Shown: in pieces, positions 1 through 64,000 of the stretch
Layout of the letters: each line of letters opens with the position of its first letter
Numbering within the stretch: the stretch's first letter is position 1
DNA from: Escherichia phage vB_EcoM_G10400
Strand: one strand, 5' to 3'
Length of the DNA: 64,000 bases
Sequence record: MK327937.1
Made by a program: the position numbers and the translations under genes
The notes under the pieces: model-generated
What the model was told of the DNA's origin: nothing
What the model saw: only the letters and a program-made list of their open reading frames with translations
Databases searched by the model: none

Positions 1-263
1 AACAACTGTAGGTCTTTATTACTAGAATATTTAAATACACCTAGGTCTTCTAGAAGGTCTGGATTATAATTGCTAAAACCGGTCTCTTCTAAACATTCTC
101 TTCGTGCTGCATCTAATGCGCTTAAATCAGAATTTTCTACACGGCCCTTTGGAATATCCCAACGATGTGCCATCATTCCAGGCTTACGAGAACCAGTAAC
201 CCGACCCATAAATAAATCTTTATCTTCTGTCATAAAAATAATACCAGCTGATAATGTTTTCAT
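1..263 (-). CDS. nudE: Nudix hydrolase (T4 NudE/e.1-like); start codon at 263, 3' end beyond the window
   Basis: Minus-strand translation from ATG (rc of 261-263) gives MKTLSAGIIFMTEDKD...GRVENSDLSALDAARRECLEETG, a Nudix box. Not in the ORF track because it is truncated by the window edge. Confidence 0.7.
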   Translation of the reverse strand, partial: MKTLSAGIIFMTEDKDLFMGRVTGSRKPGMMAHRWDIPKGRVENSDLSALDAARRECLEETGFSNYNPDLLEDLGVFKYSSNKDLQL

Positions 264-748
264 TTTAATTTCCTGCATTCAGTGATAAAGTTATTTAAAT
301 TTTGAGTATATTTCTTTTCATCAAAAATCTTTTGCTGTCTGCGTAACCGCCATGGCATTTCAATGAACGCGCACCATATCCCAGATAATATTGCTGCTGT
401 CAAAATATTAACAAGCATAATTAAAAGAATCCAATCTCCTGTTCTGCCTATTGGACTTTCTCCAAAGAAGCAAAATACGAATGATGACACAGGAAGACTA
501 ATAATATACCACAGAATCATAATTTTATTTGTAAACCAATCAGCATTTGTTAACTTAGCGCGACCGTTTTGAATACATACGAACTTATCATCTGTTATAG
601 TAGATGGCTTAGCTGCTTGATATCCCATTCTAAACTCCCTAATCAAACAAATTTTCATATCTTCGGAACAACCATTCCAGTCAACTCTATCAACTGAAAT
701 GCCATCATCCCCATCATCTAAATCATACCAGCGAGTTTTTAAAATCAT
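260..748 (-). CDS. hypothetical small membrane protein (early region)
   Basis: 162-aa ORF with two hydrophobic segments (IMILWYIISLPVSSFVFCFF, WILLIMLVNILTAAILSGIW); tightly packed with neighbours. Confidence 0.5.
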   Translation of the reverse strand: MILKTRWYDLDDGDDGISVDRVDWNGCSEDMKICLIREFRMGYQAAKPSTITDDKFVCIQNGRAKLTNADWFTNKIMILWYIISLPVSSFVFCFFGESPIGRTGDWILLIMLVNILTAAILSGIWCAFIEMPWRLRRQQKIFDEKKYTQNLNNFITECRKLK

Positions 749-1107
749 TTAATTTTCCTACAATCACTCACAAACTCTTCCATTGATTCTTTTTCAATAT
801 AAGACATGTAGCTATTATATTCTTTTAATTGTATTTTGTAATCTTTTTTTCTTTGCCAATTTATTTTAAAATTATCATAATGAAAATATAACATGGTACC
901 AAAGAATGAAAATAATGAAATCGCTATAGTATAACGAAGTTCACTCCAAACCTCTGTTATAATTACTGTGCCGTCAATGTTTAAAATAAAACAGTCAATT
1001 AACAATCCAATAAGACTACCCGCAAGAGCTGCAAATACTGATACAGCAAGAATTAATAGTGACTCAGGAAACGAATATTTGACTTTATTTAATTTTGGCT
1101 TTTGCAT
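745..1107 (-). CDS. hypothetical small membrane protein
   Basis: 120-aa ORF with hydrophobic segments (LLILAVSVFAALAGSLIGLLI); 4-bp overlap with the downstream gene. Confidence 0.5.
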   Translation of the reverse strand: MQKPKLNKVKYSFPESLLILAVSVFAALAGSLIGLLIDCFILNIDGTVIITEVWSELRYTIAISLFSFFGTMLYFHYDNFKINWQRKKDYKIQLKEYNSYMSYIEKESMEEFVSDCRKIK

Positions 1108-1502
1108 CGTGATTCCTTAACAAATTTCATAATTTCATCAAATTCATACATATCAAGTTTAAGCTGATGTTCTTTTTTAATCTTTTTGCACTGGGCTTTC
1201 CAATCACGTACACGTTTACGATAGTGTCTTCCTTGATACCAGTATCCTATCCAATTTATAGGTACTAATAAAATTGGAACTACAAATGGAAGAATTAGCG
1301 TTGACGCAAATATTGTATTAGATTCAATATCAGTCATAACGTCTATAACCATTCCAGCAATCAGCAGAATCACAAATGATACAGCTACCACAGGACCTAT
1401 TAACACATCAGTAGAAATTATCTGACGCTTTAATTCATACTTCAACGGTTTACTTGGAAGGTATAGTGATGGTTTTGACATATTCTCTGCATTCCTTAAC
1501 AA
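1089..1502 (-). CDS. hypothetical small membrane protein
   Basis: 137-aa ORF with hydrophobic segments (VAVSFVILLIAGMVI, ILPFVVPILLVPINWIGYW). Confidence 0.5.
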   Translation of the reverse strand: MLRNAENMSKPSLYLPSKPLKYELKRQIISTDVLIGPVVAVSFVILLIAGMVIDVMTDIESNTIFASTLILPFVVPILLVPINWIGYWYQGRHYRKRVRDWKAQCKKIKKEHQLKLDMYEFDEIMKFVKESRCKSQN

Positions 1503-2055
1503 ATTTTTCTAATAATAAATCGCTTTCAAAATTGGGATTTTCTACGAATTTATCAAAAAGATCATCAACAATAGTTAAGATATTCTTTTTACTAAGAATA
1601 CGTTTATTTTCATGCTTCGTTTCAGAATCAACTATAAGAGTAAAGAAATATTTCTTGCCCTGAAATTTTACAGTAGTATCAATATAAAATAAATTTGACT
1701 TTTGTAAATTACGTTTAAACCATGTGTCACTTAAACTATAAATACCGAGATAATCATAATCGTCGTTTAAATAACATACTGTCCATTCAGGAGAAATGAA
1801 ATCAGTAAATTCAACATCAAAATCACACGTCAATGAATGAATTGATTCAATACTGTTAATAAGTATTCCAGGACGTATTAAAGACTTTTTACCTTTATAA
1901 AATCCAGAAAGACTTTCATCAGTTTCATATGAAGAACCCCAATAATAATTACGTCCTTCTGCCATACGTTTAAGAGCATTTAGTAATTGGTCTGGAACAT
2001 CAACCTGTCTTTGAAACTCTTCAAACATTGAATTGAAATCACTTTGCATTTTCAT
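1450..2055 (-). CDS. hypothetical protein
   Basis: 201-aa ORF in a co-oriented gene array; followed by GC hairpin ggggcccgaagcccc (~2077-2091). Confidence 0.5.
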   Translation of the reverse strand: MKMQSDFNSMFEEFQRQVDVPDQLLNALKRMAEGRNYYWGSSYETDESLSGFYKGKKSLIRPGILINSIESIHSLTCDFDVEFTDFISPEWTVCYLNDDYDYLGIYSLSDTWFKRNLQKSNLFYIDTTVKFQGKKYFFTLIVDSETKHENKRILSKKNILTIVDDLFDKFVENPNFESDLLLEKFVKECREYVKTITIPSK

Positions 2056-2097
2056 TCCTATTTACTCCAAGTAATAGGGGCCCGAAGCCCCTTATCA

Positions 2098-2691
2098 TTA
2101 TTTCAGAGAATTAATATATTCCTGAACATCGGCAGAGGTAGTTTCAACCCCAGAAATATTACCATTAAAGGTTTCAACTCGAGCAAGAGTATCTTCAATA
2201 TCAACCTTAGTCAGTGCTGCAATTTCAACTACATCATCAGCAGTACTAATTCCAAGGGCATTCGCTGCACGAGTTTCACGGATATATTCCAATTTAACCG
2301 CAAGTTCTTGACGAGCATCATCTAACTCAACTACTTTCTTGGCGATTTCAATTCGCATTTCAGCATAACCGTCAGCCTTAGTAGTCAACTGCTCAGCTGT
2401 TCGACGATATAGTAAACCGAGTTTAGCATGCATTGTTACATCTTGACCTTCGGAAAGAAGCTTGCGAATTTCACGCTCTTTTGATTCGGCTTGCTTATTC
2501 TTTTCGACAATAAGTTCACGAATACGCTTTTCTTCATTAATAGATTTAACGGAAGCAGTTTTTAGATCTTTAATCTTATCAAGTAGTTTTGCTGCCGCAG
2601 CAGTATACTGTTCTTCAACAGATAGATTTTTAGCCATAGCAGAACCAAGTTTAGTGCGAATAAACTCAACAATTTTCTTCAGTGTGTTCAT
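2098..2691 (-). CDS. hypothetical coiled-coil protein (heptad-rich; possibly PspA/IM30-like, unverified)
   Basis: 197-aa ORF rich in K/E/A/L heptads; preceded on minus strand by a GTTTAC -35 and TATTAT -10 early-promoter-like element. Confidence 0.5.
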
Positions 2692-2748
2692 AGTATTTCC
2701 TTAGGTTGGTATAATTAGATAATATCACGTTTCTAATAGATTGTAAAC

Positions 2749-3084
2749 TTATTCTTCGTCTAGCTCGTCGATAAAGGCGTTGATGGCCTCGATAACGGCA
2801 TCATTGATAGCTAATAAAATAAAATCATCGTCAGTACCTTTAGAAGATTCTAAAGCATTGATATATGCTTGGTTGGCGAGTTCCCAAGCCTTTTTAAAAT
2901 AAGGAGCTTCATCATCAGGACAAATATCCCGCACGCCTTCAAAGATACGTTTGGCATAATCTAACACCCATTGTACAGGCATGTTTTGAGAACGTTCGTT
3001 AAACTCTTTAAAGTCCTTAGATTCAAAAAGCTCTTCAGGATAATTATTTCTATTACAAAAAGCTTTGCTAAAATTACGTTTCAT
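2749..3084 (-). CDS. hypothetical protein
   Basis: 111-aa acidic ORF; early-promoter cassette upstream at 3111-3140. Confidence 0.5.
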   Translation of the reverse strand: MKRNFSKAFCNRNNYPEELFESKDFKEFNERSQNMPVQWVLDYAKRIFEGVRDICPDDEAPYFKKAWELANQAYINALESSKGTDDDFILLAINDAVIEAINAFIDELDEE

Positions 3085-3140
3085 AATGTTTTCCTCATTT
3101 GTATAGGCTCATAATATCTCAATCATGAGCCTATGTAAAC

Positions 3141-3416
3141 TTATTTCATATTATTGAAATATTCTTCTGCGATTTCATCGTTATCATGGTAAACTTTAGA
3201 AGACAGTTTAACATAACCTTCAGCAGTGAACATGTTAATCACAACCTTTACAGTATACCACTGACCATCTTCATTACCCATTACTGCGTAAGTTTCAAAC
3301 ATCGGATGATCAGGACCGATAACTTTAATATCATTCACTGTACGACCGAAATCTTCTGAAACACATTTCATAAAGAAGTTGAACAGTTCGCCGTAATTAT
3401 CCATTTCGTTCTCCAA
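3141..3416 (-). CDS. hypothetical protein
   Basis: 91-aa ORF; early-promoter cassette upstream at 3448-3477. Confidence 0.5.
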   Translation of the reverse strand: MENEMDNYGELFNFFMKCVSEDFGRTVNDIKVIGPDHPMFETYAVMGNEDGQWYTVKVVINMFTAEGYVKLSSKVYHDNDEIAEEYFNNMK

Positions 3417-3605
3417 GTTGTTTTCTGTATCAGTAGTTGATAGTTGTATAGTACCATGGAAGAACAGGGATGTAAACAGTTTTGTGAAAAAATTTTTAAA
3501 AAGTTTTAGGGAATTCTAGGGTCAGGAGGGGCAATTAAAAGATAGGATAATATATTATAAAGGGTAGAAACTAAATGATGCCTAGAGAGGCCCGGAAAGG
3601 CCTAG

Positions 3606-3641
3606 ATACCAAAAAGCCCCAACCTTTTGGTCGGGGCTAAG
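3606..3641 (-). terminator. intrinsic terminator hairpin, copy A of a 36-bp repeat
   Basis: ataccaaaaagccccaaccttttggtcggggctaag: on minus strand a GC stem (gcccc/ggggc) followed by a T-run; 35/36 identical to 4165-4200. Confidence 0.6.
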
Positions 3642-3645
3642 AATG

Positions 3646-4119
3646 TTATTTGATTTGTTTAGCAGACCAAATGCGGTCTTTAATAATTTTTTGGATGTCT
3701 TCAACATACTCAAGAGAGTGAGCATGTGGGTTATCTTTGAAACTATAAGCACGAGCTAGCTTTTGGCCTTCAGTTTTGATTACTAAAAGCTCTTTAAGGA
3801 TAGCTTCATATTTAGAGATAATTCCTTTAACAATATTTTTTTCTTGTGCAGCTTTAGGATCTGCTTTAGGAGCAGGTTTACCTGAAGCCTTTGCAAAAGC
3901 AGCGCCAGTAGCAACTAAACTTTTCCAGGCCATACTAACTGCATTTCCCGTAAATCCTTCCGCTTTCATGTCGCGTGCGAACTGGAATCGCGATTCATCA
4001 GAAGCATCTTTATAAGAATATTTACCCGCTGCAATGGCTGCTTTTGCGACAGCTTGAATTTCGGTGCTAGATGCTTCATTTAACACCGCTTCATTTAAAA
4101 ATTGAGTATATGATTTCAT
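3646..4119 (-). CDS. candidate capsid-targeted internal protein (IP-like; N-terminal CTS-like MKSYTQFLNEA with LxE cleavage motifs)
   Basis: 157-aa ORF whose N-terminus resembles the T4 internal-protein capsid-targeting sequence (MKTYQEF-like) with two LNE/A putative gp21 sites; own TATAAATA late promoter on minus strand at 4160-4167; flanked by 36-bp terminator repeats. Confidence 0.5.
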   Translation of the reverse strand: MKSYTQFLNEAVLNEASSTEIQAVAKAAIAAGKYSYKDASDESRFQFARDMKAEGFTGNAVSMAWKSLVATGAAFAKASGKPAPKADPKAAQEKNIVKGIISKYEAILKELLVIKTEGQKLARAYSFKDNPHAHSLEYVEDIQKIIKDRIWSAKQIK

Positions 4120-4159
4120 CTTATTTCCTGTTTTAATTTGTAGATATTTAATATACTAA

Positions 4160-4167
4160 TATTTATA
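4160..4167 (-). promoter_or_regulatory. T4-type late promoter (TATAAATA) for ORF 3646-4119
   Basis: Plus strand tatttata = TATAAATA on minus strand, ~40 nt upstream of the ATG at 4119. Confidence 0.5.
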
Positions 4168-4200
4168 CCAAAAAGCCCCAACCTTTCGGTCGGGGCTAAG
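4165..4200 (-). terminator. intrinsic terminator hairpin, copy B of the 36-bp repeat (end of tRNA/stable-RNA transcript)
   Basis: ataccaaaaagccccaacctttcggtcggggctaag; hairpin plus T-run on minus strand. Confidence 0.6.
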
Positions 4201-4510
4201 CCTTGCGGCAACCTTGTCGGGGTTCCACCTGCTAAGGCAAGTGTTTGTACGAAACGCCGGGATTCGAACCCGGTTATTAAGCAGTTGACGCTACTCAATA
4301 TTTTTAAAAGGCCATATCTCGACCATATCCGAACGTTCCGTCAAAAACACTACTCGGCTTACGGCAAAGATATTTCCTCGAATCGATAATTCGGTGCGCC
4401 GTTTCTGCTGTGATGTAAGAGGGCATCAATAAACGCAAAGATTATTAACGCAATTCCTTACTCAGGGAACATCAGTCCGACGACTTGCCGGTAGCGACCC
4501 GGCTTCTTGT
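4201..4510 (-). ncRNA. tRNA-like stable RNA(s), by position equivalent to T4 species 1/2 RNAs (rnaC/rnaD); boundaries approximate
   Basis: ~310 nt with no credible ORF between tRNA-Arg and the terminator; contains a T-arm-like element (rc of gggattcgaacccgg) but no complete cloverleaf. Confidence 0.35.
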
Positions 4511-4511
4511 C

Positions 4512-4587
4512 TGGTCGAGGCAGTAGGGATCGAACCTACGACCCAGGACTTAGAAGGTCCTTGCTCTTCCTTCTGAGCTATGCCCCG
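4512..4587 (-). tRNA. tRNA-Arg (anticodon UCU), CCA encoded
   Basis: Minus-strand CGGGGCATAGCTCAG...CCTTCTAAGTCC...GGTTCGATCCCTACTGCCTCGACCA; 7-bp acceptor stem, T-loop, anticodon loop CTTCTAA. Confidence 0.85.
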
Positions 4588-4590
4588 TAA

Positions 4591-5256
4591 TTAAAATTTC
4601 ATTTTTCGACCTTTAAACCATCCTTCTGGAATTGGGTCAGTTTTCTTAATACGTTTAGAAACTTTTTCATCTAATGAATGAATCCACATCATGCCAAATT
4701 GGGAATTCTTTTCACCTTGTTGGTGTTTATTTCTGGCGTGAGATTCTTTCATTTTATTAATAGTTTCAGGAGTATGGGTCTTACCCAAGAAAGATTTAGT
4801 ATTTAAAAATTTCTCTCTATACTTAGGATTATCCCAAAGCTGTTTAAACCTTTCTGAACCCATTTTACGATATTTTTCTTTAAGGTCTGGGTCGTTCTCA
4901 AATCTGGTTTTAAAAGCGGCAGCTCCTTTTAAGGAAGCTTCTTTCTTTTTATCCAAATATTCTTTAGTGTTTAAATGGTCCCAACCACCTTCACCACCTA
5001 ATTTCAAATTATAAACATCAGAGCGCTTTAAAAACTCTTCAGTCACAATATTCTTTTCTGACTCAAACATAGAGGTTTTATCGTCAAAGAACTCTAATAT
5101 TTCTTTAGAAAAATTTTCTATACCATACTTATCTTGGGCTCTTTTTAATAATTTACCAGAACCCATATATCCATCATCTAAATTTTCGGTAGAATGAGCG
5201 CCTATATAGATTTTATTATTAATTTTATTTGTTATTTTATAAATGTAATGGAACAT
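4591..5256 (-). CDS. segB: GIY-YIG homing endonuclease (SegB-like) inside the tRNA cluster
   Basis: 221-aa ORF, N-terminus MFHYIYKITNKINNKIYIGAHS...GYMGSG (GIY-YIG motif); position between tRNA-Ile and tRNA-Arg as in T4. Confidence 0.8.
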   Translation of the reverse strand: MFHYIYKITNKINNKIYIGAHSTENLDDGYMGSGKLLKRAQDKYGIENFSKEILEFFDDKTSMFESEKNIVTEEFLKRSDVYNLKLGGEGGWDHLNTKEYLDKKKEASLKGAAAFKTRFENDPDLKEKYRKMGSERFKQLWDNPKYREKFLNTKSFLGKTHTPETINKMKESHARNKHQQGEKNSQFGMMWIHSLDEKVSKRIKKTDPIPEGWFKGRKMKF

Positions 5257-5297
5257 AAATATCTCCTATTTCTAAGAGTATTTATGTTCTCAAAATA

Positions 5298-5369
5298 TGG
5301 CCCTGGGTGGAATTGAACCACCATCTGGCGATTATGAGTCGCTTGCTTGAACCTTCCAGCTACAGGGCC
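5298..5369 (-). tRNA. tRNA with CAU anticodon (Ile, lysidine type as in T4, or Met)
   Basis: Minus-strand GGCCCTGTAGCTGG...GCGACTCATAATCGCC...GGTGGTTCAATTCCACCCAGGGCCA; anticodon loop CTCATAA; coordinates +/-2. Confidence 0.75.
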
Positions 5370-5375
5370 TTGATA

Positions 5376-5448
5376 TGCTGATTGACGGAATCGAACCGCC
5401 GACGTCCTCATTACAAGTGAGGTGCTCTACCTACTGAGCTAAATCAGC
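5376..5448 (-). tRNA. tRNA-Thr (anticodon UGU)
   Basis: Minus-strand GCTGATTTAGCTCAGTAGGTAGAGCACCTCACTTGTAATGAGG...GGTTCGATTCCGTCAATCAGCA. Confidence 0.85.
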
Positions 5449-5455
5449 GAAATTA

Positions 5456-5542
5456 CGGAGGCGATAGGATTTGAACCTATGAGTCGCCGGAGCGACTGCC
5501 GGTTTTCAAGACCGGTGCATTAAACCACTCTGCCACGCCTCC
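5456..5542 (-). tRNA. tRNA-Ser (anticodon UGA), long variable arm
   Basis: Minus-strand GGAGGCGTGGCAGAGTGG...GGTCTTGAAAACC...GGTTCAAATCCTATCGCCTCCG; abuts tRNA-Pro like the T4 Pro-Ser dimeric precursor. Confidence 0.85.
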
Positions 5543-5544
5543 AG

Positions 5545-5618
5545 TCTCCGCGGCAGGATTTGAACCTACGACATTCTGCTCCCAAAGCAGATGCTCTACC
5601 AAACTGAGCTACACGGAG
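5545..5618 (-). tRNA. tRNA-Pro (anticodon UGG)
   Basis: Minus-strand CTCCGTGTAGCTCAGTTTGGTAGAGCATCTGCTTTGGGAGCAGA...GGTTCAAATCCTGCCGCGGAGA. Confidence 0.85.
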
Positions 5619-5630
5619 TAAATTAAATTT

Positions 5631-5702
<72 letters not shown>

Positions 5703-5708
5703 AAACTT

Positions 5709-5795
5709 TGGTACGAGAAGTGGGACTCGAACCCACAAGGAAATCATTCCGCAGCATTTTAAGTGCTGTGCCTTTACCAATTTGACCATTCTCGC
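5709..5795 (-). tRNA. tRNA-Leu (anticodon UAA), long variable arm, CCA encoded
   Basis: Minus-strand GCGAGAATGGTCAAATTGGTAAAGGCACAGCACTTAAAATGCTG...GGGTTCGAGTCCCACTTCTCGTACCA. Confidence 0.85.
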
Positions 5796-5801
5796 GCTAT
5801 A

Positions 5802-6434
5802 TTATTTATTACGTGAAAAAGACTGTTCTATCAATTCTGGACACTTTCGTTCTATCCATTTTCTAGCTTTTTGTGGGCTTATACCTATTATTTTAGCAGC
5901 TTTACTAACCCATCCAAATTTAGAATAATCGATTTTAACTAATTCTTCGTAAATTTCATCAGTTAAAATCTTTTCATTAATATTTACCAGTAAATGATAT
6001 AATTTATTATCATTAGCAATTTTAATGAATCTTTTATAGTTTCCGCCTTTACTTAAACCTAATGAAGTAATTGCAGATGATATAGTAGCCGAATTTAATA
6101 GTGCGTTTAAAATTTCTTCATCACTAACATTATAACGCTTTTTATTATTTTTAATATTTTTACCAGCAAAAGTATCAGTTTGCGAATGGCAATTTGGACA
6201 TAATAATCTTAAATTTGATTTAAGATGATTTTTGTTATTTCCATCAATATGGTCTAATTGCAGAACAATATGCTTATTTTGCCATTTTGAAATTTTACAA
6301 ATTGCACACTCATATGGAAAAATATTTTCTTTTATTATTTTGTCTTTCAGCTTTCCTGTACTAAAATTTGGATGTTTTCCTTCAAAAATTTCAGCTAATT
6401 TAGTATCCATAATATGATTCCCAATTATTAACAA
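5802..6434 (-). CDS. HNH homing endonuclease-like protein, directly upstream of the tRNA cluster
   Basis: 210-aa ORF with HNH motif region LQLDHIDGNNKNHLKSNLRLLCPNCHSQTD and paired CxxC residues; stop codon 6 nt from the tRNA-Leu 5' end. Confidence 0.7.
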   Translation of the reverse strand: MLIIGNHIMDTKLAEIFEGKHPNFSTGKLKDKIIKENIFPYECAICKISKWQNKHIVLQLDHIDGNNKNHLKSNLRLLCPNCHSQTDTFAGKNIKNNKKRYNVSDEEILNALLNSATISSAITSLGLSKGGNYKRFIKIANDNKLYHLLVNINEKILTDEIYEELVKIDYSKFGWVSKAAKIIGISPQKARKWIERKCPELIEQSFSRNK

Positions 6435-6520
6435 AGGCTCTCAAACAAGAACCCTTGATGATAGAGGGTATTAATCAGTGCGGTATGAGTTAATAATAAC
6501 AAATAATTCTTAAAGCATAT

Positions 6521-6808
6521 TTACCATTTATGATAATACATATTTACGATGCATTCAAGGCCCAAAGGATTCCTGAAAATATCATATTCAAGAGGACCTT
6601 TTTCTGTTTCAATAAAGAAATCAAAATTTACTGTATTAAATTTACGGTCTTCCTTCACTAATTTAACTTGGGAAGATGAACGGTCAACATAAACCTTTTC
6701 AACTTCAAAACACGTTAAAACGCCATAATCATCAATCAAGGCTTTAGCCGCGTCTTGATCATATTTATATCCATTTTCAATGGACGATACTTTTGCATAA
6801 AGAATCAT
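6521..6808 (-). CDS. hypothetical protein (probable ATG start at 6808; the track start at 6814 is GTG)
   Basis: ~95-aa ORF beginning MILYAKVSSIENG; its first 7 codons are duplicated as a gene-start fragment at 7241-7261. Confidence 0.5.
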   Translation of the reverse strand: MILYAKVSSIENGYKYDQDAAKALIDDYGVLTCFEVEKVYVDRSSSQVKLVKEDRKFNTVNFDFFIETEKGPLEYDIFRNPLGLECIVNMYYHKW

Positions 6809-6810
6809 TA

Positions 6811-7191
6811 TCACACTCCGTAGTCTATCTTGACCAATCTACCTTTGTAGTAGCCAAAGTTCTTTGGAAAGGCATCATACTCAAAGAAATCACGGTCAAG
6901 CGTTCTGCATTCATCACCATCAACATCATTATAGAGCTTTTGCAAATCAGATTTAAAAAGCTCCTTATCCTCAACTGGCTCTGCTTTGTGCATCACAACC
7001 ATGAGACCAAATCTGTTTGAGTATGCTATTGGGCATAGGTATTTGTTATCATACCCCTTCCACTGACCTTCTGTAAGATTGCTGAGCATACCCTGCACGA
7101 AGTGTTTCCATGTCTTGGGGATAGGGAACTTAATAGCATACTTATGTGTTAGTAGTACCCATCTGGTTCCACCCGATTTAATTAATTTCAT
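6811..7191 (-). CDS. hypothetical protein
   Basis: 126-aa ORF in a co-oriented array; 4-bp overlap with the downstream gene. Confidence 0.5.
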   Translation of the reverse strand: MKLIKSGGTRWVLLTHKYAIKFPIPKTWKHFVQGMLSNLTEGQWKGYDNKYLCPIAYSNRFGLMVVMHKAEPVEDKELFKSDLQKLYNDVDGDECRTLDRDFFEYDAFPKNFGYYKGRLVKIDYGV

Positions 7192-7265
7192 AGTCTCAGC
7201 TACCTCAATATTAATTTAAGCAATATCATTCCTGTAAGGTAGTACTTTAGCATAAAGAATCATTG

Positions 7266-7676
7266 TCAGCCTCTATCAACGATAGCATGAGTATGGGCAT
7301 TTACGATTTGCCACCAGTCGAAACGATTGAAACCATAATCTGGTTTATTTTCATTTTCTTTAATGATATCACGCAGCTTATCTTCTGTTTCAGCATACGC
7401 AATTAAATCATCATATCCACCACAAGGGTAATAATTATCACCTGCGAATAAAAGAAAATTTACCTTAGATGGATTTACATAATAATGGTCTTTAGGATAT
7501 TTAGTTCCTCTCCAATCAGTTACTTCAACATAACGGTAAGAAAATCCATTTTTACTTTCAATCCAACTCCACGCTTCAAAAGGAGTATTAAAAACTTTAT
7601 CAGGTATTAAATTACCTTCAAAATGAGAAGGATTTGCATAATCCCCAGCATAAACATAATATTCGTTAATACTCAT
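7266..7676 (-). CDS. hypothetical protein
   Basis: 136-aa ORF; start is adjacent to the upstream gene's stop (7677). Confidence 0.5.
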   Translation of the reverse strand: MSINEYYVYAGDYANPSHFEGNLIPDKVFNTPFEAWSWIESKNGFSYRYVEVTDWRGTKYPKDHYYVNPSKVNFLLFAGDNYYPCGGYDDLIAYAETEDKLRDIIKENENKPDYGFNRFDWWQIVNAHTHAIVDRG

Positions 7677-7862
7677 TTATTCACCTTTAGAAATTTTATC
7701 CATAACGATAGCAATTAAACCAATTAAAAATGCTACTACAAGTGAAAACGCATTTTCTGCTGTAGTTAATAATCCGCATATAAATCCAACAAACATTGAA
7801 AAACTAAAAGCAGAAGCAGAAATTGCAATAGCAACATTTCGAATTAATTCACAGCGTTTCAT
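7677..7862 (-). CDS. hypothetical small membrane protein
   Basis: 61-aa ORF, largely hydrophobic (FSFSMFVGFICGLLT...LVVAFLIGLIAIV); early-promoter cassette upstream at 7892-7921. Confidence 0.45.
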   Translation of the reverse strand: MKRCELIRNVAIAISASAFSFSMFVGFICGLLTTAENAFSLVVAFLIGLIAIVMDKISKGE

Positions 7863-7938
7863 TTTATTCTCCTCAGTAGTTGATAGGGTAATAGTATCAC
7901 AACTAAAACCCTATGTAAACAACTTTGTGAAAAATTTA

Positions 7939-8223
7939 TTACAAAAGATTTTTAGCAATAATTTTAAGCTGAGCTACTGAAATATGCTTGGCTTTAAACA
8001 AAGCAGTTTCTTCAGCAGGGGAGATAATGATTGTAGCACCATCTTTCTTAGCGGACCATCCATCACCCAGGTAAACAGTACCTTTAACTTCTTCGCCATC
8101 AACCAGGCTAATCATCGGTTTACCTTCACGTCCTTTGTTTGCTTTAATAACTTCAGAAGTAAGGGTCGCTTCAGTCAAAGTAGAAGCGTTAGTCGTTGAA
8201 GTGAATTCTTGATAAGTTTTCAT
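7939..8223 (-). CDS. ipI: internal protein I-like capsid-targeted protein
   Basis: 94-aa ORF starting MKTYQEF (T4 internal-protein capsid-targeting sequence) with an LTE/A candidate gp21 cleavage site; located next to 57B as ipI is in T4. Confidence 0.65.
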   Translation of the reverse strand: MKTYQEFTSTTNASTLTEATLTSEVIKANKGREGKPMISLVDGEEVKGTVYLGDGWSAKKDGATIIISPAEETALFKAKHISVAQLKIIAKNLL

Positions 8224-8295
8224 TTTATTTTCCTAATTAATTTTGATGAGGTAATAGTATCACTACCTCATCAGCATGTAAACAACTTTGTGAAA

Positions 8296-8992
<697 letters not shown>

Positions 8993-8993
<1 letters not shown>

Positions 8994-9718
8994 TATAGTA
9001 CCTTTAGTGTATTTTTAATTTTAGAAAAAAGTTCTTCAAGAGAACCATCGTTTGTAATTACTAAATCGCCATCACGAATTGGCAATCCAGCTTCTGTAAT
9101 ATGTGTATCATTGGATTTTTGACCAGGACGAACTACATGAATTACTGTAGCACCCATCGCCCTAGCCGCATCCATTTCATGATCTTGACGAGTATCAGGA
9201 ACGATATAATAATCATAACCTGAGTTAAATTTATCAAGATAATCTAAAGCAAATAATTTTACCCAGTACATGCGATCGAAGTTATTAACAATCAAATCCG
9301 TACCTAGGGCTTGCATCAGACGACGGACTGACCATTGATCTTCAATATTATTTATAACGTCAATAATCTTGTTAAATGCTACGGAATTAACTGATTCTTG
9401 TCCTTCGTCATCAAAAACAAACACACCTTTAATTGGGCTTTTACCATTAAGATAGCAAAATGCTTGTTCCATAATCGTGATTACTTCTGATTTAGTCAGA
9501 TTTAAATTAGTCTCACGATCATAGTCAATTCCTTCAAACTCTTTACGAGTTAAGCAAGGATAGTCAGTGTTTGCTGCAAATACTCCCCATGCATAAGCCA
9601 ATGCATCCTTAATAGGACCAGCAAGTTGGTATTTAACTGCAGAATAATTGCTCATGATAAAATCAGCAGTAGTATCTTTTCCACTACGCTTTACACCGCT
9701 TAAAAAGATTAGTTTCAT
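8993..9718 (-). CDS. 1: deoxynucleoside monophosphate kinase (gp1); start trimmed to MKLIFLSG
   Basis: P-loop GVKRSGKDT; 241 aa from the internal ATG (the track ORF extends 13 codons further upstream). Confidence 0.8.
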
Positions 9719-9767
9719 GTGTTTCTCCTCAAATTTAATTAAGATTATAACACACAAAACTGAAGCA

Positions 9768-10298
9768 TTAAACTTCTGCTATAATTTTTCCATCTTTTTC
9801 TACTTGAAAATAGGTGTAAGGAATCGTTGCAGTACATACTAAAGCCGGGTCTGAATCTTCCGTATAGCTAAATTCTACTTCAGATAGGTCAGAAACCCAA
9901 GGCTTATAAAAATTTATTGACATCACGATTTCAGTTTTGCTATTATCTAAGATGTAAAGCGTAATGTACTCAGGACCTGTTTTTTGGGCAGTATTTTCAC
10001 CTGTAAGATAGTTGCTAGTTCCTAGCATCCATTCATACATTCCTATCCATGACTTAAGTTCTTCATCAACTATAAATCTCACAATGAGTGGATCATACTC
10101 AAATGTAACACCTGGACGTTGTGCTCGGCCCAGTCCAAACGGCCCAGTCACGGTATCAGTAACAGGTATTCTAATTCCTGGAATAGGAACTGACTGAGCA
10201 TTTAAAGTAAAAGCAGATGTAGTATTACTATGTGGTATTGATACTACAAAGTTAGTTGTATTTGCTTGGTTAAAAATTTGTTGCAGAGCTTGCGACAT
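9768..10298 (-). CDS. 3: tail completion/sheath stabiliser gp3; start trimmed to MSQALQQIFNQ
   Basis: 176 aa from the internal ATG, matching T4 gp3 length; gene order 1-3-2-4. Confidence 0.75.
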   Translation of the reverse strand: MSQALQQIFNQANTTNFVVSIPHSNTTSAFTLNAQSVPIPGIRIPVTDTVTGPFGLGRAQRPGVTFEYDPLIVRFIVDEELKSWIGMYEWMLGTSNYLTGENTAQKTGPEYITLYILDNSKTEIVMSINFYKPWVSDLSEVEFSYTEDSDPALVCTATIPYTYFQVEKDGKIIAEV

Positions 10299-10404
10299 AT
10301 ATTCCTCATAATGCTTTATAACTGTTAGTGGTATAATGGGTCTAAGTCCCTTCCATTCAATTCCATTTAGAACAAACAACAGAAAAGAATGGAAGATAAT
10401 AGAA

Positions 10405-11229
10405 TTAGATATTTGACCAGACTTTGTTTGCAGAGAAACGTTTTCCTTTTGAAACGAACTGCTGAAGTGGCATCAACACAACGTTCGCCCAGTCTTTCGG
10501 GGCGATTTCAACAAGGCTACCCATAATATTACCAGGTATATATGCCTTAATCATTTGGTCTGCGCCCCTAAATCCTTTCACTTGACTCCAATCAATTTTT
10601 AATTTCGTTTTATTAGTAATAGTAGGTGTATTTGAATATTGCTTTAAAAGCTCTTCTAGAAATTGCTGACGAGCTTTAGGTGGAATATAGTGCAAGTTTA
10701 ATCCGTACATTAAATTGTGCTTACCTAAACCAAGGTAAATTATCAAAGGAAATTTATCCCAGTAAGGAAGAGTTTCCTTGTGTTTAGCATCATAAGCAAA
10801 AGCATATATTCGTCCCGGCTGCGGGCGAACAACTTTATGTCCTTTTACTTGCTTAATAGTTTCAGCAAACCATTTTCTGGTTTTATTATTAATTGCTGCG
10901 CCTTCATTACGAATTTTATCACGCAATGTTTGTCTGAATGAATTTATCATAAGCAGTTGTCTTTCTTGCTTATTGAGTTTATTCATTGGTTTTGATTCAA
11001 GCTTTTGAATCTTTTCAGCCGTTTTAATTCCTGAAGCATATTTTGACATTGCTGAAGTAAACGTAGAGTATTTGATTCCTCTTTCTTCAGCAAATTGCTT
11101 TCCTGTCATTCCTTTTGCTTTGGCCTTTTTATATTCAAGACCTATCTGAATCCATTTCTTTTCGTTTAATGATTGCTTAACCTTTGGAACTTGGGGAGTG
11201 CTTTCATTAATTATTTGAAAAATAGCCAT
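10405..11229 (-). CDS. 2: DNA end-protector protein gp2
   Basis: 274-aa basic protein; order and length match T4 gp2. Confidence 0.8.
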
Positions 11230-11681
11230 TATGCCCCCTTAAAGCCAAGAGCTCGTAATCCATCTTCTGTTAGAATTCTAAATTTTATTCCACGCTTTTC
11301 AGCTAAAGATTGTGCTGCTTTCCATTTGTCAGTGTTCACAGACCAGGTATAAATTTCATTCATAAATCTTTTCTTCGCTGCGGTTGTTAGATGTGCTGGT
11401 TTAACTGGTGGTTGTGTTTCTTTTTTAGGTTTTATTTCAATAAAAAATTCTTGTCCAGAAGAATCTTTCATCCAAATATCCATGAAGTATCTACGTTTTT
11501 TCCCTTCGGCATTACAAAAATAAGGAATTACTGCTGTTTCACTACCCCATGCAATAATTTCTGGATTTTTATCTAACCATTCAAAAAAGAATTTTTCCCA
11601 ATTTGATCTATACGTAATTTTTTTAGGGTCACCTCTATATTTTGATATATTTTTAGGAACCCATTTTCCAGAATATGCCAT
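11229..11681 (-). CDS. 4: head completion protein gp4
   Basis: 150-aa ORF; length and position match T4 gp4; divergent from gene 53. Confidence 0.8.
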
Positions 11682-11692
11682 TGGATTCTCCT

Positions 11693-11715
11693 TATAAATA
11701 GATAATATATTTATA
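11693..11715. promoter_or_regulatory. back-to-back late promoters (TATAAATA on plus at 11693-11700 for gene 53; on minus at 11708-11715 for gene 4)
   Basis: Exact TATAAATA octamers on both strands in the 47-bp divergent intergenic region. Confidence 0.6.
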
Positions 11716-11728
11716 AACAGGAGGGCCC

Positions 11729-12319
11729 ATGCTCTTTACATTTTTTGATCCGATTGAATATGCGGCCAAAACGGTGAATAAAAACGCGCCGACTATTCCT
11801 ATGACAGATATTTTTAGAAACTATAAAGACTATTTTAAACGCGCTCTTGCGGGATACCGCTTACGTACTTATTATATTAAAGGTTCACCACGCCCGGAAG
11901 AATTAGCAAATACTATATATGGAAATCCACAGTTGTATTGGGTTTTATTGATGTGTAATGATAATTATGACCCGTATTATGGATGGATTACTTCGCAAGA
12001 AGCTGCTTATCAGGCATCTATACAAAAATACAAAAACGTAGGTGGAGACCAAATAGTATATCATGTAAATGAGAACGGTGAAAAATTTTATAATTTAGTA
12101 TCATACGATGATAATCCATATGTTTGGTATGACAAAGGTGATAAAGCTAGAAAATATCCTCAATATGAAGGAGCACTTGCTGCTGTTAATACGTATGAAG
12201 CTGCTGTTCTTGAAAATGAAAAACTTCGTCAAATAAAAATAATAGCAAAATCAGACATCAATTCATTTATGAACGACCTTATACGTATAATGGAGAAATC
12301 TTATGGAAATGATAAGTAA
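11729..12319 (+). CDS. 53: baseplate wedge protein gp53
   Basis: 196-aa ORF directly upstream of gene 5; length matches T4 gp53. Confidence 0.8.
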   Translation: MLFTFFDPIEYAAKTVNKNAPTIPMTDIFRNYKDYFKRALAGYRLRTYYIKGSPRPEELANTIYGNPQLYWVLLMCNDNYDPYYGWITSQEAAYQASIQKYKNVGGDQIVYHVNENGEKFYNLVSYDDNPYVWYDKGDKARKYPQYEGALAAVNTYEAAVLENEKLRQIKIIAKSDINSFMNDLIRIMEKSYGNDK

Positions 12320-14030
12320 TAACCTTAATTGGTTTGTTGGTGTTGTTGAAGATAGAATGGACCCATTAAAATTAGGTCGTGTTCGTGTTCGTGTGGTTGG
12401 TCTGCATCCACCACAAAGAGCACAAGGTGATGTAATGGGTATTCCAACTGAAAAATTACCATGGATGTCAGTTATTCAACCTATAACTTCTGCAGCAATG
12501 TCTGGAATTGGAGGTTCCGTTACTGGACCGGTAGAAGGAACTAGAGTTTATGGTCATTTTTTGGACAAATGGAAAACTAACGGAATTGTTCTTGGCACGT
12601 ATGGTGGAATAGTTCGCGAAAAACCGAATAGACTTGAAGGATTTTCTGACCCGACTGGGCAATATCCTAGACGTTTAGGAAATGATACTAACGTACTAAA
12701 CCAAGGCGGAGAAGTAGGATATGATTCGTCTTCTAACATTATCCAAGATAGTAACTTAGACACCGCAATAAATCCCGATGATAGACCACTATCAGAGATT
12801 CCAACTGATGATAATCCAAATATGTCAATGGCTGAAATGCTTCGCCGTGATGAAGGATTAAGACTAAAAGTTTATTGGGATACAGAAGGATATCCGACAA
12901 TTGGTATTGGTCATCTTATCATGAAGCAGCCAGTTCGTGATATGACCCAAATTAATAAAGTTTTATCAAAACAAGTTGGTCGTGAAATTACCGGAAATCC
13001 AGGTTCTATTACAATGGAAGAAGCGGTAACTTTATTTGAACGCGATTTGGCTGATATGCAACGTGACATTAAATCACATTCTAAAGTAGGACCAGTCTGG
13101 CAAGCTGTCAACCGTTCTCGTCAAATGGCATTAGAAAATATGGCATTTCAGATGGGTGTTGGCGGTGTAGCTAAATTTAACACAATGTTAACTGCTATGT
13201 TAGCAGGAGATTGGGAAAAAGCATATAAAGCCGGTCGTGATTCATTGTGGTATCAACAAACAAAAGGCCGTGCATCCCGTGTTACCATGATTATTCTTAC
13301 GGGGAATTTGGAATCATATGGTGTTGAAGTGAAAACTCCAGCTAGGTCTTTGTCGGCAATGGCTGCTACTGTGGCGAAGTCTTCTGATCCAGCTGACCCT
13401 CCTATTCCAAATGACTCAAGAATTTTATTCAAAGAACCAGTTTCTTCATATAAAGGCGAATATCCTTATGTGCATACAATGGAAACTGAAAGTGGACATA
13501 TTCAGGAATTTGATGATACCCCTGGGCAAGAACGATATAGATTAGTTCATCCAACTGGAACTTATGAAGAAGTATCACCGTCAGGGAGAAGAACAAGAAA
13601 AACAGTTGATAATTTATATGATATAACCAACGCTGATGGTAATTTTTTGGTAGCCGGTGATAAAAAGACTAACGTCGGTGGTTCAGAAATTTATTATAAC
13701 ATGGATAATCGTCTTCACCAAATAGATGGAAGCAATACAATATTTGTACGTGGCGATGAAACTAAGACGGTTGAAGGTAATGGAACTATCCTAGTTAAAG
13801 GTAATGTTACTATTGTAGTTGAAGGTAATGCTGACATTACAGTTAAAGGAGATGCTACTACTTTAGTTGAAGGAAATCAGACTAATACAGTAAATGGAAA
13901 TCTTTCTTGGAAAGTTGCTGGGACAGTTGATTGGGACGTTGGTGGTGATTGGACAGAAAAAATGGCATCTATGAGTTCTATTTCATCTGGTCAATACACA
14001 ATTGATGGATCGAGGATTGACATTGGCTAA
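12303..14030 (+). CDS. 5: baseplate central spike gp5 with lysozyme domain
   Basis: 575 aa; internal T4-lysozyme-like segment AEMLRRDEGLRLKVYWDTEGYPTIGIGHL; C-terminal VEGN/VKGN beta-helix repeats. Confidence 0.9.
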   Translation: MEMISNNLNWFVGVVEDRMDPLKLGRVRVRVVGLHPPQRAQGDVMGIPTEKLPWMSVIQPITSAAMSGIGGSVTGPVEGTRVYGHFLDKWKTNGIVLGTYGGIVREKPNRLEGFSDPTGQYPRRLGNDTNVLNQGGEVGYDSSSNIIQDSNLDTAINPDDRPLSEIPTDDNPNMSMAEMLRRDEGLRLKVYWDTEGYPTIGIGHLIMKQPVRDMTQINKVLSKQVGREITGNPGSITMEEAVTLFERDLADMQRDIKSHSKVGPVWQAVNRSRQMALENMAFQMGVGGVAKFNTMLTAMLAGDWEKAYKAGRDSLWYQQTKGRASRVTMIILTGNLESYGVEVKTPARSLSAMAATVAKSSDPADPPIPNDSRILFKEPVSSYKGEYPYVHTMETESGHIQEFDDTPGQERYRLVHPTGTYEEVSPSGRRTRKTVDNLYDITNADGNFLVAGDKKTNVGGSEIYYNMDNRLHQIDGSNTIFVRGDETKTVEGNGTILVKGNVTIVVEGNADITVKGDATTLVEGNQTNTVNGNLSWKVAGTVDWDVGGDWTEKMASMSSISSGQYTIDGSRIDIG

Positions 14031-14559
14031 TATACTTCCAATGAGCGCTGATTTAGGAGAATCCATGGAAGGTTCTTCTATCGACGTCACCTTTACCGCT
14101 CAATTAGAAACAGGTGAAACGTTAGTATCTATAAATATAACTAGTTACGAAGAAACTCCTGGGGTTTTAGTAGAAGAAAATCGCTTATATGGAACATATG
14201 AATCTGTGTTTGGATTTGGAAATGACGCGTTGAAATATCGTTTAGGTGATGAATTTAAAACTGTTGCTTCATGGGAAGAACTTCCTACTGATTCTGATAC
14301 TCAGTTGTATTTGTGGAAAGCTCCTCAAAATCTCCAGAAGACATTCACTTACGAAGTAACATTAATATATGACTACCAAGAACAAAGTGAATCTGGAGGT
14401 TCTGGCAGTAATTCTAGGTCATCTTCTGATACTACTGAACCAACAGATCCTCCTGCTCCAGTAAGAAAAACTCTCGTTAAAAATTATACTAAAACTATAG
14501 TTGGAAATTGGAGTCGTTGGGCTAATAAATTAAGAAGCTATGTGTATGAGAGGTCATAG
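14002..14559 (+). CDS. gp5.1-like hypothetical protein (start uncertain; internal ATG at 14041 is possible)
   Basis: 185-aa ORF between genes 5 and 5.4. Confidence 0.5.
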
Positions 14560-14853
14560 ATGTCAGGATTAAGTTATGATAAATGTGTTACTGCTGGTCA
14601 TGAAGCATGGCCTCCAACAGTTGTGAATGCTACACAAAGTAAAGTATTCACTGGAGGAATTGCTGTTCTCGTAGCAGGTGATCCAATTACAGAACATACA
14701 GAAATTAAAAAGCCATATGAAACACATGGCGGAGTGACACAACCTAGAACTTCTAAGGTATATGTCACAGGAAAGAAAGCTGTTCAAATGGCTGATCCAA
14801 TATCATGCGGTGATACTGTGGCTCAGGCATCATCTAAAGTATTCATTAAATAG
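14560..14853 (+). CDS. 5.4: PAAR-repeat spike-tip protein gp5.4
   Basis: 97-aa ORF; length and position match T4 gp5.4. Confidence 0.75.
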
Positions 14854-14861
14854 GATTTAAA

Positions 14862-16844
14862 ATGGCAAATACCCCTGTAAATTATCAATTAACAAGAACA
14901 GCAAATGCTATTCCCGAGATATTCGTCGGGGGTACGTTTGCTGAAATAAAACAAAACCTCATTGAATGGCTTAATGGCCAAAATGAATTTTTGGATTATG
15001 ATTTTGAAGGCTCAAGATTAAACGTTCTGTGCGACCTTTTAGCTTATAATACATTGTACATTCAGCAGTTTGGTAATGCTGCTGTGTATGAAAGCTTTAT
15101 GCGTACTGCTAACTTACGAAGTTCAGTTGTTCAGGCTGCACAAGATAATGGATATTTACCTACTTCAAAATCCGCTGCACAGACCGAAATTATGTTAACA
15201 TGCACCGACGCATTGAATAGGAATTACATTACTATTCCTCGCGGAACTCGCTTTTTAGCATATGCAAAAGATACTTCTGTTAATCCATATAACTTCGTTT
15301 CTACCGAAGACGTTATTGCTATTCGTGATAAAAATAACCAATATTTTCCACGATTAAAATTAGCCCAGGGACGTATAGTAAGAACTGAAATCATTTATGA
15401 TAAATTAACACCTATTATCATTTATGACAAAAACATAGATAGAAACCAAGTTAAACTATACGTTGATGGAGCAGAATGGATTAACTGGACAAGAAAGTCA
15501 ATGGTTCATGCTGGTTCTACATCAACAATTTACTACATGCGTGAAACTATTGATGGAAACACTGAATTCTATTTTGGCGAAGGTGAAATTTCTGTTAATG
15601 CGGCAGAAGGAGCTCTAACTGCTAACTATATTGGAGGTCTTAAACCTACCCAGAACTCTACTATTGTTATTGAGTACATCAGTACTAACGGTGCAGATGC
15701 GAATGGTGCAGTCGGATTTTCATACGCAGATACATTAACAAATATAACTGTCATCAATATTAACGAAAATCCAAATGATGACCCAGATTTTGTTGGGGCA
15801 GATGGCGGTGGCGATCCAGAAGATATTGAGCGTATTCGCGAATTGGGTACTATTAAACGCGAAACCCAGCAACGCTGCGTAACTGCGACCGACTATGATA
15901 CATTCGTTTCAGAGAGATTTGGTTCTATTATTCAAGCTGTGCAGACTTTCACTGATTCTACTAAACCTGGGTATGCATTTATTGCTGCTAAACCTAAATC
16001 AGGACTATATTTAACTACTGTGCAACGTGAAGATATTAAAAATTATCTCAAAGACTATAATTTAGCGCCTATTACACCGTCAATTATTTCTCCTAATTAT
16101 CTTTTTATTAAGACTAATTTAAAAGTCACATATGCTTTAAATAAACTACAAGAATCCGAACAGTGGCTTGAAGGTCAAATAATTGATAAAATTGATCGCT
16201 ATTATACCGAAGATGTAGAAATTTTTAACTCATCTTTTGCCAAGTCTAAGATGTTAACTTACGTAGATGATGCAGATCATTCTATCATTGGTTCATCAGC
16301 GACTATTCAAATTGTTCGTGAAGTACAAAACTTCTATAAAACGCCTGAAGCAGGTATTAAATACAATAATCAAATAAAAGATCGTTCTATGGAATCTAAT
16401 ACGTTTTCATTTAATTCTGGACGAAAGGTTGTAAATCCTGATACTGGTTTAGAAGAAGATGTATTATATGACGTTCGTATAGTATCAACAGACCGAGATT
16501 CTAAAGGAATTGGTAAAGTTATTATTGGTCCATTTGTTTCTGGCGATGTTACAGAAAATGAAAACATTCAGCCGTATACGGGCAACGATTTTAACAAATT
16601 AGCAAATTCTGATGGACGCGACAAATACTATGTTATCGGTGAAATAAATTATCCAGCTGACATGATTTATTGGAATATCGCTAAAATTAATTTAACATCT
16701 GAAAAATTTGAAGTTCAGACTATTGAATTATATTCTGACCCAACTGATGATGTTATCTTTACTCGCGATGGTTCACTGATTGTATTTGAAAATGACTTAC
16801 GTCCACAATACTTAACTATCGATTTGGAGCCTATATCACAATGA
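14862..16844 (+). CDS. 6: baseplate wedge protein gp6
   Basis: 660 aa; length and order match T4. Confidence 0.85.
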   Translation: MANTPVNYQLTRTANAIPEIFVGGTFAEIKQNLIEWLNGQNEFLDYDFEGSRLNVLCDLLAYNTLYIQQFGNAAVYESFMRTANLRSSVVQAAQDNGYLPTSKSAAQTEIMLTCTDALNRNYITIPRGTRFLAYAKDTSVNPYNFVSTEDVIAIRDKNNQYFPRLKLAQGRIVRTEIIYDKLTPIIIYDKNIDRNQVKLYVDGAEWINWTRKSMVHAGSTSTIYYMRETIDGNTEFYFGEGEISVNAAEGALTANYIGGLKPTQNSTIVIEYISTNGADANGAVGFSYADTLTNITVININENPNDDPDFVGADGGGDPEDIERIRELGTIKRETQQRCVTATDYDTFVSERFGSIIQAVQTFTDSTKPGYAFIAAKPKSGLYLTTVQREDIKNYLKDYNLAPITPSIISPNYLFIKTNLKVTYALNKLQESEQWLEGQIIDKIDRYYTEDVEIFNSSFAKSKMLTYVDDADHSIIGSSATIQIVREVQNFYKTPEAGIKYNNQIKDRSMESNTFSFNSGRKVVNPDTGLEEDVLYDVRIVSTDRDSKGIGKVIIGPFVSGDVTENENIQPYTGNDFNKLANSDGRDKYYVIGEINYPADMIYWNIAKINLTSEKFEVQTIELYSDPTDDVIFTRDGSLIVFENDLRPQYLTIDLEPISQ

Positions 16845-19800
16845 CAGTAAAAGCACCTTCAGTCACTAGTCTCAGAATTTCCAAGTTATCCGCTAATCAG
16901 GTGCAAGTACGCTGGGATGACGTTGGTGCTAATTTCTACTACTTTGTAGAAATCGCTGAGACAAAATCAAACTCGGGAGAAAATCTCCCGAGTAATCAAT
17001 ATCGTTGGATTAATTTAGGATATACAGCAAATAATAGTTTCTTTTTTGATGATGCTGATCCACTGACATCATATGTTATTAGAGTAGCTACAGCTGCGCA
17101 AGATTTTGAGCAGTCTGATTGGATTTATACCGAAGAGTTTGAAACTTTTGCTACAAATGCTTATACATTTCAAAACATGATTGAAATGCAATTAGCCAAT
17201 AAATTCATTCAGGAAAAATTTACTCTTAATAATTCTGATTATGTTAATTTCAATAATGACACAATAATGGCTGCGTTGATGAATGAATCATTTCAGTTCA
17301 GCCCATCGTATGCTGATGTCTCATCAATCAGTAATTTTATTATTGGTGAAAACGAGTATCATGAAATACAAGGTTCTATTCAGCAAGTATGTAAGGATAT
17401 TAACCGAGTTTATTTGATGGAATCAGAAGGGATTCTATATCTTTTTGAGCGTTATCAACCTGTAGTTAAAGTATCCAATGATAAAGGACAAACCTGGAAA
17501 GCTGTAAAGCTCTTCAATGACCGTGTAGGATATCCTTTATCTAAGACTGTATATTACCAATCTGCAAACACAACATACGTTCTAGGATACGATAAGATTT
17601 TCTATGGCCGTAAATCGACTGACGTTAGATGGTCAGCAGATGATGTCAGATTCAGTTCACAGGATATAACATTTGCTAAATTAGGAGACCAACTTCATTT
17701 AGGATTCGATGTTGAAATCTTCGCTACTTATGCGACTTTACCAGCGAATGTATACCGTATAGCTGAAGCCATTACTTGTACGGATGATTATATCTATGTT
17801 GTTGCCAGAGATAAAGTTAGATATATAAAAACGAGTAATGCACCTATAGATTCTGACCCGTTATCACCAACATACTCGGAAAGACTTTTTGAACCTGATA
17901 CAATGACTATAACTGGAAATCCTAAAGCTGTATGCTATAAAATGGATTCTATTGGTGATAAAGTTTTTGCTCTTATTATTGGTGAAGTTGAAACATTAAA
18001 TGCCAATCCGAGAACTTCAAAAATAATTGATTCCGCTGATAAAGGAATATATGTTTTGAATCAAGACACGAAAACATGGAAAAGAGTTTTCGGTAATACC
18101 GAAGAAGAAAGAAGACGTATTCAACCTGGATACGCAAACATGTCAACTGATGGTAAATTAGTTTCTCTGTCTTCGAGTAATTTTAAATTTTTAAGTGATA
18201 ACGTTGTTAATGACCCTGAAACTGCTGCAAAATACCAGTTAATCGGTGCTGTCAAATATGAATTTCCTCGCGAATGGTTAGCTGATAAACATTATCATAT
18301 GATGGCGTTTATAGCGGATGAAAAATCTGATTGGGAGACTTTTACTCCTCAACCGATGAAATACTACGCAGAACCGTTCTTTAATTGGTCTAAAAAATCT
18401 AACACTCGTTGTTGGATAAACAACTCTGATAAAGCTGTTGTAGTTTATGCAGATTTGAAATACACCAAAGTTATTGAAAATATTCCAGAAACGTCACCAG
18501 ATAGATTAGTGCATGAATACTGGGATGATGGCGATTGCACTATAGTAATGCCAAATGTTAAATTCACTGGATTTAAAAAATACGCATCAGGAATGCTTTT
18601 TTATAAATCTTCTGGTGAAATAATTTCTTATTATGATTTTAACTATCGTGTGAGAGATACAGTAGAAATTATTTGGAAGCCGACTGAAGTATTTTTAAAA
18701 GCATTTTTACAAAACCAAGAGCGTGAAACTCCTTGGTCACCAGAAGAAGAACGTGGATTAGCTGACCCTGATTTAAGACCATTAATTGGCACAATGATGC
18801 CTGATTCTTATTTGTTACAAGATTCTAATTTTGAGGCATTTTGCGAAGCATATATTCAGTATCTTTCTGATGGATATGGAACTCAGTATAACAATTTACG
18901 AAATTTAATTCGTAACCAATATCCACGAGAAGAGCATGCGTGGGAATATTTATGGTCAGAAATATATAAAAGAAACATTTATTTAAATGCTGACAAACGC
19001 GATGCTGTTGCAAGATTTTTTGAATCACGTAGCTATGATTTTTATTCTACTAAAGGAATTGAAGCATCATATAAATTTCTTTTTAAAGTTCTTTATAATG
19101 AAGAAGTTGAAATTGAAATTGAATCGGGAGCAGGTACTGAATATGATGTAATCATTCAATCTGATTCTCTTACAGAAGATTTAGTAGGACAAACTATCTA
19201 TACTGCAACTGGAAGATGTAATGTTACTTATATAGAAAGAAGTTATTCTAATGGTAAATTGCAATGGACTGTGACTATACATAATCTTTTGGGGCGGTTA
19301 ATAGCAGGACAAGAAGTTAAAGCAGAAAGACTTCCGGGCTTTGAAGGTGAAATTATTCGTGGGGTTAAAGGAAAAGATTTGCTTCAAAATAATATAGACT
19401 ATATTAATAGAAGTAGATCATATTATGTAATGAAAATTAAATCCAATTTACCTTCTTCCCGCTGGAAATCTGACGTTATTCGTTTTGTTCACCCAGTAGG
19501 ATTTGGATTTATAGCAATCACGCTTTTAACTATGTTTATTAATGTCGGTTTAACTCTTAAACACACAGAGACAATAATTAATAAATATAAAAACTATAAA
19601 TGGGATTCTGGATTGCCTACTGAATATGCTGATAGAGTAGCTAAATTGACTCCAACTGGTGAAATTGAGCATGATTCGGTAACAGGCGAAGCAATTTATG
19701 AGCCTGGCCCAATGGCTGGTGTAGAATATCCTCTTCCTGATGACTATAATGCTGAAAATAACAATTCAATATTTCAAGGTCAATTGCCGTCTGAACGACG

Positions 19801-19939
19801 TAAATTAATGAGTCCTTTATTTGATGCATCTGGAACAACATTTGCGCAATTTAGAGATTTAGTTAATAAACGTCTAAAAGATAATATAGGAAATCCAAGA
19901 GACCCTGAAAATCCAACACAGGTTAAAATAGATGAATGA
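16841..19939 (+). CDS. 7: baseplate wedge protein gp7
   Basis: 1032 aa; length and order match T4. Confidence 0.85.
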   Translation: MTVKAPSVTSLRISKLSANQVQVRWDDVGANFYYFVEIAETKSNSGENLPSNQYRWINLGYTANNSFFFDDADPLTSYVIRVATAAQDFEQSDWIYTEEFETFATNAYTFQNMIEMQLANKFIQEKFTLNNSDYVNFNNDTIMAALMNESFQFSPSYADVSSISNFIIGENEYHEIQGSIQQVCKDINRVYLMESEGILYLFERYQPVVKVSNDKGQTWKAVKLFNDRVGYPLSKTVYYQSANTTYVLGYDKIFYGRKSTDVRWSADDVRFSSQDITFAKLGDQLHLGFDVEIFATYATLPANVYRIAEAITCTDDYIYVVARDKVRYIKTSNAPIDSDPLSPTYSERLFEPDTMTITGNPKAVCYKMDSIGDKVFALIIGEVETLNANPRTSKIIDSADKGIYVLNQDTKTWKRVFGNTEEERRRIQPGYANMSTDGKLVSLSSSNFKFLSDNVVNDPETAAKYQLIGAVKYEFPREWLADKHYHMMAFIADEKSDWETFTPQPMKYYAEPFFNWSKKSNTRCWINNSDKAVVVYADLKYTKVIENIPETSPDRLVHEYWDDGDCTIVMPNVKFTGFKKYASGMLFYKSSGEIISYYDFNYRVRDTVEIIWKPTEVFLKAFLQNQERETPWSPEEERGLADPDLRPLIGTMMPDSYLLQDSNFEAFCEAYIQYLSDGYGTQYNNLRNLIRNQYPREEHAWEYLWSEIYKRNIYLNADKRDAVARFFESRSYDFYSTKGIEASYKFLFKVLYNEEVEIEIESGAGTEYDVIIQSDSLTEDLVGQTIYTATGRCNVTYIERSYSNGKLQWTVTIHNLLGRLIAGQEVKAERLPGFEGEIIRGVKGKDLLQNNIDYINRSRSYYVMKIKSNLPSSRWKSDVIRFVHPVGFGFIAITLLTMFINVGLTLKHTETIINKYKNYKWDSGLPTEYADRVAKLTPTGEIEHDSVTGEAIYEPGPMAGVEYPLPDDYNAENNNSIFQGQLPSERRKLMSPLFDASGTTFAQFRDLVNKRLKDNIGNPRDPENPTQVKIDE

Positions 19940-20936
19940 TTCAAGTGTTATCTATCGTGCGATAGTTACTTCAAAATTTAGAACAGAAAAAATGTTGAAT
20001 TTTTATAATTCAATTGGAAGTGGTCCGGATAAAAACACTATCTTTATCACATTTGGAAGATCAGAACCGTGGTCATCAAATGAAAATGAGGTGGGCTTTG
20101 CCCCACCTTATCCTACCGATTCTGTATTAGGTGTAACTGACATGTGGACTCATATGATGGGAACAGTAAAAGTTCTTCCATCAATGCTTGATGCAGTTAT
20201 TCCTCGTCGAGATTGGGGAGATACTAGATATCCGGATCCATACACATTTAGAATTAACGATATTGTAGTGTGTAACTCAGCTCCTTACAACGCTACTGAA
20301 TCAGGCGCGGGATGGTTAGTGTATCGCTGTTTAGATGTTCCTGATACTGGAATGTGCTCAATAGCATCTTTAACTAATAAGGATGAATGCCTTAAGTTAG
20401 GTGGAAAATGGACTCCTTCTGCTAGGTCAATGACTCCTCCTGAAGGTCGAGGAGATGCTGAAGGAACAATTGAACCTGGGGATGGATATGTTTGGGAATA
20501 TTTATTTGAGATTCCGCCTGATGTATCTATAAATAGATGTACGAATGAATACATCGTGGTTCCTTGGCCTGAGGAATTAAAAGAAGACCCGACTAGATGG
20601 GGGTATGAAGATAATCTCACTTGGCAACAAGATGATTTTGGATTAATTTACCGTGTTAAGGCAAATACTATCCGTTTTAAAGCATATTTAGATTCAGTTT
20701 ATTTTCCTGAAGCTGCATTGCCGGGAAATAAAGGATTTAGACAAATATCAATAATTACGAATCCTCTTGAAGCTAAAGCTCATCCAAATGACCCAAATGT
20801 TAAAGCTGAAAAGGATTATTATGATCCGGAAGATTTAATGAGGCATTCGGGCGAAATGATTTATATGGAAAATAGGCCACCTATTATTATGGCAATGGAT
20901 CAGACAGAAGAAATCAATATTCTGTTTACATTTTAA
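19932..20936 (+). CDS. 8: baseplate wedge protein gp8
   Basis: 334 aa; followed by terminator hairpin and late promoter. Confidence 0.85.
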   Translation: MNDSSVIYRAIVTSKFRTEKMLNFYNSIGSGPDKNTIFITFGRSEPWSSNENEVGFAPPYPTDSVLGVTDMWTHMMGTVKVLPSMLDAVIPRRDWGDTRYPDPYTFRINDIVVCNSAPYNATESGAGWLVYRCLDVPDTGMCSIASLTNKDECLKLGGKWTPSARSMTPPEGRGDAEGTIEPGDGYVWEYLFEIPPDVSINRCTNEYIVVPWPEELKEDPTRWGYEDNLTWQQDDFGLIYRVKANTIRFKAYLDSVYFPEAALPGNKGFRQISIITNPLEAKAHPNDPNVKAEKDYYDPEDLMRHSGEMIYMENRPPIIMAMDQTEEINILFTF

Positions 20937-20941
20937 ATTAA

Positions 20942-20966
20942 GGGAGCCCATGGGCTCCCTTTTTCT
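20942..20966 (+). terminator. intrinsic terminator after gene 8
   Basis: gggagcccatgggctccc perfect hairpin followed by TTTTTCT. Confidence 0.7.
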
Positions 20967-20967
20967 T

Positions 20968-20975
20968 TATAAATA
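20968..20975 (+). promoter_or_regulatory. late promoter TATAAATA for gene 9
   Basis: Exact TATAAATA ~25 nt upstream of the gp9 ATG. Confidence 0.65.
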
Positions 20976-20999
20976 CTATAAACTCATAAGGAAACCGCT

Positions 21000-21866
21000 A
21001 TGTTCATTCAAGAACCAAAGAAATTGATTGATACCGGCGAAATTGGTAACGCTTCTACTGGTGATATCTTATTCGACGGTGGTAATAAAATTAATAGTGA
21101 TTTTAACGCAATTTATAACGCGTTTGGCGATCAACGTAAAATGGCAGTAGCAAATGGCACTGGAGCAGATGGTCAAATTATCCATGCTACTGGATATTAT
21201 CAAAAACACTCTATTGCAGAGTATGCAACTCCAGTAAAAGTTGGCACTAGGCATGATATTGATACCTCTACTGTAGGTGTTAAAGTTATCATTGAAAGAG
21301 GCGAACTTGGCGACTGCGTTGAATTTATTAACTCAAATGGATCAATATCAGTTACTAATCCTTTAACGATTCAAGCTATTGATTCAATTAAAGGCGTTTC
21401 AGGTAATTTAGTAGTAACTAGTCCATATAGTAAAGTTACCTTACGTTGTATTTCATCTGATAATTCTACGTCGGTTTGGAATTATTCTATTGAAAGTATG
21501 TTTGGTCAAAAGGAATCACCTGCTGAAGGTACATGGAATATTTCTACATCTGGATCAGTTGACATTCCACTATTTCATCGCACTGAATACAATATGGCTA
21601 AATTGCTAGTTACGTGCCAATCAGTAGATGGAAGAAAAATTAAAACAGCAGAAATAAATATTCTTGTGGATACTGTTAATTCAGAAGTTATTTCTTCTGA
21701 GTATGCTGTCATGCGAGTTGGAAATGAAACAGAAGAAGACGAAATCGCTAATATTGCATTTAGTATTAAAGAAAATTACGTAACGGCGACTATAAGTTCT
21801 TCAACTGTCGGTATGAGAGCAGCAGTTAAAGTTATCGCTACGCAGAAAATCGGGGTGGCTCAATAA
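21000..21866 (+). CDS. 9: baseplate protein gp9 (long tail fibre socket)
   Basis: 288 aa; length and order match T4. Confidence 0.85.
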   Translation: MFIQEPKKLIDTGEIGNASTGDILFDGGNKINSDFNAIYNAFGDQRKMAVANGTGADGQIIHATGYYQKHSIAEYATPVKVGTRHDIDTSTVGVKVIIERGELGDCVEFINSNGSISVTNPLTIQAIDSIKGVSGNLVVTSPYSKVTLRCISSDNSTSVWNYSIESMFGQKESPAEGTWNISTSGSVDIPLFHRTEYNMAKLLVTCQSVDGRKIKTAEINILVDTVNSEVISSEYAVMRVGNETEEDEIANIAFSIKENYVTATISSSTVGMRAAVKVIATQKIGVAQ

Positions 21867-23671
21867 TGAAACAAAATATTAATATCGGTAATGTTGTAGA
21901 TGATGGTACCGGTGACTACCTGCGTAAAGGTGGTATAAAAATAAATGAAAACTTTGATGAGCTTTATTATGAACTCGGTGATGGTAATGTTCCATATTCA
22001 GCCGGTGCCTGGAAAACTTATAATGCTTCATCTGGGCAAACATTAAAAGCTGAATGGGGAAAATCATACGCTATTAATACTTCGTCTGGAAGAGTAACAC
22101 TGCAACTTCCTAAAGGAACTGTTAATGATTATAATAAAGTAATTAGAGCTAGGGATGTATTTGCAACATGGAATGTTAATCCAGTTACTTTAGTAGCCGC
22201 TTCTGGTGATACTATCAAAGGATCATCGTCATCGGTTGAAATTAACGTTCAATTTAGTGATTTAGAGCTAGTTTATTGCGCTCCGGGTCGTTGGGAATAT
22301 GTCAAAAATAAACAAATTGACAAAATTATTAGTTCAGACATTAGCAATGTAGCTCGTAAAGAATTTTTAGTCGAAGTTCAAGGACAAACAGACTTTTTAG
22401 ATATTTTCCATGGAACTAGTTATAATGTTAATAACATCAGAGTAAAACACCGCGGTAATGAATTGTATTACGGCGATGTTTTTAGCGAAAACAGTGACTT
22501 TGGCTCTCCAGGGGAAAATGAAGGAGAATTGGTTCCTCTTGATGGATTTAATATTAGATTAAGACAGCCTTGTAATATTGGTGACACTGTTCAAATTGAA
22601 ACATTTATGGACGGTGTATCGCAGTGGAGAAGTTCATACACAAGACGTCAAATAAAAGTATTAGATTCAAAATTAACATCAAAAACTTCTTTGGAAGGAA
22701 GTATTTACGTTACTGATTTATCGACAATGAAATCAATTCCATTCTCCGCATTTGGATTAATTCCAGGAGAACCTATTAATCCTAATTCTCTTGAAGTTCG
22801 TTTTAATGGAATTTTACAACAACAAGCTGGAACAGCAGGATATCCTCTGTTTTTATGTGAAGGCGCTAATTCAGATACACAAGAAGGATGTATATCTCTT
22901 GGTGGTGAATGGAAAGAATCAAACACAGATTATTCTATAGAATATGAAGATGGAAAACCGATCAGTCTTTTATTTGATAGAAAATTTGAATCAGGTGATA
23001 TAATCGTTATAACATGGTTCAATAATGATTTAGGAACTCTTTTGGAAAAAGATGACATTATTGAATTAACTGATGAACGCTATGTTAGCAAAGGATCATC
23101 TACTGAAGTTACTGGTGATGTAGCCTTAACTGATTTTGATAAAATCGGTTGGCCAAATGTTGAAAAAGTTGATTCTTATACTAGAACATATAATTCAATA
23201 TCATCTATTTTCGATAGCATTTATCCCATTGGTTCAATTTATGAAAATGCTATAAACCCAAATAATCCGGTGACTTATATGGGATTTGGTTCATGGAAAT
23301 TATTTGGTAAAGGACAAGTTTTAGTAGGATGGAATGATGATGTTACGGATCCAAACTTTGCATTAAATAACAATGATTTAGATTCTAGCGGAAATCCTTC
23401 GCATACTGCCGGTGGAACAGTTGGAACAACATCAGTGACACTTGAGAACGCAAATCTTCCTGCAACTAAAACTGATGAAAAAGTTTTAATTGAAGATGAA
23501 AACGGATCAGTTATTATTGGAGGTTGCCAATATGACCCAGATGAAACTGGTCCTATATATACAAAATATCGTGAAGACTACGCAACAACAAACTCTTCAC
23601 ATACTCCTCCTGCTAATATTAGTAATATTCAACCGTCTATTACTGTATACCGTTGGATAAGGATTGCATAA
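21866..23671 (+). CDS. 10: baseplate wedge protein gp10
   Basis: 601 aa; length and order match T4. Confidence 0.85.
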
Positions 23672-24330
23672 TGAGTTTACTTAATAATAAAGCGGGAGTT
23701 ATTTCCCGCTTAGCAGATTTTCTTGGTTTTAGAACTAAGAAAAATGATATTTCGGTTATGAATAATCAGCCAGTAGGTGCTGTAACAATTTCACAAATAG
23801 CAAAAGGTTTTTATGACCCAAATGTAGAATCTGCTATCAATGATGTTAGAAATATGGCAGAGCAACAGGTTGGAGCTGTATTAGTTAATATAAGTGGCGT
23901 ATCTCCTACTGGCGTGCAGCAAACAGACTATTGGTCATTTGAAGGAACTGTTACTGATACTTCAGCCAAACCAGGTGACCCAGTTATTGTTAATATGTTT
24001 GGCATTCCTGTTAAAGCTACTAATGGAATGACTTCAATCGAATTTACCAGTGCCGTTAGAACAGCTCTACAGGAAATGGTTGCAAAATTTATTGCAATTG
24101 ATTCATTTGAAGACCATCCTACCATAGGAAATAAAATACAAGTTAAGTATTTAGATAACCAAGAACATATCTTAGAACAATACTCTGATAAAGGAATTAC
24201 TTTCAAACAGGAAATAATTTCTCCTTCTAAACCTGGGTATGGAACTTGGCAATTATTAGGTGCGCAAACTGTTACGCTAGATAGTCACACCCAACCTACA
24301 GTATTTTATTATTTTGAGAGAATAGCATGA
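23671..24330 (+). CDS. 11: baseplate wedge protein gp11 (short tail fibre attachment); start trimmed to MSLLNNKAG
   Basis: 219 aa from the internal ATG; the track ORF begins 6 codons earlier, overlapping gp10. Confidence 0.8.
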
Positions 24331-25877
24331 GTAACAATACATATCAGCACGTATCAAATGAATCAAAATACGTTAAATTCGATCCTGTAGGATCGAATTT
24401 TCCTGACACTGTCACGACAGTGCAGTCAGCATTATCAAAAATAAGTAATATCGGCGTAAATGGTATTCCTGATGCAACTATGGAAGTTAAAGGAATAGCA
24501 ATGATTGCATCGGAGCAAGAGGTTTTAGATGGAACTAATAATTCTAAAATCGTTACACCAGCTACATTAGCAACAAGATTATTGTATCCAAATGCTACTG
24601 AAACTAAATATGGATTAACACGCTATTCAACAAATGAAGAAACTTTAGAAGGCTCAGATAATAATTCATCAATAACGCCACAAAAACTGAAATACCATAC
24701 TGACGATGTATTCCAAAATAGGTATTCATCTGAATCATCAAATGGAGTTATTAAAATATCATCTACTCCTGCGGCTTTGGCTGGAGTTGATGATACTACG
24801 GCAATGACTCCATTAAAAACCCAAAAACTTGCAATAAAATTAATTTCACAAATAGCTCCTTCAGAAGACACAGCATCAGAATCTGTTAGAGGTGTAGTTC
24901 AGTTATCAACTGTCGCTCAAACTCGTCAAGGAACTCTTCGCGAAGGATATGCAATTTCTCCGTATACCTTTATGAATTCTGTTGCAACACAAGAATATAA
25001 GGGTGTTATACGTTTAGGAACACAATCGGAAATTAACAGTAATTTAGGAGATGTTGCAGTAACAGGCGAAACATTAAATGGTCGAGGAGCTACTGGTTCT
25101 ATGCGCGGTGTAGTAAAATTAACGACGCAAGCCGGTATTGCCCCCGAAGGTGATGGCTCTGGAGCATTAGCATGGAACGCAGATGTAATTAATACTCGCG
25201 GTGGACAAACTATTAACGGTTCTTTAAATTTAGACCATCTTACAGCAAATGGAATTTGGTCACGCGGCGGTATGTGGAAAAATGGCGATCAACCTGTTGC
25301 CACTGAAAGATATGCGTCTGAAAGGGTTCCAGTTGGAACTATTATGATGTTTGCGGGTGATTCTGCACCTCCAGGTTGGATTATGTGCCATGGTGGAACC
25401 GTGTCAGGAGATCAATATCCTGATTATAGAAACACAGTTGGAACAAGATTTGGTGGTGATTGGAATAACCCTGGCATTCCTGATATGCGAGGTCTTTTCG
25501 TCAGAGGAGCTGGCACAGGAGGTCATATTTTAAATCAACGAGGACAAGATGGTTATGGAAAGGATAGACTTGGCGTAGGATGTGACGGAATGCATGTTGG
25601 CGGTGTTCAAGCACAACAAATGTCATACCATAAACATGCTGGTGGCTGGGGAGAATACCAAAGACATGAAGCTCCATTTGGCGCGTCCGTTTATCAAGGA
25701 TATCTTGGAACTAGAAAATATGCCGACTGGGATAACGCTTCATACTTCACTAATGATGGATTTGAATTAGGTGGACCGAGAGATGCCCTTGGTACACTTA
25801 ATCGTGAAGGATTAATTGGTTATGAAACTAGACCATGGAATATATCATTAAACTATATTATTAAAATTCATTACTAA
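24327..25877 (+). CDS. 12: short tail fibre protein gp12
   Basis: 516 aa; position between 11 and wac; repetitive Gly/Thr-rich fibre sequence. Confidence 0.85.
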
Positions 25878-25886
25878 GGATTACAA

Positions 25887-27344
25887 ATGATTGAATTAAA
25901 AGAGTTACCTTTTGTTGATAGCGTTCCTGGCGAAGGTCAGGAACGTATTTCATGGATTAAAAATGGTGAAGAAATATTAGGAGCTAGTACTAAGTATGGA
26001 AACGATGGGTCAATGAATAGACCAACTGTTTCCGTGTTTAAAAACGTCGAGGTTCTCGACGAAAATGTAGGAATTCTTAAAACTGCCATTGAAACATCTC
26101 AGGAAGATATTAAAACTATTCAAGGCATTTTAGATGTATCAGGAGATATAGAAGCGCTATCACAGATCAGCGTTAATAAAAATGATATATCAAGTTTAAA
26201 GACGCTCACAAGTGAACATACTGATATATTAAATGGTACAAATACTACGGTTGATAATATTCTTTCTGATATTGGTCCATTTAATTCGCAAGCAAATTCA
26301 GTTTATAGAACGATTAGAAATGATTTGTTATGGATTAAAAGGGAATTAGGACAATATGCTGGACAAGATATTAATGGTCTTCCTGTTGTAGGAAATACCA
26401 GCACGGGAATGAAGCATCGTATTATTAATAATACAGATGCTATAACTTCCCAAGGAATACGTCTAAGTGATTTAGAAGAAAAATTTATTGAATCTGATGT
26501 AGGTTCGCTTACAATCGAAGTAGGAAATCTTAGACAGGAATTAGGACAAAGACCACCTTCATTTAGTGAAAGTATATATTCACGTGTGCATAATTTAGAT
26601 CAATCTCAAATTAATCTTAGTTCCGAAATTAAATCTATCAAAACTTCTATTGGATATCCAGGAAATACTTCAATAATCACAGATGTTAACACTAATACAC
26701 GAGAAATTTCAGCTTTAAATGATGAACTAAATAAAAGTGGCGGCGTTAAACAGCGATTAACTGTTATTGAAACATCGATTGGTTCAGATGATATTCCTTC
26801 TAGTATTAAAGGTCAAATTAAAGATAATACCACTTCTATTGAATCTTTAAATGGAATTGTAGGTGAAAACACCTCGTCCGGTTTAAGAGCTAACGTTTCA
26901 TGGCTAAATCAGATAGTTGGAACTGATTCTAGCGGAGGTCAACCTTCTCCTCCGGGGTCTCTTTTAAATAGAGTTTCAACAGTTGAAACCTCTGTTAATA
27001 GACTTAACAATGATGTTCAAAACTTACAGGTTGAAATTGGTAATAACAATTCCGGAATTAAAGGGCAAGTTGTAACATTAAATAAATTAGTAAATGGAAC
27101 AAATCCGAATGGTTCAACTGTCGAAGAACGCGGATTGACTAATTCAATAAAAGCTAATGAGACTAACATTTCTTCAATTAATCAAGAGATTCGTAGTATT
27201 AAAGGTAATGTGTCCTCATTACAGAGGGATGTCCAGACTTTACAAGAAGCTGGTTATATTCCTGAAGCTCCAAAAGATGGTCAAGCTTACGTTCGTAAAG
27301 ACGGCGAATGGGTATTGCTTTCTACCTTTTTATCACCAGCATAA
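25887..27344 (+). CDS. wac: fibritin (whisker antigen control)
   Basis: 485 aa, coiled-coil-rich; C-terminal foldon-like [27 protein letters not shown]. Confidence 0.9.
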
Positions 27345-27348
27345 CATG

Positions 27349-27362
27349 GGGCCGCAAGGCCC
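27349..27362 (+). terminator. hairpin after wac
   Basis: gggccgcaaggccc stem-loop with GNRA-type loop. Confidence 0.5.
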
Positions 27363-27375
27363 TAAAGGATTTTAA

Positions 27376-29077
<1,702 letters not shown>

Positions 29078-29118
29078 TAAATATTATAAACTAATTAAAG
29101 CCCAGATTAGGAGAAATC

Positions 29119-32256
<3,138 letters not shown>

Positions 32257-32287
32257 ATATATTAAAGCATATTAAAGAGGATTAAAA

Positions 32288-34267
32288 ATGACTTTATTAT
32301 CTCCGGGCATTGAGCTCAAAGAAACTACGGTTCAAAGCACCGTGGTTAATAACTCTACTGGTACAGCAGCTTTGGCCGGTAAATTCCAGTGGGGTCCTGC
32401 TTTTCAGATTAAACAGGTTACAAACGAAGTAGATTTAGTTAATACTTTTGGTCAACCTACAGCTGAAACTGCTGACTATTTTATGTCTGCAATGAATTTC
32501 TTACAATATGGAAATGATTTGCGAGTTGTGCGCGCTGTCGATAGAGATACCGCTAAAAACTCATCTCCGATTGCTGGTAATATTGAATACACAATTTCTA
32601 CCCCAGGTAGTAACTACGCGGTTGGAGATAAAATCACGGTCAAATATGTTTCAGATGATATTGAAACTGAAGGTAAAATTACTGAAGTAGACGCAGATGG
32701 AAAAATTAAGAAAATTAATATTCCTACTGCAAAAATTATTGCTAAAGCTAAAGAAGTTGGCGAATACCCAGCATTAGGTTCTAACTGGACTGCAGAAATT
32801 TCTTCATCTTCTTCCGGTTTAGCTGCAGTAATAACTCTTGGAAAAATTATTACTGATTCCGGTATTTTATTAGCTGAAATCGAGAGCGCTGAAACTGCTA
32901 TGACAGCAGTTGATTTTCAGGCAAATCTTGAAAAATATGGAATTCCAGGAGTAGTAGCTCTCTATCCAGGCGAATTAGGCGATAAAATTGAAATTGAAAT
33001 CGTATCTAAAGCTGACTATGCGAAAGGCGCTTCTGCATTACTCCCAATTTATCCAGGTGGTGGTACTCGCGCATCTACTGCCAAAGCAGTGTTTGGATAT
33101 GGACCACAAACTGATTCACAGTACGCCATTATAGTTCGTCGTAATGATGCTATTGTTCAAAGCGTTGTTCTTTCAACTAAGCGTGGTGAAAAAGATATTT
33201 ACGATAGTAACATCTATATCGATGACTTTTTCGCAAAAGGTGGTTCAGAATATATTTTTGCAACTGCACAAAACTGGCCAGAAGGCTTCTCTGGAATTTT
33301 AACTCTGTCTGGTGGATTATCATCAAATGCTGAAGTAACAGCAGGAGATTTGATGGAAGCTTGGGACTTCTTTGCTGACCGTGAATCTGTTGACGTTCAA
33401 CTGTTTATTGCGGGTTCTTGTGCTGGTGAATCTTTAGAAACAGCATCTACTGTCCAAAAACACGTCGTTTCAATTGGTGATGCTCGCCAGGATTGCTTAG
33501 TATTGTGCTCTCCTCCGCGTGAAACTGTAGTTGGAATTCCTGTAACTCGTGCAGTAGATAATTTAGTTAACTGGAGAACTGCGGCAGGTTCATACACTGA
33601 TAATAACTTTAATATCAGTTCAACCTATGCAGCAATTGATGGTAACTATAAGTATCAGTATGACAAATATAATGATGTGAATCGTTGGGTTCCATTAGCA
33701 GCTGATATTGCTGGTTTATGCGCAAGAACTGATAACGTATCTCAGACTTGGATGTCTCCAGCTGGTTATAATCGTGGCCAAATTTTGAACGTTATTAAAC
33801 TGGCTATTGAAACTCGCCAGGCTCAGCGCGACCGTTTATACCAAGAAGCTATCAACCCGGTAACCGGTACAGGTGGTGATGGTTACGTATTGTATGGTGA
33901 TAAAACAGCTACTTCTGTTCCTTCTCCATTTGATCGTATTAACGTTCGTCGTCTGTTTAATATGTTGAAAACGAATATCGGACGTAGTTCAAAATATCGT
34001 TTGTTCGAATTAAACAACGCGTTTACTCGTTCATCATTCCGCACAGAAACTGCCCAGTACTTGCAGGGAATTAAAGCTCTCGGTGGAATTTATGAATATC
34101 GTGTAGTTTGCGATACAACAAATAATACTCCGTCAGTAATTGATAGAAATGAGTTTGTTGCAACATTCTACATCCAACCGGCTCGTAGTATAAATTATAT
34201 CCAACTTAATTTCGTCGCAACTGCTACTGGTGCAGATTTTGATGAGTTAACTGGTCTTGCAGGTTAA
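32288..34267 (+). CDS. 18: tail sheath protein gp18
   Basis: 659 aa; length and order match T4. Confidence 0.9.
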   Translation: MTLLSPGIELKETTVQSTVVNNSTGTAALAGKFQWGPAFQIKQVTNEVDLVNTFGQPTAETADYFMSAMNFLQYGNDLRVVRAVDRDTAKNSSPIAGNIEYTISTPGSNYAVGDKITVKYVSDDIETEGKITEVDADGKIKKINIPTAKIIAKAKEVGEYPALGSNWTAEISSSSSGLAAVITLGKIITDSGILLAEIESAETAMTAVDFQANLEKYGIPGVVALYPGELGDKIEIEIVSKADYAKGASALLPIYPGGGTRASTAKAVFGYGPQTDSQYAIIVRRNDAIVQSVVLSTKRGEKDIYDSNIYIDDFFAKGGSEYIFATAQNWPEGFSGILTLSGGLSSNAEVTAGDLMEAWDFFADRESVDVQLFIAGSCAGESLETASTVQKHVVSIGDARQDCLVLCSPPRETVVGIPVTRAVDNLVNWRTAAGSYTDNNFNISSTYAAIDGNYKYQYDKYNDVNRWVPLAADIAGLCARTDNVSQTWMSPAGYNRGQILNVIKLAIETRQAQRDRLYQEAINPVTGTGGDGYVLYGDKTATSVPSPFDRINVRRLFNMLKTNIGRSSKYRLFELNNAFTRSSFRTETAQYLQGIKALGGIYEYRVVCDTTNNTPSVIDRNEFVATFYIQPARSINYIQLNFVATATGADFDELTGLAG

Positions 34268-34275
34268 TTGATTAT

Positions 34276-34289
34276 GGGGCTTCGGCCCC
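34276..34289 (+). terminator. stem-loop after gene 18
   Basis: ggggcttcggcccc perfect hairpin with UUCG loop, 9 nt after the gp18 stop. Confidence 0.6.
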
Positions 34290-34306
34290 TATTCTCGAGG
34301 AAACAA

Positions 34307-34912
34307 GTGATTATTTCTAAGTTTGTTACAATAAAACCAAGAAATCATTCAAAAATGTGGTCGACAATTCTGGGATATAAAGTATCATATCATGATACAG
34401 TATCTGTTCCAATAGAATTAATGCCAAAGAATAGTAATAAAATAGTTGACGCTAAATGTGATTTGTGTGGTACTAAATTTAGTAGAAGCATTCAACTTTT
34501 AAATAGAACACCCACACATGCATGTAGAAAATGTAGCATTAAACAAGTTGCTATTAAAAATTCGGAAGTTCAATCTGGAATAAGCAGACCATGGCAAAGA
34601 GGCGATAAACATCCTCGATGGACTGGTAAAAGAAAAGAGTTTGCATTATATGCTAGTAGAGTTCATTCTATAACTAAGTCAGCTAAAATAAGAAAAATTT
34701 GGTCAAAATGGCCGAATGCTGATAAAATAGGAGTGTGTGGAGTAGAAGGTGCTTACCAACTCGATCATAAAGTATCTATCAAATATGGATTTGATAATTT
34801 AATTCCGCCGGAAATTATAGCAAGCGTAAAAAATTTAGAAATAATCACTTGGGAATCTAACCGAGAAAAGTCAAAAAGAAATAGCGTAGATCTTTGGGAT
34901 TTACTAGAATGA
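34307..34912 (+). CDS. HNH homing endonuclease inserted between genes 18 and 19 (start uncertain: GTG 34307 after GAGG, or ATG 34355)
   Basis: C-terminal HNH signature YQLDHKVSIKYGFDNL...LEIITWESNREK and a four-Cys pattern (CDLCG...CRKC); the track ORF (34268-34912) runs through the gp18 terminator hairpin, so the true start is downstream of it. Confidence 0.65.
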   Translation: MIISKFVTIKPRNHSKMWSTILGYKVSYHDTVSVPIELMPKNSNKIVDAKCDLCGTKFSRSIQLLNRTPTHACRKCSIKQVAIKNSEVQSGISRPWQRGDKHPRWTGKRKEFALYASRVHSITKSAKIRKIWSKWPNADKIGVCGVEGAYQLDHKVSIKYGFDNLIPPEIIASVKNLEIITWESNREKSKRNSVDLWDLLE

Positions 34913-34919
34913 TTCTAAA

Positions 34920-34937
34920 GGCCTGTTTCGACAGGCC
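34920..34937 (+). terminator. hairpin after the HNH gene
   Basis: ggcctgtttcgacaggcc inverted repeat. Confidence 0.55.
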
Positions 34938-34938
34938 A

Positions 34939-35005
34939 TATAAATACACTATATCCTTAATTCTTTAATTCTATATGCCCTAGGTTAAACATAGGGATAT
35001 AAATA
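34939..35005 (+). promoter_or_regulatory. two late promoters (TATAAATA at 34939-34946 and 34998-35005) upstream of gene 19
   Basis: Two exact TATAAATA octamers; the second is ~15 nt upstream of the gp19 ATG. Confidence 0.6.
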
Positions 35006-35019
35006 CTACAGAGGCTAAT

Positions 35020-35511
35020 ATGTTTGTAGATGATGTAACACGAGCGTTTGAATCTGGTGATTTTGCTCGACCTAACTTATTCCAAGTAGAAATTTCTTAT
35101 CTTGGACAAAATTTTACGTTCCAATGTAAAGCCACTGCTTTACCAGCTGGTATTGTAGAAAAAATTCCAGTCGGATTTATGAACCGTAAAATTAACGTAG
35201 CAGGCGATCGTACATTCGATGACTGGACTGTTACAGTAATGAACGATGAAGCTCATGATGCTCGCCAGAAGTTCGTTGATTGGCAAAGCATTGCTGCTGG
35301 TCAAGGAAACGAAATTACTGGTGGAAAACCTGCAGAGTATAAAAAGAGCGCTATTGTTCGTCAATATGCTCGTGATGCTAAAACAGTAACAAAAGAAATT
35401 GAAATTAAAGGTCTGTGGCCTACTAACGTGGGTGAACTTCAATTAGATTGGGATTCAAACAATGAAATCCAAACCTTTGAAGTAACTCTTGCTCTCGATT
35501 ATTGGGAATAA
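35020..35511 (+). CDS. 19: tail tube protein gp19
   Basis: 163 aa; length and order match T4. Confidence 0.9.
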   Translation: MFVDDVTRAFESGDFARPNLFQVEISYLGQNFTFQCKATALPAGIVEKIPVGFMNRKINVAGDRTFDDWTVTVMNDEAHDARQKFVDWQSIAAGQGNEITGGKPAEYKKSAIVRQYARDAKTVTKEIEIKGLWPTNVGELQLDWDSNNEIQTFEVTLALDYWE

Positions 35512-35517
35512 AATGAA

Positions 35518-37168
<1,651 letters not shown>

Positions 37169-37169
<1 letters not shown>

Positions 37170-37408
37170 TGGAAGGTTTAATTGAAGCTATTAAATCAAA
37201 CGACCTCGTAGCCGCTCGTAAATTATTTGCTGAAGCCATGGCTGCAAGAACGACTGATTTAATTAAAGAAGAAAAAATCGCTATCGCTCGTAATTTCTTA
37301 ATCGAAGGTGAAGAACCTGATGACGAGGATGATGACGAAGACGAAGATAGTGATGATAAAGACGACAAAAAAGACAAAGACTCTGACGAAGACGAGGATG
37401 ATGAATAA
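37169..37408 (+). CDS. 67: prohead core protein gp67
   Basis: 79 aa with a highly acidic C-terminus ([18 protein letters not shown]). Confidence 0.8.
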
Positions 37409-37833
37409 TGCTTCTGATCCCTGAAACTCATGAATTAGTTCTCGAGAATGTCGAAGCACTTATTCCTGAAGCACAGGGTCGCTTTGACGAATTGTCTTCT
37501 GCTTTAAATAAAGACGATATAAATACAATTGTCGAGAATATGCTTGATGATGAAACTGATTTAGCGGTTGCATTAGCTTCTATTAATGAAAATATGCCGT
37601 TAAATGAATTTATCGTTAAACATGTTTCTGCCCGTGGTGAAATTACTCGCACTAAAGATCGCAAAACCCGCGAACGTAATGCATTTCAAACTACCGGGTT
37701 GTCTAAAGCAAAACGTAGACAAATTGCTCGTAAAGCTACCAAAACGAAGATTGCCAATCCAGCAGGTCAATCTCGTGCTCAGCGTAAGCGTAAAAAAGCT
37801 CTTAAACGCCGTAAAGCATTAGGATTAAGCTAA
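37408..37833 (+). CDS. 68: prohead core protein gp68
   Basis: 141 aa with a basic C-terminal tail; order 67-68-21. Confidence 0.8.
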
Positions 37834-38471
37834 TGAATGAACCCCAATTACTAATTGAAACTTGGGGTCAACCTGGCGAAATTATTGATGGCGTACCAAT
37901 GCTTGAATCTCATGATGGAAAAGACTTAGGTTTAAAACCGGGTTTATACATCGAAGGAATATTCATGCAAGCGGAAGTCGTCAATAGAAATAAACGTCTT
38001 TATCCAAAACGTATATTAGAAAAAGCGGTAAAAGACTATATTAATGAGCAAGTTTTAACTAAACAAGCTCTCGGAGAATTAAATCATCCTCCACGCGCTA
38101 ATGTTGACCCGATGCAAGCCGCTATCATTATAGAAGATATGTGGTGGAAAGGAAATGACGTATACGGACGAGCTCGTGTTATTGAAGGTGACCACGGTCC
38201 TGGAGATAAATTAGCAGCTAATATTCGTGCCGGATGGATTCCAGGAGTTTCTTCTCGTGGATTAGGTTCATTGACTGACACAAATAAAGGTTATCGTATC
38301 GTAAACGAAGGATTCAAATTAACTGTAGGTGTTGATGCAGTATGGGGTCCAAGTGCTCCAGATGCATGGGTAACTCCTAAGGAAATTACCGAATCACAGA
38401 CGGCGGAAGCCGATACAAGTGCCGATGACGCCTATATGGCTCTCGCAGAGGCCATGAAAAAAGCGTTATAA
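37833..38471 (+). CDS. 21: prohead core protease gp21
   Basis: 212 aa; length and order match T4. Confidence 0.9.
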   Translation: MNEPQLLIETWGQPGEIIDGVPMLESHDGKDLGLKPGLYIEGIFMQAEVVNRNKRLYPKRILEKAVKDYINEQVLTKQALGELNHPPRANVDPMQAAIIIEDMWWKGNDVYGRARVIEGDHGPGDKLAANIRAGWIPGVSSRGLGSLTDTNKGYRIVNEGFKLTVGVDAVWGPSAPDAWVTPKEITESQTAEADTSADDAYMALAEAMKKAL

Positions 38472-38501
38472 ATATTATTATCTAAACAACAGGACTACAA
38501 A

Positions 38502-39311
38502 ATGCTTAAAGAACAACTGATTGCCGAAGCGCAGAAAATTGATGCTTCCGTTGCTCTTGATAGTATTTTCGAATCAGTTAATATTTCTCCGGAAGCAAAA
38601 GAAACTTTCGGCACTGTATTCGAAGCTACCGTCAAGCAGCACGCCGTTAAATTAGCTGAATCTCATATCGCTAAAATTGCTGAAAAAGCAGAAGAAGAAG
38701 TAGAAAAAAATAAAGAAGAAGCAGAAGAAAAAGCTGAGAAGAAAATCGCTGAGCAAGCTTCTAAATTCCTTGACCATCTTGCAAAAGAATGGCTCACTGA
38801 AAATAAATTAGCAGTAGATAAAGGTATCAAAGCCGAACTGTTTGAATCCATGCTTGGTGGATTGAAAGAGCTCTTCGTTGAACACAACGTTGTTGTTCCA
38901 GAAGAATCAGTTGATGTTGTAGCTGAAATGGAAGAAGAACTGCAAGAACATAAAGAAGAATCAGCTCGTCTGTTCGAAGAACTCAATAAGCGTGACGCAT
39001 ATATCAATTATGTGCAGCGTGAAGTGGCATTGAGCGAAAGTACTAAAGATCTGACTGAGTCTCAAAAAGAAAAAGTCTCTGCTCTGGTCGAAGGTATGGA
39101 TTATTCAGATGCATTCTCAAGTAAATTGAGTGCAATCGTAGAAATGGTGAAGAAATCTAATAAAGATGAAAGCACTATTACTGAGAGTATAAATACTCCT
39201 GATACTGAAGCAGCCGGACTGAATTTCGTCACTGAAGCTGTAGAAGATAAATCTGCACAAGGTGCAGAAGATATTGTAAGTGTATATGCGAAAGTCGCAT
39301 CTCGTTTCTAA
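38502..39311 (+). CDS. 22: prohead core scaffold protein gp22
   Basis: 269 aa, acidic coiled-coil; length and order match T4. Confidence 0.9.
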   Translation: MLKEQLIAEAQKIDASVALDSIFESVNISPEAKETFGTVFEATVKQHAVKLAESHIAKIAEKAEEEVEKNKEEAEEKAEKKIAEQASKFLDHLAKEWLTENKLAVDKGIKAELFESMLGGLKELFVEHNVVVPEESVDVVAEMEEELQEHKEESARLFEELNKRDAYINYVQREVALSESTKDLTESQKEKVSALVEGMDYSDAFSSKLSAIVEMVKKSNKDESTITESINTPDTEAAGLNFVTEAVEDKSAQGAEDIVSVYAKVASRF

Positions 39312-39329
39312 TTTTAAAGGTTAACACAA

Positions 39330-40895
39330 ATGACTATCAAAACTAAAGCTGAACTTTTGAACAAATGGAAGCCATTACTGGAAGGTGAAGGTTTACCGGA
39401 AATTGCTAATAGCAAACAAGCGATTATCGCTAAAATCTTTGAAAACCAGGAAAAAGATTTCCAGACAGCTCCGGAATATAAAGACGAAAAAATTGCTCAG
39501 GCATTCGGTTCTTTCTTAACAGAAGCTGAAATCGGTGGTGACCACGGTTACAATGCTACCAACATCGCCGCAGGTCAGACTTCTGGCGCAGTAACTCAGA
39601 TTGGCCCAGCTGTTATGGGTATGGTACGTCGTGCTATTCCTAACCTGATTGCTTTCGATATTTGTGGTGTTCAGCCAATGAACAGCCCGACTGGCCAGGT
39701 ATTCGCGCTGCGCGCAGTATATGGTAAAGATCCAATCGCTTCCGGCGCTAAAGAAGCATTCCACCCAATGTATGGTCCAGATGCAATGTTCTCTGGTCAG
39801 GGTGCTGCTAAGAAATTCGCTGCTTTGAAAGCAAGTGATACTCTTGAAGTCGGAACTATTTACACTCACTTCTTCCAGGAAACTGGTACAGTATATCTGC
39901 AAGCTACAGCAGCTAAACAAATTGATTCAGGCGCATCTGACGCAGACAAATTAGATGCTGAAATTAAGAAACAAATGGAAGCTGGTGTACTGGTAGAAAT
40001 CGCTGAAGGTATGGCTACTTCTATCGCTGAACTTCAGGAAGGTTTCAACGGTTCTACCGATAACCCATGGAATGAAATGGGCTTCCGTATCGATAAACAA
40101 GTTATCGAAGCTAAATCTCGTCAGCTGAAAGCTGCTTACTCTATTGAATTAGCACAAGACCTTCGCGCTGTTCACGGTATGGATGCTGATGCTGAACTGT
40201 CTGGTATTCTGGCTACCGAAATTATGCTGGAAATCAACCGCGAAGTTGTTGATTGGATTAACTACTCCGCTCAGGTTGGTAAATCTGGTATGACCCTGAC
40301 TCCGGGTTCTAAAGCTGGTGTATTTGACTTCCAGGACCCAATCGATATTCGTGGTGCTCGCTGGGCAGGTGAATCCTTTAAAGCTCTGTTGTTCCAGATT
40401 GACAAAGAAGCAGTTGAAATTGCTCGTCAGACTGGTCGCGGCGAAGGTAACTTCATTATCGCTTCCCGTAACGTAGTTAACGTTCTGGCTTCAGTTGATA
40501 CCGGCATTTCTTATGCTGCACAAGGTCTGGCTACTGGCTTTAACACTGATACTACCAAGTCAGTATTTGCTGGTGTTCTGGGTGGTAAATACCGTGTATA
40601 TATCGACCAGTATGCTAAACAGGATTATTTCACCGTAGGTTATAAAGGTCCGAACGAAATGGATGCTGGTATTTACTATGCTCCATATGTAGCTCTGACT
40701 CCGCTGCGTGGTTCTGATCCGAAGAACTTCCAACCGGTAATGGGATTCAAAACTCGTTACGGTATCGGTATCAACCCATTTGCAGAATCCGCTGCTCAGG
40801 CTCCGGCTTCTCGCATCCAGAGCGGTATGCCTTCTATTCTGAATAGCCTTGGTAAAAACGCTTACTTCCGCCGTGTATATGTTAAAGGTATCTAA
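39330..40895 (+). CDS. 23: major capsid protein gp23
   Basis: 521 aa; N-terminus MTIKTKAELLNKWKPLLEGEG recalled as T4 gp23. Confidence 0.95.
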   Translation: MTIKTKAELLNKWKPLLEGEGLPEIANSKQAIIAKIFENQEKDFQTAPEYKDEKIAQAFGSFLTEAEIGGDHGYNATNIAAGQTSGAVTQIGPAVMGMVRRAIPNLIAFDICGVQPMNSPTGQVFALRAVYGKDPIASGAKEAFHPMYGPDAMFSGQGAAKKFAALKASDTLEVGTIYTHFFQETGTVYLQATAAKQIDSGASDADKLDAEIKKQMEAGVLVEIAEGMATSIAELQEGFNGSTDNPWNEMGFRIDKQVIEAKSRQLKAAYSIELAQDLRAVHGMDADAELSGILATEIMLEINREVVDWINYSAQVGKSGMTLTPGSKAGVFDFQDPIDIRGARWAGESFKALLFQIDKEAVEIARQTGRGEGNFIIASRNVVNVLASVDTGISYAAQGLATGFNTDTTKSVFAGVLGGKYRVYIDQYAKQDYFTVGYKGPNEMDAGIYYAPYVALTPLRGSDPKNFQPVMGFKTRYGIGINPFAESAAQAPASRIQSGMPSILNSLGKNAYFRRVYVKGI

Positions 40896-40910
40896 TCTTT
40901 GACGATTTAA

Positions 40911-40951
40911 GGGACCTTCGGGTCCCTTTAGTTGTTTTTATGGTATAAATA
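40911..40951 (+). promoter_or_regulatory. terminator hairpin after gene 23 (40911-40926) plus late promoter TATAAATA (40944-40951) for gene 24
   Basis: gggaccttcgggtccc hairpin, then TATAAATA ~27 nt upstream of the gp24 ATG. Confidence 0.65.
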
Positions 40952-40978
40952 AATCATATAAACTGAAAGGAAAGCGCA

Positions 40979-42262
40979 ATGGCTAAAATCAACGAACTTC
41001 TGCGCGAATCAACCACAACGAATAGCAACTCAATCGGTCGCCCAAATCTCGTTGCTTTGACTCGCGCTACCACTAAATTAATATATTCTGACATTGTAGC
41101 AACGCAAAGAACTAATCAACCTGTTGCTGCTTTTTATGGTATCAAATACCTTAACCCGGATAACGAATTTACATTTAAAACTGGTGCTACTTACGCCGGC
41201 GAAGCTGGATATGTAGACCGAGAACAAATCACAGAATTAACAGAAGAGTCTAAATTAACTCTCAATAAGGGCGATTTATTCAAATATAATAATATCGTTT
41301 ATAAAGTATTAGAAGATACACCATTTGCTGATATTGAAGAAAGCGATTTAGAATTAGCTCTTCAGATTGCAATTGTTCTTTTAAAGGTTCGTCTATTTTC
41401 TGACGCAGCGTCAACAAGCAAATTTGAAAGCTCTGATAGTGAAATTGCGGATGCTAGATTCCAGATTAATAAATGGCAAACCGCAGTTAAATCTCGTAAA
41501 CTTAAAACTGGTATCACAGTTGAATTAGCACAAGATTTAGAAGCAAATGGATTCGATGCTCCTAATTTCTTGGAAGATTTGCTTGCAACCGAAATGGCAG
41601 ATGAAATCAATAAAGATATTCTGCAGTCTTTGATTACAGTGTCAAAACGCTATAAAGTTACAGGAATTACTGATACTGGATTCATCGATTTGAGTTATGC
41701 ATCTGCACCTGAAGCTGGTCGTTCATTATACCGAATGGTATGTGAAATGGTTTCACATATCCAGAAAGAATCAACTTATACAGCAACGTTCTGTGTTGCT
41801 TCAGCTCGTGCCGCTGCGATTCTTGCTGCATCAGGTTGGTTAAAACATAAACCAGAAGATGACAAATATCTTTCACAAAATGCCTACGGGTTCTTAGCTA
41901 ATGGTTTACCGCTTTATTGCGATACCAACAGCCCATTAGATTATGTAATCGTTGGCGTAGTAGAAAATATCGGTGAAAAAGAAATTGTTGGATCAATTTT
42001 CTATGCTCCGTATACAGAAGGTCTTGACTTAGATGACCCTGAACATGTAGGTGCATTTAAAGTTGTAGTTGATCCAGAAAGTTTGCAGCCATCTATCGGT
42101 TTATTAGTTAGATATGCTTTATCTGCAAATCCTTACACTGTAGCAAAAGATGAAAAAGAAGCAAGAGTAATTGATGGTGGAGACATGGATAAAATGGCGG
42201 GTCGTTCAGATTTGTCTGTTTTATTAGGTGTTAAGCTACCAAAAATTATCATTGATGAATAA
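40979..42262 (+). CDS. 24: capsid vertex protein gp24
   Basis: 427 aa paralog of gp23; no segD-like ORF lies between 23 and 24 here. Confidence 0.9.
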   Translation: MAKINELLRESTTTNSNSIGRPNLVALTRATTKLIYSDIVATQRTNQPVAAFYGIKYLNPDNEFTFKTGATYAGEAGYVDREQITELTEESKLTLNKGDLFKYNNIVYKVLEDTPFADIEESDLELALQIAIVLLKVRLFSDAASTSKFESSDSEIADARFQINKWQTAVKSRKLKTGITVELAQDLEANGFDAPNFLEDLLATEMADEINKDILQSLITVSKRYKVTGITDTGFIDLSYASAPEAGRSLYRMVCEMVSHIQKESTYTATFCVASARAAAILAASGWLKHKPEDDKYLSQNAYGFLANGLPLYCDTNSPLDYVIVGVVENIGEKEIVGSIFYAPYTEGLDLDDPEHVGAFKVVVDPESLQPSIGLLVRYALSANPYTVAKDEKEARVIDGGDMDKMAGRSDLSVLLGVKLPKIIIDE

Positions 42263-42268
42263 AACAAA

Positions 42269-42284
42269 GGGACCTTTCGGTCCC
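42269..42284. terminator. bidirectional terminator between gene 24 (+) and rnlB (-)
   Basis: gggacctttcggtccc perfect hairpin flanked by A/T runs on both sides. Confidence 0.65.
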
Positions 42285-42291
42285 TTTTTAT

Positions 42292-43296
42292 TTAACTTAC
42301 CAATTCAATCCAAGCCGGACGAAGTACATCTTGTACCATTTTAACTAATTCCTTCTTAATCAAAGAAGGATTATCCGCTTGAGTTAGAGTAATACCTTCA
42401 CGAGAAGTTTCTTCCAAAATATCTTGAACCGTTAGTCCCATCACCTTTCCAAAATCTTTTGGACCAATTTCACCAATTTTAGAAATAACGTTATTTACTC
42501 GGTTCAGTGTAACATAACAAGCTAAAATTCCCAGCAATTTATTATCAGCTTCTGACAACTCAACTTTAGCTTTAATAGGCTTATCAGACTTTTTCTTTTC
42601 ACTAAATTTAGAGTTCTTGCATTTGATGGCTACACGATTGCGATTAGGCAGCCAAGAAGGATAACAAGGTTTCAATACATATCCTTCAGCGGTAAATACT
42701 TCGCCTTTTGCTTCAGCATTCCAAACGCATTTATTTGCATCAACTAATCCAGCATGGTCTACCGTAAAATTATAATCCTGTACGACAGAATCTAAATCAT
42801 TTGGCAATTTAATAAGTTCTTCAAATTTACCACGACCTAAAAGTGGAGCCATTTTAAATTTAAATGTATTACAGAATGATTCCATCATATAATCATCGAC
42901 ATAAATTACATCACCACTTTCTGTAGTAACAATAATGTCAAATACATAAAAATCTTTATCACCATAATCGACATTCTTCTGAATGCCAGGTCCGGCGAAT
43001 TCACCAAAGACTTGATAAGATACAACCGCTGAAGTTTCCATAATATCTTGTACTGCTTTAATGGAATCAGCGTAATTCTTCAAAATAATTTCATACCCAA
43101 AGAAATCTTCAGCAGGAAGAATAGGACCAGTTCGTTTAGCACAAGTTACTTTATCACGCTCAATAATCAATGAGAAATTTGTGCCGTGAATCTTTTCACG
43201 AGCTACCCATTCGCCGCCAGTCAATCCTAAACTGTAAAGTTTTTCAATAAATTTAGAGTTGTAATGATTTTCAAGACTGCTATACTTTTTAAACAT
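42292..43296 (-). CDS. rnlB: RNA ligase 2 (Rnl2)
   Basis: 334 aa; ligase motif I around EKIHGTN; N-terminus [25 protein letters not shown]. Confidence 0.9.
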
Positions 43297-43305
43297 AATT
43301 AATCC

Positions 43306-43584
43306 TCAAAATGTAATTTCTAACCAATCACCATCACGCTGATCACTATTGACTTTAAAGCTAAATCCTTCTTTTCTCAGCCAATCACCAATTTCTTCAG
43401 TAATCAATTTATCGCGAGCAGTACAATAATAACTAAAATATGTTTTACCTTGTTCAGCTGCTTTATTAGCAAGTTCCGAAAAATCTTTAATAAAACACTC
43501 TAGCTTAAACTGTTTACTTTTAAGTGCTTTTTCGCGTAATCGATTAGCAAAAGATTCATTTTCATAAAGATCATACTGTTCCAT
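43306..43584 (-). CDS. hypothetical protein (24.2-like by position)
   Basis: 92-aa ORF between rnlB and hoc. Confidence 0.5.
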   Translation of the reverse strand: MEQYDLYENESFANRLREKALKSKQFKLECFIKDFSELANKAAEQGKTYFSYYCTARDKLITEEIGDWLRKEGFSFKVNSDQRDGDWLEITF

Positions 43585-43587
43585 TTT

Positions 43588-43785
43588 TCACCTTTTATTA
43601 ATATGTCTTTTTCTATAGACAACTTTTTCTCGAGTTTCAAATTTATTCTTAGCAGTCATAGCTCGAGCCCATAATACAGCCACTTCTTTCGCCTGTAAGT
43701 TTAATTCACGAGCAATTTCAATGAATGACTTTCCAGACTCATGAAGAGTAAACACCACAACCTCAGTTCTCATAATCAATCTCAT
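43588..43785 (-). CDS. hypothetical small basic protein, possible HTH (24.3-like by position)
   Basis: 65-aa ORF with an HTH-like segment SFIEIARELNLQAKEV. Confidence 0.45.
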   Translation of the reverse strand: MRLIMRTEVVVFTLHESGKSFIEIARELNLQAKEVAVLWARAMTAKNKFETREKVVYRKRHINKR

Positions 43786-43886
43786 GTTATCGAGTTGATG
43801 CCATTATATACATCATTTTCTGAGTATGTTTTGTGTGCTTTCAAAATGAAGAAAGGGGCCGAAGCCCCTTATGATTATGATTATGA

Positions 43887-45305
43887 TTATGGATAGGTAT
43901 AGATGATACCAGTTTCTAAAGCAGTTTTATGAATGATGTATCCATTGCGTGATTCTTGAACATCAACTTCTGGATAGTCTTTCATCATCTTCTGAAGAGT
44001 GTAACGATGCAGGTAGTATTTACTGTCTGGATCTTCAGTTTTCCAATCTTTACCTTCTTCGGTCATTTTTTGGATTTCATCCATAACCCACCAACCGCAC
44101 CAGATATAAGCTGAAGTACGATGTGGAAGAGGATGAACATAAGGTAATTCACCTTCTGGCTCTGGAGCAACTTTATCAGTTACCTGAACTTGACCTTCCG
44201 CCGTAATAGTTTTGCTATCATAATCAGTTGCAGTAACGACAGCAGTAACTTCAATAGTTTGACTTCCAATAGATGAGGTATCAACGGTATATACATTAGT
44301 TGACCCTTCTACAGGAGAAGAATCTTTCTTCCATGAATACGCAATTTGCGCTTCTTCTGGAGCATCAGTGACATTAGCAGTAAATGTAGCCGAAGCATCT
44401 TGTTGAACGTTAATAGAAGGAGGAGTCAATGTAACCTGTGGATTCATTGTCTTCTTATTAACTGTTAATGATACTTCATTCGAAGTAACTTCCTTTTCAT
44501 TGTAATTTTCAGCAGTTACTTGGGCTACGCATTTAATTCTTTTTACTCCACTTGTAGTAGGAGTATAGCTAAATGTAGCGTTAGTTGCTTCACCCACAGG
44601 AGAATCATCTACATACCACTGATACGTAGCAGATGCCCCATCAGGTTGAGAAGCTAAGGCAGCAGTAAATTCAACGGCTGTTCCAATCACTCCAGCTGGA
44701 GGACTATCAGGAGTTACTGCCAAGGTAGTCGTCTGCGTCTTTTTATTAACAGTCAATGATACTTCATTAGAAGTAACGCTTAGTGCATCATAATCTGCCG
44801 CAGTTACTTGAGCTACACACTTGATTTTTTTAACTCCGCTTGTGTCAGGAGTGTAATTGAATGTAGCGTCAGTTGCTTCGTCTACAGGAGAACCGTCAAC
44901 GTGCCATTGATACGTAGCGTTTGCACCTGATGGCTGTGAAGCTAAGGCAGCGGTAAATTCAATTGGAGTTCCAATCACTCCAGCATCAGGGCTACCAGGA
45001 GTTACAGCTAAAGTAGTTGTTTGTGTCTTATTTTGAACTGTGATAGTTGTACTAATTTCTGCTGTTTCAGGTTCAGATTCTGCAACTTGATTGGTTGCAA
45101 CTACTTTAATAGTCTTTTGACCGGCAGGTCCTTTTAGTACATAACTAAAAGTTGCTGACGTTTCTTCCTGTGGAGCGTCGTCTACAGTCCAAGCATATGT
45201 AATAGGTCCATCTCCAGTTTGACCACTGGGTGTAGCAGTAAACTGCTGAGTCTGATCTATAACTCCAGTAGGTGTTTTAGGAGTTATATCAACTGTAAAA
45301 GCCAT
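43887..45305 (-). CDS. hoc: highly antigenic outer capsid protein Hoc with four Ig-like domains
   Basis: 472 aa; repeated Ig-like modules (two near-identical ~96-aa repeats) plus a C-terminal capsid-binding region. Confidence 0.85.
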   Translation of the reverse strand: MAFTVDITPKTPTGVIDQTQQFTATPSGQTGDGPITYAWTVDDAPQEETSATFSYVLKGPAGQKTIKVVATNQVAESEPETAEISTTITVQNKTQTTTLAVTPGSPDAGVIGTPIEFTAALASQPSGANATYQWHVDGSPVDEATDATFNYTPDTSGVKKIKCVAQVTAADYDALSVTSNEVSLTVNKKTQTTTLAVTPDSPPAGVIGTAVEFTAALASQPDGASATYQWYVDDSPVGEATNATFSYTPTTSGVKRIKCVAQVTAENYNEKEVTSNEVSLTVNKKTMNPQVTLTPPSINVQQDASATFTANVTDAPEEAQIAYSWKKDSSPVEGSTNVYTVDTSSIGSQTIEVTAVVTATDYDSKTITAEGQVQVTDKVAPEPEGELPYVHPLPHRTSAYIWCGWWVMDEIQKMTEEGKDWKTEDPDSKYYLHRYTLQKMMKDYPEVDVQESRNGYIIHKTALETGIIYTYP

Positions 45306-45314
45306 AAGTTATCC

Positions 45315-45995
45315 TTATTTTAATGTTACGAAAGAAGAATTACGTGTTTCACGAATTAGAACTGATCCGTCACGATTAATGTAGTAAATTAAGCTAAATA
45401 AAGTTTGGTGTGCCGACGCATGTTCAAAACTAGTTGGGTGAGATTTCCAATCTGGGGTTTCAGCAATCCATTGATAAATCCACCAAGGAACAGTGCAGAA
45501 TCCTGGATTTTTTCCAATCAGCTGAAGATTCGGACTAAAGTTTTCCGGAAGAGTAAATACAGACGGCTTTTCGGATTCAATAATCTCAGCTACAGCCTGT
45601 TCGAATTTTTCTTCAACAAAAGGAGTATCTTCAATTAAAACAGTGGTATTTTCAGGAATTTTATCCGTTTCTACTACTTCAATTTTAATGTCAGATTTAA
45701 CCGGAGAATCAATCAGAAGTGCTGCCTCTGGATTGACTTCTTCATCGTCATATTTTAATCCGTCTGCGGCATCAGCAGCATCAATTAAGTCTTTAATAGA
45801 TAACCCATCAGTCTCTGGCATAGGTTCACTAGCGAGCTTCTGGAGAGCTTCTTCAATATCATTAACGATATTATCAAAAGATTTATTCTTTTTGACCTTT
45901 ATACCAAACTGTTCAGCATATTCAGCTAATTTAGCTTTAGCTTCTTTATTATCATCAAGAGCCTTCAGCTCTGCAATATAATCTTTATCTATCAT
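45315..45995 (-). CDS. inh: Inh, inhibitor of prohead protease
   Basis: 226 aa; position between hoc and segE. Confidence 0.75.
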   Translation of the reverse strand: MIDKDYIAELKALDDNKEAKAKLAEYAEQFGIKVKKNKSFDNIVNDIEEALQKLASEPMPETDGLSIKDLIDAADAADGLKYDDEEVNPEAALLIDSPVKSDIKIEVVETDKIPENTTVLIEDTPFVEEKFEQAVAEIIESEKPSVFTLPENFSPNLQLIGKNPGFCTVPWWIYQWIAETPDWKSHPTSFEHASAHQTLFSLIYYINRDGSVLIRETRNSSFVTLK

Positions 45996-46017
45996 AATAT
46001 TTCCTCAGTATAAATAT

Positions 46018-46141
<124 letters not shown>

Positions 46142-46221
46142 TCAGCTCTGCAATATAATCTTTATCTATCATAATATTTCCTCAGTATAAATATAGATAT
46201 ATTTATTACTCGGAAAATAGT

Positions 46222-46839
46222 ATGTACCACTTTGTATATGAAACAACAAATCTAATAAATGGTAAAAAGTATATAGGAAAACACTCTACTGATGACTTGA
46301 ATGATGGTTACCTTGGTTCCGGTAAGGCAATTCAGCAGGCTATAAAGAAATATGGTGAAAACAATTTCTCTAGAACAATACTAAAAGAGTTTAAAACTTC
46401 CGAAGAAGCGTACATGTATGAAGAAGAAATTATAACTCCTGAAATAATAAAAAGCAAAAATTATTATAATATGAAACCTGGTGGAATTGGTGGAATTGTT
46501 ATGACTACAGAGGTTATAGCAAAGATGAAAGAATCTTCCGCTAAGAGATTTGAAAACTCACCGGGCACGGTATTAGGTACAACTTGTTACACTAATGGAA
46601 CTAAAAATATTTTTATTAAACCTGGAGAACTTGTTCCAGAAGGATTTGTAAAAGGAATGGTTCATCCTAATAGAAAGTCCAGAAAAGGATGTAAAGTCAA
46701 ACCGACTACCACAGGAACTTTTTGGGTCAATAACGGTGCAATAAATAAATTAATACAACCAGACGGTATTATTCCCGACGGATTTATTAAAGGTCGTCTC
46801 ATGAAAAGAGATTCTAAAGGCAAATTTAGTAAGGCATAA
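46222..46839 (+). CDS. segE: GIY-YIG homing endonuclease (SegE-like)
   Basis: 205 aa; MYHFVYETTNLINGKKYIGKHS...GYLGSG GIY-YIG motif; paralogous to SegB at 4591-5256. Confidence 0.8.
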   Translation: MYHFVYETTNLINGKKYIGKHSTDDLNDGYLGSGKAIQQAIKKYGENNFSRTILKEFKTSEEAYMYEEEIITPEIIKSKNYYNMKPGGIGGIVMTTEVIAKMKESSAKRFENSPGTVLGTTCYTNGTKNIFIKPGELVPEGFVKGMVHPNRKSRKGCKVKPTTTGTFWVNNGAINKLIQPDGIIPDGFIKGRLMKRDSKGKFSKA

Positions 46840-46841
46840 TT

Positions 46842-48350
46842 ATGGATATTAAAGTACATTTTCACGACTTCAGCCATGTACGCATCGATTGTGAAGAGAG
46901 CACGTTCCACGAATTAAGAGATTTCTTTTCGTTTGAGGCCGATGGATATAGATTTAATCCTCGCTTCAGATATGGCAACTGGGATGGACGAATCCGTCTT
47001 TTAGATTATAATCGTCTTCTTCCATTTGGCTTAGTCGGGCAAATTAAAAAGTTCTGTGATAACTTTGGCTATAAAGCCTGGATTGACCCACAAATTAACG
47101 AAAAAGAAGAATTATCAAGAAAAGATTTTGATGAATGGCTTTCTAAATTAGAAATCTATTCAGGAAATAAAAGAATTGAACCGCATTGGTATCAAAAAGA
47201 TGCAGTGTTCGAAGGATTAGTTAATCGTCGTAGAATTCTTAATCTTCCAACATCCGCTGGTAAATCTTTAATTCAAGCTTTGCTTGCGCGATATTATTTG
47301 GAAAATTATGAAGGCAAAATTCTTATCATTGTTCCAACAACTGCTCTGACAACTCAGATGGCTGATGACTTTGTTGACTATCGTTTATTCAGTCATGCAA
47401 TGATAAAGAAAATCGGCGGTGGAGCATCAAAAGATGATAAATATAAAAATGATGCACCGGTCGTTGTTGGTACATGGCAAACTGTAGTTAAACAACCAAA
47501 AGAATGGTTCTCACAGTTTGGAATGATGATGAATGATGAATGCCATCTTGCTACAGGAAAAAGTATTTCATCTATCATATCAGGTTTAAATAACTGTATG
47601 TTTAAATTTGGTCTATCTGGTTCATTACGTGATGGCAAAGCCAATATCATGCAGTATGTTGGAATGTTTGGTGAAATATTTAAGCCAGTAACGACTTCTA
47701 AGTTAATGGAAGATGGACAAGTAACTGAGCTAAAAATTAATAGTATTTTTCTTCGCTATCCCGATGAGTTCACTACTAAATTAAAGGGAAAAACTTATCA
47801 AGAAGAAATAAAAATTATTACTGGGCTTAGTAAAAGAAATAAATGGATCGCTAAATTAGCTATTAAGCTTGCGCAAAAAGATGAAAACGCTTTTGTCATG
47901 TTTAAACATGTATCACATGGTAAAGCTATTTTCGATTTAATTAAAAATGAATACGATAAAGTTTATTACGTATCAGGGGAAGTTGATACCGAAACCCGCA
48001 ATATAATGAAAACCTTAGCTGAAAATGGTAAAGGAATAATTATAGTAGCTAGTTATGGTGTATTTTCTACTGGTATTTCAGTTAAAAATCTGCATCACGT
48101 TGTTTTAGCGCACGGTGTTAAATCAAAAATCATTGTATTACAAACAATCGGTCGTGTATTACGTAAGCATGGTTCTAAGACAATAGCAACCGTCTGGGAC
48201 CTCATAGATGATTGTGGCGTTAAGCCAAAATCTGCTAATACGAAAAAGAAATATGTTCATTTGAACTATCTTTTAAAACACGGCATTGATCGTATTCAGC
48301 GCTACGCAGATGAAAAATTTAATTACGTAATGAAAACAGTTAATTTATAA
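46842..48350 (+). CDS. uvsW: UvsW ATP-dependent DNA/RNA helicase
   Basis: 502 aa; Walker A PTSAGKS, DECH box, SF2 helicase motifs. Confidence 0.9.
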   Translation: MDIKVHFHDFSHVRIDCEESTFHELRDFFSFEADGYRFNPRFRYGNWDGRIRLLDYNRLLPFGLVGQIKKFCDNFGYKAWIDPQINEKEELSRKDFDEWLSKLEIYSGNKRIEPHWYQKDAVFEGLVNRRRILNLPTSAGKSLIQALLARYYLENYEGKILIIVPTTALTTQMADDFVDYRLFSHAMIKKIGGGASKDDKYKNDAPVVVGTWQTVVKQPKEWFSQFGMMMNDECHLATGKSISSIISGLNNCMFKFGLSGSLRDGKANIMQYVGMFGEIFKPVTTSKLMEDGQVTELKINSIFLRYPDEFTTKLKGKTYQEEIKIITGLSKRNKWIAKLAIKLAQKDENAFVMFKHVSHGKAIFDLIKNEYDKVYYVSGEVDTETRNIMKTLAENGKGIIIVASYGVFSTGISVKNLHHVVLAHGVKSKIIVLQTIGRVLRKHGSKTIATVWDLIDDCGVKPKSANTKKKYVHLNYLLKHGIDRIQRYADEKFNYVMKTVNL

Positions 48351-48362
48351 GGGCTTCGGCCC
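48351..48362 (+). terminator. hairpin after uvsW
   Basis: gggcttcggccc hairpin with UUCG loop. Confidence 0.5.
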
Positions 48363-48363
48363 T

Positions 48364-48606
48364 TTGGAGAAAAAGATGTTACTAGAATTTAAACAATTTC
48401 TTTATGAAGCTTCTATTGATGAATTTATGGGTAAAATTGCCTCTTGTCAAACATTAGAAGGTTTAGAAGAACTTGAAGCTTATTATAAGAAAAGAGTTAA
48501 AGAAACTGAATTAAAAGATACTGATGACATCTCTGTGAGAGATGCTTTGGCAGGAAAAAGAGCTGAATTAGAAGATTCAGATGATGAAGTAGAAGAAAGC
48601 TTTTAA
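48364..48606 (+). CDS. UvsW.1-like small acidic protein
   Basis: 80-aa ORF immediately after uvsW. Confidence 0.6.
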   Translation: MEKKMLLEFKQFLYEASIDEFMGKIASCQTLEGLEELEAYYKKRVKETELKDTDDISVRDALAGKRAELEDSDDEVEESF

Positions 48607-48661
48607 ATTAAAAAAGGCCCAACCAAAAAGGAAGGGCCAAAACTATAGACTAAAGGTCACA

Positions 48662-48829
48662 CTATAGCAAAAGTTGTGTTTCATTTAATTGTTCTTCCGA
48701 ACTTTCTGAAACTGGTAGTTCTTTAATGTAATTATAGCAAGGCCCAGGATGTACAGGACCTTTGTCTGTTTCAACAACCAATGCAGAATCGATTGGAGTT
48801 TTACAGACAACACAAATCTTATCTGACAT
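48662..48829 (-). CDS. small Cys-containing ORF (55 aa; uvsY.-1-like by position), not in the ORF track
   Basis: Minus-strand ATG (rc of 48827-48829) with AGGAGA RBS 5 nt upstream; translation MSDKICVVCKTPIDSALVVETDKGPVHPGPCYNYIKELPVSESSEELLNETQLLL; CxxC pair. Confidence 0.4.
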   Translation of the reverse strand: MSDKICVVCKTPIDSALVVETDKGPVHPGPCYNYIKELPVSESSEEQLNETQLLL

Positions 48830-48857
48830 GATTGTCTCCTCTGAATTATATATCTAT

Positions 48858-49082
48858 TTATACAACTCTCATATGCATATCAATGCCCATATCTTTAGAA
48901 TAAAAATATTCATCAAGATATCCAGCAAATTTTCCTTTAATATAAAGGACATCTTCACCACACGGGTGGTCGGCCAGGATACGAATATCCTGACGCTTAA
49001 GATTATACTTTTTCATTAAGAATTGAATCTCAGTTTCAAATTCTTCTTCATAATTAAAAGCATCATCAATGCTATATCTCAT
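48858..49082 (-). CDS. hypothetical protein (uvsY.-2-like by position)
   Basis: 74-aa ORF directly downstream of uvsY. Confidence 0.55.
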   Translation of the reverse strand: MRYSIDDAFNYEEEFETEIQFLMKKYNLKRQDIRILADHPCGEDVLYIKGKFAGYLDEYFYSKDMGIDMHMRVV

Positions 49083-49495
49083 TATTTTCCAGCCTCAAAT
49101 GCTCGCATGTCTTGAATGTGCTTAATAGCAAATCCACGTGATTTAATAGCATCAAGAGCTCCGCTACAGAAATCTAATAAAATCCCCCAATACTGTAACG
49201 AGGTATCAACCTTTAAAACATCCTTATCAGCTGATAGAACTGTCTTCATTTCTGATTTCTCGTAACGATCCATACTAAATTCATCACCATCTCCTCGTCC
49301 CGAGTAGTAGTCTAATTTAGCTTTAAGAGCAACTTTCTTTTGCGCGTCAATTCTAAGCATTTCCTTTTTAATACTTGAATGCTTATTAAGCCATTTACTA
49401 TATAACATCACATTATTAGCTGCTTCATACTGTAATTTAGTCGAATCTATAAACACATCTTTCTTCAATTCTTCTTGAAGATCTTCTAATCTCAT
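49082..49495 (-). CDS. uvsY: UvsY recombination mediator
   Basis: 137 aa; length and position match T4 UvsY. Confidence 0.85.
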   Translation of the reverse strand: MRLEDLQEELKKDVFIDSTKLQYEAANNVMLYSKWLNKHSSIKKEMLRIDAQKKVALKAKLDYYSGRGDGDEFSMDRYEKSEMKTVLSADKDVLKVDTSLQYWGILLDFCSGALDAIKSRGFAIKHIQDMRAFEAGK

Positions 49496-49525
49496 ATTGT
49501 TCTCTATTCAATTGTTATTGGATGG

Positions 49526-49551
49526 ACTTAGATTCATTATACCACGTTTTA
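49526..49551 (-). promoter_or_regulatory. middle-mode promoter (MotA box TGCTTCA plus -10 TATAAT) for uvsY
   Basis: Minus strand reads TGCTTCA, 13 nt, TATAAT, ~30 nt upstream of the uvsY ATG. Confidence 0.5.
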
Positions 49552-49561
49552 ACGTGAAGCA

Positions 49562-49960
49562 TTATACTCTATTACTAGAAGCCAGTTGCAGTTTTATCTG
49601 CTCAATATCATCAGGGTTATCGATGACCGAAAAACGTATTTCTACTATCAGAGTATAATCATCATAAACGGGTATCACATTAACTGCTAATTTATCAATA
49701 CGTGGCTCATAGTTTCTTACTGCGCTTTCGATATTACGCTCAACTGTGTCAGCAGTAAGAGGAGTCATATTTTCAAAAAGCTGGTCTGATAAATCACATC
49801 CAAATTCAGGGTCAAACGGTCTTGAACCTTTTCTTGTTGTAATAATTCCCAAAAGACTGTTTTTAATTGACCTTAATCCAAGTGATCTGGAAACGTCTTT
49901 GTTCCAATCCATTTTCATTTCCGGGTCAATGTCAGAATAAAGCTTATTAATATTTGACAT
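49562..49960 (-). CDS. 25: baseplate wedge protein gp25
   Basis: 132 aa; length and position match T4 gp25. Confidence 0.85.
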   Translation of the reverse strand: MSNINKLYSDIDPEMKMDWNKDVSRSLGLRSIKNSLLGIITTRKGSRPFDPEFGCDLSDQLFENMTPLTADTVERNIESAVRNYEPRIDKLAVNVIPVYDDYTLIVEIRFSVIDNPDDIEQIKLQLASSNRV

Positions 49961-50586
49961 TATAGTAACTCAAAGAACTCTTTGAGGCCTCTTATTACGT
50001 GAGCATGGGTTTTTCCACACTCTGGACACTTAATTGGAACAGCCAAATAAACAGTAGGCTTTAAAAGCATATCTTTTATAGCTACAATATCTGACTCTGT
50101 GATGATAGAATATAAATCTTCCAGTTCTTTTTCATTTAAGTCTTCAACTGGAATGCTTTCCCCGTTAGCATGAATCGTTTCTATACATGATACTATCATG
50201 TGGGCTATATTTTTATCATCAAAAATTTTAGGGTATCGGAATTTAATTTTAATGTCACCCAGTGTATACCAGAGGTCTTCTGGTGCATCTATTTGTGTAT
50301 GTAATAGATTTATATGGGTTGGTATTTCAGTTCCACAGGTGCACTTCCAGGAGTTTTCGTGATTAACTTCACCGAGAGAATGTGCCCATAAATGAATCAA
50401 CAATAGTTCTGATTCTTGGCGGTTTAAATCTTTTGCATTTGTGCAGTCTTTGATTAGCTTTTTAACAATTACTTCTACGGAACCATTATTTTTGGCAGTA
50501 ATAAGTTCTAGATATTCTTTAAGCGTGAATGCGCGACAATTGATTATTTTAGAACCAACTCTCACATCAAATTTGTATTCATACAT
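49960..50586 (-). CDS. 26: baseplate hub protein gp26
   Basis: 208 aa; length and position match T4. Confidence 0.8.
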
Positions 50587-50607
50587 ATTTAGCTCCTTTA
50601 TTTATCA

Positions 50608-50619
50608 TATTTATAAATA
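50608..50619. promoter_or_regulatory. overlapping divergent late promoters (TATTTATAAATA; TATAAATA on both strands) for 26/25 (-) and 51 (+)
   Basis: Palindromic tatttataaata in the 50-bp divergent intergenic region. Confidence 0.6.
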
Positions 50620-50636
50620 GAATAAAAGGAGCATCT

Positions 50637-51386
50637 ATGGCAAACATTATTCGTTGTAAATTACCAGATGGTGTTCATCGTTTTAAACCATTTACGGTAG
50701 AAGATTATCGAGATTTTTTGTTAGTTCGAAACGATATAGAACATCGGTCACCGCAAGAACAAAAAGAAATAATTACTGATTTAATTGATGATTATTTTGG
50801 AGACTATCCGAAGACTTGGCAACCATTTATATTTTTGCAGGTATTTGTAGGGTCGATAGGTAAAACTAAAGTACCGGTCACATTTGTATGTCCAAAATGT
50901 AAAAAAGAAAAGACAGTTCCATTTGAAATATACCAAAAAGAATTAAAGGAACCTGTTTTTGATGTAGCTAATGTTAAAATTAAATTAAAGTTTCCTTCTG
51001 AGTTTTATGAAAATAAAGCAAAGATGATTACTGAAAATATTCATTCTGTCCAAGTAGATGAAATATGGTATGATTGGAAGGAAATTAGTGAATCAAGCCA
51101 AATAGAACTTGTTGATGCCATCGAGATAGAAACATTAGAAAAAATTCTCGATGCAATGAATCCTATTAATTTAACTCTACATATGTCATGCTGTAATAAG
51201 TACATTAAAAAATACACTGATATAGTAGATGTGTTTAAGCTATTAGTTAACCCAGATGAAATATTTACTTTTTATCAAATTAATCACACACTCGTAAAAA
51301 GTAATTATAGCTTAAATTCAATAATGAAAATGATTCCTGCCGAGCGCGGATTCGTATTAAAACTGATTGAGAAGGATAAACAATAA
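50637..51386 (+). CDS. 51: baseplate hub assembly protein gp51
   Basis: 249 aa; length and order match T4. Confidence 0.8.
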
Positions 51387-52561
51387 TGAGTATGTTGCAA
51401 CGCCCCGGATATCCAAATCTCAGCGTTAAATTATTTGATAGCTACGACGCTTGGAGTAATAATAGATTTGTTGAATTAGCTGCTACTATTACCACATTAA
51501 CTATGCGGGATTCTCTTTATGGCCGAAATGAAGGAATGTTGCAGTTTTATGATTCTAAAAACATCCATACAAAAATGGATGGAAATGAAATAATTCAGAT
51601 TTCTGTAGCTAATGCAAATGATATTAATAATGTTAAAACACGAATTTATGGATGTAAGCATTTTTCCGTGTCAGTAGATTCAAAAGGTGATAACATCATT
51701 GCTATTGAATTGGGAACTATTCATTCTATAGAAAATCTTAAATTTGGTAGACCATTTTTCCCTGATGCGGGTGAATCAATAAAAGAAATGCTTGGTGTCA
51801 TTTATCAAGACCGTACACTATTAACTCCAGCAATAAATGCTATAAATGCTTATGTTCCTGATATTCCATGGACTAGCACATTTGAAAACTATTTGTCATA
51901 TGTAAGAGAAGTTGCTCTAGCTGTAGGAAGTGACAAATTTGTATTTGTGTGGCAAGACATCATGGGAGTTAACATGATGGACTATGATATGATGATAAAC
52001 CAAGAACCATATCCAATGATTGTCGGCGAGCCATCTTTAATAGGTCAATTCATCCAAGAATTAAAATACCCATTAGCATATGATTTCGTTTGGTTGACTA
52101 AATCGAATCCTCACAAACGTGACCCAATGAAAAATGCTACTATCTATGCTCATTCATTTTTAGATTCTTCATTGCCAATGATTACTACGGGAAAGGGCGA
52201 AAACTCTATTGTAGTGTCAAGGTCAGGTGCTTATTCTGAAATGACTTATAGGAATGGTTATGAAGAAGCTATTCGTCTTCAAACTATGGCACAATATGAC
52301 GGCTATGCTAAATGTTCTACTGTCGGTAATTTTAACTTGACTCCTGGTGTTAAAATTATTTTTAATGATAGTAAAAACCAATTTAAAACAGAATTTTACG
52401 TTGATGAAGTTATCCATGAATTATCAAATAATAATTCAGTAACTCATCTTTATATGTTCACTAATGCAACGAAACTGGAAACAATAGACCCAGTTAAGGT
52501 TAAAAATGAATTTAAATCTGATACTACCACTGAAGAAAGTAGTTCTTCCAATAAGCAATAA
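51386..52561 (+). CDS. 27: baseplate hub protein gp27
   Basis: 391 aa; length and order match T4. Confidence 0.85.
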
Positions 52562-53039
52562 AGAAGTTTCTATTCCTAAAATGGGTCTTAAACATTATAA
52601 CATTTTAAAGGATGTTAAAGGTCCTGATGAAAATTTAAAACTTCTTATTGATTCTATTTGTCCGAATTTATCACCGGCAGAAGTTGATTTCGTTTCTATT
52701 CATTTATTGGAATTTAATGGAAAGATTAAATCTCGTAAAGAAATAGATGGCTATACTTATGACATTAATGATGTCTATGTATGCCAAAGATTGGAATTTC
52801 AATACCAAGGAAATACATTTTATTTTAGACCTCCTGGAAAATTTGAACAATTTTTAACGGTGAGCGATATGTTATCTAAATGCTTGCTTAAGGTCAACGA
52901 TGAAGTTAAAGAAATTAATTTTCTTGAGATGCCAGCATTCGTTTTAAAATGGGCAAATGATATTTTTACAACTTTAGCAATTCCTGGCCCTAATGGTCCA
53001 ATAACTGGAATTGGCAATATTATTGGATTATTTGAATGA
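52506..53039 (+). CDS. 28: baseplate hub protein gp28
   Basis: 177 aa; overlaps the gp27 3' end. Confidence 0.8.
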
Positions 53040-54808
53040 AAAAGCCACAAGAAATGCAAACGATGCGTAGAAAAGTTATTTCAGATAATAAACCAACACA
53101 GGAAGCGGCTAAATCCGCTTCCAACACTTTATCTGGACTTAATGATATATCTACGAAATTGGATGATGCTCAAGCTGCTTCTGAATTAATAGCTCAAACT
53201 GTCGAAGAAAAATCGAATGAAATAGTTGGAGCAATTGGTAACGTAGAAAGCGCAGTGAGTGATACTACTGCCGGTTCTGAGTTAATTGCCGAGACTGTTG
53301 AAATTGGCAATAATATCAATAAAGAAATAGGCGAATCACTCGGAAGTAAATTAGATAAATTAACAAGTTTACTAGAGCAAAAAATTCAGACAGCTGGAAT
53401 TCAACAGACTGGAACTAGTTTAGCCACAGTTGAAAGCGCTATTCCTGTTAAAGTCGTTGAGGATGATACTGCTGAATCTGTGGGTCCTTTATTACCGGCC
53501 CCTGAAGCAGTTAATAATGATCCTGACGCTGATTTTTTCCCTACCCCTCAGCCAGTTGAACCCAAACAAGAATCGCCAGAAGAAAAACAGAAAAAAGAAG
53601 CATTTAACTTAAAATTATCTCAAGCTTTAGATAAATTAACGAAGACTGTTGATTTTGGATTTAAAAAATCCATTTCAATTACTGATAAAATATCAAGCAT
53701 GTTATTTAAGTACACCATCAGTGCTGCTATTGAAGCTGCTAAAATGACTGCAATGATATTGGCTGTTGTTGTTGGAATAGACCTGTTGATGGTTCATTTT
53801 AAATACTGGTCAGATAAATTTTCAAAAGCCTGGGATTTATTTAATACTGACTTTACTAAATTCTCTAGCGAAACCGGAACATGGGGTCCTTTATTACAGA
53901 GCATCTTTGATTCTATTGATAAAATTAAACAACTTTGGGAAGCGGGAGATTGGGGTGGATTGACAGCAGCTATTGTTGAAGGACTCGGAAGTGTTCTTTT
54001 TAATTTAGGTGAACTTATTCAATTAGGTATGGCTAAATTATCTGCAGCAATTCTTCGAGTCATTCCTGGTATGAAGGATACTGCTGATGAAGTAGAAGGA
54101 AGAGCATTAGAAAATTTCCAAAATTCTACTGGAGCATCTCTCAATAAAGAAGACCAGGAAAAAGTTGCAAATTATCAAGATAAACGAATGAACGGAGACC
54201 TTGGTCCGATAGCAAAAGGATTAGATAAAATTGCTAATTGGAAAACTCGTGCATCTAATTGGATTCGTGGGGTTGATAATAAAGAAGCACTAACTACCGA
54301 CGAAGAACGTGCAGCAGAAGAAGAAAAATTAAAGCAACTTTCACCTGAAGAAAGAAAAAATGCTTTAATGAAGGCTAATGAAGCCCGTGCCGCAATGATT
54401 CGCTTTGAAAAATATGCTGATTCAGCTGATATGAGTAAAGACTCAACGGTTAAATCTGTTGAATCTGCCTATGAAGACCTTAAAAAACGGATGGATGACC
54501 CGGATTTAAATAATTCACCGGCAGTTAAAAAAGAACTTGCTGCTAGATTTTCTAAAATTGATGCTACTTATCAAGAGCTCAAGAAAAATCAGCCTAATGC
54601 CAAACCTGAAACTTCTGCTAAATCGCCAGAAGCAAAACAAGTCCAGGTAATAGAAAAGAACAAAGCACAGCAAGCTCCTGTTCAACAAGCATCTCCTTCA
54701 ATCAATAATACTAATAATGTTATTAAGAAAAATACTGTCGTTCATAATATGACACCTGTCACAAGCACAACTGCTCCTGGTGTATTTGATGCGACTGGGG
54801 TTAATTAA
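53036..54808 (+). CDS. 29: tail tube-associated hub/tape-measure protein gp29
   Basis: 590 aa; length and order match T4. Confidence 0.85.
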   Translation: MKKPQEMQTMRRKVISDNKPTQEAAKSASNTLSGLNDISTKLDDAQAASELIAQTVEEKSNEIVGAIGNVESAVSDTTAGSELIAETVEIGNNINKEIGESLGSKLDKLTSLLEQKIQTAGIQQTGTSLATVESAIPVKVVEDDTAESVGPLLPAPEAVNNDPDADFFPTPQPVEPKQESPEEKQKKEAFNLKLSQALDKLTKTVDFGFKKSISITDKISSMLFKYTISAAIEAAKMTAMILAVVVGIDLLMVHFKYWSDKFSKAWDLFNTDFTKFSSETGTWGPLLQSIFDSIDKIKQLWEAGDWGGLTAAIVEGLGSVLFNLGELIQLGMAKLSAAILRVIPGMKDTADEVEGRALENFQNSTGASLNKEDQEKVANYQDKRMNGDLGPIAKGLDKIANWKTRASNWIRGVDNKEALTTDEERAAEEEKLKQLSPEERKNALMKANEARAAMIRFEKYADSADMSKDSTVKSVESAYEDLKKRMDDPDLNNSPAVKKELAARFSKIDATYQELKKNQPNAKPETSAKSPEAKQVQVIEKNKAQQAPVQQASPSINNTNNVIKKNTVVHNMTPVTSTTAPGVFDATGVN

Positions 54809-54816
54809 GGAATAAT

Positions 54817-55911
54817 ATGGCAATTGTTAAAGAAATAACTGCTGATTTAATTAAAAAGTCCGGTGAGAAAATTTCAGCCGGACAGAGTACTAAATCAGAA
54901 GTAGGAACTAAAACATACACAGCCCAGTTTCCAACTGGGCGTGCTAGTGGTAATGACACTACAGGGGACTTCCAGGTAACAGATCTATATAAGAATGGAT
55001 TATTATTTACTGCATACAATATGTCATCTAGGGATTCTGGAAGTCTTAGATCGATGAGATCTAACTACTCTTCTTCATCTTCGAGTATTTTACGTACAGC
55101 CAGAAACACTATCAGTAATACAGTATCAAAACTGTCAAATGGATTAATATCAGATAATAATTCAGGAACAATAAGTAAAGCCCCTGTTGCAAATATTCTT
55201 TTACCAAGATCTAAATCCGATGTTGATACATCATCACATAGATTTAATGATGTTCAAGAAAGTCTTATCAGCAGAGGCGGAGGTACTGCTACTGGTGTGC
55301 TAAGTAATATTGCTTCAACTGCAGTATTTGGAGCACTGGAAAGTATAACACAAGGTATAATGGCTGATAATAATGAACAAATATACACTACGGCTCGAAG
55401 TATGTATGGTGGTGCTGAAAATAGAACTAAAGTGTTTACTTGGGATTTGACTCCACGTTCAACAGAAGATTTAATGGCTATTATTAATATCTATCAATAT
55501 TTTAACTATTTTTCTTATGGTGAAACTGGTAAATCTCAATATGCTGCTGAAATAAAGGGGTATTTAGATGATTGGTATCGTTCTACGTTAATTGAACCTT
55601 TATCTCCGGAAGACGCAGCTAAAAATAAAACACTATTTGAGAAAATGACATCGAGTTTAACTAACGTTCTAGTAGTTTCAAACCCGACAATTTGGATGGT
55701 GAAAAACTTTGGTGCAACATCTAAGTTTGATGGAAAAACGGAAATATTTGGCCCATGCCAAATACAAAGCATCAGATTTGATAAAACACCTAATGGTAAC
55801 TTTAACGGATTAGCTATTGCTCCAAACCTCCCTAGTACATTTACTCTTGAGATTACTATGAGAGAAATTATCACGTTAAACCGTGCTTCTTTATATGCGG
55901 GGACTTTTTAA
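54817..55911 (+). CDS. 48: baseplate/tail tube initiator gp48
   Basis: 364 aa; length and order match T4. Confidence 0.85.
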   Translation: MAIVKEITADLIKKSGEKISAGQSTKSEVGTKTYTAQFPTGRASGNDTTGDFQVTDLYKNGLLFTAYNMSSRDSGSLRSMRSNYSSSSSSILRTARNTISNTVSKLSNGLISDNNSGTISKAPVANILLPRSKSDVDTSSHRFNDVQESLISRGGGTATGVLSNIASTAVFGALESITQGIMADNNEQIYTTARSMYGGAENRTKVFTWDLTPRSTEDLMAIINIYQYFNYFSYGETGKSQYAAEIKGYLDDWYRSTLIEPLSPEDAAKNKTLFEKMTSSLTNVLVVSNPTIWMVKNFGATSKFDGKTEIFGPCQIQSIRFDKTPNGNFNGLAIAPNLPSTFTLEITMREIITLNRASLYAGTF

Positions 55912-56876
55912 TGTATTCTTTAGAGGAATTTAATAATCAAGCAATAAACGCAGATTTCCAACGTAATAATATGTTTAGCTGCGTTTTTGCGACAACTCCA
56001 TCAACTAAAAGCTCTTCGTTGATAAGTTCAATTAGCAACTTTTCTTATAATAACTTGGGCCTAAATTCAGATTGGTTAGGATTGACTCAAGGTGATATTA
56101 ATCAGGGAATTACCACGCTAATTACTGCTGGCACACAAAAACTGATAAGAAAATCAGGGGTTAGTAAATATCTTATTGGTGCCATGAGTCAACGTACAGT
56201 TCAAAGTTTATTAGGCTCATTTACAGTTGGTACATATTTAATTGACTTCTTTAACATGGCATATAACTCATCTGGATTGATGATATACTCTGTAAAAATG
56301 CCAGAGAATAGATTATCCTATGAAACTGACTGGAACTACAATTCTCCTAATATTCGCATAACCGGGAGAGAATTAGACCCTTTGGTTATTTCATTTAGAA
56401 TGGATTCAGAAGCTTGTAACTATCGTGCAATGCAAGACTGGGTTAACTCCGTTCAAGACCCAGTAACTGGATTACGCGCTTTGCCACAGGATGTCGAGGC
56501 AGATATTCAGGTTAATCTTCATTCTCGTAATGGATTGCCTCATACTGCGGTGATGTTCACTGGATGCATTCCAATATCAGTGAGCGCTCCTGAGTTATCA
56601 TATGATGGAGATAACCAAATAACTACATTTGACGTTACTTTTGCGTATAGAGTGATGCAGGCTGGAGCAGTTGATAGGCAAGCTGCGCTTGAATGGCTTG
56701 AATCTGCTGCTATAAATGGTATTCAAAGCGTTCTCGGAAATAGTGGAGGTGTTACTGGACTATCTAATTCGCTTTCACGACTCAGTAGATTAGGGGGAAC
56801 TGCAGGAAGCATTTCAAACATTAATACTATGACAGGAATTGTCAATTCGCAAAGTAAAATATTAGGAGCAATATAA
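55911..56876 (+). CDS. 54: baseplate/tail tube initiator gp54
   Basis: 321 aa; length and order match T4. Confidence 0.85.
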   Translation: MYSLEEFNNQAINADFQRNNMFSCVFATTPSTKSSSLISSISNFSYNNLGLNSDWLGLTQGDINQGITTLITAGTQKLIRKSGVSKYLIGAMSQRTVQSLLGSFTVGTYLIDFFNMAYNSSGLMIYSVKMPENRLSYETDWNYNSPNIRITGRELDPLVISFRMDSEACNYRAMQDWVNSVQDPVTGLRALPQDVEADIQVNLHSRNGLPHTAVMFTGCIPISVSAPELSYDGDNQITTFDVTFAYRVMQAGAVDRQAALEWLESAAINGIQSVLGNSGGVTGLSNSLSRLSRLGGTAGSISNINTMTGIVNSQSKILGAI

Positions 56877-56880
56877 CAAT

Positions 56881-56898
56881 GGGGACCTTTCGGTCCCC
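56881..56898. terminator. bidirectional terminator between gene 54 (+) and the alt region (-)
   Basis: ggggacctttcggtcccc perfect hairpin followed by a T-run. Confidence 0.65.
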
Positions 56899-56904
56899 AT
56901 ATTT

Positions 56905-57195
56905 TTATTTACGGAATGAAATAAAAGCAGCAACTGAAGCAACTAAACTGTCTTCAATATAAACCTCAATTTTTACCGGAGCTTCTGACTCAAATTTACC
57001 TGTTACTACACCTTGGAAAATACTTTCAGTCTGTTCTGGCTTTGAAAAATTTTCAGAAGGAAAAATTCCGAACTTTTTATCTGTTCCAAAAATTTTGATA
57101 AATTCATCGTAAACTGCTTCATTAAAAGCATTATCAGCAGGAATAACTCCTTCAACTACAAGTTCTTGACCTAAAAAGCGCAAAGAAGATTTCAT
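56905..57195 (-). CDS. hypothetical protein (alt.-3-like by position)
   Basis: 96-aa ORF downstream of the alt paralogs. Confidence 0.5.
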   Translation of the reverse strand: MKSSLRFLGQELVVEGVIPADNAFNEAVYDEFIKIFGTDKKFGIFPSENFSKPEQTESIFQGVVTGKFESEAPVKIEVYIEDSLVASVAAFISFRK

Positions 57196-57255
57196 TTTGT
57201 GTTCCTCATGTTATGTCAGTAAGACTACTATAACACAACACGAGGGACTTGTAAA

Positions 57256-59313
57256 CTACATTTTGAACTTTTTAGACATTCCGTTGATGTTAACCAAAGA
57301 AGCCAAGATTTGAGAAACTTCATTTTCCTCTTCTTTTGATTCTTCTACAAGGAATTGATTAAATCCAGCCATTGGACGAACTTCACCAGTTTCCATTAGA
57401 TGGTCTCCATCATATACTGATTCTTCTAATTGTTCAGAAGGAGGAACGATTGTACCTTCGATTAGATACTTGTTATAAGCAGTTTCTTTCATAAAGTACG
57501 TACTTACTTTATTAATCTTCAGTAAAATTCCACGTGGTAGAATAACTTCAGCTTCTGATGGAAATCCTGATAAATGACCTGGAACGATAACTTTGATTCG
57601 CTCAGCTCCTTTAATTATCATACCCACGCTAGTTTCTGCATCTTCATTAGCATATGTAGAATGACTACCCATATGCATCAAATCTTCTGCATCAACGGAA
57701 CCTTCTCCTTCACCAGAAAATACTGCGCCGGAATCATCTAGAGCCATATAGTTTTTACCATGCTCACCGAAGATATTTGGTTTAAGCGATGTGGATACGA
57801 AGTTCTTGAAATAGAACATTTTATTTTCAATGTTATGACGCAAAGTTTTAAAGGTAACTTCTTGCCCACGGTAAAGTGTAGTTCCTGGAGGAAGAACTGA
57901 TCCTTTGGCAAAGGCAGAATCTAACGTCTCGATGTGCTTAATAGCTCGTTCCATGTATTCTTCACGGGTAGAATCTGGTTTACCCAAAAGGAACGAGTTC
58001 ATTTCAACATATGAATCTGCACAATAATCTTCAATTACATCAGATTCAGCCTGAGTCAGTCCTTTTGGAGCTACTTCGGTGCTTGCGTATTCATATGCCT
58101 GGGCAGCAGATTCATTAATCAATTTATAAATGCCATTCATGACAAATTGAATAATAGCTGTCTTTTCATCTGGTGTGGTTTTAGAACCTTTAACTAAATC
58201 ATTAATAATTTTCTTAATAACATCAAAGCTATTAGAAATATTAATGTCAGCAAGATCGCTTAAAATTTTATCAGTTTTATAATCAAAGAATTCTTTATTC
58301 TTTAAATATTCTTGAGAACCTTGATATGTTATATCGCTCTGCAACTTGATAGATGGATCACGTAAACGTGCATGGGCCAATGCAATATGATTTCGGAAGC
58401 TTTCTAGTTCATAATCGTTAGATTTAAAACGAGAAGCACTTCTCATACCACCGATAGCTCCTTTGCTGAAGTTTGAACCAATCTGGATAACGCCAGAGTT
58501 CATCGGACCTTCTGCTTTATATACCGGAACTTTAGATTCAAACTCTTGATATTTCTTGGCAGCAAAGCTATCACCCTGAAGTGAAGCATCAACAGTAGAA
58601 TATTGAGCTTGTGCTGCTAATCGACGACTTATTTTAGTTTTCTGAATAACAGCTTGGTCCGTGCGCTTATCATTTTCTAAAGCAATAGAAGCAGCAACAG
58701 CGACAGCTTTAGGAACAGCATTTCCTGTTTTAACGTCTACATAAACATCACCGACCTTTGATTCAACTTTTGTGAATAACTCAGTTGAAATAGGAGGTAC
58801 ACCTGGAATGTCTTCTAAATTGGCATTTTTACGGTAAACCATAATATATGCATATTTCTTATCATAGTCCCAGATTTCCTTTAAAAGAACATATCGACCT
58901 GCTCCTTTAGTACGTACTAAACGGTCAGCAATAACTTGCATTTGACGAGCTGCGCCATTTGTTTTACTTTTTAGTACGCGGAATAGGCATGCGTCGATTT
59001 TATACTGTTTCATTGTTTGAAGAGCAGTATCAAAAACGGCATTAATGACACCAATTGGATTTCCACCCAAGTTTTTAAGCTTAACTAATGATAGTTTCTC
59101 ATTAACACCTATCATTACGATATGCATCATTTTATCGCCTGGCTTAACGTTTTTATTCGTATCACCACCAGAGGTGTATGTACAAAATCTAAATCCAGGA
59201 AGCACGCTTTCTTCGCCGGCTTGAATAGCAAAAATTTGTGGTATTTTATGCTTAGGATTTAAGTTAACAACCGGCGCCGAAGCGCCGTCAAATAATTCTG
59301 TAATAAGTTCCAT
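57256..59313 (-). CDS. Alt-like ADP-ribosyltransferase paralog (capsid-packaged injected effector family)
   Basis: 685 aa; N-terminus MELITELFD shared with the adjacent ORF; ART-like motifs TTLYRGQ, FVSTSL, SEAEVILPRG (R / STS / E-x-E). Confidence 0.7.
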   Translation of the reverse strand: MELITELFDGASAPVVNLNPKHKIPQIFAIQAGEESVLPGFRFCTYTSGGDTNKNVKPGDKMMHIVMIGVNEKLSLVKLKNLGGNPIGVINAVFDTALQTMKQYKIDACLFRVLKSKTNGAARQMQVIADRLVRTKGAGRYVLLKEIWDYDKKYAYIMVYRKNANLEDIPGVPPISTELFTKVESKVGDVYVDVKTGNAVPKAVAVAASIALENDKRTDQAVIQKTKISRRLAAQAQYSTVDASLQGDSFAAKKYQEFESKVPVYKAEGPMNSGVIQIGSNFSKGAIGGMRSASRFKSNDYELESFRNHIALAHARLRDPSIKLQSDITYQGSQEYLKNKEFFDYKTDKILSDLADINISNSFDVIKKIINDLVKGSKTTPDEKTAIIQFVMNGIYKLINESAAQAYEYASTEVAPKGLTQAESDVIEDYCADSYVEMNSFLLGKPDSTREEYMERAIKHIETLDSAFAKGSVLPPGTTLYRGQEVTFKTLRHNIENKMFYFKNFVSTSLKPNIFGEHGKNYMALDDSGAVFSGEGEGSVDAEDLMHMGSHSTYANEDAETSVGMIIKGAERIKVIVPGHLSGFPSEAEVILPRGILLKINKVSTYFMKETAYNKYLIEGTIVPPSEQLEESVYDGDHLMETGEVRPMAGFNQFLVEESKEEENEVSQILASLVNINGMSKKFKM

Positions 59314-59316
59314 GAT

Positions 59317-61374
59317 TTATCCTTGAACGAACTTGTAAGGCATGTTTGCAATATCTATACAAGACGCAATAATTCCAAGAGATGATTCTACTTTCTGTTT
59401 AACATTTGATGAAACAAATGATGCAAAGTCAACTCTGTCTTCTACTTCAATATCACCTGTCATTGTAACTACTTCGCCGGTTTCCATTAGACGGTCACCG
59501 TCATAAATTACCGATTCGGTGAGTTCTTCTGTGGTCATAACTTCAGCTTGAATAAGCTTGTTGTTAGTTTTAACTGTTCCATCATTGTAAGATGCATCGG
59601 TTATTTTATTAACTTTGACCATTAATCCACGTGGCAAAATGACTTCCATTTCATTTGAAGGTGCTAAACTTCCACCTGGTAAAACAACATTGACTTTATC
59701 AGCCCCAGTAATAACCCATCCAATTCCAACTAAATTATCGCTAGAATTTACTAGTCCTTCATCAGTTTTATCAATAGAAACACTTAAACGCTTTTCGTCT
59801 GGTAAAACACCCACAGATGAATCAGTCATCCAGGTACCAAAAATATTTGGATATAATGATGTTGACACAAAGTTTCTAAAATAAAAAACTCGATTTTTTA
59901 CCATTGCTTCATATATTGAAGGTAACATTCGTTGTGAACGATACAAAGTAATACCTTTTGGTAATCGTTCACCATTTTTAAAGGCTGAATCTAAATTATC
60001 AATAGCTTTTTCTATGTCAGATGCTGTCAAAATACTTGTACGCTCATCTGGATTATATAATCCCAAAAGAGCATTATTTATATCTACATATCCTGAACCT
60101 ACGTATTCACGAATTCCGCGTTTTTGCGCCGGTGTGTATTTAGATGAATCTTTATTTTCGACTATAGGATGTAATGACCATCCAGCGGTAAGAGCATATC
60201 CACGTAATTCTCTTCGAATAATCTTTGTTTTTATTGCATTCCAAGAATTTTGTACTAACTCATTTGCAGCATCTTGGTTTAAATGCGAATGTTTGTTAAT
60301 ATTTCTTTCAAACCAAGCACCTTTATATTTTTCTAAGGTATCATCGACGATAGAAGCAATAGTTTCTAAAGTTTTTATTGAAGTAATAGATTCTTTTTTT
60401 AATTTTTCTAAAGCTTTATTTTTTATTTCTGCATTAATAATGGATTCTTTATCTTCAGGAATTATAGAAGCTTCTCTGAATGCCATCCCAGCTGTAACAC
60501 TGCTAAGAGCATTCTCTAGTGCAAATCCTGAAGTAGAAATTACCGTTAATTCATTAGAATCAGAAATTAAAGGCGCGTCCGCTGGTTTATTTAATTCTGC
60601 CGCTGAAGCCTCAAATTTTTGAAACATCGGTGTTTCAAATCTAGAAGATTCCAATGACTGACTTTGTGCAATTGCTCTACGGGAAATTTTAACTTTAACG
60701 ATTACAGCTTGGTCAGAACGTTTATCATTTTCTTGTGCAATAGATGCTGCAATTGCCTCATTTTTAGTTACTTGAGCTCCAGTATCTTTATTGATATAAA
60801 CATCACCGACCTTCGATTCAACTTTAGTAAAGAGCTCGGTACTAATTTCTGGAACTCCTGGAATGTCTTCTAGTGATACATTTTTGCGATGTATAAGAAT
60901 ATATGCATACTTTTTATCATAATCCCAGAGTTCCTTAAGAAGGACGTATCTGCCACCTGAACGACTACGGATAAGTCTATCAGCAATAACTTGAATTTGT
61001 CGAGCTTGACCAGCGGTTTTAGACTTAAGAATACGAAGCATACAGGCATCAATTTTATACTGACGCATTGTTTGCATCGCAACAGTAAAAACTGAATTGA
61101 TATAATTAATTGGGCTTGGACCAAGACCTTTTAATTTAGCAATTGAACCTTTAGCAGTTAATGTAAAAGGAACAATATGCATCATTTTATCGCCCATCTT
61201 TAAATCGCGATTAGTATCACCTCCAGATGTATAGGTACATAAACGAAAGCCTGGTTGTTCAATTGCATCATCAACATGAACTGAAAAAATTTGCGGTATT
61301 TTCTTCTTTGGATTTAAGTTTGTAATCGGAAGAGTAGTATCTTCGTCAAATAATTCTGTAATAAGTTCCATCAT
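59317..61374 (-). CDS. alt: Alt ADP-ribosyltransferase (adjacent to gene 30, as T4 alt)
   Basis: 685 aa; MMELITELFDEDTTLPITNL...; ART motifs ITLYRSQ, FVSTSL, EMEVILPRG; TATAAATA late promoter on minus strand at 61395-61402. Confidence 0.8.
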   Translation of the reverse strand: MMELITELFDEDTTLPITNLNPKKKIPQIFSVHVDDAIEQPGFRLCTYTSGGDTNRDLKMGDKMMHIVPFTLTAKGSIAKLKGLGPSPINYINSVFTVAMQTMRQYKIDACMLRILKSKTAGQARQIQVIADRLIRSRSGGRYVLLKELWDYDKKYAYILIHRKNVSLEDIPGVPEISTELFTKVESKVGDVYINKDTGAQVTKNEAIAASIAQENDKRSDQAVIVKVKISRRAIAQSQSLESSRFETPMFQKFEASAAELNKPADAPLISDSNELTVISTSGFALENALSSVTAGMAFREASIIPEDKESIINAEIKNKALEKLKKESITSIKTLETIASIVDDTLEKYKGAWFERNINKHSHLNQDAANELVQNSWNAIKTKIIRRELRGYALTAGWSLHPIVENKDSSKYTPAQKRGIREYVGSGYVDINNALLGLYNPDERTSILTASDIEKAIDNLDSAFKNGERLPKGITLYRSQRMLPSIYEAMVKNRVFYFRNFVSTSLYPNIFGTWMTDSSVGVLPDEKRLSVSIDKTDEGLVNSSDNLVGIGWVITGADKVNVVLPGGSLAPSNEMEVILPRGLMVKVNKITDASYNDGTVKTNNKLIQAEVMTTEELTESVIYDGDRLMETGEVVTMTGDIEVEDRVDFASFVSSNVKQKVESSLGIIASCIDIANMPYKFVQG

Positions 61375-61394
61375 AGCCTCTCTAGTGTTTATTC

Positions 61395-61425
61395 TATTTA
61401 TAAAATTAAAGGCCCGAAGGCCTTT
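61395..61425 (-). promoter_or_regulatory. late promoter (minus TATAAATA at 61395-61402) for alt, plus hairpin 61408-61425 ending the gene-30 transcript
   Basis: Plus strand tatttata = minus TATAAATA; aaaggcccgaaggccttt perfect hairpin. Confidence 0.55.
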
Positions 61426-61612
61426 AATAATCTAGTGGTAAGAGAGTACGGTATATTTCAAACTTTGGACCTTTTTCATAGGCATCAAATGTTTCTGTGA
61501 ATTTATTATAAGCATATGCATCTACAAATTCGAGAATGACTTGTGATACAGAAGTAGAAACATCTCCACCTTCTTTTTGAGCAATGACAATTGTTTCTAA
61601 GTAAGCTTTCAT
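61424..61612 (-). CDS. hypothetical small protein between gene 30 and alt
   Basis: 62-aa ORF overlapping the ligase stop by 4 bp. Confidence 0.45.
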   Translation of the reverse strand: MKAYLETIVIAQKEGGDVSTSVSQVILEFVDAYAYNKFTETFDAYEKGPKFEIYRTLLPLDY

Positions 61613-63072
61613 AAACCAGTTACCTCATGAAAATCACCAAATACATCCTCGAATGTATTAGCTTTAGTTTTATCTTCACGCAAACGAATCGCAATCGGAA
61701 GAAATAATTTAACGTAATCAGTGCGGCCATCAGATTTTAACCAACCGTTGCATTCGCACTCTAGAATTTTTCCAATATAATAATTTTGGTTTTCCATAAT
61801 GCGAGTACGGTCAAGTTCATGCGATTTTACACCGGCTTTATCTTTTAAGCCTGAACCAGCATTTACTTTAATTTTTCCACACTCTGACTCAAGAATAAAT
61901 CCACCTGCTTTAGTAGGGTCTTTACGGTGAGGATAAATTCCTACAATTTTTAAATCAACATCAATTACTTCTTTAAATTTATAGAGATTTTTTGAACGAG
62001 CATTTTCCCATAATCCATCGATATTTTTGAGAATAATACCTTCAAGACCTTGGTCAATATACTTTTTATAAATTATCTTGGCTTCGTCTAGGTTATTTAC
62101 TACCTGGTTTTCAATTAAAATTACTTTATCATAGCCTGATGTCATTTGTTCTAGTTTAGAAAAACGTACATCATATTTCAAACGAAATGCAGGAAGACCG
62201 TATATTTCTACCAACGGTACATAATCCCAGACCTGAAACTTCATGCATTGTGCTTCTTTTTCAGAAATGGTTCCCTTTAAAGATTTATTGGCGATGCCAT
62301 TAGATGCAGTACGTGATTCAGCTACTTCGGCGAATTCTTTAGCTTTACTGTTTTCAGGATAAGCATCAAAAAGAAAATCTAGGCCTTCTGGCTCCTTTTT
62401 AACTTGCTCATGATATACCAATTCGCCATCAATTAACACGCCTTCTGGATGAATCTGGCGGGCTTCAGCGGTCATTTTGATTAATTCTTCCTTAAGAAGA
62501 TCTAATCCTAGATATTCATTACCAGCTCGTGATAAAAGACGAACGTCATCTAATTCATCACCTCTGACTTCGGCAAAGCACCGAGCTCCATCAGCTTTTA
62601 ACTGGGCAAAGGCTGGAAATTTGATATTCTTATTAATGCCTTTTTCATCATAAGAACTTGCAAGCATTTGAGGTTGTTCAGGAATTAAACCTGGCCAAAC
62701 TTTGTTCGCAATAGATACTGAAGCGCCACATTCAAGGTCTCGCATCATCACTCGACGCAAAACTTCAACATCATCTTTTTTACCGTCAGTAATATAACCT
62801 ACTAATTCCTCAATTGCCGCATTTCCGGTCAATTTTCGAGTAGCTAATGTAAATTCAATGAAGTCAAGCATATCAGTAATAGTCAGCATTCCAAAACTCT
62901 GGGTAGCAATACCAGGTTTAGGCCATTTCTTGATATAATACTGTAACCCACGAGAATAAGTCAGACGATATACTCGTTTAAGCAATTCATTATCTTTATT
63001 CTTTTCAAGAATTGCTTGCTTCTGCTTAGTTGAACCAATAGATGCTATTTCGTTCAGAATTTTAAGAATCAT
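61609..63072 (-). CDS. 30: ATP-dependent DNA ligase (gp30)
   Basis: 487 aa; N-terminus MILKILNEIASIGSTKQKQAILEKNKDNELLKRVY and adenylation motif around QLKADGARCF recalled as T4 DNA ligase. Confidence 0.95.
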   Translation of the reverse strand: MILKILNEIASIGSTKQKQAILEKNKDNELLKRVYRLTYSRGLQYYIKKWPKPGIATQSFGMLTITDMLDFIEFTLATRKLTGNAAIEELVGYITDGKKDDVEVLRRVMMRDLECGASVSIANKVWPGLIPEQPQMLASSYDEKGINKNIKFPAFAQLKADGARCFAEVRGDELDDVRLLSRAGNEYLGLDLLKEELIKMTAEARQIHPEGVLIDGELVYHEQVKKEPEGLDFLFDAYPENSKAKEFAEVAESRTASNGIANKSLKGTISEKEAQCMKFQVWDYVPLVEIYGLPAFRLKYDVRFSKLEQMTSGYDKVILIENQVVNNLDEAKIIYKKYIDQGLEGIILKNIDGLWENARSKNLYKFKEVIDVDLKIVGIYPHRKDPTKAGGFILESECGKIKVNAGSGLKDKAGVKSHELDRTRIMENQNYYIGKILECECNGWLKSDGRTDYVKLFLPIAIRLREDKTKANTFEDVFGDFHEVTGL

Positions 63073-63338
63073 TGTTCATCCTTTAGAGTTTGGTTTACAG
63101 CTCTATTATAAATCAATTCATCATTAAGCTCAGTCAAAGACCTGTGGTACGTTGTTCTAACTTTATTTCCTTGCATCCAGTGCTTGACGTAAATGAAACC
63201 TTGCTCTACACATTTTTTAAAAATTCGTTCGTCTTTTTGAGCTCGGAATTCTGGATTGCATCTAAAAAATTGATTTACGTGACCGTAATCACGTGTAGTA
63301 TTACCTTCATTTTCATAAATAGTGTGAACAACAAACAT
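63069..63338 (-). CDS. hypothetical protein (30.1-like by position)
   Basis: 89-aa ORF directly downstream of the ligase gene. Confidence 0.55.
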   Translation of the reverse strand: MFVVHTIYENEGNTTRDYGHVNQFFRCNPEFRAQKDERIFKKCVEQGFIYVKHWMQGNKVRTTYHRSLTELNDELIYNRAVNQTLKDEQ

Positions 63339-64000
63339 TAGAATGCTCCTTGGAAAATATTATTAGCACCAGTAGGTCTATTATACAAATACTCTATGCC
63401 ACCGGGTTTAATATAGTTCCATGTCTGAAACGGATGCGTCTGATATGGATGATATAGATGATTATAAGGATTAAATCCAGGAGTTCTCCAGGTAGTGTTC
63501 CAAGGAAAAGAATCGTTTTTAATCATCTTTTCAATTACATCTTTTATAGCTTTTTCACTATCAAAACTTTCTTTATTTTCCTTCGGTGAAAAAAGCTTAT
63601 TTTCTACATCATTCCATGTATAAACTCGCTGAGCAGTTTTTGGAATATTGTCACGCTCTCCTCGAGCCATCCAATAAACAGGAACATTTAATATTTCACT
63701 CGCATGATCGCAATGGTGAGCGAGATCGTCAATATAACAAATCACGTTATATTTCTCTTTTGCCTTTTTAAACAACTCTTCTTTTGAAGAATCATGACCA
63801 CACATCAGTACTTCTGAGAAGGCACCAGGAAAAAGAGCGTTCAAATTAAATTGACGATTCAGCAGAGCGTCAATAGAATCACCCAATGCTGTAACAGCTA
63901 CAAAATTATAATCTTCTTTTAATTTGTTAATTACACACAGAGCATCTTTATATGGAGACAAGTAACGAATAAAATCTGAACGATTGTATTTTTCAATTAG
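63338..64000 (-). CDS. 30.2-like protein (possible HAD/5'-nucleotidase-like), 5'-partial: the reading frame stays open to the window end
   Basis: The track start at 63961 is a TTG; the in-frame minus-strand translation has no stop up to position 64000, so the true start lies outside the window. Confidence 0.5.
   Translation of the reverse strand, partial: LIEKYNRSDFIRYLSPYKDALCVINKLKEDYNFVAVTALGDSIDALLNRQFNLNALFPGAFSEVLMCGHDSSKEELFKKAKEKYNVICYIDDLAHHCDHASEILNVPVYWMARGERDNIPKTAQRVYTWNDVENKLFSPKENKESFDSEKAIKDVIEKMIKNDSFPWNTTWRTPGFNPYNHLYHPYQTHPFQTWNYIKPGGIEYLYNRPTGANNIFQGAF

What the first reader, a model, noticed from the sequence alone, without database searches (positions are those of the whole stretch)
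57256..61374. Tandem full-length Alt-like ADP-ribosyltransferase paralogs
Two adjacent 685-aa minus-strand ORFs share an N-terminus (MELITELFD...), conserved blocks (QYKIDAC.LR.LKSKT, RYVLLKE.WDYDKKYAYI, NLEDIPGVP.ISTELFTKVESKVGDVY) and C-terminal ART-like motifs (LYR.Q; FVSTSL.PNIFG; E.EVILPRG), but diverge strongly in the middle and around the catalytic domain. T4 Alt is packaged in the head, injected with the DNA, and ADP-ribosylates host RNA polymerase. Two intact diverged copies suggest two injected effectors with different targets or specificities. My memory is that T4 itself has only short alt.-1/alt.-2 ORFs at this position, but I cannot verify that.
Basis: partly seen in the sequence, partly recalled or inferred. 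Interest (0 to 1): 0.6.

Follow-up and report, generated by a model that had tools for sequence, protein, structure and literature searches.

The report
Two tandem Alt enzymes; T4 lost one
This T4-like phage carries the classical injected host-modifying enzyme Alt plus an intact, diverged second copy next to it, a known and already annotated arrangement of which phage T4 itself keeps only a deleted stub.

Summary
Two adjacent minus-strand ORFs (59317-61374 and 57256-59313) encode Alt-type ADP-ribosyltransferases that are 41% identical (E = 1e-157). The upstream one is the ortholog of T4 Alt (98.8%). The downstream one ("A2") is the intact form of the gene that T4 retains only as alt.-1/alt.-2: T4 has a 1-nt frameshift plus a 1,699-bp deletion between two 9-nt direct repeats.

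The locus is a modular array of one to three genes: a shared N-terminal module with exchangeable effector parts. Natural A1::A2 chimeras exist.

None of this is new as a kind. Hundreds of GenBank records annotate both genes, Nolan 2006 noted alt duplications, and a 2026 paper makes the same "diverged targets" suggestion. Packaging, activity and targets of A2 remain untested. Interest is low to moderate.

The parts
61408..61425 (-). G+C-rich stem-loop (AAAGGCCTTCGGGCCTTT) directly after the alt.1 stop codon, upstream of the late promoter motif
   Evidence: Read directly from the sequence. Nolan 2006 predicted a terminator upstream of alt in 5 of 6 T4-like genomes (PMC1524935).
61395..61402 (-). 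T4 late-promoter motif TATAAATA, about 20 nt upstream of the A1 start codon. Probable promoter of the A1-A2 late transcription unit.
   Evidence: Exact match. The window has 24 matches against 10.4 expected. Position read. Function is inferred.
59317..61374 (-). A1 = alt, the ortholog of T4 Alt (98.8% aa identity). The likely true start is the second ATG at 61371 (684 aa). Catalytic R478, S503-T-S505, E574-M-E576. gp21 motifs ITE 4-6 and LTE 617-619.
   Evidence: Pfam PF03496 E = 1e-35. phrog_802 E = 6.5e-262. Model m522e4e308672, pLDDT 70.
59320..59324 (-). AAGGA Shine-Dalgarno for A2, lying inside the last codons of A1. The A1 stop (59319-59317) and the A2 ATG (59313-59311) are 3 nt apart.
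   Evidence: Read from the sequence. There is no late-promoter motif between the genes. Co-transcription and coupling are inferred.
57256..59313 (-). A2 = full-length Alt paralog (685 aa), the intact form of T4 alt.-1/alt.-2. In T6 it is annotated 'alt.-2'.
   Evidence: 41% identical to A1. T4 alt.-1 and alt.-2 are 95-98% identical to A2 aa 1-56 and 62-116. Pfam PF03496 E = 4.5e-20. phrog_802 E = 5e-256. dN/dS 0.05-0.12.
58609..59313 (-). A2 N-terminal module (aa 1-235), an alpha/beta domain. Pfam PF26846 Tevenvirinae_ADPRT according to precomputed hits. Includes the ITE-6 cleavage motif. 68% identical to the A1 module.
   Evidence: PF26846; identity; motif; model: strands and helices at aa 12-227, pLDDT about 66-87.
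58084..58608 (-). A2 disordered linker and helical region (aa 236-410). This is the most divergent part between the paralogs (13-29% identity per 40-column window).
57448..58083 (-). A2 ART domain (aa 411-622). Catalytic R482 (57868-57870), S507-T-S509 (57787-57795), E587-A-E589 (57547-57555). ARTT-loop F584. Low-confidence insertion at aa 518-554.
57259..57447 (-). A2 C-terminal tail (aa 623-685). It holds the L-E-E|S motif (aa 629-632), aligned to T4 Alt's LTE-619 gp21 cleavage site, followed by the near-invariant YDGDxLMETGE block. Predicted C-terminal propeptide.
   Evidence: Cleavage sites of T4 Alt come from PMC5694885. Cleavage of A2 is inferred.
58966..58974 (-). Left copy of the 9-nt direct repeat CTAAAAAGT. 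T4 has a 1,699-bp deletion between this copy and the right copy.
57267..57275 (-). Right copy of the 9-nt direct repeat CTAAAAAGT (breakpoint of the T4 deletion).
   Evidence: The T4-type junction is present in 91 phage records.
57227..57255 (-). Sigma-70 / T4-early-like promoter (TTTACA-17-TATAGT with an upstream TG) between A2 and alt.-3. It marks the downstream boundary of the A1-A2 unit.
   Evidence: 10 of 12 consensus positions matched. Consensus match only.
56905..57195 (-). alt.-3 homolog (96 aa, DUF5498). Conserved downstream neighbour of the array.
   Evidence: Pfam PF17602 E = 1.4e-64. Synteny in T4, T6, Dhakavirus and L004.

Best explanation
This is the alt locus of a Tequatrovirus (T4-like phage) in its two-gene state.

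The two genes. The upstream gene is canonical alt. The downstream gene (A2) belongs to an old, separately conserved Alt lineage that T4 has lost by deletion.

Expression. Both are most likely transcribed late from the TATAAATA promoter upstream of alt, and A2 is translated from its own Shine-Dalgarno 3 nt after the alt stop codon.

Architecture. Each protein has four parts:
- a short N-terminal propeptide ending in ITE;
- a conserved alpha/beta N-terminal module of about 230 aa;
- a divergent helical region;
- an R-S-ExE ADP-ribosyltransferase domain, followed by a C-terminal propeptide after an L-x-E motif.

Proposed mechanism. By analogy with T4 Alt, both are built into the prohead core and trimmed at both ends by the gp21 protease. 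A2 would become about 69 kDa. They are then ejected into the cell with the DNA and transfer ADP-ribose from NAD+ to arginine residues of host proteins at the very start of infection. The effector parts are only about 23% identical and differ at the ARTT-loop recognition position, so the two enzymes probably modify different, or only partly overlapping, host proteins.

Shown here: homology, orthology, intact motifs, purifying selection, ART fold, distribution, the T4 deletion, and modular recombination.

Inferred: late co-transcription, packaging, cleavage, injection, arginine specificity, and distinct targets.
For: - Paralogy and architecture.
- A1 is T4 Alt (98.8%), and T4 alt.-1/alt.-2 are a remnant of A2 (95-98% identity). 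The remnant has a -1 frameshift in an A-run and a 1,699-bp deletion between CTAAAAAGT repeats.
- Catalytic R / S-[T/A/S]-S / E-x-E are conserved in all 20 sequences examined. The second E of the motif is the residue whose mutation (Alt E577A) abolishes T4 Alt activity (PMC11404850; the numbering offset is discussed).
- gp21 motifs are conserved at both mapped T4 Alt cleavage positions. My T4 numbering reproduces the published 68.2 kDa mature Alt.
- Purifying selection on A2: dN/dS 0.046 (vs T6), 0.119 (vs L004) and 0.047 (Dhakavirus pair). Alt itself gives 0.050.
- Position-2 effectors form one clade across Tequatrovirus, L004 and Dhakavirus (49-66% identity to each other, 23-27% to position-1 effectors).
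- The ARTT residue at -5 is aromatic in 12 of 12 position-2-clade proteins and in none of the position-1 clade.
- The late promoter motif lies only upstream of A1, with a 3-nt gap and an SD for A2.
- Prevalence: the A2 effector is in about 401 records.
Against: - I found no experimental data on A2: no virion proteomics, activity assay or target (literature searches).
- T4 and 90 other records with the same deletion junction do without it, so it is dispensable under at least some conditions.
- ECML-134 does without the A1 effector. That fits partial redundancy as well as it fits distinct roles.
- Both structural models have only moderate confidence (pLDDT 70-72). The loop that differs most between the paralogs is modelled below pLDDT 50.
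- The ARTT argument rests on knowledge of C3/iota-type toxins, not on Alt itself.
- Promoter and SD assignments are motif matches only.
Confidence: 0.68

Rival explanations
1. Redundant back-up copy. A2 is an active, packaged ADP-ribosyltransferase that modifies essentially the same host proteins as Alt (RNA polymerase alpha and others). The two genes persist only for dosage or robustness.
For: - Same architecture, same catalytic motifs and same E-x-E (arginine-type) signature.
- Either effector can be lost in nature: T4 lacks A2, and ECML-134 lacks the A1 effector.
- T4 Alt is reported to be non-essential (PMC5694885).
Against: - The effector parts are only 23-27% identical, yet each lineage has been conserved separately since before the Tequatrovirus/Dhakavirus split.
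- There is a systematic ARTT-loop difference: aromatic in 12 of 12 position-2 proteins and in none of position 1.
- The helical region and the STS-to-ExE insertion share almost no sequence.
- Pure redundancy rarely maintains dN/dS of 0.05 in both copies.
Confidence: 0.17
2. Mainly a structural head-core component. A2 is kept for a role in the prohead core or in DNA ejection through its conserved N-terminal module, and its ART domain is inactive or irrelevant.
For: - The N-terminal module is the most conserved part (dN/dS 0.014-0.034).
- It is shared by all array members.
- Alt is described as a T4 core protein in addition to being an enzyme (PMC11404850).
Against: - The catalytic residues are invariant in all position-2 proteins across genera.
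- The ART domain itself is under purifying selection (dN/dS 0.02-0.18).
- Phages with one, two or three copies all exist, so no fixed structural stoichiometry is required.
Confidence: 0.08
3. Expressed enzyme that is not packaged. Like ModA and ModB, A2 acts from inside the infected cell after synthesis rather than being injected.
For: Packaging of A2 has never been shown. A T4-early-like promoter exists nearby, although it lies downstream of A2 and faces alt.-3.
Against: - A2 shares with Alt the whole N-terminal module and both propeptide cleavage motifs.
- It has no promoter motif of its own and sits 3 nt behind a late gene.
- As far as I recall, ModA and ModB are short proteins of about 200 aa without this module. 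I did not test that here.
Confidence: 0.07

Closest known systems
Bacteriophage T4 Alt (gpAlt, NP_049811; NAD+--arginine ADP-ribosyltransferase packaged in the head)
   Same: - A1 is its ortholog (98.8% identity).
- A2 shares the full domain order, and its N-terminal module is 68% identical.
- A2 also has the R / STS / ExE residues, both gp21 cleavage motifs, the same PHROG (802), the same Pfam pair (PF26846 + PF03496) and the same genomic slot.
   Different: - A2's effector part (aa 240-625) is only 23% identical to Alt's.
- It carries a longer STS-to-ExE insertion.
- It has an aromatic residue (F584) at the ARTT -5 position where Alt has Pro.
- No activity, target or packaging data exist for A2.
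T4 alt.-1 / alt.-2 (NP_049810, NP_049809) and T6 'alt.-2' (AXN58232)
   Same: - T4 alt.-1 and alt.-2 are 95-98% identical to A2 residues 1-56 and 62-116.
- T6 AXN58232 is the 685-aa ortholog of A2 (98% identity in the effector part).
   Different: - T4's annotation calls these ORFs 'a duplication of the first part of gene alt'. T6's annotation calls the full-length gene 'an apparent insertion in alt.-2'.
- The comparison here reverses the direction of the event. The full-length gene is ancestral, because it is present across genera. T4 carries a frameshift plus a 1,699-bp deletion between 9-nt repeats.
Tandem Alt paralogs described in other T4-like phages
   Same: These are the same phenomenon:
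- 44RRORF187c and RB49ORF183c (Nolan et al. 2006, PMC1524935).
- SHFML-11 and 6phi13 (PMC13600099), where it is essentially the same gene pair: SHFML-11 is 100% identical to the window over the A1/A2 junction. The paper reports 43.3% identity and makes the same 'expanded target range' suggestion.
   Different: Those reports are annotation-level remarks. They do not link the paralog to T4's pseudogene, its cross-genus orthology, its selection regime or its modular recombination.
C3 / iota / VIP2 / Vis-type R-S-E ADP-ribosylating toxins (Pfam PF03496)
   Same: - The profile aligns the ARTT region with C3-type 4xsg.
- The E-x-E signature matches arginine-specific members such as Vis and iota. That assignment comes from established knowledge of the family.
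   Different: - The phage proteins carry about 410 extra N-terminal residues and propeptides for capsid delivery.
- They are delivered by DNA ejection, not by secretion or a binary-toxin pore.
Polymorphic toxin systems (Rhs/CDI-type; Zhang et al. 2012, PMC3482391). A functional analogy only.
   Same: - A conserved N-terminal part is combined with divergent C-terminal enzymatic 'warheads'.
- The genes sit in tandem arrays.
- There is evidence of recombination that swaps the C-terminal parts.
   Different: - No immunity gene sits between or after the genes; the spacing is 3 nt.
- All array members are full-length genes with their own start codons, not silent cassettes.
- Delivery is through the phage capsid.
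- This is not a member of that class.

Membership tests
T4 Alt family (Tevenvirinae head-packaged ADP-ribosyltransferases; PHROG 802) | N-terminal Tevenvirinae_ADPRT module (PF26846) followed by a C-terminal ADPrib_exo_Tox domain (PF03496) in one polypeptide of about 680-710 aa | tested here: met
   - PF03496 hits for both ORFs.
- PF26846 is recorded for all homolog clusters and for both tandem genes of L004.
- phrog_802 matches end to end: E = 6.5e-262 for A1 and 5.2e-256 for A2.
- The local Pfam copy did not return PF26846, so that hit rests on the precomputed annotations.
T4 Alt family (Tevenvirinae head-packaged ADP-ribosyltransferases; PHROG 802) | Catalytic R / S-T-S / E-x-E residues | tested here: met
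   - A1: R478, S503-T-S505, E574-M-E576.
- A2: R482, S507-T-S509, E587-A-E589.
- These are conserved in all aligned relatives.
T4 Alt family (Tevenvirinae head-packaged ADP-ribosyltransferases; PHROG 802) | Genomic position between gene 30 (DNA ligase)/alt.1 and alt.-3/gene 54 | tested here: met
   The window order is ligase, alt.1, A1, A2, alt.-3, gp54, gp48, gp29. T4, T6, HP3, MN04, ESCO10, fDHCT2 and L004 have the same order.
T4 Alt family (Tevenvirinae head-packaged ADP-ribosyltransferases; PHROG 802) | Propeptides removed by prohead protease gp21 at ITE-6 and LTE-619 (PMC5694885) | tested here: inconclusive
   The motifs are present at the aligned positions in both proteins: A1 has ITE 4-6 and LTE 617-619, A2 has ITE 4-6 and LEE 629-631. 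Actual cleavage cannot be tested with sequence tools.
T4 Alt family (Tevenvirinae head-packaged ADP-ribosyltransferases; PHROG 802) | About 40 copies packaged in the head and injected with the DNA | not testable with these tools
   No virion proteomics for A2 turned up in the literature searches.
T4 Alt family (Tevenvirinae head-packaged ADP-ribosyltransferases; PHROG 802) | [quoted passage not shown] | not testable with these tools
   Only the E-x-E signature and the closest structural match, the arginine-specific toxin Vis, point that way.
R-S-E (C3/VIP2/iota-like) ADP-ribosyltransferase fold | ART fold with an NAD-binding split beta-sheet core and an N-terminal helical subdomain | tested here: met
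   [not shown]
R-S-E (C3/VIP2/iota-like) ADP-ribosyltransferase fold | ARTT loop with an aromatic residue five positions before the catalytic Glu (the substrate-recognition turn, from established knowledge of C3 and iota toxins) | tested here: met
   - Met for A2 (F584) and all 12 position-2-clade proteins.
- Not met for A1/T4 Alt (Pro571) or for other position-1 proteins (H, Q, I).
- The C3-type chain 4xsg aligns its Tyr to this column.
Polymorphic toxin systems | Cognate immunity gene immediately downstream of each toxin domain | tested here: not met
   A1 and A2 are separated by 3 nt. A2 is followed after 60 nt by alt.-3, which is present whatever the effector set. No small intervening ORFs are present.
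Polymorphic toxin systems | Conserved N-terminal part with recombining, highly divergent C-terminal enzymatic domains | tested here: met
   - T4 vs T6 position-1 genes: N-terminus 100%, effector 50%.
- The T6 effector is 82% identical to Dhakavirus fDHCT2, against a flanking-gene baseline of 59-68%.
- A1::A2 chimeras occur at five different crossover points.

The most novel reading that the evidence does not exclude
The alt locus could be a capsid-delivered 'polymorphic effector' array.

- The conserved N-terminal module of about 230 aa would be a delivery handle for the prohead core.
- Behind it, at least three ancient classes of ADP-ribosyltransferase warheads would be shuffled, duplicated (one to three genes per phage) and lost, in an arms race with host targets or defence systems.
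- On this reading the position-2 class is the most conserved and most prevalent injected ART of T-even phages. It has a canonical ARTT aromatic residue and a target other than the RNA polymerase alpha Arg265 modified by T4 Alt, for example a defence or toxin-antitoxin protein.
- The model phage T4 would be an atypical deletion mutant that has hidden this enzyme from 50 years of biochemistry.
Probability: 0.3. Interest if true: 0.6.

Novelty: already known. Interest (0 to 1): 0.33.

Why it matters
Work on phage ADP-ribosylation (Alt, ModA, ModB, RNAylation) is done almost entirely in T4. In the phage collection searched here, T4's Alt-type effector is the minority form (about 173 records). The enzyme T4 has deleted is carried by about 401 of roughly 500 Tequatrovirus-like records, and it is conserved as a separate lineage into Dhakavirus.

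If A2 is packaged and active, most T-even phages inject two (some three) different ADP-ribosyltransferases, and the picture of early host takeover drawn from T4 is incomplete.

Natural variants already provide a genetic series for finding A2's targets:
- T4 has A1 only.
- ECML-134 has the A2 effector only.
- T6 and this phage have both.
- fDHCT2 has three.

This is an incremental refinement of a known system, not a new kind of system.

Tried and rejected
- **Assembly duplication.** Rejected: the copies are 41% identical, synonymous sites between them are saturated (dS about 1.4), and the pair occurs in hundreds of independent genomes.
- **Decaying pseudogene.** Rejected: A2 is an intact ORF in about 400 records with dN/dS 0.05-0.12.
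- **Recent gene conversion as the cause of the similar N-termini.** Not supported within Tequatrovirus: dS is 1.4 in the N-terminal module. The genus-wise clustering of N-terminal modules therefore reflects older conversion, module swapping or co-adaptation. I could not tell these apart.
- **Chimeras as short-read assembly artefacts.** This was a real concern for P0003-P0006, which come from Logan/ENA assemblies. It is partly resolved because the finished genome of isolated phage ECML-134 has a single chimeric gene. That junction occurs in only 3 records, and vB_EcoM_SCS4 has the same length and may be the same phage. The four metagenomic crossovers remain unverified.
- **Single-sequence phmmer of A2 against PDB.** No hit. 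Only the profile search and the fold searches reached ART structures. No solved Alt structure was found.
- **Second large protein search with a profile.** It returned the same 263 proteins and added no diversity, so both AlphaFold runs used shallow alignments of 13-14 sequences and reached only pLDDT 70-72.
- **Literature.** Searches for experimental data on the paralog found nothing.
- **Breakpoint script.** My first breakpoint script mis-anchored. I read the junction by eye from the three printed sequences.

Full report
**1. The observation**

The ORF list shows two minus-strand ORFs of 685 codons at 59317-61374 and 57256-59313. They are separated by 3 nt (TAA-ATC-ATG), and an AAGGA Shine-Dalgarno lies inside the end of the first gene.

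BLASTP between them gives 41% identity and E = 1e-157. Both hit Pfam ADPrib_exo_Tox (PF03496) well above threshold.

Identity is uneven along the proteins: 68% in residues 1-235, 23% in residues 240-625, and 46% in the C-terminal tail.

The upstream ORF begins ATGATGG. T4's annotation corresponds to the second ATG at 61371.

**2. What the genes are**

The neighbours are DNA ligase gp30, alt.1 (Phage_blade), alt.-3 (DUF5498), gp54, gp48 and gp29. A megablast of the region finds 529 phage records, nearly all Tequatrovirus-like coliphages. The best matches are 98-99% identical and are often annotated "Alt-like RNA polymerase ADP-ribosyltransferase (x2)".

The upstream protein (A1) is 98.8% identical to T4 Alt.

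T4 has alt.-1 (61 aa) and alt.-2 (67 aa) in place of the downstream gene. These are 95% and 98% identical to residues 1-56 and 62-116 of the downstream protein (A2), but only 56-62% identical to T4 Alt itself.

At the DNA level the T4 remnant differs from the window in two ways:
- It has lost one A in an A-run, which splits the reading frame into alt.-1 and alt.-2.
- It has a 1,699-bp deletion whose ends lie in two copies of the 9-nt direct repeat CTAAAAAGT (window 58974-58966 and 57275-57267).

T4's GenBank note calls these ORFs "a duplication of the first part of gene alt". T6's record calls its full-length gene "an apparent insertion in alt.-2". The data here say the reverse: the full-length gene is the ancestral state, and T4 is a deletion derivative.

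**3. Is A2 a working gene?**

- **Motifs.** In an alignment of 17 Alt-type proteins (20 with fDHCT2), every sequence keeps the Arg motif, S-[T/A/S]-S and E-x-E. In A2 these are R482, S507-T-S509 and E587-A-E589. Mutation of the second Glu of this motif abolishes T4 Alt activity. The paper calls it E577A, which matches E576 of the GenBank protein if counting starts from the first of the two ATGs (PMC11404850).
- **Selection.** Nei-Gojobori estimates give dN/dS = 0.046 for A2 against its T6 ortholog, 0.119 against the 74%-identical ortholog on contig L004, and 0.047 between two Dhakavirus orthologs. A1 against T4 Alt gives 0.050.
- **Structure.** The AlphaFold model of A2 (pLDDT 72) shows an N-terminal alpha/beta domain (about 12-227), a disordered linker, a helical region (250-470) and an ART core (475-622). 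Residues 518-554, between STS and ExE, form a poorly modelled insertion. The A1 model (pLDDT 70) has the same layout.

**4. Delivery**

T4 Alt is reported to be present at about 40 copies in the head. gp21 trims it after ITE-6 and after LTE-619, giving a 68.2-kDa mature protein (PMC5694885).

My numbering reproduces this: ITE at 4-6, LTE at 617-619, and 68.1 kDa for residues 7-619.

A2 has ITE at 4-6 and L-E-E|S at the aligned C-terminal position (629-632), followed by the near-invariant YDGDxLMETGE block. This predicts a 69.2-kDa mature form.

A T4 late-promoter motif (TATAAATA) lies about 20 nt upstream of the A1 start, behind a stem-loop that follows alt.1. There is none between A1 and A2. 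A T4-early-like promoter separates A2 from alt.-3, and a bidirectional terminator closes the unit.

Late co-expression, packaging, processing and injection of A2 are therefore plausible. They are inferred, not shown.

**5. Distribution and history**

- **A2.** tblastn with the A2-specific part (aa 237-685) finds it at 95% or higher identity in 401 phage records. There is then a gap down to about 50% identity, which is Dhakavirus.
- **A1.** The same test with the A1-specific part finds the T4-Alt type at 90% or higher in only 173 records. Many Tequatroviruses, T6 included, have a position-1 gene only about 50-55% identical in that part.
- **T4 deletion.** The T4-type deletion junction is in 91 records.
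- **Cross-genus pairs.** Dhakaviruses MN04 and ESCO10 and the unclassified contig L004 also have two tandem genes in the same slot.
- **Effector tree.** In neighbour-joining trees of the effector part, genes group by position across genera. Position-2 genes are 49-66% identical to each other and 23-27% identical to position-1 genes. So the paralog lineage predates the Tequatrovirus/Dhakavirus split.
- **N-terminal tree.** The N-terminal module groups by genus instead: 65-71% between paralogs within a genome, 41-47% between genera.
- **Module exchange.** T4 and T6 position-1 proteins have identical N-terminal modules and 94%-identical tails, but 50%-identical effector parts. T6's effector is 82% identical to that of Dhakavirus-like fDHCT2, well above the 59-68% identity of the flanking genes. 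That points to lateral exchange of the effector part.
- **Three genes.** fDHCT2 has three tandem genes. Its middle gene carries a third effector class, 24-32% identical to all the others, with intact catalytic motifs.
- **Chimeras.** Single-gene loci also exist. ECML-134, a finished genome, encodes one protein whose first ~470 nt match A1 (98%) and whose remainder matches A2 (97-100%). Four further A1::A2 chimeras with different crossover points occur in metagenomic or SRA assemblies. The ECML-134 junction is rare, found in 3 records.
- **No recent conversion.** Within this genome, synonymous sites between the two N-terminal modules are saturated (dS about 1.4). There has been no recent gene conversion here.

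**6. Specificity**

In C3- and iota-type toxins, the residue five positions before the catalytic Glu sits in the ARTT loop and is an aromatic substrate-recognition residue. This is established knowledge of the family, and the C3-type chain 4xsg aligns its Tyr to this column.

All 12 position-2-clade proteins have Phe or Tyr there; A2 has F584. Position-1 proteins have Pro, His, Gln or Ile, and T4 Alt has P571. The third class has Ser.

Together with the unrelated helical regions and STS-to-ExE insertions, this is the best sequence-level argument that the paralogs recognise different substrates. It is an inference.

**7. Comparison with what is known, and novelty**

Both proteins meet every sequence-testable criterion of the T4 Alt family and fall in the same PHROG.

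The tandem arrangement is already annotated in hundreds of records. Alt duplications next to alt were noted in 2006, including a full-length one in phage 44RR (PMC1524935).

A 2026 paper describes the very same pair in SHFML-11 and 6phi13 (43.3% identity) and suggests an expanded target range (PMC13600099). SHFML-11 is 100% identical to the window across the A1/A2 junction.

I found no experimental study of the second paralog.

The finding is therefore real and correctly interpreted, but already known as a feature. This analysis adds:
- the direction and mechanism of the T4 deletion;
- the cross-genus orthology of the paralog and the purifying selection on it;
- its higher prevalence than the T4-Alt-type effector;
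- the modular one-to-three-gene structure of the locus;
- the ARTT difference between the two effector lineages.

**8. Verdict**

Observation confirmed. Interpretation supported, with its functional part still inferred. Novelty: already known. Interest is low to moderate (0.33). The main value is the reminder that T4 is atypical at this locus and that natural variants offer a ready genetic series for finding the second enzyme's targets.

Noticed in passing
window 60014-60622 (+), antisense to A1: A 245-codon stop-free stretch (listed ORF 202 aa) runs antisense to alt. T4 alt has the same stretch, but T6's position-1 gene (longest 90 codons) and A2 (longest 67) do not. A synonymous-codon shuffle of A1 gives a mean of 119 codons (sd 16), and about 0.2% of shuffles reach 202. 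It is probably chance given the number of genes in the window, and there is no evidence of expression.
   Followed up: partly
L010 (Escherichia phage fDHCT2, OR427838) 1677-7937: Three tandem full-length Alt genes (694, 681 and 707 aa) occupy the same slot. The middle one carries an effector part only 24-32% identical to every other Alt examined, with LWR / STS / EQE motifs intact. This is a third effector class.
   Followed up: partly
L007 (ECML-134) 2790-4850; also P0003-P0006 (L005, L006): Single-gene alt loci encode A1-N-terminus::A2-effector chimeras, with at least five different crossover points (about aa 40, 100, 157, 170 and 215). One is in a finished genome; the others are in short-read assemblies and could be artefacts.
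   Followed up: yes
L008 (phage T6) 3518-5611 compared with T4 alt: T6 'Alt' is not the same enzyme as T4 Alt. The N-terminal 235 aa are identical and the tail is 94% identical, but the effector part is only 50% identical. It is closer (82%) to Dhakavirus position-1 effectors.
   Followed up: partly
[not shown]
   Followed up: no
window 57227-57255 (-) and 56879-56900: A T4-early-like promoter (TTTACA-17-TATAGT with TG) sits between A2 and alt.-3. A 9-bp-stem bidirectional terminator sits between alt.-3 and gene 54.
   Followed up: no
window 61371-61374: The alt ORF starts with two consecutive ATG codons. GenBank T4 Alt numbering uses the second. The published catalytic mutant 'E577A' (PMC11404850) fits numbering from the first, since E576 is the second Glu of E-x-E in the 682-aa protein.
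   Followed up: partly
window 60075-60082 (-): A second exact TATAAATA motif lies inside A1, about 760 nt upstream of the A2 start. I did not examine whether it is an internal late promoter for A2 or a chance match.
   Followed up: no
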